64,000 nt of DNA from an uncultured Actinomycetes bacterium. Lineage in GTDB: Bacteria; Actinomycetota; Thermoleophilia; Gaiellales; Gaiellaceae. The stretch is taken from NCBI GenBank assembly GCA_963839745.1, contig CAWIWC010000010.1:508410-572409 (forward strand), in the 5' to 3' direction. Under the pieces are notes generated by a model. The model was given only the letters and a program-made list of their open reading frames with translations, made no database searches and was not told the origin of the DNA. The position numbers and the translations under genes are program-made. Below are positions 1 through 64,000 of the stretch, piece after piece. The first letter of the stretch is position 1; each line of letters opens with the position of its first letter.

Positions 1-297
1 ATGCTCTTTCAATTCATCAACGCGAACATCGAGAACCAATACGAGTTCGTGCTGCGACAGTGGGCCAATGACAGCGAGTTCGCCGGGGCCGTCAGGCTTC
101 ACCCCAGGTCGAAAGACCCACTGATCGGCACCCAGGACCCAGCGGAAAGCATCTTCGTCATACCTCAGGCAGATGGGGGCCCGCCGATCGAGGTACGAGG
201 TCTCTCGAGCTTCATCACGACCAAAGCGGCTGCGTACGTGTTTCTGCCGAGCATCACGGCCATCAAATTCATCGCCAACTTGCGTGACGGCCGGTGA
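1..297 (+). CDS. 3' end of a gene entering from upstream of the window; C-terminal region resembles Dyp-type/heme-peroxidase-like proteins
   Basis: ORF 1..297. The pattern FQFINANIENQYEFVLRQW.N...F...DPLIG...AYVFLPSI resembles the conserved C-terminal segment of Dyp-type peroxidase-family proteins as I recall it. The ATG at nt 1 is probably coincidental (5' partial). Confidence 0.45.
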   Translation: MLFQFINANIENQYEFVLRQWANDSEFAGAVRLHPRSKDPLIGTQDPAESIFVIPQADGGPPIEVRGLSSFITTKAAAYVFLPSITAIKFIANLRDGR

Positions 298-498
298 TCT
301 GCCGCCTAGTACGCTGCACGAGGCGGGCGCACGTCGCCGCGGCGCACAGGAACAGCGCACAGGCTGCGGCGTGAGCCGTGCAGCGCATGACCCAAACCGC
401 GCTCAGCTCGGCCGGCCGCACGGCCGGGCGAGGACAGTGGACTGACTTCCACGGGTCATATCGGCCTCCGGTGCGTCGTCAGGCCGTAGGCGGGTCGT

Positions 499-1419
499 GT
501 GAGACGGCCACAGATCGAACAGAAGCCGACTGAACAAGGGCCGCAAAGGTCGTTGAAGGCACACGTGGAGGCGTTGCGAGCCCGCGGTACGACGACGCTC
601 GACTCCCTCGAGGAGAAGAGACCAGAGCATGCCTCGGTCGAGGTCGGCTTCCGCTGGCTCGTACGGGACAAGGAGATCGCCGGCGGCGTCCTGGGGGGAG
701 GGCTTGCCTACCGCTTCTTCTTCTGGGCGCTCGCCTGGGCAGTTCTCTTGGCTGGCGGGCTCGGCTTCGCGTCTTCCGCCGGTGAGGATGTCCAGTCGGG
801 GGCCGAAGAGACTGGTCTTACCGAGTCGCTCGCTTCGACGATAACGACAGCCGCGAAGCAAGCCGAATCGGGCCGCTGGTGGCTGGTGCTCACGGGCACG
901 GTGCTCGTGCTCTGGTTCAGCTTCGGCCTTCTTCGCGCACTCCGGCTGACCCACGCCGCGGCGTGGCGAGTTCCAGCCCCGCCGCTTCGCAACCTGCCCA
1001 AGGCGATCGGTTTCGTGATCGCCGCTCCACTCGTTCTCATGGTGACCTCAGCCTTCGCGGGCTGGGTTCGCGCGAACGCAACCGACGCCCTAGAAACTCT
1101 CGTGACGCTAGGACTGATCGTGTGCTTCAGCGCGGTGTGGCTGTGGGTCTCGATATGGCTGCCGTCGAAGGACGTGCCCTGGACGGCTTTTCTGCCGGGC
1201 GCGATCTTCTTCGGCCTCGGCCTGGAGGCGCTCTACGTCCTTACGGCCTACTTTCTCCAGATCAAGCTCGCCAACGCGTCCGAGCTCTATGGCGCCCTCG
1301 GATTGGCGACGACCGGACTCTTCTTTCTCTTCCTGATCGGGCGAGGCGTCATCTGGGCTGCCGAGCTGAACGCGGTCGTCTGGGACGTGAGGAACGAGCG
1401 GCGCGCGAGCCCTGGATAG
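499..1419 (+). CDS. YihY/BrkB (virulence factor BrkB / 'ribonuclease BN-like') family membrane protein, copy 1 (intact)
   Basis: 306-aa ORF with a GTG start. It has the GGLAYRFFFWALAW motif followed by about 5 hydrophobic helices. It is a clear paralog of the 9454..10393 gene (AGGLAYRFFLWLLPF ... DVPW.A.LPGA). Confidence 0.7.
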   Translation: MRRPQIEQKPTEQGPQRSLKAHVEALRARGTTTLDSLEEKRPEHASVEVGFRWLVRDKEIAGGVLGGGLAYRFFFWALAWAVLLAGGLGFASSAGEDVQSGAEETGLTESLASTITTAAKQAESGRWWLVLTGTVLVLWFSFGLLRALRLTHAAAWRVPAPPLRNLPKAIGFVIAAPLVLMVTSAFAGWVRANATDALETLVTLGLIVCFSAVWLWVSIWLPSKDVPWTAFLPGAIFFGLGLEALYVLTAYFLQIKLANASELYGALGLATTGLFFLFLIGRGVIWAAELNAVVWDVRNERRASPG

Positions 1420-1449
1420 CCTCGTGCGCCTCTGCCGGCCAAAGGTCGA

Positions 1450-2490
1450 ATGACGGGAACGCCTCCCGCGGTCGCCGTCCGGTCGCCGCTGAGGCGCGTG
1501 CTCAGGCCTGCGCTCGGGCTGGTGGCTCTCGCGCTCGTTTTCGGGTGGCTGCTGCCGCAGTTCATCGATTACCAAGAGGTCTGGGAGGCGCTCGCGGAGC
1601 TCGATGGGCGTGAAGTCGCCGTCCTGCTCGGGCTCGGGCTCGCTCGAGTTCCCACTGAGGCTCTGATGTACCGCGCGTTTCTGCCGGGGCTTGGTCTCTG
1701 GCGGGGAAGCGAGGCGTACCTCTCCTCGAATCTCGCGGGGCAATTGCTGCCGCCGCCGAGCGCGAGTGTCGTCCAGTACGGCTACTTCCGCGGCGGAGGC
1801 TATGACACGGACGCGGCCGGCCTCGCGGCGGCGGGGTCGTTCCTCTTCCCGATGATTGGCCGGTTCGTACTTCCCTGCGTCGCGCTTGTGCTGGTGATCC
1901 TCACTGGCGAGGCCGACGGCTCGATCCTGCTGGCGGGCGCACTTTCGGTCGTGATCACGGTTGTCGCCGGCATCGTCGGCTACTTCTTCCTCCGCACCGA
2001 GGCTTCCGCCCGCTGGTTGGGAGTGAAGGCACAAAGGCCACTTTCCTGGCTGGTCGTCAAGCTCAAGCGCGACCCGATCGAGGACGCCGGGGAAAAGGCT
2101 GCCGAACTGCGTGCCCGAGCGCTCGTGATCCTGCGCGAGGGCTGGGCGTTGGGCTCGATCGGCGTCGCGGCCAACCTGTGCCTCACGTACTTGATCCTGC
2201 TCGCCGCGCTCCGCTTCGTCGGAGTGTCGGGAGCCGAGCTCTCCGCCGTCGACGCTTTCGCCGCGTTCGCGATTGCGTTCTGGGCTGGAGCCGTGTTTCC
2301 CATCACGGGCAGCGGTCTCGGCGTGGTCGACGCGGTGCTCATCGCCATGCTCATCGAGTCGAGCAGCGCCTCTGATGACGCTTTGCTAGCCGCGGCACTT
2401 CTGTGGCGCGTCTTCTACTCGGTCATCACGCTTCCGCTTGGCGCGATCACCTTGAGCCGGTTCCGCAAGGCGGACCCCGGCGCGGCGTAA
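1450..2490 (+). CDS. Lysylphosphatidylglycerol-synthase-TM-region-like (UPF0104, flippase-like) membrane protein, copy 1 (intact)
   Basis: 346-aa polytopic ORF. The N-terminal part (LLPQFIDYQEVWEALAELD) and C-terminal part (AFWAGAVFPITGSGLGVVDAVLIAML) are typical of this family. A paralog lies at 12784..13989. Confidence 0.6.
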   Translation: MTGTPPAVAVRSPLRRVLRPALGLVALALVFGWLLPQFIDYQEVWEALAELDGREVAVLLGLGLARVPTEALMYRAFLPGLGLWRGSEAYLSSNLAGQLLPPPSASVVQYGYFRGGGYDTDAAGLAAAGSFLFPMIGRFVLPCVALVLVILTGEADGSILLAGALSVVITVVAGIVGYFFLRTEASARWLGVKAQRPLSWLVVKLKRDPIEDAGEKAAELRARALVILREGWALGSIGVAANLCLTYLILLAALRFVGVSGAELSAVDAFAAFAIAFWAGAVFPITGSGLGVVDAVLIAMLIESSSASDDALLAAALLWRVFYSVITLPLGAITLSRFRKADPGAA

Positions 2491-2530
2491 GCGAAAAACC
2501 AGATTCTGCGGCCGACCGCGTCGCCGCCGG

Positions 2531-3616
2531 CTACGCAGGACTCGCCGGCGTCTCGAGCGCGGCGCGGGCGGCCGCGACCTTCTCCCGGCGAGCCTTCGTC
2601 AGTTCTTGCACGAAGATCTGGATCGTCGCCGCGAGCGGGACTGCGGTGAGCGCGCCGAGGACACCAAGGAGGGCGCCGAAGAGCGTGACGGCGACGATGA
2701 TGAAGAAGCCCGACAGGTTGACCGCCACGCCCTGGATCTTCGGCGTCAGGACGTTGTTCTCCACCTGCTGGTACACGAGCAGGACGACGCCCATGATGAT
2801 CGCCGCGCCGAGCCCCTCCTCCGCCCAGAGTGCCGGCACGAGGATGATCCCGGCGATGGTGGCGCCGATGTTCGGGATCATGTCGAGCAGTCCTGCGATG
2901 ACGCCCAGTGCGAGGGCGTAGCTCGAGCCGAGCAGCCAGGCAGTCATCCCCTGTGTGAACCCGGCGATCGCGGCGATCACGACGACTCCGATCGCCCACC
3001 GCGAAATCGAGGTCGTGACGCGCTCCCAGACGCCGAGCCAGCGCTCGTCCTCGCCCGGCATAAGCACGCTCCCCAGCGCCCGCTTCAGGTTCGCGATGTC
3101 GCTGAGCAGGAACACGCAGATGAAGATGATCGTGAAGGTAACGAGGAAGCCGGAGAAGATGTCGCCGGCGAAGCCGATCACGCCGGCGATCGCGTCCGGC
3201 ACGGACGCCGCGACCTTCTCCGCGCCCGTCTGAACGTTCTCGGAAGCCCCGGTGTCGCCCAGCGACGAGAGCTCGTCCGAATCGCGCAGCTGCTCGACGA
3301 GGGCCGGAAGGTCCTGGAGGAAGTCCCGAACCGAGCCCACGAGCGGCACGAGGAACAGCAGAGCGATCAGCGTCACCGCAGCGAACGTGCCGAGCACGAT
3401 CACTGCCGCCGCGACCCCGCGCGACATCTTGGTTTTCGACATCAGGTACCGCACGGGATACTCAAACACGAGCGCCAGGAAGATCCCGATGAACACGATC
3501 AGGAAGGTGTCGCCGATCGCATAGAACGCCGCGAGCACTCCGAGCGTCGCCGCCACCAACAGCACCGTTCGCATGGGCAGGATTAGCTCGACGCGCCGCG
3601 ACTCACGTGTGTTCAC
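2531..3616 (-). CDS. AI-2E family transporter (PerM/UPF0118), tandem copy A (intact)
   Basis: 361-aa ORF with a GTG start preceded by GGAGAACA. Family-typical segments are present (LLDMIPNIGATIAGIILVPALW and VYQQVENNVLTPKIQG). By eye it is about 87% identical in protein to copy B. Confidence 0.85.
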   Translation of the reverse strand: MNTRESRRVELILPMRTVLLVAATLGVLAAFYAIGDTFLIVFIGIFLALVFEYPVRYLMSKTKMSRGVAAAVIVLGTFAAVTLIALLFLVPLVGSVRDFLQDLPALVEQLRDSDELSSLGDTGASENVQTGAEKVAASVPDAIAGVIGFAGDIFSGFLVTFTIIFICVFLLSDIANLKRALGSVLMPGEDERWLGVWERVTTSISRWAIGVVVIAAIAGFTQGMTAWLLGSSYALALGVIAGLLDMIPNIGATIAGIILVPALWAEEGLGAAIIMGVVLLVYQQVENNVLTPKIQGVAVNLSGFFIIVAVTLFGALLGVLGALTAVPLAATIQIFVQELTKARREKVAAARAALETPASPA

Positions 3617-3640
3617 TGTTCTCCAGCCTCCATCGAGATC

Positions 3641-3985
3641 TACTGGCGTGCCATCGAAATGCGTAGGCGTTCATCGAGGTGGTTGTTGTCCGAGGAGCGG
3701 TCCGCGTCGAGCTGGACCCAGTCGATGCGGCCGGTGAAGCCGTTGTTCGTGGATCCGTAGTCGTCGCTGACGGGTGGGCGCCGTCGCCTCCGACGTCGGC
3801 GACGGTCGTCGAGGGCAGAACGTTGTACTCGGCGGCGCCGATGAGGAAGAGCCGTTGCAACTCGTCAAGCTTGTCAGGCTCGTCGGCCGACAGGTCGTTC
3901 GCCTGCGACCAGGTGTCAGGTCCGTACAGCTCCCACCACGCGAGCTCTCGCGGTGCGGGCAAGGGCGTACTGAACCAGGTGACGG
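3641..3985 (-). pseudogene. Arylsulfatase C-terminal remnant (last ~100 codons only, at least 1 frameshift)
   Basis: Minus-strand translation gives WELYGPDTWSQANDLSADEPDKLDELQRLFLIGAAEYNVLP. After a frame change it gives VSDDYGSTNNGFTGRIDWVQLDADRSSDNNHLDERLRISMARQ* with the stop at 3641-3643. This is the classic arylsulfatase C-terminus. No N-terminal sulfatase domain is present. Confidence 0.7.
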
Positions 3986-3986
3986 T

Positions 3987-4056
3987 GGAGGTCAGCGACC
4001 CCTCGCGATTCGCCCTCTGGGCGACCTCGGACGCGGTTCGATTCCCGCCGCCTCCA
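3987..4056 (+). tRNA. tRNA-like 70-nt element / degenerate tRNA remnant (not a canonical tRNA)
   Basis: The 3' part GCGGTTCGATTCCCGCCGCCTCCA is a near-canonical T-arm plus acceptor 3' strand. The 5' GGAGGT pairs with it in 6 of 7 positions. A D-like stem (GCGA/TCGC) and an anticodon-like stem (TCGCC/GGCGA) can be drawn, but the loops are too short (4 and 5 nt) and the T-stem lacks one G. Confidence 0.3.
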
Positions 4057-4088
4057 TCGGACTTGGCTAAGCGCTGCGTCGCCGCCGG

Positions 4089-5174
4089 CTACGCAGGACT
4101 CGCCGGCGTCTCGAGCGCGGCGTGGGCCGCCGCGACTTTCTCCCGGCGGGCTTTCGTCAGCTCTTGCACGAAGATCTGGATGACCGCCGCGAGCGGAACG
4201 GCGGTGAGCGCGCCGAGAACCCCCAGCAGCGCACCGAACAGGGTGACGGCGACGATGATGAAGAACGCCGAGAGGTTGACGGCCACGCCCTGGACTTTCG
4301 GCGTCACCACGTTGTTCTCGATCTGCTGGTAGACGAGCAGCACGACGAGCATGATGATCGCCGCGGTGAGCCCTTCCTCGGCCCAGAGCGCCGGCACGAG
4401 GATGAACCCGGCGAGGATGGCGCCGATGTTCGGGATCATGTCGAGCAGCCCTGCGATGACGGCCAACCCGAGGGCATAGCTCGAGCCGAGCAGCCAGGCC
4501 GTGAGCCCCTGCACGGTGCCGGCGATCACGGCGATCACGACGACGCCGATCGCCCAGCGCGAGATCACGGTCGTCACGCGCTCCCAGACGCCCAGCCAAC
4601 GCTCGTCCTCGCCCGGCATCAGGACGCTCCCCAACGCCCTCTTCAGGTTCCCGATGTCGCTCAGCAGGAACATGCAGATGAAGATGATCGTGAAGGTAAC
4701 GAGGAAGCCGGAGAAGAAGTCGCCCGCGATGCCGACGACGCCGGCGATGGCGTCCGGCACGGACGCCGAGATCTTCTCCGCGCCCGCCTGCACGTTCTCG
4801 GCGGCTCCGCTGTCGCCCAGCCCCGAGAGCTCGTCGGAAGCGCGTAGCTTCTCGACTAGCGCCGGAAGATCCTGGAGAAAATCTCGAACACCGCCGACGA
4901 GCGGGACCAGGAACAGCAGCCCGATCAGTAACACCAGCGCGAACGCGCCCAGCACCAGCACTGCCGCCGCCGCCCCGCGCGACATCTTCGTCTTCGACAT
5001 CAGGTACCGCAGCGGGAACTCGAACACGAGCGCCAGGAAGATCCCGATGAACACGATCAGGAAGGTGTCGCCGATCGCCCAGAACGCCCCGAGCACACCC
5101 AGAGTCGCAGCGACCAACAGCACCGTTCGCATGGGCAGAACCAGTTCGACTCGGCGTGTCTCGCCTGTCTTCAT
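4089..5174 (-). CDS. AI-2E family transporter, tandem copy B (intact)
   Basis: ORF 4089..5216. I chose the ATG at 5174 (MKTGETRRVELVLPMRTV) because it aligns with the start of copy A. The last ~45 nt and ~20 nt of 3' flank are duplicated with copy A (2517-2565 vs 4076-4125). Confidence 0.85.
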   Translation of the reverse strand: MKTGETRRVELVLPMRTVLLVAATLGVLGAFWAIGDTFLIVFIGIFLALVFEFPLRYLMSKTKMSRGAAAAVLVLGAFALVLLIGLLFLVPLVGGVRDFLQDLPALVEKLRASDELSGLGDSGAAENVQAGAEKISASVPDAIAGVVGIAGDFFSGFLVTFTIIFICMFLLSDIGNLKRALGSVLMPGEDERWLGVWERVTTVISRWAIGVVVIAVIAGTVQGLTAWLLGSSYALGLAVIAGLLDMIPNIGAILAGFILVPALWAEEGLTAAIIMLVVLLVYQQIENNVVTPKVQGVAVNLSAFFIIVAVTLFGALLGVLGALTAVPLAAVIQIFVQELTKARREKVAAAHAALETPASPA

Positions 5175-5240
5175 GGCGTCAGGAACACTGGACGCGGATG
5201 CGCCGTCCTTCCTCATACCGATGGGATGAATTCGCCGCGC

Positions 5241-5600
5241 TCACGGGTCGAGCTCCTCGAGCGCTTCCTCGACGTCGTAGCCGAGCGCGAGCGCGATCTT
5301 CGGGGCCGACGCGACGACTCGCGAGGTGCCCGTCACCGGCGTCACAGCCTCGAGGGTGGCGACGATCTCGTCCTTCGTCGCCCCGGCGGCGAGGGCGAGC
5401 GCGACGGCGTGCTGCACCGAGGCGGTCGCTACATCGACGGAGATGGTCGCGGCGAGGCGCACGAGGGCCAGCGTTCTCTCGTCGAGAGCTGACTCAGTCG
5501 GCTTGGTCTGGGCTGTCAGCGAGTCGACGAGCGAGTCGTCGTGCACTGCGAGCCGACGGAGGTGCTCCTTGTACTCATTCCACCGCCCCACATGGGACAT
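5241..5600 (-). CDS. Carboxymuconolactone decarboxylase (CMD/AhpD-like) family protein
   Basis: This is the 119-aa C-terminal part of ORF 5241..6488, starting MSHVGRWNEY. The segment LDERTLALVRLAATISV...AGATKDEIVATLEAV is typical of the CMD family. It lies 20 nt downstream of the LuxR-type gene. Confidence 0.7.
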   Translation of the reverse strand: MSHVGRWNEYKEHLRRLAVHDDSLVDSLTAQTKPTESALDERTLALVRLAATISVDVATASVQHAVALALAAGATKDEIVATLEAVTPVTGTSRVVASAPKIALALGYDVEEALEELDP

Positions 5601-5620
5601 CGCTGCGGCCTCCGGGCGCG

Positions 5621-7932
5621 TCATCCTTCCTGGGTGAGATTTGCCGGCGCCGAGTAGAACGGGCTTTCCAGAAGCCCGACTTCGACGGCACGTTCGATCG
5701 CCTCGGTGCGCGATGAGGCATTCAGCTTGCGGTAGATCGAGACCGCTTCGGTCTTGACGGTGTTGCGAGAGATGAAGAGCCTCGCCGCGATCTCCGGAAC
5801 CGTGAGGTGGGTGGCGAGATAGGGAAGCAGCCGAAGCTCGGCGCCCGTGAGGCTCATGGCCCAGGCACCTGCCGAGCCGGAGGTCGCCGCGAGGCGGTCG
5901 CGAAGCTCGCGCGCGTCCTCGGCGAGCGAGCCCATGTCGGGGCGGAGCTCGAGCACGTCCTCGGTTTCTCCGAGCGTCGTGCGAGCGGCGGCTACCTCGC
6001 CGAGTCCGAGATGGATGCGCGTGAGCTCGATCCCGACGCCGACGGTTTCCCAGGGAATGCTGTGGTTGAGCATGCGGCCGCATGCGGTGAGCACGTGCCA
6101 GCGCCGCGCGAACGTCCTCGGCCGTGCCCTCGTGGAGCGCGACACGCGCCGTCGCGACGTGCACGACCGCGCTCGTCGAGTAGTCGCCGAGGCCCGACTC
6201 TTCGACGAGCCCTTCGGCGGCCTGTGCGCGTCGCCCTGCCTCGCCCCAAGCTCCTTCCTTGGCCGCCAGGAGCGCGAGCTGCGCCTGTGCCAAGAAGACC
6301 TCTTCGAAGCTGCCGGCGGCCAACCCCCGCTCGATCGGTTGCAGAGAGATCCACCACTGCTCGATCGGTCGCGCCGAGCAGGGCGTGCGCAACTCCTCGG
6401 GCGAGGAGTGCGGTAGAGGTCCAAAAACTGTCCGGCGGGAGTTGATCCAGCGCCATATCGGCGTCGGCGAGCGCCTGCTCGACGCCATTCGGCATCATGT
6501 GCGCGCGCAGCGTGGCGACCCACGGCTCGATCGTGGCGCTGCCGTCCGAGAGCGGGATCTTCGAGGCCGCCCCGTCGGCGAGGGCGAGCCAGCGCTCGGC
6601 CTCCTCGGCTCGCCCCGTCAGCGCGCGCCACCAGGCTCCAAAGACGGCAAGTGCGGGATATTGCACAAGCTCGTCGTCGCCGAACCACCCGAGCCACTCC
6701 TCCAACGTCTGCAAGCGGCCGTCGTAGTAGAGCGGCGGGCTAAGGGCGTCGACCAAGCCGGCGACAGCGTCCGTCTCGCCCGCCGCTTGCCCGTAGCCGA
6801 TCGCCTCCTCGGGCAGGTCGTTAGCGATGCACCAGGCCATGGCGCGAGCGTTGAGCGCAGGCACCGCCTCGGGCTCGGTCGTGCTCGAGGTCGTTCCTGA
6901 GGAGCTCGCCGAAGAGGTGGTGGTATCGGTACCACTCGCCTCGCCGGTCGAGGGGCACGATGAAGCCGTTTCCTTGTGCGAGCGACTCGAGCGTCTGCGC
7001 CGACCGCGTCGTCTCGAGCACGGCGTCGCACAAACCGCCGCACATGCGCTCCAGGACCGACGTGTGCTTGAGGAACTTCGCCTCGTCTTCCGGTAGCCGT
7101 GACAGAAGCTCGAGGCGGAAGTACTCGGACACGAAGCGGTCGCCGCCGGTAAACCCCTCGGCACGCACCGTGGCCGCGCCCCGGCCTGCATCGACAGCGC
7201 CGCCAGGTACAGGCCGGCCGGCCAGCCCTCTGTTTGCTCGGTCAGCTCGGAGAGCTCGCCGTCGTCGAGCTCGACACCCGCGGCCTCGAGGAGCAGCCTC
7301 GCCTCCTGCTCGTCCAGCCGGAGGTCTGCGACGCCGATCTCGCTCACCGAGCCCTGCGCTCGCCAGCGGGCAAGGGGTAGGGGCGGCTCTTGCCTGCTTG
7401 TGATCGCGATCTGCGAGCCGGCTGGGACGTACCGGGAAAGCTCCGCAAGCACGTCCAGACAGGCCGGATTGGCCACAGCGTGCAAATCGTCGAGCGCCAG
7501 AACCAGCGGGCGCTCGCGCGCGGCCAGAGCGCTGCCGACACGCGAGACACGCGTCGACCAGACGGATCCCCCTGGTCCGGACAACGCGTCGAACACCTCG
7601 GGACGGACCGGCTCGACTCGGTGCATCGCCGCCGCGATGTAGCGCAGGAGCACGACGGGGTCGTCGTCTCGCCCGTCGAGAGCGACCCACGCGAACGGCC
7701 GCGGATCGGCCTCGGCCCAACGTGCGAGGAGCGTCGTCTTCCCGTAGCCGGCCGGTGCGACCACGGTCGCCACAGGCGCATTCCCCGCGCTCAGCTGTCC
7801 GATCACCGCTTCTTTCGCCACGGTGCCGGGCCGGGGCGACGGTGGAGCGAGCTTGACCTCCGCGAGGTCGAAAGGAACTTCCGTGGCTGCCAACTGCAGG
7901 CCGATGCTAGGGCATGGCGCTTGAGCGGACAA
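5621..7932 (-). pseudogene. MalT-like large ATP-dependent LuxR-family regulator (AAA/STAND ATPase + TPR-like + C-terminal LuxR HTH), at least 4 frameshifts
   Basis: The N-terminus carries Walker A (APAGYGKTTLLARW) and LVLALDDLH in the 5992..7932 frame. The middle continues in the 6821..7720 frame (FLKHTSVLERMCGGLCDAVL). It then returns to the first frame, moves to the 5241..6488 frame, and ends in the 5621..6697 frame with the LuxR HTH (LTGAELRLLPYLATHLTVPEIAARLFISRNTVKTEAVSIYRKL). Confidence 0.8.
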
Positions 7933-8295
7933 CCGAGTGCCGCCCTCCCGAATGCTGCTCCCGAGGCGCCATTTTCATGCGATCGGTATGACGAGGACGG
8001 ACCCGCCGACGCCCATACTCGGCACCGCAACGACACGTAAAGGACGCCTCGCTTTCCAAAAAAAAATACCTCCACAGACCCTCCATCCCCACCAACCTGG
8101 ATCCTCGCCCCCCCCTCTCCGTTCGAATCGGGCTTACCTCATACTATCAATCTGCACCCAGACCACCACGAACGGAGTGGACCAAAAGACCCAAGGACAC
8201 TTATCTTGTCTCCTCTCCTCCACCCGAAACAGACAACTGACTCTCCACGACCGACCCCCCGTTCTGGCACGAACGTCCAACGAAAGGAGAGCACC

Positions 8296-8649
8296 ATGGC
8301 TGACTCGACCACCGACACCCCGGTCCTCGACCTGCTCGCAAGCATGACCGCGGACTCGATCGAGGCTTCGGGTCTCGACCCGGAGACGCTCATGCTCGTT
8401 CGCATCGCCGCGCTCGCCGCGGTCGATGCCCCGCCAGTCTCGTATGCGCTGAACCTGCGAGCGGCAGGCGCGGCCGGAATCGACTCTGAGCAGGTCCGCG
8501 GCGTCTTTGCCGCGATCGCTCCGATCGTCGGCACGGCCCGGGTCGCGTCTGCGACGGGCAACATCGTCAAGGCGATCGCGCTCCAGATCGAGGTCGCCGA
8601 GCTCGAGGACGAAGCCGCCCTGGACGAGGCCGACCTCAACGACCAGTAA
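8296..8649 (+). CDS. Carboxymuconolactone decarboxylase (CMD) family protein, second copy
   Basis: The ATG at 8296 is preceded by AAAGGAGAG. The sequence MADSTTDTPVLDLLASMTADSIEASGLDPETLMLVRIAALAAV... is CMD-like. It is divergent from the LuxR-type gene. Confidence 0.65.
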   Translation: MADSTTDTPVLDLLASMTADSIEASGLDPETLMLVRIAALAAVDAPPVSYALNLRAAGAAGIDSEQVRGVFAAIAPIVGTARVASATGNIVKAIALQIEVAELEDEAALDEADLNDQ

Positions 8650-8728
8650 ACCGAGCGTGGCGCCGGCGAGCCGCCGTCCTCGGGCCGCGCGGCTGGCACG
8701 GCCCTCGCACCAATCCAAGGAGGCGACA

Positions 8729-9205
8729 GTGAACTCGAATCGCATCATGACCCGCCGTTTCGGAGCTGTCCTCGTTACTGCCCTCATGGTCATGGTCACG
8801 GCCCTCGGCTGTGCCTCCGACGACGAAGACAGCGCAACGACCGAGGCGGCGCCGAGTACCGCCGCTTCCGGCACCGGCACGGTCGACGAGGGCGTCGACA
8901 TCCAGGAGGCTCAGGCGCAGCTCTGTTCCGGGCTATCGGATCTCGAGGCGGACCTGACGGAAGTCTCCGCCGGCGAGTCAGAGGTCGGCGCAGACCTGCG
9001 TGCGCGTCTCGCAACCTTTGCGGCGGCTCTCGAGGCCGGCGCCCAAACTCTCACCACCGCCGGCGCGGCGGACGCGGCGACCGCCGCCGAGAACCTTGCG
9101 TCCAACCTGGAGTCGCTCTCCACCTCGAGTGGGGAGGACGCCCAGGCGCGCGCAGGCGAGGCAGCCGACGGGGCACAGCAGCTGACGGATGCCCTGGAGT
9201 GTTAG
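8729..9205 (+). CDS. Putative lipoprotein (Ala/Glu-rich helical)
   Basis: The GTG at 8729 is preceded by AAGGAGG. A signal peptide with a lipobox is present (VTALMVMVTALGC). Confidence 0.55.
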   Translation: MNSNRIMTRRFGAVLVTALMVMVTALGCASDDEDSATTEAAPSTAASGTGTVDEGVDIQEAQAQLCSGLSDLEADLTEVSAGESEVGADLRARLATFAAALEAGAQTLTTAGAADAATAAENLASNLESLSTSSGEDAQARAGEAADGAQQLTDALEC

Positions 9206-9242
9206 TGACCGCCTTACCTAGACCCACCAATTCGAAGGAGGC

Positions 9243-9431
9243 ATGACTTGTTCTGGCTCTGGTCCATCCTGGGCCATCATCGTCTGGGTAGCCATCGCGT
9301 TCTGGCCGGCCCGGGTTGCCGCCCGCAAGGGGCACAGCTTCTTCCTCTACTTCCTCTTCAGCCTGGTCTTCTTCCCGCTCGCGCTGTTCTTTGCCTACAT
9401 GGTCGACGATCGAAGCTTGGCGCCGGCCTGA
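9243..9431 (+). CDS. Small (62-aa) two-helix membrane protein, function unknown
   Basis: ORF 9243..9431 has the RBS GAAGGAGG directly upstream and two hydrophobic segments. Confidence 0.45.
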   Translation: MTCSGSGPSWAIIVWVAIAFWPARVAARKGHSFFLYFLFSLVFFPLALFFAYMVDDRSLAPA

Positions 9432-9453
9432 GAGGAGCCTGGAGGGCGCGACG

Positions 9454-10393
9454 ATGAGCGACATCGAGGATCAACGGCTCGAACCCGCGGAGGGCGGCCA
9501 GGCGGCCGACGCTGGCCGCAGCGAGCGAGCCCGCGCCAAGCTCGGCGCCGCGAAGGAGAGCGCCAAGGGCGCGAGCGAACGGCACGTGGCCCTCGCAGTT
9601 CCGATCCGGGCGGTGGAACGAAACCGGCGTGTCGCGGCGAGCGTCCTCGCCGGGGGACTGGCGTACAGGTTCTTCCTGTGGCTGCTGCCGTTCGGCTTGA
9701 TCGTCGGCGGCGCTCTCGGCCTCAGCGACGCTAAAGACACCGAGGACGCGGTCGAGGGCGGCGGCGTCCCGGCGGCGATCTCCAACGCGATCGGCGATGC
9801 CTCGCGTGCCGCCGAGTCCAACTCGTGGTGGCTCTTCGCGGTCGGAGTGCCCCTTCTCTTCTGGGCGGGTTTCACAGGCGCCAAGGCGGTAGTGCTCGTT
9901 CATTCGCTCGTCTGGGACGAGCCTCCCTCGAGGGCCAAGCCGGTGGGGTCACTTGTGTTCACGGGCATGCTCTGTGCGGCCATCATCACCGTCGCGCTCA
10001 GCTCGTGGTTCGCCGACGTCGCGTGGCACGGCCTCCTGGCGGCCGCGCTCACGATCGCACCGCTCACCGGGCTGTGGCTCTGGGTTTCACTTCACCTTCC
10101 GCACCGGGACGCTCCCTGGCGGGCGCTGCTGCCCGGCGCAGCTCCTCATCGGGGTCGGAGTCCCACTGCTCAGCGGACTGGTCGACGCCTTCCTCGTGGA
10201 TGAGCTCGCGAAGTCGACCTCGCTGTACGGCGGTCTCGGCGCCGCGACGACGCTCATCTTCTTCGTCTACCTCCTCGGGATCCTCGTCGTCAGCTCACCG
10301 GTGCTGAACAGCTCGCTCTACGAGGAGCTCCTCAGGAAGGGCGAGCAGGCCGAGGGCGAGGCGACGGGCTCGCCGGGGGCTTCACCCGCATGA
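9454..10393 (+). pseudogene. YihY/BrkB family membrane protein, copy 2 (frame change near nt 10140)
   Basis: The N-terminal 230 aa lie in the 9316..10203 frame (AGGLAYRFFLWLLPF). The C-terminus continues in the 9953..10393 frame (QLLIGVGVPLLSGLVDAFLVDELAKSTSLYGGLGAATTLIFF), colinear with copy 1. Confidence 0.7.
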
Positions 10394-10412
10394 AACCGGA
10401 GGACTGAGAACG

Positions 10413-10873
10413 ATGAACGAGGACCCCGCCGACACTCCGAACGAGACGAGGCTCGAACGGTGGCTCGAGCGTTGGGTGGCCCGCGCCGTGACGCCGCGGG
10501 GGGCCGCCGTCGTGATCGCCTCCGCGACGGTCGCGGATCACCGTCCCCGCCGGGACCCTGATGACGGTCCTCGACCGCGAGAACTACCCGACGATCGGCT
10601 CCGGGCTGTGGTGGGCGGTGCAGACGACCACGACGGTCGGGTACGGCGACAACGTTCCGACGACCTAGCGCCGGACGGTTCCTCGCCGCGTTCGTCATGC
10701 TGGTCGGCATCGGCTTCCTGACCGTCATCACCGCCGCGATCACGAGCACATTCGTGTCGCGCTCGCGCCTCGAGCCGGCCGACTCGGACGCCGAGACCTC
10801 GATTGCCGAGCAGCTCCGTCAGATCAACGCGCGGCTCGAGCGAATCGAGACGCGCAAGAGCGATCCCTCGTAA
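10413..10873 (+). pseudogene. Small 2-TM (KcsA-like) potassium channel, two frame disruptions
   Basis: The selectivity filter is intact (WWAVQTTTTVGYGD) and is followed by GRFLAAFVMLVGIGFLTVITAAITSTF in another frame. The frame changes near 10535 and near 10665, and a TAG sits right after the filter in the filter frame. Confidence 0.7.
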
Positions 10874-11001
10874 CGCCTGCTGAGGGCGCCCGCTCGAGCG
10901 AGCGTGTGGATCGCGTAGGACGATGGCGAGGCCGAGCCGTCGTAGCGACCCAGGCCAGCCTGTCGCCGTACGCGAAGACGGCACCCATCGAGAGCTGCAC
11001 G

Positions 11002-12105
11002 TTACAGGCCGCCTGAGCGTGAGCGCGAGGGTGATTCGAGGATCCGCTGTACGCTCGGCTCGGCTCGGTCGGCCACGAGGGTGAAGAAGCCTCTCGACCG
11101 AAGCCGGCCGACGGCGATGGCCGCGATCACGGTGAACGGCACGGCCAGGAGGAGGCCGACGATGCCGAAGAGGAAGCCGCCGAGCGCGGTGACGATGAGG
11201 ACGAGCAGCGGGTGGATGTCGAGGGTGCGGCCCATCACGCGGGGCTCGACGAAGTTCTCGAGCATCAGGTTTGCGGCGAGAACGATGAGGAGCATGACGG
11301 CAGCGACGCCGAGCCCGCCGTCGCCATAGGCGACGATGACGGCGAGCCCGCCGCCGAGGAAGGCACCGATGTAGGGGATGTAGCCGCCGATGAAGTTCGC
11401 CACGACGATGGTGAAGACGAGCGGGAGGCCGAGCAGGAGGCTGGCGAGACCGACGACCGCCGCGACGATCGCGGACATGGCGGTGCGGCCCCGCCCGTAG
11501 CTGCGGAGAATTCGGCATGCATCGTCGACGAAGGTGTCGAAGTCGTCACGGATCGATGGGGAGACCTGCGCGACGACGGAGCGCCGGAGGCTGGTGCCAT
11601 CCTTGAGGAGGTAGAAGATGATCAGCGCGCCGAGGATCAGGCCACCGGCGAGGCCGATCAGTGCGTGGATGCCGGAGACGATCTTGGTGATGAAGCCTTC
11701 GGCGACCGCAGGCGAGGTTTCTTCGGCTGCTGCCCGGGCGTCGGTCAGCGCATCCTGATCGACATCGAGCTCAGCGCTCGCCTTGTCGATGGCCGCATCG
11801 ACTGAGACGCCGATCTCGTCCGTCTGCAGGATGAGCCTCCGCGCGGTGGCGACAAGGACGAGGGTCATCAAGGCGAGCAGACCGAGGACGACCAGGCCGG
11901 CGGCGAGGGTGGGCTTGAGCCCGTGGCGCTCGAGCTACCCGACAAGGGGCTTGAAGACCACGGCGAGAACGGCCGCGAAGAACAGGGGAAGAACGATCTC
12001 GCTCACGGCGCCGAACGCGGTGACGACGATGAGCGTCGCCGCGACGAATCCGACGAAGGTCCAAGACCAGATTCCGATTTTGGGAAACGAGGTTTCGTTC
12101 TTCAT
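11002..12105 (-). pseudogene. AI-2E family transporter, third copy, interrupted by a single in-frame TAG
   Basis: An ATG at 12105 (MKNETSFPKIGIWSWTF...) is in frame with ORF 11002..11871. One TAG (complement of 11935-11937) lies in KPLVG*LERHGLKP. It falls where paralogs carry an aromatic residue (Y in copies A/B; W is common in the family). The downstream motif FIGGYIPYIGAFLGGGLAV is present. Confidence 0.75.
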
Positions 12106-12146
12106 CTCGATCGCCTCGTGGCTTTCACGAAGCGCGAGGTGAACGC

Positions 12147-12183
12147 GGATCGAGGGAGCTCGGTCAGCCGCGCCCCTCGATCC
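12147..12183 (-). terminator. Hairpin downstream of the 12199..12609 gene (terminator-like, no U-tract)
   Basis: There is a 10-bp perfect inverted repeat, GGATCGAGGG (12147-12156) and CCCTCGATCC (12174-12183), with a 17-nt loop. Confidence 0.4.
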
Positions 12184-12198
12184 GGTCCGGAAGTCCGC

Positions 12199-12609
12199 TC
12201 AGGCCACGGACGCCTTGAAGCCCTGCCAGCGCGCCGTCAGGGCGTAGAGCACGAGGATGTTGAGCGTGACGATCAGGATGTTCCAGAGCGGATACGCCTG
12301 GGGGTAGTTCGCCATGAACGCGATCTGGCCGATCGCATTGACGGCCACGCCGATGATCGCGACCCAGCGTGCCCAGCCGGCCCCACCGATCAGGCCGAGG
12401 CCGGTGAGGATGAGCAGGCCGCCCCAGATGAGCGTCATCCAGCCCCACGTCGTCACGTCGACGATCGCGAGGCCCTTGGCCGTGGCCACGACGTATTCGT
12501 CTTCCAGAATCCCGACGAAGCCCTGAATCACGTCGAGCGCGCCGACGATGATGAGCACGAAGGCGGCGAAGACGATCCACCCGCTCCACGAAGAGTCTTC
12601 CGATGCCAT
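12199..12609 (-). CDS. Small 4-TM integral membrane protein (conserved actinobacterial type, family not confidently named)
   Basis: I chose the ATG at 12609 (MASEDSSWSGW) with AAAGGAG upstream. The protein has four hydrophobic helices and a Trp-rich motif (TTWGWMTLIWGGLLIL). Confidence 0.6.
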   Translation of the reverse strand: MASEDSSWSGWIVFAAFVLIIVGALDVIQGFVGILEDEYVVATAKGLAIVDVTTWGWMTLIWGGLLILTGLGLIGGAGWARWVAIIGVAVNAIGQIAFMANYPQAYPLWNILIVTLNILVLYALTARWQGFKASVA

Positions 12610-12783
12610 AGCGATTGCTCCTTTCGAATTGCGCTTGAGACGCAAGGAAAGGTGTCGCGGCCGAGACCGCTAGGCATCGCACGCTCTGGGCGAATCGCGC
12701 CCAGGGCGCCACCGGGCGCGTTGACCGACGGGTCACACAGATTGGATGATGTGGCGACGGGAGGCGGGCGCGACCATCGAGGC

Positions 12784-13989
12784 ATGAGCGAGGTCGCTGC
12801 ACCAGCGCCAGCCCAGCCATCGGTCGTTGACCCGTTCAATGAGCCGTCCCGCCCCAGGCGGCTGCTTAAGGTCGCCGGCTGGCTGGTCGGGATCGCGCTC
12901 GTCGTCGTCGTCCTGAATCTGCTTGGAGTCGATGTGATCGGCTGGCTGAAGGATCTCTGGGCCGAGATCAAGGAGGTCCCGAACCGGCTAGATGGTCTCC
13001 AGGGCTCTGTTCTTCCAGACCGGCCAGACGGTCTTCGCCGGCCTTTCGTACTACGGCATCCTGCGGGCGGCCTATCCGGGGCAGGTCGATTTCTGGCCGA
13101 TCGTGACCGCCTACGCCGTCGGCGTGGCGATGAACAACTTCCTGCCGGCGAACATTGGCACGTTCGCGACGCTGGTCATGTTCGTCGCCATCATCCCGGC
13201 CTGAATCATCGGGCGCGCTCGCCGCCTACTGGTTGAGAAGATCTTCTTCACGATTGCCGGCACGTTCGTTTTCTACTTGTATCTGTTCCTGTCGGTGCCC
13301 GGCTCGTTCGACGCGAGCCTCGGGAACATCTCCGAGAACCCTGTGGTGACGGTCGTGATCGCGGTCGGTGCTGTCGTCTTGATCGTGCTCCTGGCGCGCA
13401 TCTTCTGGCGGCAGCTGAAGAAGCTCTGGGTGAAGGCGAAGCAGGGAGGTAGTGATCCTCTCTCGTTGGAAGGAGTACTGAATGCATTCGTTTCTGCCGG
13501 CCTTTCTGTCCTGGGCTGTGCAAGCTCGCGGTGATCGGGATCTTCCTCGTGGGTTTCACGATCCCGGTCACCTTCGAGTCGGTCATGTGGGTGGCGGGCT
13601 CGGGCTCGCTTGCGAACGTCGTCTCGGTCACCCCCGGTGCGGTCGGCATCACGCAGGCAACGAACGCGCTCGCGCTCGACACCTGCTGCGACGACGCAAC
13701 AGCACCGCGGTCAGCTACTCGACCGCGCAGCAGCTGATCATCGTCCGCCTGGAACGTCCTCTTTGCGATCGTCCTCGTCGTCTCGGTCTTCGGCTGGAAG
13801 GGCGGCAAGCAGCTCGTCACGCAGTCGTACGCGGACGCGAAGGTCAAGGTTTCCGAGCAGAAGGCAGAGCACGCCGAGAAGAAGGCGGAGAAGAAGGCAG
13901 CGTGCGAAGCGTCCGGCCAAAGCCGGTTTCGTCGCCGCCACGACAACGGGGCCGCGGAGAATCCGCACCCCCCGGAGGAGGAGAACTAG
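12784..13989 (+). pseudogene. LPG-synthase-TM-like (UPF0104) membrane protein, copy 2, at least 5 frame changes
   Basis: Colinear pieces lie in three frames:
- MSEVAAPAP...VIGWLKDLWAEIKEVP;
- LFFQTGQTVFAGLSYYGILRAAYPGQVDFWPIVTAYAVGVAMNNFLPANIGTFATLVMF;
- FYLYLFLSVPGSFD...;
- IGIFLVGFTIPVTFESVMWVAGSGSLANVVSVTPGAVGITQATNAL;
- a Lys/Glu-rich tail ending at the TAG at 13987-13989. Confidence 0.6.
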
Positions 13990-16060
13990 ATGACTAGCGG
14001 TCCCGAGCCGTCCTACGGCCAGTCCACGGCCTGGCAGCCCGAGCGTCCCCGTTTGCGGCTGTTCCCGCTCCTCGTCTCGTGGTTCGCGACGGGCGTCGCC
14101 CTGATGGTGGCCGCGGCGATCTTGCCGGGCGTCGACATCGGCGGCTTTTGGGGCGCGCTTCTCGTCGCCGTCATCGTCGCGGCGCTGAACGCGGTCATCC
14201 CGCCCGTGCTCGCCGCGTTGCGCCTGCCGCTCACGCTCGTCCTCGGCTTCCTGCTCGTCCTGGTCGCGGACGCCCTCATCCTCCGATCGCCGCCGACCTG
14301 AACATCACCGACGGGGTGTTCACGGTCGACAACTTCGGCTGGGCGCTGCTCGCTGCGCTCGTTGTCGCGGCGGTCAGCGTCGTGCTCGCCGTCATCCTCG
14401 GCTCGGATGACATGTCCTCGATCCGCATCGCGCAACGGATCGCGCGCCGGCAGGGGATCATCGCCAGCACCGACGTCCCCGGGATCATCTTCCTCGAGAT
14501 CGACGGGCTCGCACTGCCCGTGCTGCGCCGGGCGATGCGCGACGGCAACGCGCCGACCATGGCCCGCTGGCTGGCCGACGACACGCACCGCCTGGCCGAG
14601 TGGGAGACCGATCTCTCCTCGCAGACGGGCGCCAGCCAGGCGGGGATCCTGCTCGGCTCGAACGAGGACATCTCGGCCTTCCGCTGGGTGGAGAAGGAGA
14701 CCGCGACGCTGATGACCTGCTCGGCGCCGCCGGATTGCGCGGAGATCGAACGGCGCCACGCGACCGGCATCGGCCTGCTCGCAACGGCGGCGCCAGCCGC
14801 GGAAACCTCCTCTCCGGCGAGGCGGAGGACGTGATCCTCACGGTCAGCCGCATGGAGGCGGAGAAGAAGTCGAACCCCGGCTATCGGGCGTTCTTCGCCA
14901 ACGGCGACAACGTGACGCGGACGCTCGTCCTCTTCGGCTGGGAGGTCATCCTCGAGTGGACGGCCGCGCTGCGCGCGAACCGCCGGGACGTGCAGCCGCG
15001 CGGCCACCGCGGCGGCATCTACCCGTTCATGAGGGCGGCGCTCTGCGTCTTCGTGCGCGACCTGATCGTCTCTGGCGTCCTCACCGACATGATGCGCGGG
15101 CGGCCCGCCGTCTACGCGACCTTTTCGAGCTACGACGAGGTCGCGCACCACTCGGGGCTCGAGCGCGCCGACACGCTCGAGGCCCTGCGCAAGCTGGACG
15201 ACCAGTTCGCGCACATCGAGCACGCCTGCCGCTACGCACCGCGTCCGTACGAGATCGTCGTCCTCTCCGACCACGGGCAGACGCAGGGCGCGACCTTCAA
15301 GCAGCGCAACGGCTACGGCCTCGACGAGCTCGTCGAGCGCTCGCTCGCGCAGGGCGACGTCGAGGGAATCGCCGGCGGGGACGAGCAGAGCTCGATGGTC
15401 GGCAACGCCTTCAGCGAGGCGACGGGGAAGAAGGCGAAGCGGCCCAAGAACGATGTCTCCGACCAGGACGTCGTCGTGCTCGGCTCCGGCAACCTCGGCC
15501 TCGTCTACCTGATGGAGGAGCGCCGCCGGCTGACGCTCGAGGAGATCGAGAGCGGCACCCGAAGCTCATACCACGCCCTCCGCGCGCATCCTCACGTCGG
15601 CTGGCTGCTCGTCGCTCGTCCGAGCACGGGGCGGTCGCGCTCGGCGCCGACGGCGCCCACTACCTCGCGGAGGGCCGCGTCGAGGGCGAGGACCCGCTCG
15701 CGCCCTTCTCGCCGCACCGCACCGCAGCATCTGCTGCGCACCGACGGCTTCCAGCACGTCGCCGACATCATGGTCGGCAGCTTCTACGACCCCGAGCTCG
15801 ACGAGGGCTGCGCCTTCGAGGAGCTGATCTGCTTCCACGGCGGCATCGGCGGGCTGCAGACGCGGCCGTTCATCCTCCACCCGGTGCACCTCGAGGTGCC
15901 CGCCGGAGCCGATCATCGGCGCCGCGAGCGTCCACGGCATCCTCGCGGGCTGGCGGAATCAGCTGCAGTCCGGGGCGGACGACGAGGTGGAAGCCCATGC
16001 CGAGCAGGCGCGGTCGGACGGCGCCGTCGAACAACCGGTTGCACCCACGGGTCAGCCAGC
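13990..16060 (+). pseudogene. Holin-like 4-TM N-terminal domain fused to an alkaline-phosphatase-superfamily (nucleotide pyrophosphatase/phosphodiesterase-like) domain; at least 4 frame changes; 3' end approximate
   Basis: The N-terminus is LFPLLVSWFATGVALMVAAAILPGVDIGGFWGALLVAVIVAALNAVIPPVL. The gene continues in other frames with DVPGIIFLEIDGLALPVLRRAMRDGNAPTMARW, SQTGASQAGILLG, YATFSSYDEVAHHSG, VVLSDHGQT and FHGGIGGLQTRPFILHP. No stop occurs before the hairpin at 16071, so the true end is unresolved. Confidence 0.6.
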
Positions 16061-16070
16061 AGGCAACTGG

Positions 16071-16102
16071 AGCTGCCGACAGCGCGCGTTCCGTCGGCAG
16101 CT
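16071..16102 (+). terminator. Terminator-like hairpin
   Basis: A 10-bp perfect stem, AGCTGCCGAC / GTCGGCAGCT, has a 12-nt loop and is followed by GCTTCAGCGAAAAACGCC. Confidence 0.3.
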
Positions 16103-16538
16103 GCTTCAGCGAAAAACGCCACGCGCCTCGTCGCCGAGTCACATGCCTTCCCGAGGCACATTCCCTGCCGTCCAAGCGAGCAATGATCACGAAGATCCTG
16201 TCGAGGATATTCTCGCGCTTCGGCGAGGAGCCTCTCCCTCGTTGATCGTCCGAACAGCCTCGGCCAGTGCTTCTCTGGAATCCCCTGAGCGCGTCGATGC
16301 CGCGGGAGATGGCCGCGCGGAGCTTATCGGCAGTCACGCGCAGCAGAGGTCGGCGCTCTCGGTCCGGCCGCGCAAGCGCGATGGTGGCTTCGACCTTCAA
16401 GAGCGGCATGCCGAGCGAGCGCGCACGGATACAGGCCTCGACGAGATCCGTCCGAGCGGCTGCGCCGGATCGGAACCGCTGTTAGTGCGGCCGGAGTGTG
16501 TCCTCGACGATCTAGGCATCGCTTACGCCCGGGATCTA

Positions 16539-16727
16539 TCAGGATTCACGGATCGATGACCCTTGTTCCGCCGCCGAAACAATGAGATGCGGCGCTTCCG
16601 GCATGAGGCCTGCGACGCCGCCAGCGATGGGCCCAGCTTTCAGGAGCCTGCTCTTGTTCAAGCCGTCGCGCAGCTCGCCGAGCGAACGATAGTCGTTCCC
16701 GTTCGCTTTCCCTCTTGAAGTTCCCAT
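16539..16727 (-). CDS. Small hypothetical protein (62 aa)
   Basis: An internal ATG of ORF 16539..16826 (MGTSRGKANGNDYRSLGELRDGL...) is preceded by GGGAGGG at a suitable spacing. The local GC is lower than the surroundings. I recognise no family. Confidence 0.3.
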   Translation of the reverse strand: MGTSRGKANGNDYRSLGELRDGLNKSRLLKAGPIAGGVAGLMPEAPHLIVSAAEQGSSIRES

Positions 16728-16764
16728 CTGAAGCCCTCCCGTTAGCGTTTTCCAGAAGCCCTCG

Positions 16765-17440
16765 TCATCGCTGGACAAGCTCACCCTGGTCACTGCTCGA
16801 CCGTCCTCGGATACCCATGCCGGCAAGCTCGTCCAGCTCCGGCTTGTTGTAGGACTTCAAGCCGCCGTTCGCCGTGTCCCGATTAACTCGCGTGCGGCGT
16901 GCCTTGCAGCTGCCGTCAGGTGCTCAGGAAACCCTCGGTCTCCCCGGTCCGTGTTCCGCATCGCTGGCTTGCTGATCCGCTTCGTCGGCGAGCTGCTTCG
17001 CCTGGCGATGGGCCTCCTCGGCCGCGGCGCGGGCGGCCTGCGCCGCTCGTCCGCCAGCCGCTTGGCCTCGGCGGGTGCCCCTGTTCCAGTCTCGACGGGC
17101 TCCTCGGCGCGCTCTTCGGCCCGCTCGGCATGGACGTGGGCTCCCTCGATCTCTTCGTCATTTTCGTGCTGGATTTCCTTCGATCCTCTGCTGCATCCGC
17201 CTCGGCGGCCTAGCGTCTCGCCGCACGAACTCGTCGGCGGTCTTCTGAGCCTTCCACGCGCTGCTTCACGTCCCGATTCGTCTCGCGCTCCACCTCCGTC
17301 ATTCGGGCGTGACCACGCTCGCTGACCTGGCGAGCGTAGGCAGCGCGAGCCTTGGACTCCCGCGCTGCTTCCAGGGCGCGCTCTTCGGCTTCCCGAGCAC
17401 GCTCGGCGGCCTCCTGTGCACGCCTCGCCCGGATCTCGAA
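16765..17440 (-). pseudogene. Glu/Arg/Ala-rich coiled-coil protein ending in a Rho-N/SAP-like helix-extended-helix motif; several frame changes
   Basis: Minus-strand pieces include AQEAAERAREAEERALEAARESKARAAYARQ.., KEIQHENDEEIEGAHVHAERAEERAEEP.., and the C-terminal KSYNKPELDELAGMGIRGRSS..GELV with the stop at 16765-16767. That last piece resembles the Rho termination factor N-terminal-type motif. The sequence is low-complexity, so the call is weak. Confidence 0.3.
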
Positions 17441-18072
17441 CTGAGTCCCCGCCGAAGGGCGTGGCGTCCGCCACGGCCGCGGCAGGCTTCAAGGCTTGGG
17501 CAAGTAGCCAGACAGAGTTGGACGGCATCTCACGACAGACCAGTTCGCATTCGCTCCAACAACTACATCAACCCCTTTGCGCCCCGAAGCTTTTAACACA
17601 GGGAGACGTTCCCTTCCAGGCGCCATGAAAACCTCAGAGAAGGCGGCTTTTGTCCTGTCCCGAGTGCGCCGAGCCGGAGTTCGGGTCATCCCGCCGAGGG
17701 TAGGGCGCCGTCCTAGCGCGGGTGCAGGTCGCCGCTACCGTTCGCCGGTGCCCGCGCCGAGCCCTCTTGACGGCCGCTGGCGTGTCCACCGGTGCGCCGG
17801 CCTCCTGCCGCCGTTCGGCGTCCGCAAGCGGATTGAGCGGGGCCGGGGCTGGACGCTCGTCGGTCAGGTTCCGGTGGCCTCCTTCGACGTCGCGGGCCTA
17901 CGTTGGTCTACCGCCACCTACCTGTTCGCGACGAACTCAGCGGCAGGCCGACGGAACGTGGCTCGGCGGGGCCTCCTATGGGACGCGGGTTTTGCCGCTC
18001 AGGCTCGTCGGAGCAGCAGACCTGGCCTCTAGGTCGGTGGTCGCCAGCTAGCCGGTACGCGGAAGGGACTCC

Positions 18073-18098
18073 GGGCCCGGTGAATCGCATCCGGGCCC
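18073..18098 (-). terminator. Hairpin just downstream of the 18115..18543 gene
   Basis: GGGCCCGG (18073-18080) pairs with CCGGGCCC (18091-18098) around a 10-nt loop. There is no U-tract. Confidence 0.4.
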
Positions 18099-18114
18099 CG
18101 GTCCCGCTTAGTTG

Positions 18115-18543
18115 TCAGACAGAGAGAAGTCGATCGAAGAACGAGCGGTAGCGTTGCAGCGCGATGCGAAGGTCCTCAGTCGAGACCTCGTCACCTCGAT
18201 CCCACTGCCCCTCGAGTCCCTTGCGCTCCTCGGCGAAGGAGTCGGCGAGCTGCTGCATCAGCTCCGCCACGAGCGTGTCCGCCTCTTCGACCGCGCGGCG
18301 AGGCTCGTCAACGAAGCCACCCTGAATCTTCTCCCAACGGCTGCGGACTTCGACCGTCGCTTCCTCTTCGAGCAGCGGACGGTGCTCGTCCTCCTCGTCA
18401 GCGACGGCTTCGGCGGCAGGCGGCGCCTGTTCACCAGAATCATTCGTGCCCGAGGCGATGTCCGCAGTGGTGGGACGTCTCTCGTCGGTCTCGCTGACGG
18501 GCTCTTCGGCAGAAGTCGTGGTGGACTCGTCTCGCTCCATCAT
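18115..18543 (-). CDS. Conserved hypothetical protein (acidic N-terminus, helical C-terminal W..IQ..FVD.PR.AV / STEDLR..L.RYRSFF module)
   Basis: This is a 142-aa intact ORF. I recall the C-terminal pattern RWEKIQGGFVDEPRRAVEEADTLVAELM...VSTEDLRIALQRYRSFFDRLL as a widespread actinobacterial hypothetical family. Confidence 0.6.
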   Translation of the reverse strand: MMERDESTTTSAEEPVSETDERRPTTADIASGTNDSGEQAPPAAEAVADEEDEHRPLLEEEATVEVRSRWEKIQGGFVDEPRRAVEEADTLVAELMQQLADSFAEERKGLEGQWDRGDEVSTEDLRIALQRYRSFFDRLLSV

Positions 18544-19340
18544 CGCACCTCCTCGTGCGTCCGCTTGTCTGTACTGACGAGCTCCTCGAAAAGCGACCGG
18601 TAACGGACCATCGCCTCACGGAGGTCCTCGGTACTCGCCTCGCCCCGGTCGTAGGCCTTCGCAGTCGTGTGGGCTTCTCGATAGTTCTCCACGACGGTTG
18701 GATGATCCACCGAAATGAGATCCGCGCGCGAATCGAAGTCCTCGAACTGGGTAACCGCGCCGCGCATAGGACCATCCGCGGCGTAGTCGTAGACGAGCAC
18801 TGCCCAGCGTCCGAACTGAAAGCCGAGATAGTCGTCGCCTGGCTTCCACTCGCCCAGCTCCCCAGTAGCGGACCGGCTTCGCCGGCGACCTCCGCATCGT
18901 GGTGCGAAAAAAGCAGCGGCGGCTTACCGCGGTTGAGAGAAAGGAGGACGTGGTCGAGCTCGCCGAAGAAGATCTGGAAGTCGCGTCTGACTGTGTCGCT
19001 CCGTTCAGGCGCCGGGCTCTCGCCCTGGAGACTTCCCTCAGCTATAAGGGCCGACGCCCAGCGCGGCAATCCTGAGCTTTGGCGGGTAGATGAGCTCGGC
19101 GGTCGTCCCGTCCGGAAACGTGACCGGCAGAACGACCCGGTGTCCGTCACGAGAGGTTGCCGGGGTGAAGCGAAAGTCGCTTGCCTCGCCACTGCCACTC
19201 GCGGCCTTGGCGGCAGCTGGATCGGTCGTCGCGGTTGCACGTTCGGCCTGGTTGGTCGGCTCCCGCGTTGCTCCTCCGCAGCCGGCGGTCACGAGTAGCG
19301 CAAGGACAAGTGCTTTGGCCTGGACGAGCGAGGCCGCCAT
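18540..19340 (-). pseudogene. Lipoprotein with C-terminal STEDLR..RYRSLF module; at least 2 frame changes
   Basis: The ATG at 19340 opens MAASLVQAKALVLALLVTAGC (signal peptide plus lipobox). The protein continues through the 18440..19240 frame (DFQIFFGELDHVLLSLNRGKPPLLFSHHDAEVAGE) into ORF 18540..18800 (LVYDYAADGPMRGAV...GEASTEDLREAMVRYRSLFEELV). Its TGA overlaps the ATG of the downstream gene (ATGA). Confidence 0.5.
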
Positions 19341-19381
19341 TCCCTGAATACGAAGATCATTGAGGAACCGGTCCGCCCGTC

Positions 19382-20254
19382 TCAACGCGCCCTGGTTGCG
19401 CGTTCGAGAGCCCGCGCGACCGGTGGCATGTGCGGGGAGCGCCACACGTGTCGCTCTTCGAAGGGCCAGGCGTAGATCGGGCTGCCGTCGCGAACCAGCT
19501 CGAGCAGGCGTGGCTCGCCGAGCTCCACGGCGGACCACTCGTAGATGCGTTGCAGCCGCGGCACGATCACCGCGTAGTCGAGCAGCCGGCCAAGACGCTG
19601 CTCGTCGGCGATGTAGCGCTCCACGTCGAGCGCGAGCGGATAGCGGTTTGGGAGCACGCGGCGGAGTGAGAGAAAGACACCGGCCATCCCGAGCCGGGGG
19701 TCGCCGAGCAGGCGGCTGAGCGGAGCGAACCGTCCCAGCGCCAGGCGAGGCGCCCCGACGAGTGCATGCGCGTAGAGCACGCGGACCAGCGCGACGTTCA
19801 TGAAGAAGCGCTCCGACGCGCTCTCTGCTTCGGCGAGGTCGCGGTGCTCGAGGTAGGCACCCACGATGCTCGAGTTATGAGCTCGGTACCAGTTCCGCCC
19901 CGTCGGTCTCGCGATGAACTCCAGCCACAGCTGCACGGGCCGCGACGACGGCTCTCCGGCCAGGCCGCCGACGAGTGCGACGGATTCGCATCCGTCTCGC
20001 AGCAGTCGCTCGTTGACCGCCCGCCACCACACGCTGCCGGGCGGCGAGGCGTCGAGCGGATTGAGCACACCGCGATGCGCTTGCCAGCGCATGAACGAGA
20101 GCGCCGCCCGCCGGAACGGCAGGTGTTGCGGGGCACGGCCGGTCGGCCCGTGGTAGGTCCGCACGATCAAGGCAATGCGCGCCGCGGGATCGTCGCGCGC
20201 GGCCGCGACCTGCGCCTCGGCCGAGGCGAGGGCAGCGCTTGCGTGCTGGGTCAT
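19382..20254 (-). CDS. Hypothetical protein (~290 aa), no family recognised
   Basis: This is the part of ORF 19382..20632 from the ATG at 20254 (MTQHASAALASAEAQV...). Its composition is globular and it is intact. Confidence 0.5.
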   Translation of the reverse strand: MTQHASAALASAEAQVAAARDDPAARIALIVRTYHGPTGRAPQHLPFRRAALSFMRWQAHRGVLNPLDASPPGSVWWRAVNERLLRDGCESVALVGGLAGEPSSRPVQLWLEFIARPTGRNWYRAHNSSIVGAYLEHRDLAEAESASERFFMNVALVRVLYAHALVGAPRLALGRFAPLSRLLGDPRLGMAGVFLSLRRVLPNRYPLALDVERYIADEQRLGRLLDYAVIVPRLQRIYEWSAVELGEPRLLELVRDGSPIYAWPFEERHVWRSPHMPPVARALERATRAR

Positions 20255-20576
20255 CGCCGAGTAGTGATAGCGGAGGGCAGCGAGAATCGACCGAGGAGTG
20301 GGTCCGCCTCCAGCGGGAGCAGTGGGAATCGCTGCCGAGTGCCAGCCAGACCCGTCGCCCCAGATTCTGGGTGTTTCGCGTGAGTTTGTCCGGGAAGAAA
20401 GAGGCGTCCGCGGTGTTGAGAGGAAACGGCCGTGCCTCTTGCAACGAAGACAGGAACGGCAATACCTACCGAGCTGGATCGGGAGCCTCAGGGCTCGTCG
20501 AACTCTGGCCGCGCCGCGGGAGGCCGGGGACGGATGTGACGTTCCCGGGGGGTTTATTCGAAGGAGGGAGTAGAAC

Positions 20577-20951
20577 GTGACCAGCACTGACATCTGGACA
20601 TACCGGGAGTCCGGCGCCCTCGGTGTCGACATGGGGCGCGGCGTCGACGTGACCGGCTACAGCGTCGAGGCCGTCGACGGCGGTATCGGCAAGGTCGATG
20701 AGGCCACGTACGACGTCGGCTCGAGCTACCTCGTGGTCGACACCGGCCCTTGGATCTTCGGCAAGAAGGTCCTGCTTCCGGCAGGCGTCGTGGATCGGAT
20801 CGACGCCGTGGCGGAGACCGTCTACGTCAACCGGACGAAGGACCAGATCAAGGACTCGCCCGAGTTCGACGAGTCGAACTACCAGGACGTCGGCTACAGG
20901 TCCGAAGTCGGCAGCTACTACGGCCCCGAGGGGCGCGGCTACACCGGCTAG
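20577..20951 (+). CDS. PRC-barrel domain protein
   Basis: The 124-aa ORF has a GTG start after GGAGGGAG. The pattern VTGYSVEAVDGGIGKVDEATYDVGSSYLVVDTGPWIFGKKVLLPAGVVDRID is typical of PRC-barrel proteins. Confidence 0.8.
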   Translation: MTSTDIWTYRESGALGVDMGRGVDVTGYSVEAVDGGIGKVDEATYDVGSSYLVVDTGPWIFGKKVLLPAGVVDRIDAVAETVYVNRTKDQIKDSPEFDESNYQDVGYRSEVGSYYGPEGRGYTG

Positions 20952-20969
20952 CAACAAGCACGGAGCGAA

Positions 20970-21004
20970 GCAGGCCGGCGGCTAACGACATGCCGCCGGC
21001 CTGC
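20970..21004 (+). terminator. Intrinsic-terminator-like hairpin after the PRC-barrel gene
   Basis: A 12-bp perfect stem, GCAGGCCGGCGG (20970-20981) / CCGCCGGCCTGC (20993-21004), encloses an 11-nt loop. Confidence 0.55.
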
Positions 21005-21017
21005 CTATGCTCCGCTT

Positions 21018-21308
21018 GTGACCGCAGTCGACTGGGACGACTTCGATTTCGAGCCTCTGGTCCACGAGCTCCGTGAGGGTGTCGGAGGCCCGGACGGAGA
21101 GAGAATGATCTGGGCGTTCGAGCGGGCCCTGGGCGTGGCTCGAATCGATCCCGACCTCCTGGAGTACGTCCTGGCGGCGGTCGTATGCCTGCTGGCGCGC
21201 TCGAAGGATCAGTCGCCACGAGCGGTGCTCGAGGCATTCGGTCGCCGCTCCATCTCCGACCGCGAGTGGCACGAGCGCTACGTCGACCTCTTTCCTGTCT
21301 CGCTCTAG
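21018..21308 (+). CDS. Hypothetical protein (96 aa)
   Basis: This is an intact ORF with a GTG start and an acidic helical composition. I recognise no family. Confidence 0.4.
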   Translation: MTAVDWDDFDFEPLVHELREGVGGPDGERMIWAFERALGVARIDPDLLEYVLAAVVCLLARSKDQSPRAVLEAFGRRSISDREWHERYVDLFPVSL

Positions 21309-21350
21309 CCGCTCCTGGACAAGTTCCCGAAGAGGAACCATGATCGAAGA

Positions 21351-23108
21351 ATGGGGACAAGCGTTTGCGGCCACGCCCGTCTTCGCCTCTCGACGACGAC
21401 CCGGCTCCTGCTGGTCGGCGTCGTCCTGACTGCCGCCCTCTGGCTCACGTCTCACGCGCAGGCAGCCGTCACGGCTTCGGTCGCCCGCGGCACGCTGACC
21501 GTCATGGGTAGCGCTCCCGGCGAGCGGATCGCCTTGCGGTTGGCTTCCGGCGGGCGCCTCGTGGTCGACGTGGGGGACGGCAGCGCGAACTTCACGTTCC
21601 TCCGGAACCGGTTCACCAGGATCGTCGTGAAGGGCGGCCTCGGAAACGACCGCCTGCGGATCGACGAGTCCCGGGGCGCGTTCACGAACACCGAGCGCAC
21701 GACCTTGAACGGCGGGCCCGGCGGGGACACGCTGAACGGCGGCCGCGGCGCCGAGACCCTGAACGGCTTCACGGGCATCGACACGGTCGACGGCAACGCG
21801 GGCAACGACACGGCAGTCTCGGGGCCGGCAACGACACCTTCATCTGGGATCCAGGCGACGGCAGCGACGTGGTCGAGGGCGGCAGCGAGCCGACACGCTG
21901 CGCTTCAACGGCTCTGCCGGGGCGGAGATTTTCGCCGCCTCGGCCAACGGCTCCGAGCTGAGCTTCACGCGCAACCTCGGCAACATCGTCATGGACATCG
22001 ACGACGTCGAGACGGTGGCGGTGAATGCCCTCGGCGGCGCCGACACCGTCACCGTCAACGACCTGCCGGCACCGACGTGACGACCGTCAACATCGATTTC
22101 GGTGTCGCGGGGCGGCGACGGCGCCGCCGACAACGTCATCGTCAACGGCACCGCCGCGGCGGACGTCATCCAGGTGATCTCGATCGGCACCACCGTGCAG
22201 GTCAACGGGCTGGCCGCTCAGGTGAACATCGTCGAATCGGAGGCGGCCAACGACCGCGTCATCGTCAACGGCCTCGGCGGCAACGACACGCTTCCGGCGG
22301 GGCGCCTCGCCGCGCTGATGCAGCTCACGCTCGACGGCGGCGACGGCAACGACACGCTCAACGGCGGCAACGGCGCCGACACGCTGATCGGCGGTGACGG
22401 CAACGACACCGATCGACGGCAACCAGGGCAACGACACGGCTCTCTCGGCAACGGCAACGACACGTTCGTCTGGGACCCGGGCGACGGCAGCGACATCGTC
22501 GAAGGCCAGGGCGGCACCGACACCCTGCTCTTCAACGGCTCGGCGGGCGCGGAGATATTCACGGCCTCGTCCAACGGCGGGCGGCTGCTCTTCACCCGCA
22601 ACGTCGGCAACATCATCATGGACACGGACGACGTCGAGAACCTGACGCTGAACGCCCTGGGCGGCACCGACACGGTCACGATCAACGACCTGACGGCGAC
22701 GGACGTGACCGCCGTGAACGTCAATCTCGGCGTCGCCGGCGCCGGCGACGGCGCCATCGACGCGGTCACCATCAACGGCACTGTGGGCATCGACGTGATC
22801 GGCGTTTCGGGCAGCGGCGGCTCGGTGACCGTCGCGACCAACGCGTACACGATCGCGATCACCAACGCCGAGCCGGCCAACGACACGCTGACGGTCAACC
22901 TCTCCGGCGGCGACGACCTCGTCAGCGCCTCCGGGCTGGCCAACACGAGCGTCGTCCTGACGCTCAACGGCGGCGACGACAACGACATCCTCGTCGGCAG
23001 CAGGGGGACGACACCATCAACGGCGACGCCGGCAACGACTACGTCGACGGCGGCCCGGCATCGACAGCCTCCGTGGCGGGCTGCGAGACGACGGTCAACA
23101 TCCCCTAG
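21351..23108 (+). pseudogene. Secreted calcium-binding-repeat (GGxGxD / RTX-like) protein with two ~210-aa internal modules; at least 5 frame changes
   Basis: A signal peptide is present (LLLVGVVLTAALWLTSHAQA). Repeats include GGPGGDTLNGGRGAETLNG, GGDGNDTLNGGNGADTLIGGDGNDT and GNDTF.WDPGDGSD.VEG. The pieces are spread over ORFs 21351.., 22102.. and others. The end is ...GNDYVDGGPGIDS... with a TAG at 23106-23108. Confidence 0.7.
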
Positions 23109-23148
23109 AGATTTCAGCTGACGGCGCGGCGGTTTATCCTCCGCAGCC

Positions 23149-25429
23149 ATGAGCGTCGCCGAGCCAGCCCCGCCTTCCTGCGCCAGGACGGCAAGGAGAA
23201 GGTCACCGGCTCGGCCGGTACACCGCCGACCTGAACCTCACGGGGCAGCTGCACGCGAAGTTCCGCTACGCCGACCACACGCACGCGCGCATCGTCTCCA
23301 TCGACACCGGCAAGGCGCGGGCGATGCCGGGCGTGTTCGCCGTGCTCACGCACGAGGACGTCCCGGACGTGCTCTACGGCGACATCGTCCAAGGACCGCG
23401 GCTCTTCGCGAACGAGAAGGTGCGCTTCGAGGCCGACATCGTCGCCGCCGTCGCCGCGCTGACGCCGGAGATCGCGGCCGCCGCGGCGGCCGCGATCGAG
23501 GTCGAGTACGAGCCGCTGCCGGCGGTGAGCGACATCGAGGCGGCGACGCCGAGGGCGCGCCGCTGATCCACGAGGAGTGGGAGTCGTACGAGGCCGACGA
23601 GGAGCTCGGCCTCAACGGCAACATCCTCGGCTACTCGACGATCGTGAAGGGCGACGCCGACGCGGCGATCGACGGGCGCCGACGTCGTCGCCGTCGTGAA
23701 GGGCCGCTACGTCGCCGACGGCGTCGCAGGGCGCGCCGATCGAGCCGCGGGCGCTGCTCGCCGCAGTGGCACGGCGACAGCGTGACGGTCTGGAGCTCGA
23801 CGCAGGTGCCGTTCGCGGCGCGCGCGGGCGTCGCCCACGTCCTGCAGATGCCCGAGTCGCACGTGCGCATCGTCGTCCCGCTGCTCGGCGGCGGGTTCGG
23901 CTCCAAGTGCGACTTCCACTTCGAGGGCCACGTGGCCGCGCTCGCCGGGCGGCCGGCCGGCCGGTGAAGCTCGTCTTCTCGCGCGAGGAGGAGTTCATCG
24001 CGCCCGACCACCGCCGCGAGGGGATGGTCATCGAGCTCGAGACCGGCGCCCGGCGCGACGGGACGCCTCGTCGCCCGCCGCGGCCGGCTCGTCCTCGACG
24101 GCGGCGCCTACTGCGGCGAGGGCGGCTTCTTCGCGCAGATGGCGGCGATGCACGCCTGCGGCCCGTACATGGTCGAGAACGTCAACGTCGATTCGACGCT
24201 CGAGTACACGAACAACCAGCCGTCCGGCTCGATCCGCGCGCCGACGGCGCCGCAGGTCTGCTGGGCGCTCGAGCAGCACATGGACGAGCTCGCCGCGGCG
24301 CTCGACCTCGACCCGGTCGAGCTGCGCCGCGCACGCTCGTCGCAGGAGGGCGACGAGGGGCCGACCCGCCAGGTCTTCGGGCCGATCGCCATGAAGGAGA
24401 CGCTCGAGCCGCGCCGTCGAGCTGATCGCGCCGGACAGCGAGCTGCCCGACGACGAGGCGATCGGCGTCTCGTGCGGCTGGTGGCCGTCCTTCGGCAACC
24501 CCGCGGGCGCTACGTGAAGCTCAACGCCGACGGCTCCGGCACGATCATCACCGGCGCCCAGGAGAACGGCAGCGGCGCCGTGATGGGGCTGCCGCTCCTC
24601 GTCGCCGAGGTGCTCGGCATGGCGCCCGACGGACTTCTCGATCCTCTACCAGGACACCGACGCGGCCCCTGGGACGCGGGCTCGTCGGGCTCGCAGACGA
24701 CCATGAACAACGGGCGCGCCGTCGTCGCCGCCGCGGTCGAGGTGCGCGAGCAGCTGCTCGACCTCGCCGCCGAGGAGCTCGAGGTGTCGCGCGAGGACCT
24801 GGAGCTCGCCGGCGGCAAGGTGCAGGTCGTCGGCTCCCCGGCGAAGGCGGTCGAGATCGCCGAGCTCGCCGGAGTCCGGCGACGCCGCTCCTCGGCAAGG
24901 GCTCGGGGCCCGTGCCCGAGGACCCGCCGTGCGACGCGGAGGGCTGCCTCGGCCGCCTCGGCATGGAGTCGTTCCTCGAGCCGCAGGTCTTCACCCACGC
25001 CGCCCGCGTCAAGGTCGACCGCGAGACGGGCGTCGTGCGCGTGCTGCAGGTCGCCGCCGTCGCACGACTCGGGCATGATCATCAACCGCATCGGCGCGAG
25101 CGGCCAGGTCTTCGGCGGCATCGTCATGGGCATCGGGCAGGCGCTCCTCGAGGCCTCCCAGCTCGACGAGGACGGCCGCCAGCGCAACCCGCACCTCCTC
25201 GACTACAAGCTCGTGACCGCCGCCGACGCGCCGCGCATCGACGTCGAGTGGATCGAGACGCCGGCCGAGAACGGCGGCCCGAAGGGCCCAAGGGAGTCGG
25301 CGAGCCGCCGACCGTGCCGACTCCGGGCGCGATCGCGAACGCGATCGCCAGGTGGTCGGGGGCCGGGTCCGCGAGCTGCCGATGACGCCCGAGCGGGTCT
25401 GGGCCGCGGCAGCCGAGAACGGCCGTTGA
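23149..25429 (+). pseudogene. Xanthine dehydrogenase / aldehyde oxidase / CoxL-type molybdopterin-binding large subunit; at least a dozen frame changes
   Basis: Colinear hallmark segments occur in all three frames:
- FLRQDGKEKVTGSA;
- YTADLNLTGQLHAKFRYADHTHARIVSIDT;
- QWHGDSVTVWSSTQVPF;
- VPLLGGGFGSKCDFH;
- [12 protein letters not shown];
- [24 protein letters not shown];
- [18 protein letters not shown];
- [17 protein letters not shown];
- [28 protein letters not shown];
- [18 protein letters not shown].
The stop is at 25427-25429. Confidence 0.85.
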
Positions 25430-26317
25430 CCCCGCGTTCGTCTCGGCGCAGAGCCTCGACGAGGCGCTCTCGGCGCTGGCCGGCGGCGCGCGTCCGGTCG
25501 CGGGCGGCACCGACCTCGTCGTCGGCGCCCGGCAGGGCAAGCTCCGCTGCCGGAGAGCATCGTCGCGATCCACCGCATCGAGGAGCTGCGCGGCCTGGCG
25601 ACGCGGACGGGCGGCTGCGCCTCGGCGCGCTCGTGACGCACGAGGAGATCGCGGCCGAACCGGCCGTCCGCGAGCGGCTGACGGCGCTCGCCGACGCGTC
25701 AGCGATCGTCGGGTCCCACGCCACGAGGGCGCAGGGCACGGTCGGCGGCAACGTCATGAACGCCTCGCCGGCGATGGAGCTCGGCGGGCCGCTGATGGTC
25801 TTCGGCGCCGAGGCGGTGCTGCGCTCCGCCTCGGGCGAGCGGCGCGTCCCGGCTGACCGAGCTCCTGACGGGGCCGGGCGCGACCTCTGCGCGCCGGGAC
25901 GAGCTGCTCACCGCGGTCGAGATGCCGTTCCCGCCCGACGGGAGCGGCAGCTGCTACGCCCGGCTCGAGTACCGGCGGCAGATGGAGATCGCGGTCGTCG
26001 GAGCCACCGCGGCCGTGACGCTCGCCGGCGGCAAGGTCGAGCAGGCCCGCGTGGCGATCACCGCGCTCGCGCCCACGATCCGGCTGGTGCCGAGGCCGAG
26101 GAGGCGCTGGTCGGCTCGGACGGCGGTGCCGAGGCGGTCGCAGGCGGCAGCGCAGGCCGCGGCGGCGTCCGAGCCGATCTCCGACGTCCGGGCTCGGCCG
26201 ACTACCGGCGCGCGATGGCCGAGGTCGTCGCGCGCCGCGTGCTGACGGCCGCCGTCGCGCGCGCCCGGGGCGAGGCGATCGCGTGCCTGCCAGCTCGGCC
26301 CTCTTCGGGGCGGCGTC

Positions 26318-26321
<4 letters not shown>
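25426..26321 (+). pseudogene. FAD-binding (CoxM/XdhB-type) medium subunit; at least 5 frame changes
   Basis: Segments seen are [93 protein letters not shown] and [17 protein letters not shown]. The start overlaps the stop of the upstream gene (GTTGA), and the stop overlaps the GTG of the next gene. Confidence 0.75.
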
Positions 26322-28762
<2,441 letters not shown>

Positions 28763-28863
28763 GCCTCAAGCTGATGCGGTCCCGGCGAAAGCCGGGGACC
28801 GCGCCTGCTCGAGCTATGACGGATCGTCCAGGCCGTCCCTGAAAAATCTCTCGCACTCCGCAG

Positions 28864-28892
28864 TTGACATGTAACCATACGGTTACATAACA
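28864..28892 (+). promoter_or_regulatory. Candidate promoter (-35 TTGACA) overlapped by a perfect palindrome, likely the autoregulatory operator of the ArsR-type gene
   Basis: TTGACA lies at 28864-28869. The palindrome ATGTAACC-ATAC-GGTTACAT lies at 28869-28888. The A/T-rich element CATAACA sits 16-17 nt after the -35. The ATG of the ArsR-family gene is at 28900. Confidence 0.5.
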
Positions 28893-28899
28893 TCTCGGC

Positions 28900-29661
28900 A
28901 TGGACGAGGTTTTCAAGGCGCTCGCAGACCCTACACGCCGGGGCCTCCTGGACGAGCTCTACAGGGAGGACGGGCAGTCGCTGACCGCACTCGAGCGGCG
29001 TCTGCCCATGACGCGCATCGCGGTCATGAAGCACCTGAAGGTGCTCGAGGGCGCCGGCCTGGTGACCACCAAGCGCCGCGGCCGCGAGAAGCTCCACTTC
29101 CTGAACCCCGTCCCGATCAGGCTCGTCCACGACCGCTGGGTGAGCAAGTACGCCGAGCCCTGGGCCGCCACGCTCACCGGGCTCAAGACAACGCTGGAGG
29201 CCGAGATGGAAAAGGTGTTCGAGATCTACATCAAGACCACGCCGGAGCGCCTGTGGGAGGCGATCACCGATCCCGACCTGCGGGCGCGCTACTCGTTCGG
29301 GGTGCGCGTCGAGTCCGACTGGACGAACGGCTCCACGTACGAGTCCAATGCCGGCGAGCTCGCCATCGCGGCGGGCGAGAACCTCGAGGTCGATCCGCCG
29401 CGCCGGCTCGTCCAGAGCTTCAACGCGCTCTGGAGCGACGACGTGAAGGCCGAAGGGACGTCCAGGGTCACGTGGGAGATCGAGCCGGTGGGCGACTCGT
29501 GCCGGCTGCTCGTCACGCACGACCAGCTGCGCGAGGGCGCGCACGAGGAGGTCTACGGCGGCTGGCCGCAGATTCTCTCCGGGCTGAAGACCCTGCTCGA
29601 GACAGGGGAGAACCTGACCACGCACGGCTCGCTGCTGTACGCGGAGCCCTGGTCGACGTAG
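28900..29661 (+). CDS. ArsR-family HTH regulator fused to an SRPBCC/AHSA1 (activator of Hsp90 ATPase homolog-like) domain
   Basis: The 253-aa intact ORF has an N-terminal FKALADPTRRGLLDEL...MTRIAVMKHLKVLEGAGLV (ArsR wHTH). The C-terminal FEIYIKTTPERLWEAITDPDLRARY...VTWEIEPVGDSCRLLVTHD is SRPBCC-like. Confidence 0.85.
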   Translation: MDEVFKALADPTRRGLLDELYREDGQSLTALERRLPMTRIAVMKHLKVLEGAGLVTTKRRGREKLHFLNPVPIRLVHDRWVSKYAEPWAATLTGLKTTLEAEMEKVFEIYIKTTPERLWEAITDPDLRARYSFGVRVESDWTNGSTYESNAGELAIAAGENLEVDPPRRLVQSFNALWSDDVKAEGTSRVTWEIEPVGDSCRLLVTHDQLREGAHEEVYGGWPQILSGLKTLLETGENLTTHGSLLYAEPWST

Positions 29662-29675
29662 ACGCTCGCGGCGAG

Positions 29676-29706
29676 GAAGGCGCCGTCGCCCCGCGGCGGC
29701 GCCTTC
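29676..29706. terminator. Hairpin between convergent genes (bidirectional terminator candidate)
   Basis: A 10-bp perfect stem, GAAGGCGCCG (29676-29685) / CGGCGCCTTC (29697-29706), encloses an 11-nt loop. Confidence 0.5.
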
Positions 29707-32700
29707 TCAGCCGGCCGCCGGTACGAAGGCCGCCAGCCGGTAGGCCGGCTGCGGGCCGTCGAAGCCCTTCAGCTCGAACTCCTCACGCTCGACGGCGAGC
29801 CCGCGCTCGCTCAGCCACCGGCGACGCGGCGGAACGCTTCGACGCTGAGGAGGATCTCGCCGCCGGCTGCGGCGGTCTGCAGACGGGCGGCGAGATTCGT
29901 CGCCTCGCCGAGGACGCTGACGTTGGCGTCGCCGACGGAGCGCGTCACGACGGCGGGCCCGACGGCGATGCCGATGCCGACCGGGAGATCCATGAGCGCC
30001 GCCTTGTCACGGAGCGCGAGAGCGGCCTCGAGCGCGAGGACAGCATGATCGACGCGCGCCCCCGCGGCATTGAAGGTCGCCATGACGGCGTCGCCGGCGA
30101 ACTTGTCCACGATGCCGTAGCGGCGCCCGACCTCGCGGCGGCCCAGCGGTGGAGCGTCGTGATGCGATCGGCGAGGTCCTGCGGCGAGCTCGCGGACGCG
30201 AGCGGCGTGTACCCGCGCACGTCAGCGAACATGGAAGTGACGAGCCGCTCGCCGCGGAGAGGACGTCGGGCTCGCGATGAGCGCCGACGGCTCGTCGGCG
30301 AAGAAGGGACGTAGAGGGCGAAGCGGGCCGCGAGCGCCTGGGCGTATGTCGCGGACGCGGATCGCGCCGGCAGCGTGAGCGTCGCGGATGCACGACGTGA
30401 AAAGCTCGCGCGCGGCGACAGGATCGCCGACCACGGCGGCTGCCTCGGCGGCCAGGACGTGCGCGCCAGAGCCAGAGCCGCAGGCCCGCCATCTCGAACG
30501 CGCGCATCGCACGCTCGAGGTGAGGCCGGGCCTCGGCCGGCTTGCCCGCCGCGAGGAGGAGGCGGCCTTCGGAGAGCGCGATCCCGGCGCCGCCGAGCTG
30601 GACGGGGGCGTCCTTTGTCCGCTGGAGCAGCGCCCACGCTTCGTCCAGGGCGCCGATGGCCACGAAGGCCTCGATCGCGATGCCCGCAGTCTCGCGGAAG
30701 GTCATCAGCTCCTCGGGGCCGGCGGCCCGCCGGCCGAGCTCCGCCGCCTCCTCGAGCTGTCCGAGCTGCAGCGCGATCCCCACGCGCGCTCCGGTGTCGT
30801 ACACGATGTCCTGGAGCTCCTCCCCGGGCGACGGCGGAGGCAACTCGGCGGCCGCCTCGTCGGCTCTGCCGAGCTCCAGCAACGCCTCGGCTGCCACCAG
30901 CCGCGAGCGCCACGTGAACTTGCTGGCGCCGAGGCTCTCGTGGCGCACGGTCGACCGGCGTGCGGTCTCGAGCGCCTCGGGCAGCCTGCCAACCGCGAGA
31001 AGGGCAAGGCTCTTCGCGGTCGTTCCGCCGCTCGTCATCCACGGCGTCGAGGGGATGTGCTCCAGCTTCTCCAGCGGGCCGGCGAGGCCACCGGTGAGCG
31101 TGTGGACGCGATCCCAGATCTCGTTGTAGAGCGTGTTGCCGGCGATGAGCCCGTAACCCTTCGCCAGGGCCTCCTCGTAGCAGCGGTCGAGGATCTCGAA
31201 CTCGCGCGAGGTGCCGAAGTGCCCGAGGGCGACATGGGTGAGGGACCAGACTCGCTCGTAGTCCGCCGAGGCCAGCTCCGCGATCTCGAACGCCCGCTCG
31301 GCGGCGGCGAGGCAGGCGCCGTAGTCGAGCTCGAACGCGTGGATCCCTGCGATGCGCAGGTAGGCGAGCGCCAGCTCCGGCGAGGGGCCCTCCTTCTCGA
31401 GCACGTCCCGGGCGCCTTGGAAGTCGCGATATGCGGCGTCCGGCTGGTCGAGCTCCCACCGGCAGCGACCGAGGTGGAGCCGGGCTCTCGCTGCTTCGAT
31501 GTCCTCTCCTAGCTCGTCGAGCTGCCCGACGCCGTCCGCAAGGAGCTGCTCGCCGGCCGTCGGCTCGCCGTTCAACCAGCGGAGATGGCCCATCCGCGCG
31601 AGGAGCGACGCGTGCTCGTGCGCGCCCGTGACGTGCGGGAGCACGCGCTCGAGGAGCTCGGCCGCCTCGCTGAACGCGATCGCCCGCTCCGCTTCGTCCG
31701 CTGCTCGCAGGCATGCGTCCACGGCCTCCTCCATGCGGCCGGCGCCCAGCAGATGCCGCGCGACAGCGAGCGCGCTCCCGTTGGTGCGCAAGAGCGCGTC
31801 GGCGGCCCGGGAGTGGATCCGCTGCCGCTTCGGAACGACCGTGTCGCCCGCGATCGCCTCTTGCGTGAGCGCGTGGCGCCAGATGTAGCGCTGGCCGGCC
31901 TCGGCCTCCTCCTCGAGGAGCTGCTGCGCGACCGCCGACTCGAGCGCGGCGAGCACGGAAGCCTCGTCGGCCTCGGCCACCTCGAGGAGCAGCCCGTAGT
32001 CGAACGATCGGCCGAGCACGGCGGCGGCCCGCAGAACCTCGATCCACTCGGCGTCGAGCCGCCCCAGGCGCAGGAGCACGGCCTCGCGCACGGTCTCCGG
32101 CATCCGCAGCGTCTCGACCGAGCCTCGGCGCCAGCCGTCCTCCGTCCGCACGATCTCGCCGCGGTCGATGGCCTCGCGCAGCATCTCCTCGAGCACGAAC
32201 GGGTTTCCCTCCGCCCGTTCCCCAACGAGGCTCGCGAGCTCGGCGCTGACCTCGTCCGCGTTCAGGATCGCCCCGATCATCTCGGTGACGTTCGCCGGGG
32301 TCATGGAGGGCACCGCGACCGTCTCCGCGAGCCCGCCGCGACGCCAGATCTGAACCGTGCGGGTCAGCGGGTGGCGGCGGTCGAGCTCGTCGCTCCGGTA
32401 GGTGGCCAGGAGCATCACGCGGCTCCTCACGAGCCGCCGGGCCGTGTAGTCGAGGAGCTCGCGGGTCGAGCCGTCGGCCCAGTGGACGTCGTCGAGCACG
32501 AGGAGCAGGCCGCGATCCTGTGCCCAGAGCTCCAGCAGTGTCACGACCGATTCGAAGAGGCGCAGCTTTGCCTGGGCGGGGTCGCCTTCGGGCGCGCTCG
32601 GCGGGCCCTCCGCCAGCTGCGGGAAGAGCTGGGCCAGCTCGTCGGCCGTCGGCCCCAGGGCCGTGCGCAGGGCGGCCGGATCCTGCTCGTCCAGGTGTTT

Positions 32701-32955
32701 TCCGACGGCCTCGACGAACGGCAGGTAGGGAAGGGCGAGCTCCGCCTCCGAGCAGCTGCCCCAGAGGACGTCGCAGCCGAGCTTGCGGGCCCGGCGCGTG
32801 AGCTCGGTCGCGAGCCGCGTCTTGCCGATTCCCGCCTCTCCGGCGAGCAGGGCGAAACGGCCGTCCCCGCGGTTCGCGGACAGGAGCGCGTCCTCGAGCT
32901 GCGACAGCTCCTCCTGCCGCCCGACGAGAACAGGGGAGAGAACCCGCTGGAGCAT
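29707..32955 (-). pseudogene. AAA/STAND ATPase + TPR-like repeats + C-terminal class III adenylate/guanylate cyclase domain; the N-terminal ~850 codons are intact, with at least 4 frame changes in the last ~800 nt
   Basis: ORF 30007..32955 carries Walker A (AGEAGIGKTRLATEL) and Walker B (LLLVLDDVHWAD) plus long helical repeats. The C-terminus is reconstructed from several frames:
- ERLVTSMFADVRGYTPLAS;
- DKFAGDAVMATFNAAG (ORF 29811..30110);
- VLGEATNLAARLQ;
- then WLSERGLAVEREEFELKGFDGPQPAYRL, with the stop at 29707-29709. Confidence 0.75.
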
Positions 32956-32985
32956 CCCGGGATTCTCCCAGGACCCCGAACCTGG

Positions 32986-33567
32986 CTAGCCGCCGCGCTT
33001 CGCCCGGTACGTATGGACGGCCACGCCGGACGCGAAGGACTGCGTGTCGACGGGCTCCAGGTCGATCTTGTCGGCGATGTCGTCGGGGAAGAGGCGCTTG
33101 CCGCTTCCGAGGATGACCGGGAAGACCATCATCCGGTACTCGTCGACGAGGTCGTGCTCGACCAGCGCCTGCACGAGCGTCGCGCTGCCCGCGACGAGGA
33201 TGGGGCCGCCGTCTCCCTCCTTCAGCTGCGCGACCGCCGCCGGGACGTCCCCCTCGAGCAGGGTCGAGTTGTTCCACGCGAGCTCACCCGCCAGCGTCGT
33301 CGACGCGACGTACTTGGGCATGCTGTTCATCTTGTCGGCGAAGCCGGCCTCGTCCGACCGCGGCGGCCAGGCCTCGGCGAAGCCCTCGTAGGTGACGCGG
33401 CCGAGGAGCAGCGCCTCCGCCTCGAGCACCTCGTCGAGCTTGTACTGGAGCTGCTCCTGGCCGGTGAACGGGACCACCCAGCCGCTGTGCTTGTAGCCAG
33501 GCTCGCCGCCGGGCGCCTCCACGACGCCGTCGAGCGAGATGAACTCCGAGACGATCAGCTTCCTCAC
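32986..33567 (-). CDS. Dihydrofolate reductase family protein (RibD C-terminal domain-like)
   Basis: The 193-aa intact ORF reads MRKLIVSEFISLDGVVEAPGG...LLLGRVTYEGFAEAWP...ILVAGSATLVQAL...DEYRMMVFPVILGSGKRLF. Confidence 0.85.
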   Translation of the reverse strand: MRKLIVSEFISLDGVVEAPGGEPGYKHSGWVVPFTGQEQLQYKLDEVLEAEALLLGRVTYEGFAEAWPPRSDEAGFADKMNSMPKYVASTTLAGELAWNNSTLLEGDVPAAVAQLKEGDGGPILVAGSATLVQALVEHDLVDEYRMMVFPVILGSGKRLFPDDIADKIDLEPVDTQSFASGVAVHTYRAKRGG

Positions 33568-33641
33568 AGCAGGCCTCCTTTGGGGTTCTCCCAGGTAGAC
33601 CCGCCCGGGCGACGAGACTCATCGGGATAGGCTCCAAAGAT

Positions 33642-34434
33642 ATGACACAGGCTGCAAAGGCGGAACGCTTCCGGGCCCTGCACGCGGGCGAGCCGTTCGT
33701 GATCCCGAACCCGTGGGACGCGGGCTCGGCCCGCGTCATGGCAGCGCTCGGCTTCCAGGCGCTCGCGAGCACGAGCTCGGGCTTCGCGTTCACGCTCGGG
33801 CGCCTCGACGGGGGCGCCACGCTGGACGAGGTGGTCGCGCACACGGCCGCGCTCGACCGCGCGACCGACCTGCCGGTGTCCGTCGACCTCGAGAACGGCT
33901 ATGGCGCCGACCCGGAGGACGCTGCGCGTGCCATCACGCGCGTCGCCGAGGCAGGTGCCGTGGGCGGCTCGATCGAGGACTACGACCCGGACGGCCGCAT
34001 CTACGAGCTCGGCCATGCGGTCGAGCGCGTCGAAGCCGCGGTCGAGGCGGCGCGGGCTCTCGACTTCCCGTTCACGCTCACGGCGCGCGCGGAGAACCAC
34101 ATCCGCGACAACCCGGACCTCGAGGACACGATCGCGCGCCTGCAGGCCTTCGAGCAGGCCGGCGCCGACGTGCTCTACGCGCCGGGCCTGCGGACCGCCG
34201 ACGACATCCGCGCCGTGTGCGGGGCCGTCGTCGAAGCCGGTCAACGTGCTCGCGCTGCCGAGCCTGAGCGTGCCCGAGATCGTCGAAGCGGGCGGACAGC
34301 GCATCAGCGTCGGAGGGAGCCTCACCTGGGTGGCGGTCAGCGCCATGGCCGCCGCGGCCACCGAGATCCGCGACACGGGCGACCTGTCGTCGCTCTCGGC
34401 GCGGGTGCCGCTCGGCGAGTGGCTCGGGCCCTGA
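33642..34434 (+). pseudogene. Isocitrate lyase / PEP mutase superfamily enzyme (2-methylisocitrate-lyase-like); one frame change near 34235
   Basis: Segments FVIPNPWDAGSARVMAALGFQALASTSSG and SVDLENGYG are followed by AGADVLYAPGL. The C-terminus continues in the 33901..34434 frame (PVNVLALPSLSVPEIVEAGGQRISVGGSL). Confidence 0.75.
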
Positions 34435-34496
34435 CCGCGACTCATACCGGATCCAGCTTGAAAGGAAACGCGGCCCGCCTGTAGGAAAATGTCCTC

Positions 34497-36434
34497 ATGC
34501 GGGCACGCGCGGCTCTCGCCACGGCCCTCCTCGCCTTGTGCGTCGCGGTGCCTGCGGCCGGCCAGCAGAGGTACGCGCCCGCGGTCGCCTTCGACGGCGC
34601 GACCTACCTCGTGGTCTGGGAGGAGCAGCCTCCGGCGGCGAGCAGGGACATCTACGCAGCGCGGGTCTCCGAGGCGGGCGTCGTGCTCGACCCGGTCGGC
34701 ATCCCGATCTCGAAGGCCGCCGGGAACCAGCGGGCGCCGGCGGTCGCGTTCGACGGCACGAGCTTCGTGGTCGTGTGGCAGGACGACCGCTCCCCGTCGA
34801 CCGGGCCCGACGTGTACGCCGCGCGCGTCAGCGCGGCCGGCCTCCTCCTCGACCCGGGCGGGATTCCCGTCACCGCGCGCGCCGGGTGTCCAGCTCGAGG
34901 CTGCGATCACGGGGACCGGGTCTGGCTCGCTCGTCGTCTGGACGGAGGGCGGCGCCGCCTCCGACATCCGCGGTGCACGCGTCAGCTCCGGCGGCGCGGT
35001 GCTCGATCCCGGGGGCCTGACGGTCTCCGCGGGCGCCGGAGCCCAGCTCGATCCGGCCGTGGCTTTCGGCGGCGCGGGCTCCGCCTCGTCGTGTGGGAGG
35101 ACCACCGGAGCGGCTCGGGAGCGGATCTCTACGCAGCGCGGGTCTCGAGCGCCGGCGCGGTGCTCGACCCTGCCGGCATCGCCCTCGCGGCGGGCGCCGG
35201 CGACGAGCGAAACGCGGCCGTGGCCGTCGACGGCGCGGCCTTCCTCGCCGCCTGGGACGAAGCCTCGGACGTGCAGGCGAGGAGCGTCACTGCGACGGGC
35301 GCGCTGCTCGGATCCGGCCCCTTCGCGGTCGCCGCGGCGCCCGGAAGCCAGACGCGCCCCGCGCTCGCCTTCGACGGGGCGAACTTCCTCGCGGCGTGGC
35401 AGGACGAGCTCGACCTCGACGGCGTGCGCGTGAACCCCGGTGGCGGCGTGCTCGTGCCGGTCTCGGCGATCTCGACCGCGCCGCTGACCCAGCAACGCAC
35501 GGCGGTCGCCTCCGGGGCGTCGGGCTCGTTCGTCGTCTGGGAGGACGGGCGCGCGGGCGCCGGCAGGTCGGACGTCTTCGGTGCGCGCGTTTCGCCGGCC
35601 GGCGCCGTCCTCGACGCGGCCGGGATCCCGATTCCACGGGCCCGCGACCTACAGGCGCCGCAGACGCGCATCACGCGCGGCCCTCGGGGCCGCCAGACCG
35701 CCCGGGCAGCGACCTTCCGCTTCCGCTCGAGCGAGGCGGGCTCGACGTTCCAGTGCCGGCTCGACCGCAGCCGCTGGCGGGCTTGCCGCTCGCCGAAGAC
35801 CTATCGCGGCCTCGACCTGCGGACGCACCGGTTCCAGGTACGGGGGCGCGACCGCGCGGGAAATGTCGACCGCTCCCCTGCGAGCAGGGAGTGGCGCGTC
35901 GACAACCCCATTCCGGGGCTCCTGCACGTCGTCGGCGGCCACAGCCGCCGCTCCGGGCCTGGGCCGCTGCGCCGCTACACCGTCCAGATCGAGGACGGGA
36001 TCCAGGTCGACCGCCGCAGGGTCGCGGACACGATCGCGAGCATCCTCGGCGACCGGCGCGGCTGGGGCGGCACAGGGCGTGTCTCGTTCCAGCGCGTCTC
36101 GACCGGGCCTGTGAGCTTCCGCGTCGTGCTCGCGACCCCGTCGACCGTGAACCGCCTGTGCGCGCCGCTGATCACCGGTGGCATCTACTCGTGCGGCATG
36201 TACGGGCGCGCCGTTCTCAACCTGCTGCGCTGGCGGTACGGCGCACCCGCCTTCCACGGCGACATGACGAAGTACCGGCGCTACCTCGTCAACCACGAGG
36301 TCGGCCACCTGCTCGGCCACTCGCACACGTCGTGCCATGCCTCGGGCGCGCGGGCGCCGGTAATGATGCAGCAGACGAAGGGTGTCGGATCCTGCCGCGC
36401 GAACGGATGGCCGCTCGCGTGGGAGCGCGGCTAA
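34497..36434 (+). CDS. Secreted protein: ~7 N-terminal ~50-aa repeats + C-terminal DUF3152-like zinc-metallopeptidase-type domain (HEVGHLLGH); contains a compensating pair of frame changes (~34880 and ~35090)
   Basis: A signal peptide is present (ALATALLALCVAVPAAG). The repeat unit is AVAFDG.(Y/F)LVVW.......D(I/V)Y(A/G)ARVS.AG.VLDP.GI. Between ~34880 and ~35090 the repeat consensus is readable only in the 34489 frame (GSGSLVVWTEGGAASDIRGARVSSGGAVLDPGGL). The C-terminal YLVNHEVGHLLGHSH is present. Confidence 0.7.
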   Translation: MRARAALATALLALCVAVPAAGQQRYAPAVAFDGATYLVVWEEQPPAASRDIYAARVSEAGVVLDPVGIPISKAAGNQRAPAVAFDGTSFVVVWQDDRSPSTGPDVYAARVSAAGLLLDPGGIPVTARAGCPARGCDHGDRVWLARRLDGGRRRLRHPRCTRQLRRRGARSRGPDGLRGRRSPARSGRGFRRRGLRLVVWEDHRSGSGADLYAARVSSAGAVLDPAGIALAAGAGDERNAAVAVDGAAFLAAWDEASDVQARSVTATGALLGSGPFAVAAAPGSQTRPALAFDGANFLAAWQDELDLDGVRVNPGGGVLVPVSAISTAPLTQQRTAVASGASGSFVVWEDGRAGAGRSDVFGARVSPAGAVLDAAGIPIPRARDLQAPQTRITRGPRGRQTARAATFRFRSSEAGSTFQCRLDRSRWRACRSPKTYRGLDLRTHRFQVRGRDRAGNVDRSPASREWRVDNPIPGLLHVVGGHSRRSGPGPLRRYTVQIEDGIQVDRRRVADTIASILGDRRGWGGTGRVSFQRVSTGPVSFRVVLATPSTVNRLCAPLITGGIYSCGMYGRAVLNLLRWRYGAPAFHGDMTKYRRYLVNHEVGHLLGHSHTSCHASGARAPVMMQQTKGVGSCRANGWPLAWERG

Positions 36435-36437
36435 CGC

Positions 36438-37592
36438 CTAGCTCGACTTGCCCTTGGCGGGCTTGTCCTTGCCGAAGCCGATCGCCTTCGCGGGCTCTGG
36501 AGGCACGGGCGGCGGCGGAGCCAGCTCGCTCGGCTTGCTCTGCGCGGGAGCCTTGCTCTTCCCGCTCGCAGGCGTGACCTGACCATTGGCAGCCGGTGGG
36601 AGGGTTGGCGGCGGCTTCGTCTTCCCGAGCGCCTTGCCGTTGTTGCTGCTCGGGCCGTTGGCGTTCGCGTTCCCCTCGCCGTTAGCGGCACCGTTCGGCC
36701 CGGCGGCCTTCGGGTTGGCCTTCTCGGGCAACGCCTGGCCCTGGGCGCGACCGTGGCCGGGGCGGCTAAACGCAGGCCCATCGGCGGCCCCCGGTGGCGC
36801 CGTGACGGACCAGCCCGGAGCGACGAGGACCGGCACGCTCGCAGCGGGCACGGCCTGCCCGGCCGGCGCGCCGGCGGGCTCCTGCCCGAGCCACGGCATG
36901 CCCGGCGGATCGGTAGCGACCACCGTCACGGTCGTCAGAGCTGCGACGGTGACGGCCGTCGCGGCCTTGACGCCAGCGCCTCCCGCGAGGAGGCCCTTGA
37001 GCGGGCCTAGGAGCACGCCGAGGTCGAGGACGTGCAGCGCCTTGAAACGGCTGCGCCTGCCCGGGTTCTCGAGCGCGTCGGCCAACGAGCGCCGGGAACG
37101 GAAAATGAGCGTCTCGGCGGCCGAGTGGCTGATCTCCAGGCGCTCCGCGATCTCCCCGTGGGAGAGGCCCTGCCACTCCCGGAGCAGAATCGCCTCGCGC
37201 TGTCGTTCCGGGAGGCTGAGGAGCGCCTCGGTGAGGCCGACGAGCGCGTCGTACGAGCGGTCGGGCGCTGCCACCGTCTCCTCGAGCACGGCGACGTCGC
37301 CGACCCGCTCCACGCCGTCGCGACGCCGTGCGGAGCGAAGCCGCGTGAAGCAGACATTCCGCGCGATATGGAGGAGCCACGCCGACCCCGCGCGCGGGCG
37401 CGTGCCTCTTCCGAGGCTCCGGCAGGCGTTCAGGTAGGTCGCCTGCACGGCGTCCTCGGCCTCCTCGGGCGAGCGGAGAAGCCGCAGGCAGTAGCCGTAC
37501 AGCCAGCCTGAATGTTCATGGAAGAGCTGCTCCGCCGCCCTCGACACGGTGGGGGACAAGGCGGCGCCGCTCGCTTCCTGCGCGACGGTCAT
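36438..37592 (-). CDS. ECF-type sigma-70 factor with a long C-terminal extension (one TM-like segment + Pro/Ala/Gly/Lys-rich tail)
   Basis: I chose the ATG at 37592. Region 2 is EEAEDAVQATYLNA and region 4 is LPERQREAILLREWQGLSHGEIAERLEISHSAAETLIFRSRRSL. A hydrophobic segment (AATAVTVAALTTVTVVA) and ~170 low-complexity residues follow. Confidence 0.8.
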   Translation of the reverse strand: MTVAQEASGAALSPTVSRAAEQLFHEHSGWLYGYCLRLLRSPEEAEDAVQATYLNACRSLGRGTRPRAGSAWLLHIARNVCFTRLRSARRRDGVERVGDVAVLEETVAAPDRSYDALVGLTEALLSLPERQREAILLREWQGLSHGEIAERLEISHSAAETLIFRSRRSLADALENPGRRSRFKALHVLDLGVLLGPLKGLLAGGAGVKAATAVTVAALTTVTVVATDPPGMPWLGQEPAGAPAGQAVPAASVPVLVAPGWSVTAPPGAADGPAFSRPGHGRAQGQALPEKANPKAAGPNGAANGEGNANANGPSSNNGKALGKTKPPPTLPPAANGQVTPASGKSKAPAQSKPSELAPPPPVPPEPAKAIGFGKDKPAKGKSS

Positions 37593-37715
37593 TACCCGGC
37601 ATTGTGACGGACCAGGCGGAACCTTCAAGACCAGAATGGTTATCCCCGCATGTTCCGGCGTATTACGGCGTCTGTGCTCTTAACCGACGGATTCGGGAGG
37701 GAGGGGAGAAAACAG

Positions 37716-38255
37716 ATGCTCGGAGCCAAGGGTCTTGCCGCGGCGCTCACGGCGATCCTGCTCGTGCCCGCTGCGAGCGCCAACCCTGGGAAGGGGAACG
37801 GCAACGGCAACGACCAGGGGCCTCCTGCATCTGCGGGCGTCGGCGAGACGACGATCAGAGCGGAGACTCCCCAGGCCGATCGGGGCCAGGCAAGGAAGGC
37901 GGAGAACGCGAGCCGGCAGGCGGAGCGGCGGGCGGCGCGGGACGCCGCTCGAGGGGACGATCCGGCTGGCCCGATGCGTTCGAATCCCGCGCAGGTCTGC
38001 AAGGCCCAGCGCGAGGAGATGGGCGACGAGGCCTTCGCCGAGGAGCACGGCGTCAACGACAACAAGGCAAACGCGTTCGGGAAGTGCGTTTCCGAGGAAG
38101 CCCGCGAGCGGGACGGTGCCGGCTCCAGCGATGAAGTGACGTCGCCCGAGACCGACGATCCCACCGTCATTGGCTCCGCTCGCGAGCCGTCCACGTTCGC
38201 CGAGGCGCTCGCGTTCTTCCGCCGGGTCGTGCAGTCGATGAGGGAGTTGCTCTAG
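37716..38255 (+). CDS. Secreted hypothetical protein (charged, Ala/Arg/Glu-rich)
   Basis: The ATG at 37716 follows GGGAGGGGAGAAAACAG. A signal peptide is present (MLGAKGLAAALTAILLVPAASA). The gene is divergent from the ECF sigma gene. Confidence 0.5.
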   Translation: MLGAKGLAAALTAILLVPAASANPGKGNGNGNDQGPPASAGVGETTIRAETPQADRGQARKAENASRQAERRAARDAARGDDPAGPMRSNPAQVCKAQREEMGDEAFAEEHGVNDNKANAFGKCVSEEARERDGAGSSDEVTSPETDDPTVIGSAREPSTFAEALAFFRRVVQSMRELL

Positions 38256-38424
38256 CCCGGGACAACCTGCGGCGGGTACTGCGGCGCAGGGCGGAGCCTC
38301 CGCCTATGCGCGCGTTCCACGCAAAAGAGTCGCCCTCGGCTACGGCCGCCGAGGGCGACCATTCTTCGGTGCGCGCGGGCCGCTGCATGCCGCATCGTTC
38401 CAGGGCTCGCCCCCCGTCCTGCCT

Positions 38425-39091
38425 CTCGAGGTCGCTCCGACCGAGATCTCGGAGGAGCTCGTCGAGGGCGACTCGACCGCGACGTCGTTCACGATCACGA
38501 ACACGCTCAAGACGGGACGCTCGTTCGACTGGACGATCCGCGAGGCGCCGAGCAGCTGCATCGCGCCGTCGGACGTGACCTGGCTGAGCGCCACGTCGGC
38601 GGTGACCACGGCGGCCAACACGTCGGCGAACGTCGACGTGAACCTCGACGCCGACGGCCTGACGGCGCCGACCGTCTACACGGCGAAGCTCTGCATCGAG
38701 TTCGAGGGCGGGCCGGTGTACGAGGTTCCGGTGTCGCTGCAGGCGCAGTACCCGTTCGACGGCTTCCTGGCCACGTTCGAGAACCCGCCGGTGCTCAACG
38801 CGGCGCACTCGAACCGTGCAGACGTTCTGGTTCCGCCTCGGCGGCAACCGCGGGCTCGACATCGTCGAGGATGCCTCCTCGCGCCGCATCGACTGCGCGA
38901 CGAAGGCACCCATCGGCGGCACCGAGCCGGCCCCGAACCCGAGCTGGGACAGCCTCTTCTACCAGGCATACACGGGCCGCTACTCGTACCCGTGGAAGAC
39001 GACGACCGCGTACAGGGGCACCTGTCGCGAGTTCATCCTCACGCTCGACGACCAGAGCGTGCACACCGCCTGGCTCCAGTTCGTGAGGTAG
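38425..39091 (+). pseudogene. Fragment of a secreted/cell-surface protein with a C-terminal PxKF-like domain; no recognisable start, one frame change near 38815
   Basis: The frame of ORF 38575.. reads EVAPTEISEELVEGDSTATSFTITN...LCIEFEGGPVYEVPVSLQAQYPFDGFLATFENPPVLNAA. It continues in the frame of ORF 38816..39091 (QTFWFRLGGNRGLDIVEDASSRRIDC...). No start codon or signal peptide lies in frame upstream. Confidence 0.4.
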
Positions 39092-39105
39092 CCCGTAGGC
39101 AGGCA

Positions 39106-39137
39106 GCGGGGAGCGCCCGGCAACGGGCGCTCCCCGC
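39106..39137. terminator. Strong hairpin between convergent genes (bidirectional terminator candidate)
   Basis: A 14-bp perfect stem, GCGGGGAGCGCCCG / CGGGCGCTCCCCGC, encloses the 4-nt loop GCAA. Confidence 0.6.
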
Positions 39138-39155
39138 ATGACTCCAGAGCTAGCT

Positions 39156-40208
39156 CTAGGCGATCGAGAGCGGCGTGTGGAGCGGGACGCGCTCGTAGAG
39201 GTCGATTACGTCCGGGATCAACATGCGGATGCAGCCGTGTGAGGCCGCACCGCCGATCGAGGCCGCGTCCGCGGTTCCATGGATGCCCGCGCCGTCGTAG
39301 AAGCCCATCCACCGCGCCTTGATCGGGTTGTCCGGGTCGTTCCCGGCGATGACCTTGCCCGCGAGGTCGCCCGCCCAGTCGCTGTTCGGCACGTACCAGG
39401 CAGGGTTGGCCGCCATGCTCTCGATCTCGTACTCCCCGGCGGGCGTGTCGAACCCGGCTGCGCCGATGCCGACGCGGTAGGTCTTGACGAGGCGCTGCTT
39501 GACGAAGAGGCGGAGCTCGCGCCGCGACCGGCTGATGGCGATGAAGTGCCCGTAGCGCGACTTCAGCTGCTTCGTCGTCACCTTCGGCCGGACGATCTTG
39601 ACCGGCACGTCGAACGTCCGGCTCGAGCCCGGGCTGACGAGATGGTCGACGATCTCCCGATTGAGCAGACGCGGCCGGAGGGCGATGCCGATCTGCGCCG
39701 GCGTGATCTGGACGCCCGCGAACGACGCGGAGCTTGCCGCGTCCCGCGCAGGCTGCTGCACCTCGCGCCGGATGCCGGCGACGACCCGCGCGACGGCCTC
39801 CCGCGAGTAGTCGACCTCGAGCTCGAGGTCGGTCTCCTGCGTGCGCCCGGTCAGGTCGTTGAGCGAGCGCGTGAGGAAGTTCCCCTCGCGGCTCTCGGCC
39901 ATCGCCGACTGGAGCAGGGCGTCGACGTTCGTACTCACGTCCATGAGAGCCGGCTCGATGGTGAAGCTGCGCTGGCGATGTGTGATCTGCAGCGGCTGGT
40001 CGAGACGATGGGCCACCTCTTGGCGTACCGCAGCCTGCGCCTCGGGCATCGTCATCCCGCTCACGTCAACGCCGGCAACGCTGATTCCCTCAGCGATCTG
40101 GTCGGAACGCGAGGTGTCGTAGCGGTGCAGCGCGGCGGTGGCGGACCCGGCCAGCACGACAACGGCCAGCACCGTGATGACGAGTGCTTTTCGCACTGGG
40201 ACCCTCAC
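39156..40208 (-). CDS. L,D-transpeptidase (YkuD-domain) family protein with N-terminal membrane anchor
   Basis: The 350-aa intact ORF has the catalytic motif SHGCIRM near the C-terminus and an N-terminal TM (ALVITVLAVVVLAG). Confidence 0.85.
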   Translation of the reverse strand: MRVPVRKALVITVLAVVVLAGSATAALHRYDTSRSDQIAEGISVAGVDVSGMTMPEAQAAVRQEVAHRLDQPLQITHRQRSFTIEPALMDVSTNVDALLQSAMAESREGNFLTRSLNDLTGRTQETDLELEVDYSREAVARVVAGIRREVQQPARDAASSASFAGVQITPAQIGIALRPRLLNREIVDHLVSPGSSRTFDVPVKIVRPKVTTKQLKSRYGHFIAISRSRRELRLFVKQRLVKTYRVGIGAAGFDTPAGEYEIESMAANPAWYVPNSDWAGDLAGKVIAGNDPDNPIKARWMGFYDGAGIHGTADAASIGGAASHGCIRMLIPDVIDLYERVPLHTPLSIA

Positions 40209-40265
40209 AACCTTAGCGAGCGTTACGAAATATGCCCGCTCAGGGGTTCATTTTTCCAGGATCTT

Positions 40266-40841
40266 CTAGGCGGCCCTGACGGCCTCGCCTTCGGCCTCCG
40301 CACGTGCGTGCGCCTCGCCGACCAGCTGTGCGAGCACGGCCTCGAGCTCGGTGCAGAGCTCCTCGTCGACGAGCTTGCCGGCCTCGTCGAAGCGGCTCGG
40401 CGCGCTCGTCACCGCGACGCCGTCCTCGACCACGCGCGCGCCCATCGTCTTCAGCACCTTGCGGAGCTCGGCCTGCGACCAGACGGCGCCGAACATGCCG
40501 GTCGAGGCCCCGATCACGGCAACGGGCTTGTTGCGGAGCTCGTTCGTGGCGAGCGGGCGCGAGACCCAGTCGAGGGCGTTCTTCAGCTGGCCGGGGATCG
40601 AGGCGTTGTACTCGGGCGTGGCGAAGAGAACCGCGTCGGCGCCGGCGATCGCGGAGCGCAGCTCCGCGACGGCCGCCGGCGCCGCCGGTCCGTCGTCGTC
40701 CTCGTCGTAGGGCGGGATCGCCTTCAGGCCCTCCCAGACCTCCAGCGCGACGCCCTCGCCGAGCCAGTCGGCGGCCGCGCGCAGTGCGCGCGTGTTGTGG
40801 GAGTCGCGGCGGAGGCTGCCCGAGATGCCGAGGATCGTCAT
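40266..40841 (-). CDS. NADPH-dependent FMN reductase family protein
   Basis: The ATG is at 40841. The sequence reads MTILGISGSLRRDSHNTRALRAA...VLFATPEYNASIPGQLKNALDWVSRP. Confidence 0.85.
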   Translation of the reverse strand: MTILGISGSLRRDSHNTRALRAAADWLGEGVALEVWEGLKAIPPYDEDDDGPAAPAAVAELRSAIAGADAVLFATPEYNASIPGQLKNALDWVSRPLATNELRNKPVAVIGASTGMFGAVWSQAELRKVLKTMGARVVEDGVAVTSAPSRFDEAGKLVDEELCTELEAVLAQLVGEAHARAEAEGEAVRAA

Positions 40842-40843
40842 CG

Positions 40844-41389
40844 CTAGTCGGCCTTCACGAACTGGAGCTCGGCGACGATCGTCACGTCGTTGGCGAGGGC
40901 GGGGCCGCCGGCCGGGAGCGGCATGTTCCAGTCGATGCCGAAGTCCGTCCGGTCGACCGTCGTGCCGAGCGCGAAGCCGACGCGCTCGTTCCCGTAGGGG
41001 TCGCTGAGGGCGGGGAACGCGGTGCCGGTCACGGTGACGGGCTTCGTGACGCCCTTCAGCGTGATCTCGCCGTCGACGCTGACCGTGTCGCCGTCGAGGG
41101 CGATCCGCTCGGCGGTGAAGCGCAGCTCGGGGTGCCGCTCGGCGTCGAAGAAGTCGGGCGACTGCAGGTGCGCTGCGAGGTTCTCGTCCTTGACGTCGAC
41201 GCTCGCGACCTGGGCCGTGCCGGACAGGCTCGCGCCGTCGTCCGCGATCTCGAGCGTGGACTGGACCTCGCGGAACTCGCCCTTGAAGGTGCCGGCCAGG
41301 TAGGCGATCTCGAAGCCGACCGTCGAGTGGACGGGGTCGAGGCGCCAGGTCCCGGCGGGGGCGAATGCGGTGGCTTCCGTGGTGCTCAC
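40844..41389 (-). CDS. YceI family protein
   Basis: The GTG at 41389 follows AGGAGGAAAG. The sequence WRLDPVHSTVGFEIAYLAGTFKGEF...ITLKGVTKPVTV fits the family. Confidence 0.85.
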   Translation of the reverse strand: MSTTEATAFAPAGTWRLDPVHSTVGFEIAYLAGTFKGEFREVQSTLEIADDGASLSGTAQVASVDVKDENLAAHLQSPDFFDAERHPELRFTAERIALDGDTVSVDGEITLKGVTKPVTVTGTAFPALSDPYGNERVGFALGTTVDRTDFGIDWNMPLPAGGPALANDVTIVAELQFVKAD

Positions 41390-41408
41390 TGGGCTTTCCT
41401 CCTGGTAG

Positions 41409-41447
41409 TTGCGTGCTACACTGTTGTGTGCGCAATCAAATGTAGCA
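41409..41447. promoter_or_regulatory. Nested inverted repeats in the 63-nt divergent YceI/MarR intergenic region (candidate MarR operator)
   Basis: TGCTACA (41414-41420) pairs with TGTAGCA (41441-41447), and TTGCG (41409-41413) pairs with CGCAA (41431-41435). Confidence 0.4.
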
Positions 41448-41452
41448 GCGAT

Positions 41453-41923
41453 ATGTTGAGTCCGCAAGTAACACATCGAGCCCAGCCGACCGCACCTGCG
41501 GTGCGCGCGTGGACGCGCCTCCTGCGCGCCTACGCGGTGACCGCCCGCTGTCTCAGCCCGGCGCTGCTCGAGGAGCACGGCCTCACGCTCAACGACTACG
41601 AGGCGTTGAAGCTGCTCGCGGAGGCCGAGGGCCGGCGGATGCGGCGCGTCGACCTCGCCGCCGCGCTCTCGCTCTCGGCTTCAGGCGTCACTCGTCTGCT
41701 CGAGGGCCTCGAGGAAGACGGGCTCGTCGTGCGGGCCACGTGCCCCCACGACCGCCGGGTGGCATACGCCCAGCTCACGGACGAAGGTGCGCTGCGGCTG
41801 CAGGCCGCCTCCTGCGGTCACGCGGCGTCGATCCGCGACTTGCTCGAGGACACGCTGACCGAAGCCGAGCTCGACGAGCTCGCGGAGCTCCTCGGCAAGT
41901 TCGCTGGGGACGAAGCCGGCTAG
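41453..41923 (+). CDS. MarR family transcriptional regulator
   Basis: The ATG is at 41453. The sequence LTLNDYEALKLLAEAEGRRMRRVDLAAALSLSASGVTRLLEGLEEDGLVVRATCPHDRRVAYAQLTDEG is a MarR wHTH. Confidence 0.85.
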   Translation: MLSPQVTHRAQPTAPAVRAWTRLLRAYAVTARCLSPALLEEHGLTLNDYEALKLLAEAEGRRMRRVDLAAALSLSASGVTRLLEGLEEDGLVVRATCPHDRRVAYAQLTDEGALRLQAASCGHAASIRDLLEDTLTEAELDELAELLGKFAGDEAG

Positions 41924-42738
41924 TACGGCAGCTCGACGTCGCTGACGTCGAGGCCGAGCGAGTTCGCGAGCCGGACCCCGTCGTCGAGGTCCTCGCGGAG
42001 CCGCTGGACGTCGCGGCTGTGCATCGCGCGCCCGATCCAGGCGCGCTCCGGGGGCCGCCAGAGAGCGTGCTCGACGAAGATCGGGAGCATTCGATTCGCC
42101 GCCGTGACGAGCTTCTGCTTCGTCCGCTTCGTGGCGTTCTCGAGCAGCACGCGCTCGTAGGCCATGCCGGCGCCGTGGTGGATCCCGTCGTCGATCGTCA
42201 GGCGGTTGCAGAGGTCCTCGAGCACCGTGCCGCGCGAGGAGCGGGCGATCAGGCGGAACCTGGAGATGATCAGGCGCTCGAAGAAAACCTGCATGAGGAA
42301 GACCTTCTCCTCGAGCAGGTCGAGGTCGTCCAGGAACATGCGTGCCAGCTCGTCGAGATGGGGATCTCGCGCACCCGGGCCGCCGACCTCGCCGAGGAGC
42401 TTGAGCCAGGCCTCGACGTGGCGAGCCTCGTCCTGGGCCATCGTCGTGTAGTAGAGCCGCGCCTCGTGGTGCTCCGCGAGATTCAGGAGCTGGGCGGCCA
42501 TCTTCACCGCGAGGATGTCTGCCTGGTACTGCTGCGTGATGACCGAGCGCCACACGTCCTTGCGGCGGGCCTGCTTCTGCGCCGACCCGCGCGCCTCGGG
42601 AATCGGCGGAAGCTCGTTCCAGGGGAGGTCGTGCGTCTGCCACTCCGCCCGCTTGGCGAGGTCGTAGTAGCGCAGGACGCCGCGCCGTTCCTCGGACGGC
42701 TCGGGCTGAAGGCCTTGGTGGAGCTCTTCGACGGCCAT
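41920..42738 (-). CDS. Ferritin-like / di-iron-carboxylate (AurF- or R2-like) superfamily protein, function unknown
   Basis: The 272-aa ORF starts at the ATG at 42738. It is all-helical, with an ExxH-type motif (DEARHVEAW) and a second acidic/His motif (DDGIHHGAG) about 85 residues later, plus FFERLIISRF between them. Confidence 0.55.
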   Translation of the reverse strand: MAVEELHQGLQPEPSEERRGVLRYYDLAKRAEWQTHDLPWNELPPIPEARGSAQKQARRKDVWRSVITQQYQADILAVKMAAQLLNLAEHHEARLYYTTMAQDEARHVEAWLKLLGEVGGPGARDPHLDELARMFLDDLDLLEEKVFLMQVFFERLIISRFRLIARSSRGTVLEDLCNRLTIDDGIHHGAGMAYERVLLENATKRTKQKLVTAANRMLPIFVEHALWRPPERAWIGRAMHSRDVQRLREDLDDGVRLANSLGLDVSDVELPY

Positions 42739-42782
42739 CGCGGGGAGCTTAGCGCCGGTCTCGTGAGACGGGCGGCAGGCCG

Positions 42783-43280
42783 TTAGCCCACGGCGACCTT
42801 GAGGGCGACGATCAGGAGCCCGAGCGTGAGGTTCGTCCCGATGACGGCGAGCGTCGCCAGGCCGCCCAGCTGCTCGATCCGGGCGTAGCGGAGCCCCTGC
42901 ACCGCCAGCGTGCCGACGCCGAGCCAGACGGCGAGCCACAGGGCCGTCGAGTCCTTCAGGACGTCGAGCGCGCCGAGAACGACCGCTGCGCAGGGGGCGA
43001 CGGCCGCGAGGACGATCGTCGCCTCGCGACGGCCGACGTCGACGAGCCGGCGGGCGCGCATCGGCTGCTCCTCGCTGACGCTCTCGGCCAGCGCGTGCGC
43101 GTAGACGTGTGCGAGCCACAGGACGACGGAGGTCGTCGCGACGACGGCCGCGAGGTCCCACATCCTGCCCTGCGTGTTGGACGCTCCGGCCACGAGCGCC
43201 GCCAGGACGACGATCGTTCCGTAGACCGTCCCGGCGATCGTCTCGCCGGTGCCGAAGACGACATGCCGGGTCCGGCTCAT
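42783..43280 (-). CDS. Small polytopic membrane protein (165 aa), function unknown
   Basis: The ATG at 43280 overlaps the stop of the ATP-grasp gene (ATGA). The protein has 4-5 hydrophobic helices. Confidence 0.55.
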   Translation of the reverse strand: MSRTRHVVFGTGETIAGTVYGTIVVLAALVAGASNTQGRMWDLAAVVATTSVVLWLAHVYAHALAESVSEEQPMRARRLVDVGRREATIVLAAVAPCAAVVLGALDVLKDSTALWLAVWLGVGTLAVQGLRYARIEQLGGLATLAVIGTNLTLGLLIVALKVAVG

Positions 43281-44518
43281 GCCGCCGCGGCGCGCTCGTC
43301 CGCGGCCCACCGAGCCGTCAGGCTCCGACAGCGCTCGATCATCTCGTCCTGCCGCTCGTGCTCGACCTCGAGCCGGATCGCCCTGACGACGAGGTCGTCG
43401 AACTCCGCGCTCTCGACGTACTCGACCGTCAGCTCGTCGAGGTGGGGGAGGGCCGTCGCGCGGAACTCCTCGAAGCGGTCGGCCTGGAAATACGCGTCCG
43501 CAAGCTCCGCATAGCGTTCGAGCTTCTCCTCGTACGTCAGGTCGGGGTCGTCGCCGACCTCGAAGTACTCGCGTGTCCGCTGGTTGAGGCGCATCGAGCG
43601 CCCCGTTGCGACACAGAATGCGCACCAGGCGAGCAGCGACTTGATCGCCCACGGGAAGTGGTAGTGGAGGCTGACGAGCGCGATGTCGGGCGAGGCGTTC
43701 GCGTAATCGATCGGGTGGGCCTGCCCGTCCTTGACGATCGTCTCGCAGGAGTTGAACTCCCAGCGGAAGAACGCGTTCACGAGGCGGCTGATGACGGCGA
43801 CCTCCCGCTCGAGCTCGGGCGGAAGGATGTCGAGCTCGACCTGGTAGCGGTAGTGGCCGTGCGCGCCGGGGTCGTAGCGCATGACGCGCGTCTGCGGCCC
43901 GATGGAGAGGCTGCGGGTGAAGACATCGAAGTCCTCGACGCTCGCCTGCAGGTGCATCATCCGCTCGCCCGACTCGTCGTAGGCTGCGTGCAGCTCCTCG
44001 GGCCCGGCGATCCTGGTGACGCCCACCCACATGCCGCCGTCGAACGGCTTCATGAAGAGCGGGTAGCCGATCCGCTCGGCGACCTCGTCGAGGTCGAAGT
44101 CCGGGTTGTAGCGCTCCGCCATGTGCACGTAACGCGGGTTGTCGGGCGGGAGCTTGTGCGGGAGCAACCAGGTCTCCGGCACCTTGAGGCCGAGCCGCAT
44201 CATCGCGCAGTACGCCGCGTGCTTCTCCATCGCCTGGAACGTGAACGGGTTGTTCAACAGGTAAACGCGATCCATGAGCGCGATCTTCTTCAGCCACTCG
44301 CGCGGGAGGTCGTACCACCAGGAAAGCCGGTCGATGACGAGCGAGTAGCGCGGCTCGTGCCGCAGGTTGAAAGGCTCGTTCCGGATCCGGTACGACGCGA
44401 GCACGTGCGTCTCGCCCCGGTAGCGGACAGGGCCGACGCGTTCGAGCAGGGTCTCGAGGGCGGTCGGCCAGTCCTCCTCGGTGGCGAGCAGCAAGCCGAT
44501 CGGATGCTGGCTCCCCAT
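43277..44518 (-). CDS. ATP-grasp fold protein (RimK / glutathione-synthetase-like ligase), substrate unknown
   Basis: The ATG is at 44518. The central segment GYPLFMKPFDGGMWVGVTRIAGPEELHAAY ... WEFNSCETIVKDGQAHPIDYANASPDI is consistent with an ATP-grasp nucleotide-binding core. The protein is 413 aa and intact. Confidence 0.65.
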   Translation of the reverse strand: MGSQHPIGLLLATEEDWPTALETLLERVGPVRYRGETHVLASYRIRNEPFNLRHEPRYSLVIDRLSWWYDLPREWLKKIALMDRVYLLNNPFTFQAMEKHAAYCAMMRLGLKVPETWLLPHKLPPDNPRYVHMAERYNPDFDLDEVAERIGYPLFMKPFDGGMWVGVTRIAGPEELHAAYDESGERMMHLQASVEDFDVFTRSLSIGPQTRVMRYDPGAHGHYRYQVELDILPPELEREVAVISRLVNAFFRWEFNSCETIVKDGQAHPIDYANASPDIALVSLHYHFPWAIKSLLAWCAFCVATGRSMRLNQRTREYFEVGDDPDLTYEEKLERYAELADAYFQADRFEEFRATALPHLDELTVEYVESAEFDDLVVRAIRLEVEHERQDEMIERCRSLTARWAADERAAAA

Positions 44519-44572
44519 GTCTTTCGGAAGCGCGATGCTACGGGGTCCGAGGTCACCCGTGAAGGAGGCGCG

Positions 44573-45112
44573 ATGGTGCAGGAGGCAAACCTCGTCAGGA
44601 CCGAGAACGGCCTCGAGCCCGAGGGCGAGGGCTGGTACGTGCTCAACGCGCGTGAGGCCCGGTGGTACGAGAACGACGAGTTCGGCGGCTTCGTCAACTT
44701 CGAGGGCGACGTGCGCTTCGCCCAGCTCGGCTTCAACATCGCCGTCCTCGCACCCGGGCAGCCCGCGTGCATGTACCACGGCGAGGAGGACCAGGAGGCT
44801 TTCCTCGTCCTCGCCGGCGAGGGCCTGCTCCTGGTCGAGGGCGAGGAGCGCCCGCTCCGCCAGTGGGACTTCTTCCATTGCCCGCCCTGGACGGAGCACG
44901 TGATCGTGGGCGCGGGGGAGGGGCCGTGCGTCTTCATCGCGGTCGGCGCGCGCAGTCCGGCCTCGAGCGTGATCTATCCCGCGCGTGAGGTGGCGCTGAA
45001 GCACGGCGCGGGCGTCCGCGAGGACACGGGCTCCGGCGCCGAGGCCTACGCCGAGGTCTCGGAGCCCGCGGCCCGCCCCTACCGCGAGGGCGATCTGCCC
45101 GGGTGGGAGTAG
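44573..45112 (+). CDS. Cupin domain protein
   Basis: The ATG at 44573 follows GAAGGAGG. The sequence MYHGEEDQEAFLVLAGEGLLLVEGEERPLRQWDFFHCPPWTEHVIVG is a cupin beta-barrel motif. Confidence 0.7.
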   Translation: MVQEANLVRTENGLEPEGEGWYVLNAREARWYENDEFGGFVNFEGDVRFAQLGFNIAVLAPGQPACMYHGEEDQEAFLVLAGEGLLLVEGEERPLRQWDFFHCPPWTEHVIVGAGEGPCVFIAVGARSPASSVIYPAREVALKHGAGVREDTGSGAEAYAEVSEPAARPYREGDLPGWE

Positions 45113-45158
45113 ACTCGGCCGGGGTCGTCAGTCCCAGCAAGCTCTCAGGAGGTATCCC

Positions 45159-45998
45159 ATGGCCGGTCGTCGACAGGCGCCGAAGCCGAAGCCGAAGCCG
45201 CGGAAACGAGCGTCCAGGAAGCGCCAGCCGAAGCGGATCCTGAACGTCATCCCGTCGCCCGAAAGGGACGAGGACTGGACGTTCCGAAACGCGCAGGAGG
45301 CGGACATGATCGCCACCGCTCCGCGCGTTCCCTCGACCAAAGACCTCCGGGCGGACTGGTGGAAGATCAACGACCAGAAGTCGACGGGCTCGTGCGTCGG
45401 CTGGGCCACCGCGGACTCGGTCCTGCGCTGGCACTTCGTCAAGGCGGGGAGGCTCCCGCAGACGACGATGCTCTCGCCCCGCTTCATCTGGATGGCTTCG
45501 AAGGAGACCGACCAGTTCACGACGCGGCCGACGACGTTCGTCGACGCCGAGGGGACGAGCCTGAAGTCGGCGCTCGACATCGCCCGCAAGTACGGCGCGG
45601 TGCGCGACTCCGCGCTGCCGTGGGCCACCGGAAAGCTCTTCGGCGGCTCGGCGAACACGCTCTACGCGCTCGCGGCCCAGCTCAAGGTCCTCTCCTACTT
45701 CAATCTGGGCGTGAACCCGGCGAACTGGCGCACGTGGCTGGCGACGAACGGGCCGATCCTCACCCGCCTGGACGTGGACGCGACCTGGGACGCAGCCTCC
45801 GACAACAAGGGCGTCCTCGCCGAGTACAAGCCGAGGACGGCGCGCGGCGGCCACGCCGTGGCGATCGTCGGCTACCGGCCCGGCGAGTTCATCGTCCGGA
45901 ACAGCTGGGGCACCGCCTGGGGCGACAAGGGCTTCGCGTACGCCTCGGACTCGTACGCCGAGAACGCGTTCACCGAGGCCTACGGCGTCAGCGTTTAG
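45159..45998 (+). CDS. Papain-like (C1 family) cysteine peptidase with a poly-basic N-terminus
   Basis: The catalytic Cys context is NDQKSTGSCVGWATADS. The His/Asn context is GGHAVAIVGY...FIVRNSWGTAWGDKGFAY. The N-terminus is MAGRRQAPKPKPKPRKRASRKRQPKR, with no obvious signal peptide. Confidence 0.8.
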   Translation: MAGRRQAPKPKPKPRKRASRKRQPKRILNVIPSPERDEDWTFRNAQEADMIATAPRVPSTKDLRADWWKINDQKSTGSCVGWATADSVLRWHFVKAGRLPQTTMLSPRFIWMASKETDQFTTRPTTFVDAEGTSLKSALDIARKYGAVRDSALPWATGKLFGGSANTLYALAAQLKVLSYFNLGVNPANWRTWLATNGPILTRLDVDATWDAASDNKGVLAEYKPRTARGGHAVAIVGYRPGEFIVRNSWGTAWGDKGFAYASDSYAENAFTEAYGVSV

Positions 45999-46145
45999 AC
46001 GGAACGGTCTTGTCGCTGGGGTGCGATGGTCGTTCCGAGGCAAGGACGCAGGGAGCGTTCGTATCGAAGTAGATACGCGCGACTGAGGACGCAGTCCTCG
46101 GGCGAGCGCGGCCCGGCGGCATCGCCACTGTTTCGTCAAGCCCTC

Positions 46146-46682
46146 CTAGGCCGCCGCGCGGTAGCCGAACAGCCGCCCGATCGGGGCGAGGAGCGCGAAC
46201 AGGACCTTCTGGATGTGGTAGGTCGGCCGCGCGAGCGCGAAGTCGTCCAGGTGCTTGCGGCCGATCACGGCCATGTGCAGGAGATTCGGGCGGCCCTGCT
46301 CGTCCGTCTTGCCGGCCTCCGCCAGGCCGTACATCGTCTCGAGGAAGCCCTCGTACATTCCCGCGGGCACGAAGTCGACCACCATTCGCACGGGCGCGTC
46401 GCCCTCGACCTTGAAGGTGTGCGCCTCGCCCCGCGGGATCTCGAGGCGGTCGCCGGGCTCGAGGATCCGGATCGTGCCGTGCAGGGCGATGGCCACGCGG
46501 CCTTCCCTGATGTCGTAGCGCTCGACGAAGTTCCGGTGGACGTGGAGCGGCGGGCCCTGCTTGTGCGGCTCCGCCGTGACGTCGACCTGGAGGAGCTTTC
46601 CGCCGGAGTCGGCCGACGTGACCACGAAGGTGAGCGTCTCGCCGGTCGCCGGGTTGCGGATCACGTCGCCTGCGCTCGCCAC
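46146..46682 (-). CDS. Cupin domain protein
   Basis: The 178-aa intact ORF reads PPLHVHRNFVERYDIREGRVAIALHGTIRILEPGDRLEIPRGEAHTF. Confidence 0.75.
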   Translation of the reverse strand: MASAGDVIRNPATGETLTFVVTSADSGGKLLQVDVTAEPHKQGPPLHVHRNFVERYDIREGRVAIALHGTIRILEPGDRLEIPRGEAHTFKVEGDAPVRMVVDFVPAGMYEGFLETMYGLAEAGKTDEQGRPNLLHMAVIGRKHLDDFALARPTYHIQKVLFALLAPIGRLFGYRAAA

Positions 46683-46691
46683 GCAGGCAGC

Positions 46692-47261
46692 CTACTCGGC
46701 GGGAGAGCCTCCGGCGGCGTCGTCGAGGCGGTACATCCGCGCCTCGCGGCGGCCGTTGCGCCCGGCCTCGATGCGCGCGACGATCTGCTCCAGCCGCGCC
46801 AGGCGCCGGTCGACGGAGCGCCAGCCGTTCGTCACGAGCTCGGTGAGCAGCGCGACGTCGTCGAGGCGGTCGCGGCGCTCGTCCTCGACTCCCGCCGAGA
46901 CGTCCTCGAGACGGGCGAGCATGCGCTCGAAGAGGGCGCCCAGCTCCGCGACGTGCTGCGCGACGGGGCGGACCTCGACGCGGAGGGCCTCGTAGACGAC
47001 CGAGCCGACCCCCTGGGGGAGCGTCGCCTCGAGCTCGGTCGCGGTGGCGCGGAACCGTTCGAGGAGCTCATCGCGCTCAGGGCCCTCCGGCAGAGCCGGA
47101 AGGACCTCGACCCGGCCCGGGTAGGGCGGCCCGCCGAGGGCTTCGATGGCCTCGTGCACGCGCGCCTCGACCTCCTCGCTCACAGGCTCTCCGTGAACGA
47201 CTCGCAGGACGTTCTCCGCGGAAACGTCCGCATACGCCGCAAGCTCGAGAATTGTCGCCAC
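46692..47261 (-). CDS. Hypothetical protein with an N-terminal HTH-like segment and coiled-coil C-terminus
   Basis: The 189-aa intact ORF has an N-terminal TILELAAYADVSAENVLRVVHGEPVSEEVEARVHEAIEALG that loosely resembles a LacI-type HTH. The call is weak. Confidence 0.4.
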   Translation of the reverse strand: MATILELAAYADVSAENVLRVVHGEPVSEEVEARVHEAIEALGGPPYPGRVEVLPALPEGPERDELLERFRATATELEATLPQGVGSVVYEALRVEVRPVAQHVAELGALFERMLARLEDVSAGVEDERRDRLDDVALLTELVTNGWRSVDRRLARLEQIVARIEAGRNGRREARMYRLDDAAGGSPAE

Positions 47262-47287
47262 AGGACGCCCTTACAAAACCTAATCTC

Positions 47288-48430
47288 TCAGCCGCCGGGT
47301 TCAACAGCGGCTGTCCAGGAACGTCCAGGCCCGCTCTCGACTCGAGCCTGCGCCAGAGCCGCTTCCGCGCGGGCGAGCACGGACACGGCGTCGTCCTCGA
47401 AGCGCAGCTCGACGGCCGCGGTCGGTACCTGGCCGTCGATCACGCCGGCCTCCTTGGCGCCCAGCGCGAAGCGCAGGCGACGCGAGAGCTGGTCGGCGTC
47501 GCGCCGCGACGACTCCGGGAGCAGGACGGCGAAGCGGCCCTCGGCCAGGTGGTAGACGAGGTCGGTCGTCCGCACCGCGCCCTCGAGGCGCTCGGCGGCT
47601 GTGCCGAGCCGCTCGGCCGGCGCCTCGACCCCGAGGAGCAGGAGGCTGAGCGGGTGGCTGTAGCGCCGCGCCCGCGCGCACTCGACGTCGAGCGCGGCCC
47701 GGAGGGAACGGCAGCCGCGCAGGCCGGTGGCGGGATCGACGTCGAGCTCCCGGCGGAGCTCCTCGACGCGGAAGGCGTTGGTGAGGGCCGGGCCGAGGGC
47801 GGCCGCAAGGCCCTCGAGCTGCTCGAGCTCCTCCTCGGTCACCTCCCGCTCGACCCGGCGCCAGAAGATCCCGAGCGTGCCGATCCGCGCGCCGGACGAG
47901 TCGGGCACAGGCAGGGCGAGGCCGCCGCTGAGCCGGAACTCGTCGCGCTCCGCCTCCTCCTCGCCGTAGCGGTAGCTGAGCGTGACGGCGCGCGCCTCCT
48001 CGCCTCCCGGCGGCAGCCCGAGCAGCTCGCGCGAGGACTCCTCCGAGTTGAGGCCGAACGTGGCGATCAGCGGGTCGCCCTCCTCCTGGGGCAGCGCGAG
48101 CATGGAGGCGGCGGCGCCGGCCAGGCCCGAGGCCGACTCGAGCACGCGCCGCAGCGTCGTCTCGAGCGTGTCCTGGGCGCCGATGTCCCCGAGGTGGCGG
48201 AGCCAGCGAAGCTCGCTCCGTGCGCGCGTCGACTGGGCCCGCTCGCGCCTGACCTCTTCCCAGGCGCGCTCGGTCCCTGCCTCGGCCTCGACCTCGTCGC
48301 CGGGCGGCTCCACGTGCTGCTGCTTGGCGCGCCTGAGCCGAGCGGCGAGAACGAGGCTCGTCAGCAGCAGGATGGCCGCAAGCGCGGACGCGCCGACGGC
48401 GATCCAGGTCGTGATCTCCCAGCTTGGCAA
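47288..48430 (-). CDS. Membrane-anchored protein with a sensor (GAF-like) region and a degenerate GGDEF domain
   Basis: An N-terminal TM is present (ITTWIAVGASALAAILLLTSLVLAA). The C-terminal DPATGLRGCRSLRAALDVECARARRYSHPLSLLLLGVE...LAEGRFAVLLPES carries AEGRF in place of GGDEF. Confidence 0.6.
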   Translation of the reverse strand: MPSWEITTWIAVGASALAAILLLTSLVLAARLRRAKQQHVEPPGDEVEAEAGTERAWEEVRRERAQSTRARSELRWLRHLGDIGAQDTLETTLRRVLESASGLAGAAASMLALPQEEGDPLIATFGLNSEESSRELLGLPPGGEEARAVTLSYRYGEEEAERDEFRLSGGLALPVPDSSGARIGTLGIFWRRVEREVTEEELEQLEGLAAALGPALTNAFRVEELRRELDVDPATGLRGCRSLRAALDVECARARRYSHPLSLLLLGVEAPAERLGTAAERLEGAVRTTDLVYHLAEGRFAVLLPESSRRDADQLSRRLRFALGAKEAGVIDGQVPTAAVELRFEDDAVSVLARAEAALAQARVESGPGRSWTAAVEPGG

Positions 48431-48521
48431 AGCGCTCCTCCCATCACCGGCCGCAAAGCGAGCGCGGGTGCTTCTCTCCCTACTCGGACTGTAGGAACTT
48501 TTCGGGAGATTTCCAGGCTGT

Positions 48522-49388
48522 TCAGCGAGCGCGCGCGAGCTTGAAGAGCAGGCGCTCCGTCCAGGACGGGCGGCCGGGGTCGAAATGTCCCGTGGCCGCG
48601 CGGGCGTACGGCGCCCCGACGCGGCGGGCGTAGTCGACGAAGCCCTCGCGGCGAAGCGGCGCCCAGTCCTCGCGGTACGGCACGACGAGGTCGCGGCCCG
48701 CGACCTTCTTCGCGGAGAGCAGGAAGGCCATGCCCATGCCGACGGAGACCTCGAGGAGGGAGCCGCGCTCGCGCGCGGCCTCCTCGCGCAGCCCTCGGTA
48801 GAGGGCGGCCAGCTCGTCGGGGCCGGGGAGCCCGGAAGCGTCGTCGCGGAACTCGCCGAGGGTCGACCGCAGCTCCGCGAGCTCGAGCGGCGGGATGTCG
48901 ATCAGCCTCGCCGTGCGGCCGGAGGTGTTCTCGAGAGTCTCCAGGAGCTCGTCGACGGAACCGATCTCGCGCTCCTCGGCGAGCACGCCCGCGCTCTTCA
49001 GCTCGTCGACGAACGCGGTGAGGTAGACGCGGGAGCCGTGGGCGACGTCCGAGGCCGCCGCGAGCAGCCAGAGGGGCGAGAACCCGAAGGCCGCGATCGA
49101 GCCGAGCTCGACGACGTTGCCGGCCGCCTTGCGCTTCGTGATCTCCTTGGCGGAGACCTCCGGCGGCTCCCTCGGCGCGACGCGCCCGACGGCCTCGATC
49201 GCAATCCGCAGAGCGTTCTTCGCGGTCGCCTCGTAGAGCCGCGACTGCCTGACGAAGCGCGGGAGCAGCACCAGCGCGCTCTCGTGCACGACCCCGCCGA
49301 GCGCTCCCACGAGCGCCCGCACAGCCCGCTCAGGGAGCGAGAGCGCGTACCAGAGCCGATCAGCCGGATTTCGGTACGGTGCCGCCAT
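48522..49388 (-). CDS. Conserved hypothetical protein (288 aa)
   Basis: This is an intact ORF and I recognise no family. Its ATG shares a CATG tetranucleotide with the divergent PPIase start. Confidence 0.5.
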
Positions 49389-49848
49389 GACTCAAGCCAC
49401 GATCCACACTACACAGGGCGCCGTCTCGGTCGAGCTCTTCGACGAGGACGCCCCCAAGACGGTCGAGAACTTCACGAAGCTCGCAGGCGAGGGCTTCTAC
49501 GACGGCATCACCTTCCACCGCGTCATCCCCGACTTCATGGTCCAGGGCGGCTGCCCCCGCGGGGACGGCACGGGCGGGCCCGGCTACGAGTTCGAGGACG
49601 AGCAGAACCAGCACCGCGTCGTCCGGGGCGCCCTCGCGATGGCGAACCGCGGGCCGAACACGAACGGCAGCCAGTTCTTCATCGTCACGACGGAGGCCGC
49701 GCCGTGGCTCGACGGCAAGCACACGGTCTTCGGCCGCGTCACCGAGGGCATGGACGTCGTCGACGCCATGTCCGAGGCCCCGCGCGATGCGAACGACCGC
49801 CCGCGCGAGACGATCTCGATCGACCGGATCGACCTGCCCGCGGGCTAG
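49387..49848 (+). CDS. Cyclophilin-type peptidyl-prolyl cis-trans isomerase
   Basis: The 153-aa ORF reads [28 protein letters not shown] ... [19 protein letters not shown] ... [11 protein letters not shown]. Confidence 0.92.
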
Positions 49849-52559
49849 GCCGCGCGGCCCTCTGGGGCCGCGTCTTCGAGGGCGAGGAAGACCTCTACGA
49901 CCTTCGGGTCGAACTGCGTGCCCGCCGCCTCCTCGAGGCGCCGGCGCGCTTCGGCCTCCGGCAGCCGCTTCCGGTACGCGCGGTCGCTCGTCATCGCGTG
50001 GTAGGCGTCGCAGACGAGGATCACGCGCGCCTCGAGCGGGATCTCCTCGCCGGCGAGGCCGTTGGGATAGCCGCTGCCGTCCCAGTGCTCGTGGCAGTGG
50101 AGAACGATCTCGCAGACCTCCTCGAGCCGCTCGATGGGCGCGAGGATGCGGGCTCCCAGCTCGGGGTGGAGCCGCACGATCTGCCACTCCTCGTCGTCGA
50201 GCGGGCCCGGCTTGGTCAGGATCGCCTCCGGGATTCCGATCTTCCCGATGTCGTGGAAGAGGGCGCCGAGCTCGAGTCGCTTCAGTGTCCGTGCGTCGAG
50301 GCCGAGCGCGCGGCCGACGTGCAGGGAGAGGTCGCTGATCCAGCGGGCGTGGGAAGACGTGTACTCGTCGTTCGCCTCGAGCGCGTTCGCGAGTGCCTCG
50401 ACCGTCGAGAGGAACGTGCGCTCGAGGCTCTCGAAGTTGGAGACGTTGGCGATCGCGAGCTTGACCTGGTGCGCGACGCCCGCCAGCAACCGCATGCTGC
50501 GATCGTCGAACGTGTCCTCCGGTCCGTCACCCCTGACGAGGATGCAGCCGATCCTGTCCGAGTCGATCCGCAAGGGGGCGATGGCGATCGGGGACTCTCC
50601 GAGATCCCGGCTTCCGCCCGCGACCGGGGTCGAGATCGTCTGGAACGGCTCGGCCCCTCCGAGGATCTCGCGCGCTCGTTCGTGCGGGAACGGGATCGAC
50701 CACAGGAGCGCGGCGTCCTCGGGCTCGAAGCCGACGAGCGCGCGGAGACGGAGATCCTCGCCGGCGCTCTCCTGGAGCCAGAGCGACGACCGTGGGCGAT
50801 GGAGCAGGCGCGCGGACAGCTCGACCGCGCGCTCGAGGACCTCGTCCAGCGACTCGGCGGCCGCCAGCTTGCGGCTGAAGTCGAGCAGCGCGTTGGCGAT
50901 CTCGAGCGAGTCCTTGGCCCTATGCGCCTCGAGACGCTCTGCCTCGTAGAGCCGCGCGTTCTCGACCGCGACGGAGGCGTGCCCGCCGAGCACCTCGAGG
51001 AGGCGCACGTCGTCCTCGTCGAACTGGCCCACGCCGAGCTTGGAGATCACGACTGCGCCGATCACGCGCGCGCCGTAGCGGAGCGGGACGGCGATCATCG
51101 ATTCGTCCACGTCGTCCGTGCCGGGAATCGTCTCCGCAAAATCGCAGTCGAGCGCGTTGTCGAGCAGGATCGACTCGCCGGTGCTCGCAGCCCGGCCCGT
51201 GATCCCCTCGCCGATCTTGCAGCGGAGCGCCTCGACGCTCTCCTCGGCGTACTCGTCGAGGTCGCCGCGCCAGGCGACGGGGATGAGGTCGTCGCCGTCG
51301 ACCACGTAGAGGCGGCAGCTGTGGTAGTCGACGAGCATCCGGAGCTCGTCCACGATCGTCTCGCCGATCTGGCGGACGTCGTTCAGCCGGTTCAGCTTTC
51401 CGGCAAGGCTCTGGAGCATCTTCAGGTGTGCGATCGAGCGGACGTCGCGACGAGCGGAGCCCGGCTCCGGGCGCTCGCCGCCGTGCTCCTCGAAGAGCAC
51501 TGCCTGGCTCTTGCCGCGGGCCTTGGCCGTCATCATCGCGATCTCTGCGCAGGCGACGAGCTCGCGAGGGTTCATCGCGTGCTCCGGGCCCTGCGCGATG
51601 CCGATCGAGACGGAGAGGCGGCCGGCGGGCTCGATGTCGGTCTCGGCCAGGCGGTCGGTGATCCTGCGTGCGAGGCCGAGGGCGTCGCCTGCGTCGCAGG
51701 AGGCCATGATCACGCCGAACTCCTCGCCGCCGAGGCGGCAGACGACGTCCGAGACGCGGACGGTGCTCTGGAGCACGTCGGCCAGCTGGAGGAGCACCTG
51801 GTCGCCGATGCCGTGCCCGTGGACGTCGTTGACGCGCTTGAAGTCGTCGATGTCGAGCATCAGGACCGCGATCGGATCGTGGGTTCTGCTCGCGCGGTTC
51901 AGCTCGGCGCGAAGGCGCTCGTGGAAGTAGCGGTGGTTGTAGAGGCCCGTGAGTGAGTCCGTCTGCGCCTGGAGCTCCAGCACGGCGCGCACCTGCGCGT
52001 TGTCGAGCGCGAGCGCGGCGGCGTCGCCGAAGCGCTTGGCGAGCTCGAACTCCTCCTCGGTGAACGTCGCACCCGGGCCGATGCGGTAGACGTTCAGGGC
52101 GCCCTTGACGGTTCCGCGGGCGACGAGGGGCACCGAGATGAGCGCCTCCTGCTCGTCCACGGGCGTCCCGGGGACGGTCTTGACGCGCGGGTCCAGGCGA
52201 GCGTCGTTGACGAGCTGCGGCTCGAGATGGTCGATCGCCCAGCCGGTGATGCCCTCACCGAGGAGCGGCCGTGAGCTCATGACCTCCTCGGCCCAGCGGT
52301 CGCGCGCCATGACCGGGATGAGAACCCGCCGCGCCTCGTCCGCCTGGTAGATCGTGAAGGCGTCGTACGGGATGACGTCGGCGAGGCTGTCGGCGATGCG
52401 CTCGAGCACCGTCGTGTGCGTCTGCTCCGAGAGCACCTCGTGGAAGACGTCCGCGAGACGACGGTAGGAGTCGACGAGCGCGTCCGGGCGCACGGGCGAC
52501 TCCGGGTCGGTCGCCTCGACCGCCTCGAACAACGGGCTTTTCACCTCTCTGAGTTCCAC
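49845..52559 (-). CDS. Multidomain c-di-GMP signalling protein: GAF - GGDEF (GGEEF) - GAF - GAF - HD-GYP
   Basis: The 904-aa intact ORF has [13 protein letters not shown]...[11 protein letters not shown] (an active-site-type GGDEF domain). The C-terminal HARWISDLS...[13 protein letters not shown]...[15 protein letters not shown] is HD-GYP. Confidence 0.88.
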
Positions 52560-52737
52560 GCGGCCGCAGCCACCTCCTCTTCGGGGCCCTACGCCGGAGG
52601 CCCAGGGACAAATTCAACCCTTCTTGCGTAGCGGCCAACCTCCCTCCAAAGGGTGATTCGGCGCTGAGGCGCGCCTTGCCTCCCAGGGGTGCTTGAAGCA
52701 TGATGGTGGCCTTCGCCCGGCATTGAAGGAGGTAGTG

Positions 52738-52986
52738 GTGCCCCATCACTGGTGGCTCATCGAAGGCGACAACCCAGGGCCCAGGCAGCGCGCGGCCGCC
52801 GTCAAGAAGGCGGTGGACGACCTGCCGAACGTCGAGTGTAACTTCGTCGGCCGTGAGGCCAACAGCAACCGCTGGTACGCGCTGGTCTGGGTGGATCCGG
52901 GCGCCCCGGCGGACGAACTGCGGACTGCGAAGCAGGGGATCAAGGTCAGGCGCTCGCTGAAGGTCCTCGAATCGTTCGACGACTAG
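52738..52986 (+). CDS. Small protein of unknown family, 'VPHHWWLI' paralog 1 (82 aa)
   Basis: The GTG at 52738 follows GAAGGAGG. The sequence is VPHHWWLIEGDNPGPRQRAAAVKKAV...RWYALVWVD. It is a paralog of the next gene. Confidence 0.55.
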   Translation: MPHHWWLIEGDNPGPRQRAAAVKKAVDDLPNVECNFVGREANSNRWYALVWVDPGAPADELRTAKQGIKVRRSLKVLESFDD

Positions 52987-53001
52987 CCGGGAGGTGTCCA
53001 A

Positions 53002-53265
53002 GTGCCCCACCACTGGTGGCTGATCGATCCGGACAATCCGGGGCCCAAGCAGCGGGCCAAGGCTGTCCGCAAGGCGGCTCGTGAGTACGGCTGCGAGGTT
53101 GTGTTCGTCGGCCGGACCCGGAAGAACACCTGGTTCGCGCTCGTCAACGTCGAGGATCCCGATCGGGAGGACGAGGTCTACAAGGCGGTCGGCGGGCGGG
53201 GCAAGCTCTTCGATCTCGAGGGCTTCGAGCCGGAGGAGAAGAAGAAGGGCCGAGCCGGAGAGTAG
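53002..53265 (+). CDS. Small protein of unknown family, 'VPHHWWLI' paralog 2 (87 aa)
   Basis: The GTG at 53002 follows GGGAGG. The sequence is VPHHWWLIDPDNPGPKQRAKAVRKAA...TWFALVNVE, with a Lys/Glu-rich tail. Confidence 0.55.
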   Translation: MPHHWWLIDPDNPGPKQRAKAVRKAAREYGCEVVFVGRTRKNTWFALVNVEDPDREDEVYKAVGGRGKLFDLEGFEPEEKKKGRAGE

Positions 53266-53273
53266 TCCGGCGC

Positions 53274-56200
53274 CTATTCCACCGCGCTGAGGCTGGAAGC
53301 AGCCCCGACGTCGCGATAGAAGGCGTTGGCCTGGCGGCGCTCGCGGTCGGCATCGTCCGCGAGCTCCGCTGCCTCCAACTCGGCGGCGGCGCGCGAGCGC
53401 GCAAACGCTTCGTCCGGAAGGGAGCCGATCCGCGCGAAGAGCCCGGCGGCGGCCGGCCAGTCGCCGTTCCCGGCCGCGAGCGCGGCCTCGAGCCAGCGTG
53501 TCTGGGTGCGGACGCGGCTCAGCGCCTCGAGGAGCTCGTCGCCGCGATCCAGGCGGGTGAGGGCGAACGCAAGGTCCGGTAGCCAGAACGAGGCGAGCGA
53601 CGTCCCGCCGCCCTCCTCGAGCCAGAGCGCGAGCAGCTCGTCGGCGGCCTCCAACGCTGCGTCTCCCTGCCCGGCTTCGCCGCGGGCGTGAGCGTCGAAC
53701 GCGAGCACGGGGAAGAGGAGCTGCGGCGCCCCGACGGACCGTGCGACGCCGAGCGCCCTCTCGACGCTGTCGAGAGCCGCCCCGGCGCCCTCGCGCGCCA
53801 GCTGGATCTTCGCGCGGATCAGCAGGGCGTCGACCTCGTACAGCGATCCGAGCCCGCTCTCGCCGTCGACGAGCATGCCGTCGCCGAGCTCGAGGGCGCG
53901 ATCCCAGTTCCCGCGCCAGTAGTGCTCGAACATCCGCTCGACCTCCAGCCAGCGCAGCGCGAGCGCGTCGCCGAAGCGCTCGGCCGCGCGGCGGGCCTCG
54001 GCGTACAGCTCGAACGCGCGCGTGAGGTCGCCGAGGTCGGCCGTGATCGAGGCGAGGTTGTTGTAGCCGCGCGCGACCTGCGGCGAATTCGCGAGCGCAG
54101 CGACCTCGACGCTCTCTCGCAGGTCGTCCAGGCCGTCGAGGTCTCCCGTCATGACCCGCGAGAACCCCCGCGTGCTGAGCGTGTGGGCGCGAAAGTCGTC
54201 CAGCTCCAGCTCGTCGGCCATGCGGTGCGCCTCGCCCGCCGCGCTTGAGGCCTTCTCGGCCTCGTCGGCGGCCAGGTGGAAGTGCGCGCGGCTTGCGAGG
54301 ACGCGCACCTTCGACCGCGACGGCGGCCGGTCGGCGAGCAGCGCCACCGCGTGCTCGAAGTGCGACTGTGCCTCCTCGCGGCGTCCCTGGGCGATCATCA
54401 AGAGGTCGGCGAGGAGCACCTCCGCCTCGGCCGCGAGCTCGAGCTCGCCGGCCTCGAGCAGCGCGCGGGCGGCCTCCTCGAGGACGTCGGCGCCGGTCTG
54501 CTCCGCGCGGAAGAGCGCCTGTCCGTAGCGCAGGAGAAGCGGCGGTCGCTCGGAGTCGTCCTCGGGCCAGGACGCCAGCGCCTCGCGGTAGAAGCGCACC
54601 GCCGGTGCGTAGGCGGAGAGCGCGAGGGCCCGGTCGCCCGCCTCGGCGAGCGCGATGCGTGCCCGCTCGGGAAGGTCGCCGAGCCCACGGCCGGCCGCGC
54701 GCGCGAACTGGAGCGCGCTCAGATAGTGGTGCGCAATCATGTCCGCGATGTCCTCGGCGCGGTCGCCCGCGAGCGACTCGAGCCAGCCGGCCGTGCGGCG
54801 GTGCAGCTCGGCGCGCCGCGGCCGCGGGATCTGCCCGTAGGCGACATCCCGGACGAGCACGTGGCGGAAGACGAACGCGGTCTCGCCGGCGACGGACGAG
54901 CGGCGCTCGCGCCGCACGAATTCCTTGCGCTCGAGCCGCTGGAGGCCCACCTCGACCTCCGGAGGCGGCCGGTCGCTCACTGCGGCGAGCGCGCCGACCC
55001 AGAAGACCTTCCCCACGACGGCCGCGTCCTGCACGAGGGCCTTCTCCTCGCCCGCGAGGGTGTCCAGGCGGGCGGCGATGATGCCCTGGACCGTCTCCGG
55101 GAGCGGCAGGTCGGCGTCCGCACCCGTCTCGGCCAGCATGCGGACGAATTCCTCCGCGTAGAGCGGGTTGCCGCCCGCATGCGCCAGCAGCTCATCGACG
55201 CGCGCCTGCGGGACCGAGCGCTCGGCGAGGAGCGCCTGCAGGAGCTGCTCGATGTCGGAGTCCGAGAGCGGCGAGAGGGAGACGGTGAGCGCGCTGCGCT
55301 TGCCGCCGCCCCAGCCGGGGCGGCGTTCGACGAGCTCGGGGCGGGCGGTGCAGACGACGAGGATGGGAACGTCCGTGGCCCAGTCGACCAGGTGGTCGAC
55401 GAAGTCGAGGAGCCCGTCGTCGGCCCAGTGGAGGTCCTCGAAGACCAGAACGAGCGGCCGTGTCTCGGCGAGCGCCTCGAAGAAGCGGCGCCACGCCGCG
55501 AAGGCCTCGCGGCGGAGGTCGCCGCCCACCTCCTCGGGGCCTTCCAGGCCGACCAGCGGGCCGAGGTGCTCGTCCACCCACTGCGCCTCGACCTCGTCGT
55601 GCACGACCGTCGTGACCGCCGTCCCGAGCTTGGCGGCCGCCTCGTCGGAGGAGTCGGACTCGAGAATGCCTGCCTGCGCCTTGACCATCTCCCCGAGCGC
55701 CCAGAAGCTCACGCCCTCCCCGTACGGCAGCGAGCGGCCCTGGCGCCAGTTGGCGAAGACCTCGGGGTCGTCGTCGAGGGCCGCGTAGAGCTCGAACAGG
55801 AGTCGGCTCTTACCGATGCCGGGCGCGCCGACGAGGGTGACGAGCTGGGGCGCACGCTCGCGCTCGGAGCGGGCCAGCGCGTCCCGGAGGAGGCGCAGCT
55901 CCTGCTCCCGCCCGATCAGCTCGGCGCCGCCGCGGAAGGCGATGTCGACACCCAGCCGGTTTCGGGGCGCGACCACCTCCCAGACGCGGATCGGCTCGGT
56001 CTTGCCCTTGGCGGCGACCGGCTCGGCGTCGCGGTACTCGATCACATTCGAGGTCGCCCGGTAGGTGGACTCGTCGACGAGGATCCCGTCCACCGGCGCC
56101 GCGGACTGAAGGCGGGAGCACGTGTTGACGATGTCTCCGGCGGCCATCCCCTCGCCCTCGCTCGGGCGGGCGGAGAGCGCGATCATGGCCTCGCCGGTCG

Positions 56201-56693
56201 TGACGCCGATGCGGACGTGGAGGCCGAGGGCGGGATCGGCCGCGTTGAGCTCGCCGATCGCCTCGCGGACCGCGATCGCAGCGCGCACGCCGCGCTCGGG
56301 GTCGTCCTCGTGGGCCAGCGGGGCGCCGAAGAGCGCCACGACCGCGTCGCCGATGAACTTCTCCACGGTGCCGCCGTAGCTCTCGAGCTCGGTCTTCAGG
56401 CGGGCGTGGTACGGCGCCAGCATCCGGCGCACGTCCTCGGGGTCGAGCTGCTCGGCGCGGCCGGTGAAGCCGACGAGGTCGGCGAAGAGCACCGTGACGA
56501 CCTTGCGCTCCTCGAGGATCGGCGGCTGGTTCTCGCCGGGCTCGAAGGCGGCCCCGCACGCGGTACAGAAGGGCAGGCCGAGAGCCACGACCTCGCCGCA
56601 CGTCCCGCAGGCGCGCCCGAGCTGGAGGCCGCAGCTCCCGCAGAACAGCGCGCCGGGGCGGTTCTCGAAGCTACAAGACGCACATTCGGCCAT
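53274..56693 (-). CDS. Zinc-ribbon + class III adenylate/guanylate cyclase + AAA/STAND ATPase + TPR-like repeat protein (canonical order, intact)
   Basis: I chose the ATG at 56693. Domain evidence, in order:
- zinc ribbon: CASCSFENRPGALFCGSCG...CGTCGEVV...FCTACG;
- cyclase: VTVLFADLVGFTGRAE...EKFIGDAVVALFGAP...GDIVNTCSRLQ;
- Walker A: GAPGIGKSRLLFEL;
- Walker B: LVLVFEDLHWAD;
- a long helical repeat C-terminus. Confidence 0.88.
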   Translation of the reverse strand: MAECASCSFENRPGALFCGSCGLQLGRACGTCGEVVALGLPFCTACGAAFEPGENQPPILEERKVVTVLFADLVGFTGRAEQLDPEDVRRMLAPYHARLKTELESYGGTVEKFIGDAVVALFGAPLAHEDDPERGVRAAIAVREAIGELNAADPALGLHVRIGVTTGEAMIALSARPSEGEGMAAGDIVNTCSRLQSAAPVDGILVDESTYRATSNVIEYRDAEPVAAKGKTEPIRVWEVVAPRNRLGVDIAFRGGAELIGREQELRLLRDALARSERERAPQLVTLVGAPGIGKSRLLFELYAALDDDPEVFANWRQGRSLPYGEGVSFWALGEMVKAQAGILESDSSDEAAAKLGTAVTTVVHDEVEAQWVDEHLGPLVGLEGPEEVGGDLRREAFAAWRRFFEALAETRPLVLVFEDLHWADDGLLDFVDHLVDWATDVPILVVCTARPELVERRPGWGGGKRSALTVSLSPLSDSDIEQLLQALLAERSVPQARVDELLAHAGGNPLYAEEFVRMLAETGADADLPLPETVQGIIAARLDTLAGEEKALVQDAAVVGKVFWVGALAAVSDRPPPEVEVGLQRLERKEFVRRERRSSVAGETAFVFRHVLVRDVAYGQIPRPRRAELHRRTAGWLESLAGDRAEDIADMIAHHYLSALQFARAAGRGLGDLPERARIALAEAGDRALALSAYAPAVRFYREALASWPEDDSERPPLLLRYGQALFRAEQTGADVLEEAARALLEAGELELAAEAEVLLADLLMIAQGRREEAQSHFEHAVALLADRPPSRSKVRVLASRAHFHLAADEAEKASSAAGEAHRMADELELDDFRAHTLSTRGFSRVMTGDLDGLDDLRESVEVAALANSPQVARGYNNLASITADLGDLTRAFELYAEARRAAERFGDALALRWLEVERMFEHYWRGNWDRALELGDGMLVDGESGLGSLYEVDALLIRAKIQLAREGAGAALDSVERALGVARSVGAPQLLFPVLAFDAHARGEAGQGDAALEAADELLALWLEEGGGTSLASFWLPDLAFALTRLDRGDELLEALSRVRTQTRWLEAALAAGNGDWPAAAGLFARIGSLPDEAFARSRAAAELEAAELADDADRERRQANAFYRDVGAASSLSAVE

Positions 56694-57654
56694 GACGCGA
56701 ACTAGTGTAGGGAGGTTGCAGGCCGAGAACGCGCCGCGCCCCGGTCTCGCCGAGGTCATCGCCGTGTGGACGGGCTTCGGCCTCCTCGCGCTGGCGATTC
56801 TCGTCACGTACGCACGCCTGCCGCTCGACGAGCTCTACAACGTCAGCGGGACCGGTTTCGAGGCCGGCGCGGGCCGTGTGCTCGTCTTCGCCGGCTTTCC
56901 GACCGCGCTCGTGGCCATTGCGGTCCTGGCCGTCGTCGTCGACCGGCTGCGGACGCGGTGGGTGTCCGCCTTGGCCGTCGTCGCCGCCGTCCTCTGCGCC
57001 ACCGTCGCCTGGCCGGGCGTCGTCGAGCAGGGCGACCTCGACGCGAAGCCGGCGAACGCGTTCGCCGCCGTGGGCACGCTCATCGCGCTCGCCCTCACGA
57101 TCCTCGCGCTCACGCGGGGCGGGATCGGCTACCGGCGGCCCTTCGGGGGCGGCTGGGACATCGCACGTCTCGTCCTGGCGATCGTCGTCGTGCTCGCCGC
57201 GATCCCGTGGATCGCCGCGGATCTGGGCTTCTACCTCGACGACGTCCCCGGGCTCGGGTCGGTCTTCCTCACGGGTGTCCTCCGGCCGGAGCCGGGCCAT
57301 CCGACGCTCACCGCCGTCCATCTGGGCCATCACCACGGCTTCGACGGGACGATCCTGGCGCTCTCCGCGATTCTGCTCTCCCGCACGGTCTGCATGCTGC
57401 GTTCCGGCTTCCTGCGCACCGGGTATCGGTTCTACGTGTCGCTGATGCTCGTCTACGGCCTCGCGAACGCGCTCCAGGACTTCTGGCTCGAGCAGCTCGT
57501 GAAGCGCGGAGCGACCTCGCTCGAGATTCCGACCCTCACGGTCCCGGACGCCTCGCCGGCCTGGGCGGCGCTTCTTGCAGCGGCTCTCCTCATCCACTTG
57601 GCAGCCGGGCGCGTAGAAAGGTTGGAAACGTCATCCCAGGAAGGAGTCCCATGA
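56692..57654 (+). CDS. Polytopic membrane protein, function unknown (start uncertain)
   Basis: This is the frame of ORF 56464..57654. The first ATG (56692) overlaps the divergent cyclase start (CATG), and later GTG starts are possible. The protein has ~8 hydrophobic helices and the motif HLGHHHGFDG. Confidence 0.5.
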   Translation: MTRTSVGRLQAENAPRPGLAEVIAVWTGFGLLALAILVTYARLPLDELYNVSGTGFEAGAGRVLVFAGFPTALVAIAVLAVVVDRLRTRWVSALAVVAAVLCATVAWPGVVEQGDLDAKPANAFAAVGTLIALALTILALTRGGIGYRRPFGGGWDIARLVLAIVVVLAAIPWIAADLGFYLDDVPGLGSVFLTGVLRPEPGHPTLTAVHLGHHHGFDGTILALSAILLSRTVCMLRSGFLRTGYRFYVSLMLVYGLANALQDFWLEQLVKRGATSLEIPTLTVPDASPAWAALLAAALLIHLAAGRVERLETSSQEGVP

Positions 57655-58079
57655 CACGTCGCTTTCTGCTGGTCTTGCTGACCGCCCTCGCGCTGGTCGT
57701 GGCCGTAGCGGCCTGCGGAGGAGACGACGACGACGAAGGCTCGGAGGAGCCGGCCGCCGAGGAGACCACGACCGAGGACACCGGAGGCGGGGGAGATGCC
57801 GGCACCATCATGCTCGCCGCCGATCCCGGTGGAGACCTCGCGTTCGACCAGACCGAGCTCACCGCCGCCGCCGGCGAGGTCACGATCGAGCTCATGAACG
57901 AGTCCGGGATCCCGCACAACGTCGAGGTCGAGGGGAACGGAGTCGAGGAGGTCAGCGAAACGATCACCGAGGGCTCGACGTCGCTCACGTTGACCCTGGA
58001 GCCCGGCGAGTACGAGTTCTACTGCGCCGTGCCCGGTCACCGCGAAGGTGGCATGGAGGGAACGCTCACCGTCGAGTAG
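57651..58079 (+). CDS. Cupredoxin (plastocyanin/azurin-like) blue-copper lipoprotein
   Basis: The ATG at 57651 follows GGAAGGAG. A signal peptide with a lipobox is present (LLTALALVVAVAAC). The type-1 Cu ligands are PHNVEV...YCAVPGHREGGMEG. The start overlaps the upstream stop (ATGA). Confidence 0.8.
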   Translation: MTRRFLLVLLTALALVVAVAACGGDDDDEGSEEPAAEETTTEDTGGGGDAGTIMLAADPGGDLAFDQTELTAAAGEVTIELMNESGIPHNVEVEGNGVEEVSETITEGSTSLTLTLEPGEYEFYCAVPGHREGGMEGTLTVE

Positions 58080-58089
58080 CGTCCCTCGA

Positions 58090-58944
58090 GTGCAGCTCCT
58101 CGACCTCGAGCATCTCGGCCGCAAGCGTGTCATCGCCTCGTACCTCCACGCGGGCGCCGAGCCCGCGCTGGTGGACTGCGGGCCCGCGAGCTGCCTGGAG
58201 ACGCTCCGCGCCGGTCTGGCGGAGCACGGGCTCGAGGTCGGGGACCTGCGTCATCTCGTCCTCACGCACATCCACCTCGACCATGCAGGGGCTGCGGGCA
58301 GCCTCGTCCGGGAGAACCCCGGCCTCGTCGTGCACGTCAGCGAGATCGGAGCGCCGCACCTGGTCGAGCCGGAGCGGCTCGAGCGCAGCGCCCGCCGCCT
58401 GTACGGCGAGGACTTCGACCGCCTCTGGGGCCCGCTCCTGCCCGTCCCGGCCGAGAACGTGAACATCGTGGGCGACAGGGTGCTCGACTTCGAGGCCTTT
58501 CCGACGCCGGGGCACGCGTCGCACCACGTCTCGTTCCTCGCGCCGGACGGCTCGTGCCTGGTCGGGGACGCCGCGGGCGTGCGGATCCCGCCCTCCCGCT
58601 GGCTCGCCCCCGTCTCGCCGCCGCCGGACATCGACGTCGAGGCCTGGGAGACGACGCTGGACGCCATCGAGGAGCGCAGGCCCGCCCGGCTGTTGCTGCC
58701 GCACTTCGGCGTCGCCGACGACCCCGAGCGGCACCTCGCCGACATGCGCAGCGCGCTACGCACGTGGGCCGAGCGCGCCCGGGAAGGCTCCGAGGAGGAG
58801 TTCGTCCGGGCGGCGGAGGCGGACCTGCTCGCGGAGGCCGACCCGGAGACCGCCGCCGTCTTCCAGCAGGCGGGGCCGTTCTGGCAGTCCTACGCGGGCC
58901 TCAGGCGCTACTGGGACAAGCGAAGCGAAACGGCGGCCGCATGA
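58090..58944 (+). CDS. MBL-fold metallo-hydrolase
   Basis: The start is the GTG at 58090. The motifs LVLTHIHLDHAGAAG (HxHxDH) and TPGHASHH are present. Confidence 0.8.
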   Translation: MQLLDLEHLGRKRVIASYLHAGAEPALVDCGPASCLETLRAGLAEHGLEVGDLRHLVLTHIHLDHAGAAGSLVRENPGLVVHVSEIGAPHLVEPERLERSARRLYGEDFDRLWGPLLPVPAENVNIVGDRVLDFEAFPTPGHASHHVSFLAPDGSCLVGDAAGVRIPPSRWLAPVSPPPDIDVEAWETTLDAIEERRPARLLLPHFGVADDPERHLADMRSALRTWAERAREGSEEEFVRAAEADLLAEADPETAAVFQQAGPFWQSYAGLRRYWDKRSETAAA

Positions 58945-60062
58945 TCGGCTACGGTGTTGTCCAGATGCGCCGACCGGCCATCCTAGGGGTCGTCCTTGCC
59001 ACGCTCGCAACCGCGCTCGCCTTCCCAGGCGTCGCGTCGTCCGTGCGCCTGACACTGGTCGCCGGAGGCTTCGACAACATCACGCAGGTCACGGCCCCGC
59101 GCCGCGGAGACGCCGCGCGCACGCTCTACGTCGTGGAGCAGGAGGGCCAGATCTGGAAGCTCAGCGGCGGCACGCGCACGCTCTTCCTCGACATCACCGA
59201 CCTGACCGTCGACGGCGGTGAGCGCGGCCTGCTCGGGCTCGCCTTCGACCCCCAGTACCAGTCGAACCACATGATCTACATCAACTACACGAACAACAAC
59301 GGGGATACGCGGGTCGCGCGCTACACCGCGAACCCCGCGCACACCGCCGTGAACGAGAGCACGCGCCGCCAGCTGCTCTCCCTCGACCAGCCCGCCACGA
59401 ACCACAACGGCGGGCGGCTGGTGTTCGCGCCGAACGGCCGGCTCATCACCGCCCAGGGCGACGGCGGCGGGAGCTGCGACCCCGGTGGCCGCGCGCAAAA
59501 CCTCAGGAGCCGCCACGGCAAGCTCCTGAGTCTCAACCCGCGCTCGATCAGCTCGGGCTGGCGCATCGACGCGTACGGCCTGCGGAACCCGTGGGGCGTC
59601 TCCTTCGACCGCCAGACCAACCGGATGTACATCGCGGACGTCGGCCAGGGCCGCTACGAGGAGATCAACACGATGAGGCCGACGCGGCTCGGGAGCACGC
59701 CCGAGAACTTCCTTTGGGACGTCTGGGAGGGTCGTGCCCGTAGCGGCTGCTCGAACAACGGCCTGCGCGGCAACGGCGCCCGGTTCTTCCCGATCTCGGT
59801 CTACAGCCACTCCCTCGGTTGCTCGGTGACCGGCGGCTATGCCTACCGCGGCGCGGTGCTGAGCTCGCTGCGCGGCTGGTACGTCTTCGGCGACTTCTGC
59901 AGCGGCCGCATCTGGCGCCTCAAGTACATGAACGGCAGGCTCGTCCGCGGCCGCACGCTCATGCTGGACACGAACCTCAACATCACCTCGTTCGGCGAGG
60001 GCGTGCAGGGCGAGCTCTACGTGACGCACCAGCCCGGCCAGGTCTGGCGCATCGTTCGCTAG
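58941..60062 (+). CDS. PQQ-dependent sugar dehydrogenase (soluble glucose/sorbosone dehydrogenase-like beta-propeller), secreted
   Basis: The ATG at 58941 overlaps the upstream stop (ATGA). A signal peptide is present. The motifs GERGLLGLAFDPQY, HNGGRLVFAPNGRL...GDGG and GLRNPWGVSFD are present. Confidence 0.8.
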   Translation: MIGYGVVQMRRPAILGVVLATLATALAFPGVASSVRLTLVAGGFDNITQVTAPRRGDAARTLYVVEQEGQIWKLSGGTRTLFLDITDLTVDGGERGLLGLAFDPQYQSNHMIYINYTNNNGDTRVARYTANPAHTAVNESTRRQLLSLDQPATNHNGGRLVFAPNGRLITAQGDGGGSCDPGGRAQNLRSRHGKLLSLNPRSISSGWRIDAYGLRNPWGVSFDRQTNRMYIADVGQGRYEEINTMRPTRLGSTPENFLWDVWEGRARSGCSNNGLRGNGARFFPISVYSHSLGCSVTGGYAYRGAVLSSLRGWYVFGDFCSGRIWRLKYMNGRLVRGRTLMLDTNLNITSFGEGVQGELYVTHQPGQVWRIVR

Positions 60063-60070
60063 CGGCCGGC

Positions 60071-60797
60071 GTGCGCTACCAGTTCGTCGACTGCCGGTGG
60101 GAGCTTGGGAGCCCGGGGCGCGGGCGCGAGCTCTACCTCGAGGGCCACGTCCCGGGGGCGTCCTTCCTCGACGTCGAGGCTGACCTCTCGTCGCCTCCGT
60201 CGACCCCCGGCGGCCGGCATCCGCTGCCGGCGTTGGAGGACTTCGCGCGGGCGGCCGGGGCGGCCGGCATCGGGCCCGGCGTGTTCGTCGTCGCCTACGA
60301 CCAGGGCATGAACGGCGGGGCCGCGCGGCTCTGGTGGCTCCTGCGGCACTGCGGGCACGACGACGTCGCGGTCCTCGACGGCGGCATCGAGGCGTGGATG
60401 GGACCGCTTCGCGCCGGCGAGGAGGAGATCGAGCCGGCGGAGTTCGTCGCGCGGCCGCGCGAGGACGACACGATCGAGGCCGACGAGCTCGAGTCGCGGC
60501 TCGAGGACGACCTGCTCACGATCGTCGATGCGCGCCTTCCGGAGCGCTACCGGGGCGAGGTCGAGCCCATCGATCCAGTCGCCGGCCACATTCCCGGCGC
60601 CCGCAACGCGCCGTATCACCGACGAGCTGCCCGCCGACCTGCTGGAGGCCGACGGGATCGTCGCCTACTGCGGCTCCGGGATCACTGCCGCCGTCGTCCT
60701 CCTCCGGCTGCACCAGGCCGGGCGCGACGACGCGAAGCTCTATCCCGGCTCGTGGAGCGACTGGGTCGGCCGCGGGCTGCCCGTCGAGACCGGCTAG
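60071..60797 (+). pseudogene. Rhodanese-domain sulfurtransferase (thiosulfate/3-mercaptopyruvate sulfurtransferase-like), one frame change near 60615
   Basis: The N-terminal part (FVDCRWELG...YLEGHVPGASFLD ... RYRGEVEPIDPVAGHIPGARNAPY) lies in the 59819 frame. The C-terminal part (IVAYCGSGITAAVVLLRLHQAG...YPGSWSDW, catalytic Cys loop) lies in the 60528..60797 frame. Confidence 0.75.
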
Positions 60798-61753
60798 GCG
60801 AGGGAGATCTCGACCACACCGTCGAACGCGGGCGCGTCGGGCTCCGTCCGGTAGCGCTCGTAGACGAGCGCGGCGACGGCGAGGTCCTGCACGGCGAGGC
60901 CGGTCGAGTCGAAGACGGTGATCTCGTCGGGGCTCTCCCGGCCGGGCGCGTCGCCGAGCAGGATGTGCCCGAGCTCCGTCACGTTCTCGCGCGCGATCGA
61001 CCCGGCCTCGACGGCCCGGCTGATGTCGCCGTTGTGGCTCGCCTGCTCCCACTCGTCGACGACGACCCGCGAGCGGAGGAGCTCCTCCACCGCGATCTCG
61101 GCCTTTCCGGGCCCGTCGGCGCCCATGAGGGACACGTGCTGCCCGGATCGGAGGCTTCCGGGCGGGAAGAGGATCTCGCGTCCGGGCGTGACCGTGGCGA
61201 CGACGTCCGCGCCGAGCGCCTCGTCGCGCGAGCCGGTGGCAACCGCGCCGAGCTCGTCCGCGACCTCGGCCGCCCGCCCGGCGTCGACGTCCCACAGCAG
61301 GACGCCCCTTCCGCGGGCGAGGAACGTCCGTGCGACCGCGCGCCCGTTGACGCCGCAGCCGATCACCGCCGCAGGCCCACCGTCCGCCGCGAGCGTCTCG
61401 GCGGCCAGGACGGCGGCCGCGCCGGTCCGCAACGCCGTGAGCGCGCCGGCGTCCAGCTCCGCGAGCAGGCGGCCGTCGGAAGCGTCCGAGAGCAGCACGA
61501 TGCCGCTGACCGTGGGGAGGCCGCGCTCGGGGTTCCGCGGGAAGGACGTGACCCACTTGACCGCGGCGTAGCCGCCCCCGCGCGCCGGCATCGCGCGGAA
61601 GTCGCCGTCCGGCGGCGCCTCGACGTAGACCTTCGAGGGCATGAGCCACTCGCCGCGCGCGTGCGCGAGGAAGGCCTCCCGCACGGCGTCGACAGCTGCG
61701 CCGGGATCGACGGCCCCGTAGACGTGCCTGGCGGAGAAGACCGGGATGCTCAT
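60794..61753 (-). CDS. Ornithine cyclodeaminase / mu-crystallin family protein
   Basis: The 319-aa intact ORF reads AVKWVTSFPRNPERGLP...LTALRTGAAAVLAA...VIGCGVNGRA...TVFDSTGLAVQD. Confidence 0.85.
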   Translation of the reverse strand: MSIPVFSARHVYGAVDPGAAVDAVREAFLAHARGEWLMPSKVYVEAPPDGDFRAMPARGGGYAAVKWVTSFPRNPERGLPTVSGIVLLSDASDGRLLAELDAGALTALRTGAAAVLAAETLAADGGPAAVIGCGVNGRAVARTFLARGRGVLLWDVDAGRAAEVADELGAVATGSRDEALGADVVATVTPGREILFPPGSLRSGQHVSLMGADGPGKAEIAVEELLRSRVVVDEWEQASHNGDISRAVEAGSIARENVTELGHILLGDAPGRESPDEITVFDSTGLAVQDLAVAALVYERYRTEPDAPAFDGVVEISLA

Positions 61754-61781
61754 GGCGGAAGCGCGCGTATCCTAGGCCCCC

Positions 61782-62660
61782 GTGCAGGTCACCGTCTGTG
61801 ACGTGGGCCCGCGCGACGGCCTCCAGAACGAGCAGACGGTGCTGGAGCCGCCCGTGCGCGCGGAGCTCGTAAACCGCCTCGCGGCCGCGGGCCTCCCGGC
61901 CGTGGAGGTCGTCAGCTTCGTCCACCCGGAGCGCGTCCCGCAGATGGCCGGCGCCGAGGAGGTGGTGGCGGGCATCGACCGCCGCCCGGGCGTCGTGTAC
62001 TCCGGGCTCGTCCTCAATGCGAAGGGCGCCGAGCGCTTCGCGGCGACCGACCTCGACTCGCTGCACTTCAACCTCGCCGCGACCGAGAGCTTCGGCCGCG
62101 AGAACCAGAACGCCACGCCCGAGGAGGCGCTCGCGGTGCTGGCGGCCATCGAGACGGACAAGCCGGTGAGCGTGTCCGTCAGCGTCGCCTTCGGCTGCCC
62201 CTTCGAGGGCGCCGTCGACCCGGCCCGGGTGCTGGAGATCGTCGACCGCGCGAGCGAGCTCGGCGCCGACGAGGTCGTCCTCGCCGACACGATCGGCGTC
62301 GCGGTGCCGCGCCAGGTGAAGGAGCTCGTCTCCGAGACCGCGCGCCGCGCGCCCCGGACGGGCATCCACCTGCACAACACCAGGAACACCGGGTTCGCTG
62401 CTGCCTATGCGGCTCTCGAGGCCGGCGCGACCGTCTTCGAGGCCTCCGTCGGAGGGCTGGGCGGCTGCCCGTTCGCGCCGCGCGCCACCGGCAACGTCGC
62501 CACCGAGGACCTCGTCTACCTCCTGCACGGGGAGGGGGTGGAAACGGGTGTCGACCTCGACGCGCTCATCGCTGTCTCCGAGTGGCTCGAGTCCCTCTTC
62601 GGACGGGAGCTCCCCGGCCAGGTCTACCGGGCCGGAGCCTTCGCGCCGGTCTCGGGCTGA
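61782..62660 (+). CDS. Hydroxymethylglutaryl-CoA lyase
   Basis: The 292-aa intact ORF reads VCDVGPRDGLQNE...SFVHPERVPQMA...ADTIGVAVP...HLHNTRNTGFAAAYAALEAG...GGLGGCPFAPRATGNVATEDLVYLL. Confidence 0.88.
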   Translation: MQVTVCDVGPRDGLQNEQTVLEPPVRAELVNRLAAAGLPAVEVVSFVHPERVPQMAGAEEVVAGIDRRPGVVYSGLVLNAKGAERFAATDLDSLHFNLAATESFGRENQNATPEEALAVLAAIETDKPVSVSVSVAFGCPFEGAVDPARVLEIVDRASELGADEVVLADTIGVAVPRQVKELVSETARRAPRTGIHLHNTRNTGFAAAYAALEAGATVFEASVGGLGGCPFAPRATGNVATEDLVYLLHGEGVETGVDLDALIAVSEWLESLFGRELPGQVYRAGAFAPVSG

Positions 62661-62661
62661 G

Positions 62662-64000
62662 GCCTTCCCGCTCGTCCTCGCGCTCGGCTCGCTGCTCGCC
62701 GGCGCCGGGATCCTGCTCGCGCGCATCGTCGACGACGTCCACGGCAAGCCGCTCTTCGAGGACGAGGCCGTCAGCGGCCTGATCGCCGCCCGCCCGCTCG
62801 GCGAGGTCATCGAGACGGTCATGTGGGAGCGCGGCGGCGGCCCGCTCCACTTCGTCTTCTCGCACATCGCGCTCGCCTTCGACTCGTCGCCCTTCGCGCT
62901 CCGCTGGCTCTCGGTCGTCTTCGCGCTCGCCGCCCTGCCGCTCTGCTGGGACGTCGGCCGGCGCCTGGGCGGGCCCGTGGCCGGCGCGGTCGCCGCCCTG
63001 GTCGTCGCCACGTCGTCGTTCCTGCTCGTCTACGGGACGTTCGCGCGGATGTACACGCTGTACGTGTTTGCCGCCGCGCTCGCGGTCGACCTCTTCCTCG
63101 TCGCCAACGAGAAGCGCACCGGGCGGTGGGCGTTCGCGGCGGCCGGCGCGGCGTGGCTCTTGCCCGCGATCCATCCGTACGGGGCCTTCCTCGTCATGGC
63201 CGAGGCGGCCGTGGCGCTGTGGCTCTGGCGCGGGCGTCCGTTCCGGCCCGCGCTGCCGGCGCTCGCAGTCGGGGTGGCGATGATCCCGTTCGCGATCGCC
63301 GACATACGCCTGGCGGATCGCTTCGCGGTGGGGCTCGACGGGGAGGAGTCGATCGCCGCGCCGACGGACGCCTGGGGTCAGCTCGGCCGCGCCTTCTCGG
63401 CGACCGCCGGCGGCTCCGGGATCTGGGCGGGGCTCTTCATCGTCGCGCTGACCGCGGGGCTGGTGCTGCTCGTCCGCCGGAACGGCGCCTTCGTCGCCCT
63501 GTGCCTGGTCGCCTTCCTGCTCCCGCCGGCCCTGCTCCTCCTCGGCCGCTCGGGAACCGAGCCGGGTCTCTCGCCGCGACACCTGGTCTACGTCGTGCCG
63601 CTCGTCGGCGCGCTGATCGGCGTGGCGGTGGCGCGCGCGGTGCAGGGGCGCGGGGAGCTCGTCTCCGCGGGCGCGGTCGTGCTGACCGGCGTCCTGCTCG
63701 TCGCCTCACCGTTCGGCGGCATCCGCGACCCGCGCGACTGGCAGAACGACGTGCTCGGCGGAGGGCCGCCCGACACGGCGCTCGGCTCGGAAGACAGGGT
63801 CGCGGCCCCCGCTGCATGGCTGAACGAGAACGTCGAGGAGGGCGACGTCCTCTATCCGTATTCGGCCGTCTACTGGGCCGGGCTGCCCGCGACCGGCGAC
63901 GCCGAGGTGCTGCCGTACTCCCAGCGCGAGCTGATCCTGCGGGCCGTCGACCGGATCGAGCCCCCTGTCGAGCGGGTGGTCGTCTCCGTCCCGCTCGGCG
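62662..64000 (+). CDS. Polytopic membrane protein resembling family-39 / ArnT-PMT-type glycosyltransferases; 3' partial (runs off the window), start not identified
   Basis: My own translation of the frame beginning 62662 is open to nt 64000. It reads ...FPLVLALGSLLAGAGILLARIVDDVHGKPLFEDEAVSGLIAARPLGEVIETVMWERGGGPLHFVFSHIALAF...ARMYTLYVFAAALAV... with 8 or more helices. It is absent from the ORF track because it has no stop in the window. No ATG or GTG lies in frame before the first TM helix. Confidence 0.45.

Follow-up and report, generated by a model that had tools for sequence, protein, structure and literature searches.

A tandem gene pair from an apparently undescribed Gaiellaceae family of small, predicted ferredoxin-like proteins encoded beside a cyclase-STAND-TPR gene

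Two short genes, here designated orfA and orfB, are located in tandem on the plus strand between two long minus-strand genes of the analysed window, a stretch of 64,000 nucleotides with a GC content of 69%. The features of the locus are given below in window coordinates, with the domain composition of the flanking genes taken from Pfam searches.

49845..52559, minus strand: GAF-GGDEF-GAF-HD-GYP gene (904 aa), a frequent and dispensable neighbour
52639..52658, strand unspecified: element CCTCCCTCCAAAGGGTGATT, conserved in the intergenic region that separates orfA from the divergent HD-GYP gene
52676..52704, plus strand: putative promoter-like element for orfAB (TTGCCT, 17-nt spacer, CATGAT)
52725..52732, plus strand: GGAGG-type Shine-Dalgarno sequence of orfA, GAAGGAGG, read from the sequence
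52738..52986, plus strand: orfA (82 aa; GTG start at 52738, TAG stop at 52984-52986), the upstream paralogue, which represents the 'A1 type' of the MP-x-H-W family of small proteins
52989..52994, plus strand: Shine-Dalgarno sequence of orfB, GGGAGG, within the 15-nt spacer between orfA and orfB
53002..53265, plus strand: orfB (87 aa; GTG start at 53002, TAG stop at 53263-53265), the downstream paralogue ('B type') and the more conserved copy
53274..56807, minus strand: double zinc ribbon (DZR)/Guanylate_cyc/AAA_16 STAND/TPR gene (1177 aa for the longest ORF)

The distance of 178 nt between orfA and the divergent HD-GYP gene and that of 8 nt between the stop codons of orfB and the convergent cyclase-STAND gene had both been given correctly in the initial annotation of this DNA, and the coordinates and sequences agree with its description of adjacent GTG-initiated ORFs of 82 and 87 aa with their own Shine-Dalgarno sequences. 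The paralogy that it had proposed for the two genes is borne out by a BLASTP comparison, which yielded 40 identities in 81 positions (49%, E = 2e-20), and by the common N-terminal motif VPHHWWLI-xx-DNPGP-(R/K)-QRA-x-AV-(K/R)-KA; the FVGR and W(Y/F)ALV strands are likewise common to both proteins. The designation of this motif as 'invariant' holds between orfA and orfB, but not across the family. The wider syntenic neighbourhood includes genes for a membrane protein, a cupredoxin and a rhodanese, and no terminator-like hairpin was found between orfB and the convergent STAND gene.

Two further in-frame start codons are available to orfA, a GTG at 52735 (3 nt upstream) and a TTG at 52693. The start at 52738 is supported by the relatives, which consistently carry the start codon directly in front of a proline codon: an ATG, GTG or TTG occupies this position in about 47 of 47 members from 29 loci, and a GGAGG-type Shine-Dalgarno sequence precedes the start codon by 5-9 nt in nearly all of these approximately 47 members. 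An intergenic alignment revealed that the promoter-like element TTGCCT/CATGAT is kept across loci with an A1-type gene, and a scan with a strict sigma-70 consensus did not call this element. Of 14 aligned loci, 13 keep the core CTC-(G/C)-(A/G)-AAGGG-(T/G)-GAT of the element CCTCCCTCCAAAGGGTGATT, distant single-copy loci among them, and the sole locus devoid of it (L013) has no HD-GYP gene. Searches of the orfAB region with Rfam and with promoter and terminator scans returned nothing beyond one weak hairpin inside orfB. At most loci, the small genes and the STAND gene converge instead of being co-transcribed, which weighs against the partnership proposed below.

A homologue search, which the initial annotation had suggested as a check, detected relatives beyond this genome, so that the pair does not represent spurious ORFs. 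Among 5.8 billion proteins, 25 homologues of orfA and 53 of orfB were found, together about 75, with E = 6e-45 for the best homologue of orfA; every one of these proteins is annotated as hypothetical, and the named sources are Gaiellaceae MAGs. In sets of orthologues, the median dN/dS ratio was 0.23 for the B type (n = 10) and 0.20 for both the A1 and the A2 type, and substitutions at the third codon position were about twice as frequent as those at the first or second position. Accordingly, purifying selection acts on the homologues of the small genes. The GC content by codon position is 0.67/0.43/0.89 in orfA and 0.70/0.41/0.88 in orfB. That orfA and orfB are spurious reading frames in GC-rich DNA could be suspected from the long overlapping antisense ORFs of the region, such as one of 252 aa on the minus strand at 52255-53013; ORFs of this kind are typical of DNA with 69% GC. 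The low dN/dS ratio of about 0.2, the GC3 pattern of the coding frame, the presence of at least 75 homologues, the strong Shine-Dalgarno sequences and the confident AF2 folds described below effectively refute this possibility, to which we assign next to no probability. The antisense ORF at 52255-53013 is dismissed as an artefact of the high GC content, and orfA and orfB are genuine conserved paralogous genes.

The initial annotation could not assign the two proteins to a family, and this assessment held in all databases that were consulted. Neither orfA nor orfB has a match in Pfam at E <= 10 or a family in NCBIfam and PADLOC scans, and a sequence-profile search of the PDB with the family returned nothing meaningful. 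The anti-phage models of PADLOC likewise gave no match for orfA or orfB; the neighbouring STAND protein matches the PycC models of this collection via its cyclase domain only. The 31 aligned members, when individually compared with Pfam, yielded scattered sub-threshold matches only. These included GGDEF_2 in four of 31 members (E >= 0.097) and GYD (PF08734) in two of 31 (below the gathering score, best E of 0.022), both of which were taken as noise or as a generic echo of the fold. To judge from these searches, orfA and orfB belong to a previously undescribed protein family.

Position-wise conservation across the members defines the N-terminal sequence Met-Pro-x-His-Trp as the signature of the family. 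Pro2 is invariant in every family alignment, as is either Leu47 or Trp5 depending on the alignment, and at least 90% of the members keep His4, Asn12, Pro13, Arg18, Phe35, Gly37 and Val48. C-terminal to the signature come, in this order, the loop D-N-P-G-P-x-x-R, the strand F-V-G and the strand W/Y-x-A-L-V. The family is rare: its profile matches 21 clusters among 1.84 billion cluster representatives, and an order-level survey detected it in six of 201 genomes. In a survey at the level of the bacterial family, credible matches were obtained in about 16 of 301 genomes, belonging to the genera g1, g14, g76, g82, g20 and g80. A scan with one genome per GTDB species provided 11 loci, of which all that carry a taxon name belong to the Gaiellaceae. 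The distribution appears to be confined to Gaiellaceae MAGs and to metagenome contigs with orthologues of the same neighbouring genes, and all of this material is uncultured. Frameshifts or read-through in several copies resemble assembly errors (P0004, P0005, P0008, P0079, the upstream copy of L020, and L028).

The genes orfA and orfB are the only two family copies in the source genome, which comprises 3.2 Mb on 19 contigs. The initial description of a tandem pair does not extend to the family as a whole, since many genomes contain one copy and the type of the upstream paralogue varies. Single copies are found in G063, G145 and most of the distant loci; paired copies occur in the genus of the window and in g14, g76 and g80. 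A phylogenetic tree unites the downstream B copies in a single clade (support 96/98). The A1 type, found upstream in the window, makes up another clade (100/98), and this clade groups with B. Other members of the genus carry a very different A2 type at the upstream position (beginning with MPHHWFRVAPGA; support 100/100), and the second copies in g14 and g76 constitute yet another clade. These separate paralogue clades indicate that duplication occurred more than once. The upstream slot, occupied by A1 or A2, evolves or is exchanged faster than the conserved downstream slot occupied by B.

Structure prediction, which had also been suggested for the monomers, resulted in folded models of both proteins. 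The AF2 model of orfA (28 sequences) reached a pLDDT of 86.2 and a pTM of 0.75, and that of orfB (25 sequences) a pLDDT of 80.7. The predicted elements of orfB are beta1 (residues 3-8), alpha1 (15-27), beta2 (32-38), beta3 (44-49), alpha2 (53-63) and beta4 (65-72), after which the chain ends in a charged, disordered tail, and those of orfA appear in the same order with beta1 (3-8), alpha1 (15-27), beta2 (32-39), beta3 (46-52) and alpha2 (58-67). The predicted fold class is clearly that of a ferredoxin-like sandwich with the topology beta-alpha-beta-beta-alpha(-beta). In the models, the Met-Pro-x-His-Trp N-terminus forms the start of strand beta1, and the D-N-P-G-P-x-x-R segment provides the beta1-alpha1 loop and the helix N-cap. 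A Foldseek comparison of both models with the PDB detected ferredoxin-like alpha+beta sandwiches only, with a best E of 4.4e-3 and TM scores not exceeding 0.62. The neighbours include ribosomal protein S6 and its permutants, PII/GlnK, HMA, acylphosphatase, ABM, BMC shell proteins, HPPK, the Ni-binding protein SCO4226 and the ACT domains of PGDH, threonine deaminase and aspartokinase. On the basis of the models, orfA and orfB thus have generic neighbours and no specific structural relative.

A comparison with known small folds revealed likenesses as well as clear differences. ACT domains have the same beta-alpha-beta-beta-alpha-beta topology and a similar size of about 70-80 residues, they occur, like the small family, with signalling or metabolic enzymes, and their ligand loop, beta1-alpha1, corresponds to the most conserved loop of the small proteins. 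In ACT, HMA and acylphosphatase folds, ligands are bound at this loop. Since the structural neighbours are non-specific, the argument for an ACT-like ligand site is one of analogy, drawn from the conservation of the D-N-P-G-P-x-x-R loop: the Foldseek E values for ACT domains are at best about 1e-2, with TM scores of 0.46-0.50, and profiles of the ACT clan in Pfam matched neither orfA nor orfB and were absent from the weak matches of the 31 members. Moreover, ACT domains lack an obligatory Met-Pro-x-His-Trp N-terminus, which the small family has, and orfA and orfB differ from them as stand-alone proteins that are encoded beside a STAND cyclase. The M-x-C-x-x-C site of HMA domains, which are weak fold neighbours only, was not found, the D-N-P-G-P loop being devoid of cysteine. 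PII proteins (GlnB/GlnK, SbtB, DarA/PstA) are likewise small ferredoxin-like signal proteins, which bind nucleotides and regulate their partners through physical contact. Their structures rank with the top Foldseek matches of orfB, although with TM scores of only 0.41-0.47, but the long T-loop of PII is absent from the models of orfA and orfB, in which the connection between beta2 and beta3 comprises 5-6 residues, and no PII sequence signature or Pfam match (PF00543) was detected in orfA, orfB or the 31 members. The invariant N-terminal proline had additionally prompted consideration of the tautomerase superfamily, in which Pro-1 serves as catalytic base or nucleophile. The 4-oxalocrotonate tautomerase-like proteins resemble the small family in their small subunits, in the invariant proline that follows the initiator methionine at the start of beta1, and in the order of strand beta1, loop, helix and strand. 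The predicted fold of the small family differs from theirs as a single-chain ferredoxin-like sandwich with two helices, and the tautomerase profiles PF01361, PF14552 and PF14832 had no match in orfA, orfB or the 31 members. PF01361 had no match in the entire source genome either, with positive results in control genomes. Membership in the tautomerase superfamily was ruled out by profile and fold.

The gene order HD-GYP gene (minus strand), small gene or genes (plus strand) and cyclase-STAND gene (minus strand) was found at 13 loci within the genus of the window, and this order by itself could be plain synteny. Beyond the genus, distant members on unrelated metagenome contigs, which are 31-48% identical to orfB, are convergent to STAND orthologues with 43-71% identity, and at nine metagenome loci the stop codons of the small gene and the STAND gene overlap by 4 nt (CTAG, TTAG or CTAA). 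A small gene adjoins a STAND orthologue in every locus for which the context is available, except for the arrangement in g80. G124, g20 and g82 have no HD-GYP gene next to the small genes, which still adjoin the 3' end of the STAND gene there; the upstream neighbours in g20 are unrelated to the HD-GYP gene, and the g82 locus is represented by a 4.2-kb contig on which no HD-GYP gene was found. The GGDEF-HD-GYP neighbour mentioned in the initial annotation is thus dispensable, and the importance that was attached there to the STAND/TPR neighbour is supported by a linkage in every locus examined and in two gene arrangements. With respect to the neighbourhood survey proposed at that time, homologues do occur next to a cyclase-ATPase-TPR gene, but neither always in tandem nor always near a GGDEF gene.

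In the second arrangement, found in g80, two MPHHW small genes (60-61 and 109 aa) are located directly upstream of another cyclase gene on the same strand. This gene encodes a Guanylate_cyc/NB-ARC-like/TPR_12 protein of 857-888 aa without a zinc ribbon, for which no tblastn similarity to the STAND protein of the window was detected (E <= 1e-4). The 109-aa protein aligned to the family with a probability of 82% in hhalign (E = 1e-5; per-genome E values of 2e-5 and 1.4e-3), and the g80 small proteins are probable homologues of the family, an assignment with weak to moderate support from these profile comparisons. The source genome contains only 8-9 class III cyclase genes among approximately 3000 genes; a repeated adjacency is therefore not expected by chance. 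Homologues of the STAND sensor region are present in 192 of the 301 genomes surveyed at the family level, often in several copies and with 38-53% identity. The 3' ends of such paralogues were scanned with a regular expression for MP-x-(H/R)-(W/Y/L) ORFs, and 13 of the 14 that were inspected are devoid of a small gene, which ties the linkage to one particular clade of STAND genes. The sole exception, in G216, is a convergent MP-P-H-Y-W ORF with a strong Shine-Dalgarno sequence next to a STAND gene with 53% identity (hhalign probability of the ORF, 58%), and it is regarded as a diverged candidate. The evidence for linkage derives mostly from one bacterial family, within which the wider neighbourhood is syntenic, so that part of the linkage may reflect phylogenetic inertia. 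Considered together, the gene neighbourhoods show that the small family is tightly and specifically locked, in genetic terms, to one clade of zinc-ribbon/class III cyclase/STAND-ATPase/TPR proteins.

Since the family is encoded beside a cyclase-STAND-TPR gene at the examined loci, the best explanation, which we hold with about as much confidence as reserve, is that its members are small cytoplasmic proteins of about 75-110 aa with a ferredoxin-like fold that may serve as accessory or regulatory subunits of the cyclase-STAND-TPR protein, a role deduced from genomic context. What has been established is that the genes are real and experience purifying selection, together with their fold class, N-terminal signature and genomic linkage; a physical interaction of the small protein with the STAND protein, the binding of a ligand and an influence on cyclase activity are putative. 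The roles of ligand, adaptor or regulator that the initial annotation had considered are likewise putative. By analogy with related folds, a small ligand or ion might be bound at the beta1-alpha1 loop and the N-terminus, and the small protein would then be recognised by the TPR sensor or the NOD of the STAND protein. Such recognition would shift the STAND ATPase switch and hence the output of the cyclase, and paired copies might form hetero-oligomers or supply alternative inputs. Precedents exist for proteins that act on STAND switches: MalK, MalY and Aes act on MalT, and the TPR sensors of Avs-type STAND proteins recognise protein ligands. The logic proposed here would be the same, with a separate protein setting the STAND switch via its sensor or NOD. 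The regulators of MalT and Avs show no relationship to orfA and orfB in either sequence or fold, nor are they small dedicated proteins whose genes adjoin that of the STAND protein, and the effector here is a class III nucleotide cyclase, unlike in those systems. The cyclase-STAND-helical repeat logic of the partner gene is shared with the mycobacterial cyclase-ATPase-TPR/LuxR proteins Rv0386, Rv1358 and Rv2488c (for a survey of actinobacterial cyclases, see PMC2447327). Unlike the Rv0386-type proteins, the STAND protein of the window carries an N-terminal double zinc ribbon, and no LuxR HTH was detected in it. Among the titles and abstract openings returned by a literature search, none mentioned a dedicated small partner of Rv0386-type cyclases.

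Several other functions were weighed against an accessory or regulatory role. The small proteins could be receptors or effectors of cAMP or c-di-GMP downstream of the cyclase, comparable to SbtB or DarA/PstA, rather than regulators of the STAND protein. The PII-like protein SbtB responds to cAMP and DarA/PstA to c-di-AMP, PII/GlnK belongs to the top Foldseek neighbours of orfB, the locus is situated between a gene for a c-di-GMP enzyme and a cyclase gene, and phosphate could be bound by Arg18 and Asn12, two conserved residues where helix alpha1 begins. This function is nevertheless improbable in view of the missing PII signature and Pfam match, the low TM scores to PII, the short beta2-beta3 hairpin in place of a T-loop and the linkage to one STAND clade instead of cyclases in general. 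We attach an equally low probability to the proposal that the proteins are autonomous, either as small enzymes with a catalytic Pro-1 or as ATCUN-like Cu/Ni proteins, with the STAND adjacency as inherited synteny. Removal of the initiator methionine would expose a mature N-terminus P-x-H-W, in which the proline (Pro2 of the unprocessed protein) is invariant and His4 is kept in at least 90% of the members, and the sequence would in this form be compatible with an ATCUN site; proline at position 1, however, is atypical for such sites. The length and the first beta-alpha-beta unit resemble subunits of 4-OT size, the Ni-binding ferredoxin-like SCO4226 is among the weak structural neighbours, and the conserved neighbourhood includes a cupredoxin gene. 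Against such autonomy, the tautomerase profiles of Pfam gave no match, no tautomerase or MIF structure appeared among the top 50 Foldseek matches of either model, and the linkage to the cyclase-STAND gene outlasts other changes of neighbours and recurs in a second arrangement.

A role of the small-gene unit that is exerted mainly in cis, by convergent transcription interference or by an antisense RNA against the STAND gene and with the protein being secondary, is less probable still. The 8-nt gap between the stop codons in the window, their 4-nt overlap at nine related loci and the absence of a terminator-like hairpin between the convergent genes would suit such a mechanism, but the protein sequence experiences strong purifying selection and has a confident predicted fold, and the g80 genes are co-directional with the cyclase-STAND gene. 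Within the accessory or regulatory role, a more specific and rather doubtful version can be formulated, in which the MP-x-H-W proteins would be endogenous co-sensors of the STAND cyclase. The residues Pro1-x-His3-Trp4 of the processed N-terminus and the beta1-alpha1 loop would capture a metal ion or small metabolite, the loaded protein would be the actual ligand that the TPR sensor reads, and the A1 and A2 types would diversify the signal. If true, this would represent a two-component 'adaptor plus STAND' input, which would be new for bacterial cyclase-STAND proteins.

The scope of these findings is one uncultured soil lineage, with the function deduced from genomic context. To our knowledge, few activating signals have been described for actinobacterial cyclase-STAND-TPR proteins such as the Rv0386-type proteins of mycobacteria. 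A small foldable protein encoded beside one clade of cyclase-STAND proteins offers a testable handle on how the sensor of such a protein may be fed or restrained, and the new family with its sharp N-terminal signature could be entered into family databases.

The upstream slot of the tandem is occupied by different paralogues even within the genus of the window. At five related loci of this genus (L014, L022, L024, L026 and L034) it holds an A2-type paralogue, very unlike the A1 type represented by orfA, that begins with MPHHWFRVAPGA and ends in a lysine-rich tail. The A2-type upstream copies of these loci show only about 33% identity to orfB, and the downstream B copies 72-93%. At a further locus of the genus, L013 (G124:C4:435001-455000), no GAF-GGDEF-HD-GYP gene separates the small genes from the PPIase gene, and the cyclase-STAND gene appears to be split or frameshifted around residues 171-254.

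The following features were recorded in and around the small genes of the window and in the related genus g80 of the Gaiellaceae.

Window 52639-52658: 20-nt element CCTCCCTCCAAAGGGTGATT, in the intergenic region that orfA shares with the divergent HD-GYP gene
Window 52676-52704: promoter-like TTGCCT, 17-nt spacer and CATGAT, conserved 5' of A1-type genes
Window 52255-53013, minus strand: antisense ORF of 252 aa, spanning orfA and orfB
L042 8531-9140 and L043 8437-9049 (g80): pair of small genes of the MPHHW type, one of 60-61 aa and one of 109 aa, co-directional with the cyclase gene

The core of the 20-nt element is kept in 13 of the 14 aligned loci, including distant single-copy loci, and the element could represent an operator or a promoter element of either the HD-GYP gene or orfA. 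The promoter-like element was not called by a strict sigma-70 scan, and A2-type upstream genes are preceded by another conserved sequence, ATGCAAGGATGCC.

The product of the antisense ORF is rich in arginine, proline and glycine, as is typical of the spurious frames seen in DNA of 69% GC. Several database copies of the small genes are frameshifted or read through, namely P0004, P0005, P0008 and P0079 as well as L020 9726-10022 and L028 9716-10936; read-through continues into the adjacent gene or into the strand antisense to the STAND gene, and these copies look like MAG assembly or indel errors rather than natural fusions. Among the 31 members of the broad family alignment, sub-threshold profile matches were obtained to GGDEF_2 (PF17853) in four (best E 0.097) and to the GYD domain in two (E 0.022). 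The palm of cyclase and GGDEF proteins likewise has a ferredoxin-like fold, and these matches are probably a generic fold echo.

In the window, the small gene and the STAND gene converge with 8 nt between their stops, and no terminator-like hairpin was found in this gap. The corresponding stops overlap by 4 nt, as CTAG, TTAG or CTAA, in nine loci (L029, L030, L032, L033, L035, L036, L040, L061 and L062). The g80 loci constitute a second architecture of the association, in which a Guanylate_cyc/NB-ARC-like/TPR_12 gene follows immediately 3' of the small-gene pair in the same direction, and the 109-aa gene has its stop at the likely start of this cyclase gene. Cyclase-STAND-TPR sensors, such as that encoded at 53274-56807, are strongly expanded in the bacterial family: 192 of 301 genomes encode them, with as many as five paralogues (38-53% identity) in a single genome, and the small partner gene is carried by one cyclase-STAND clade only.
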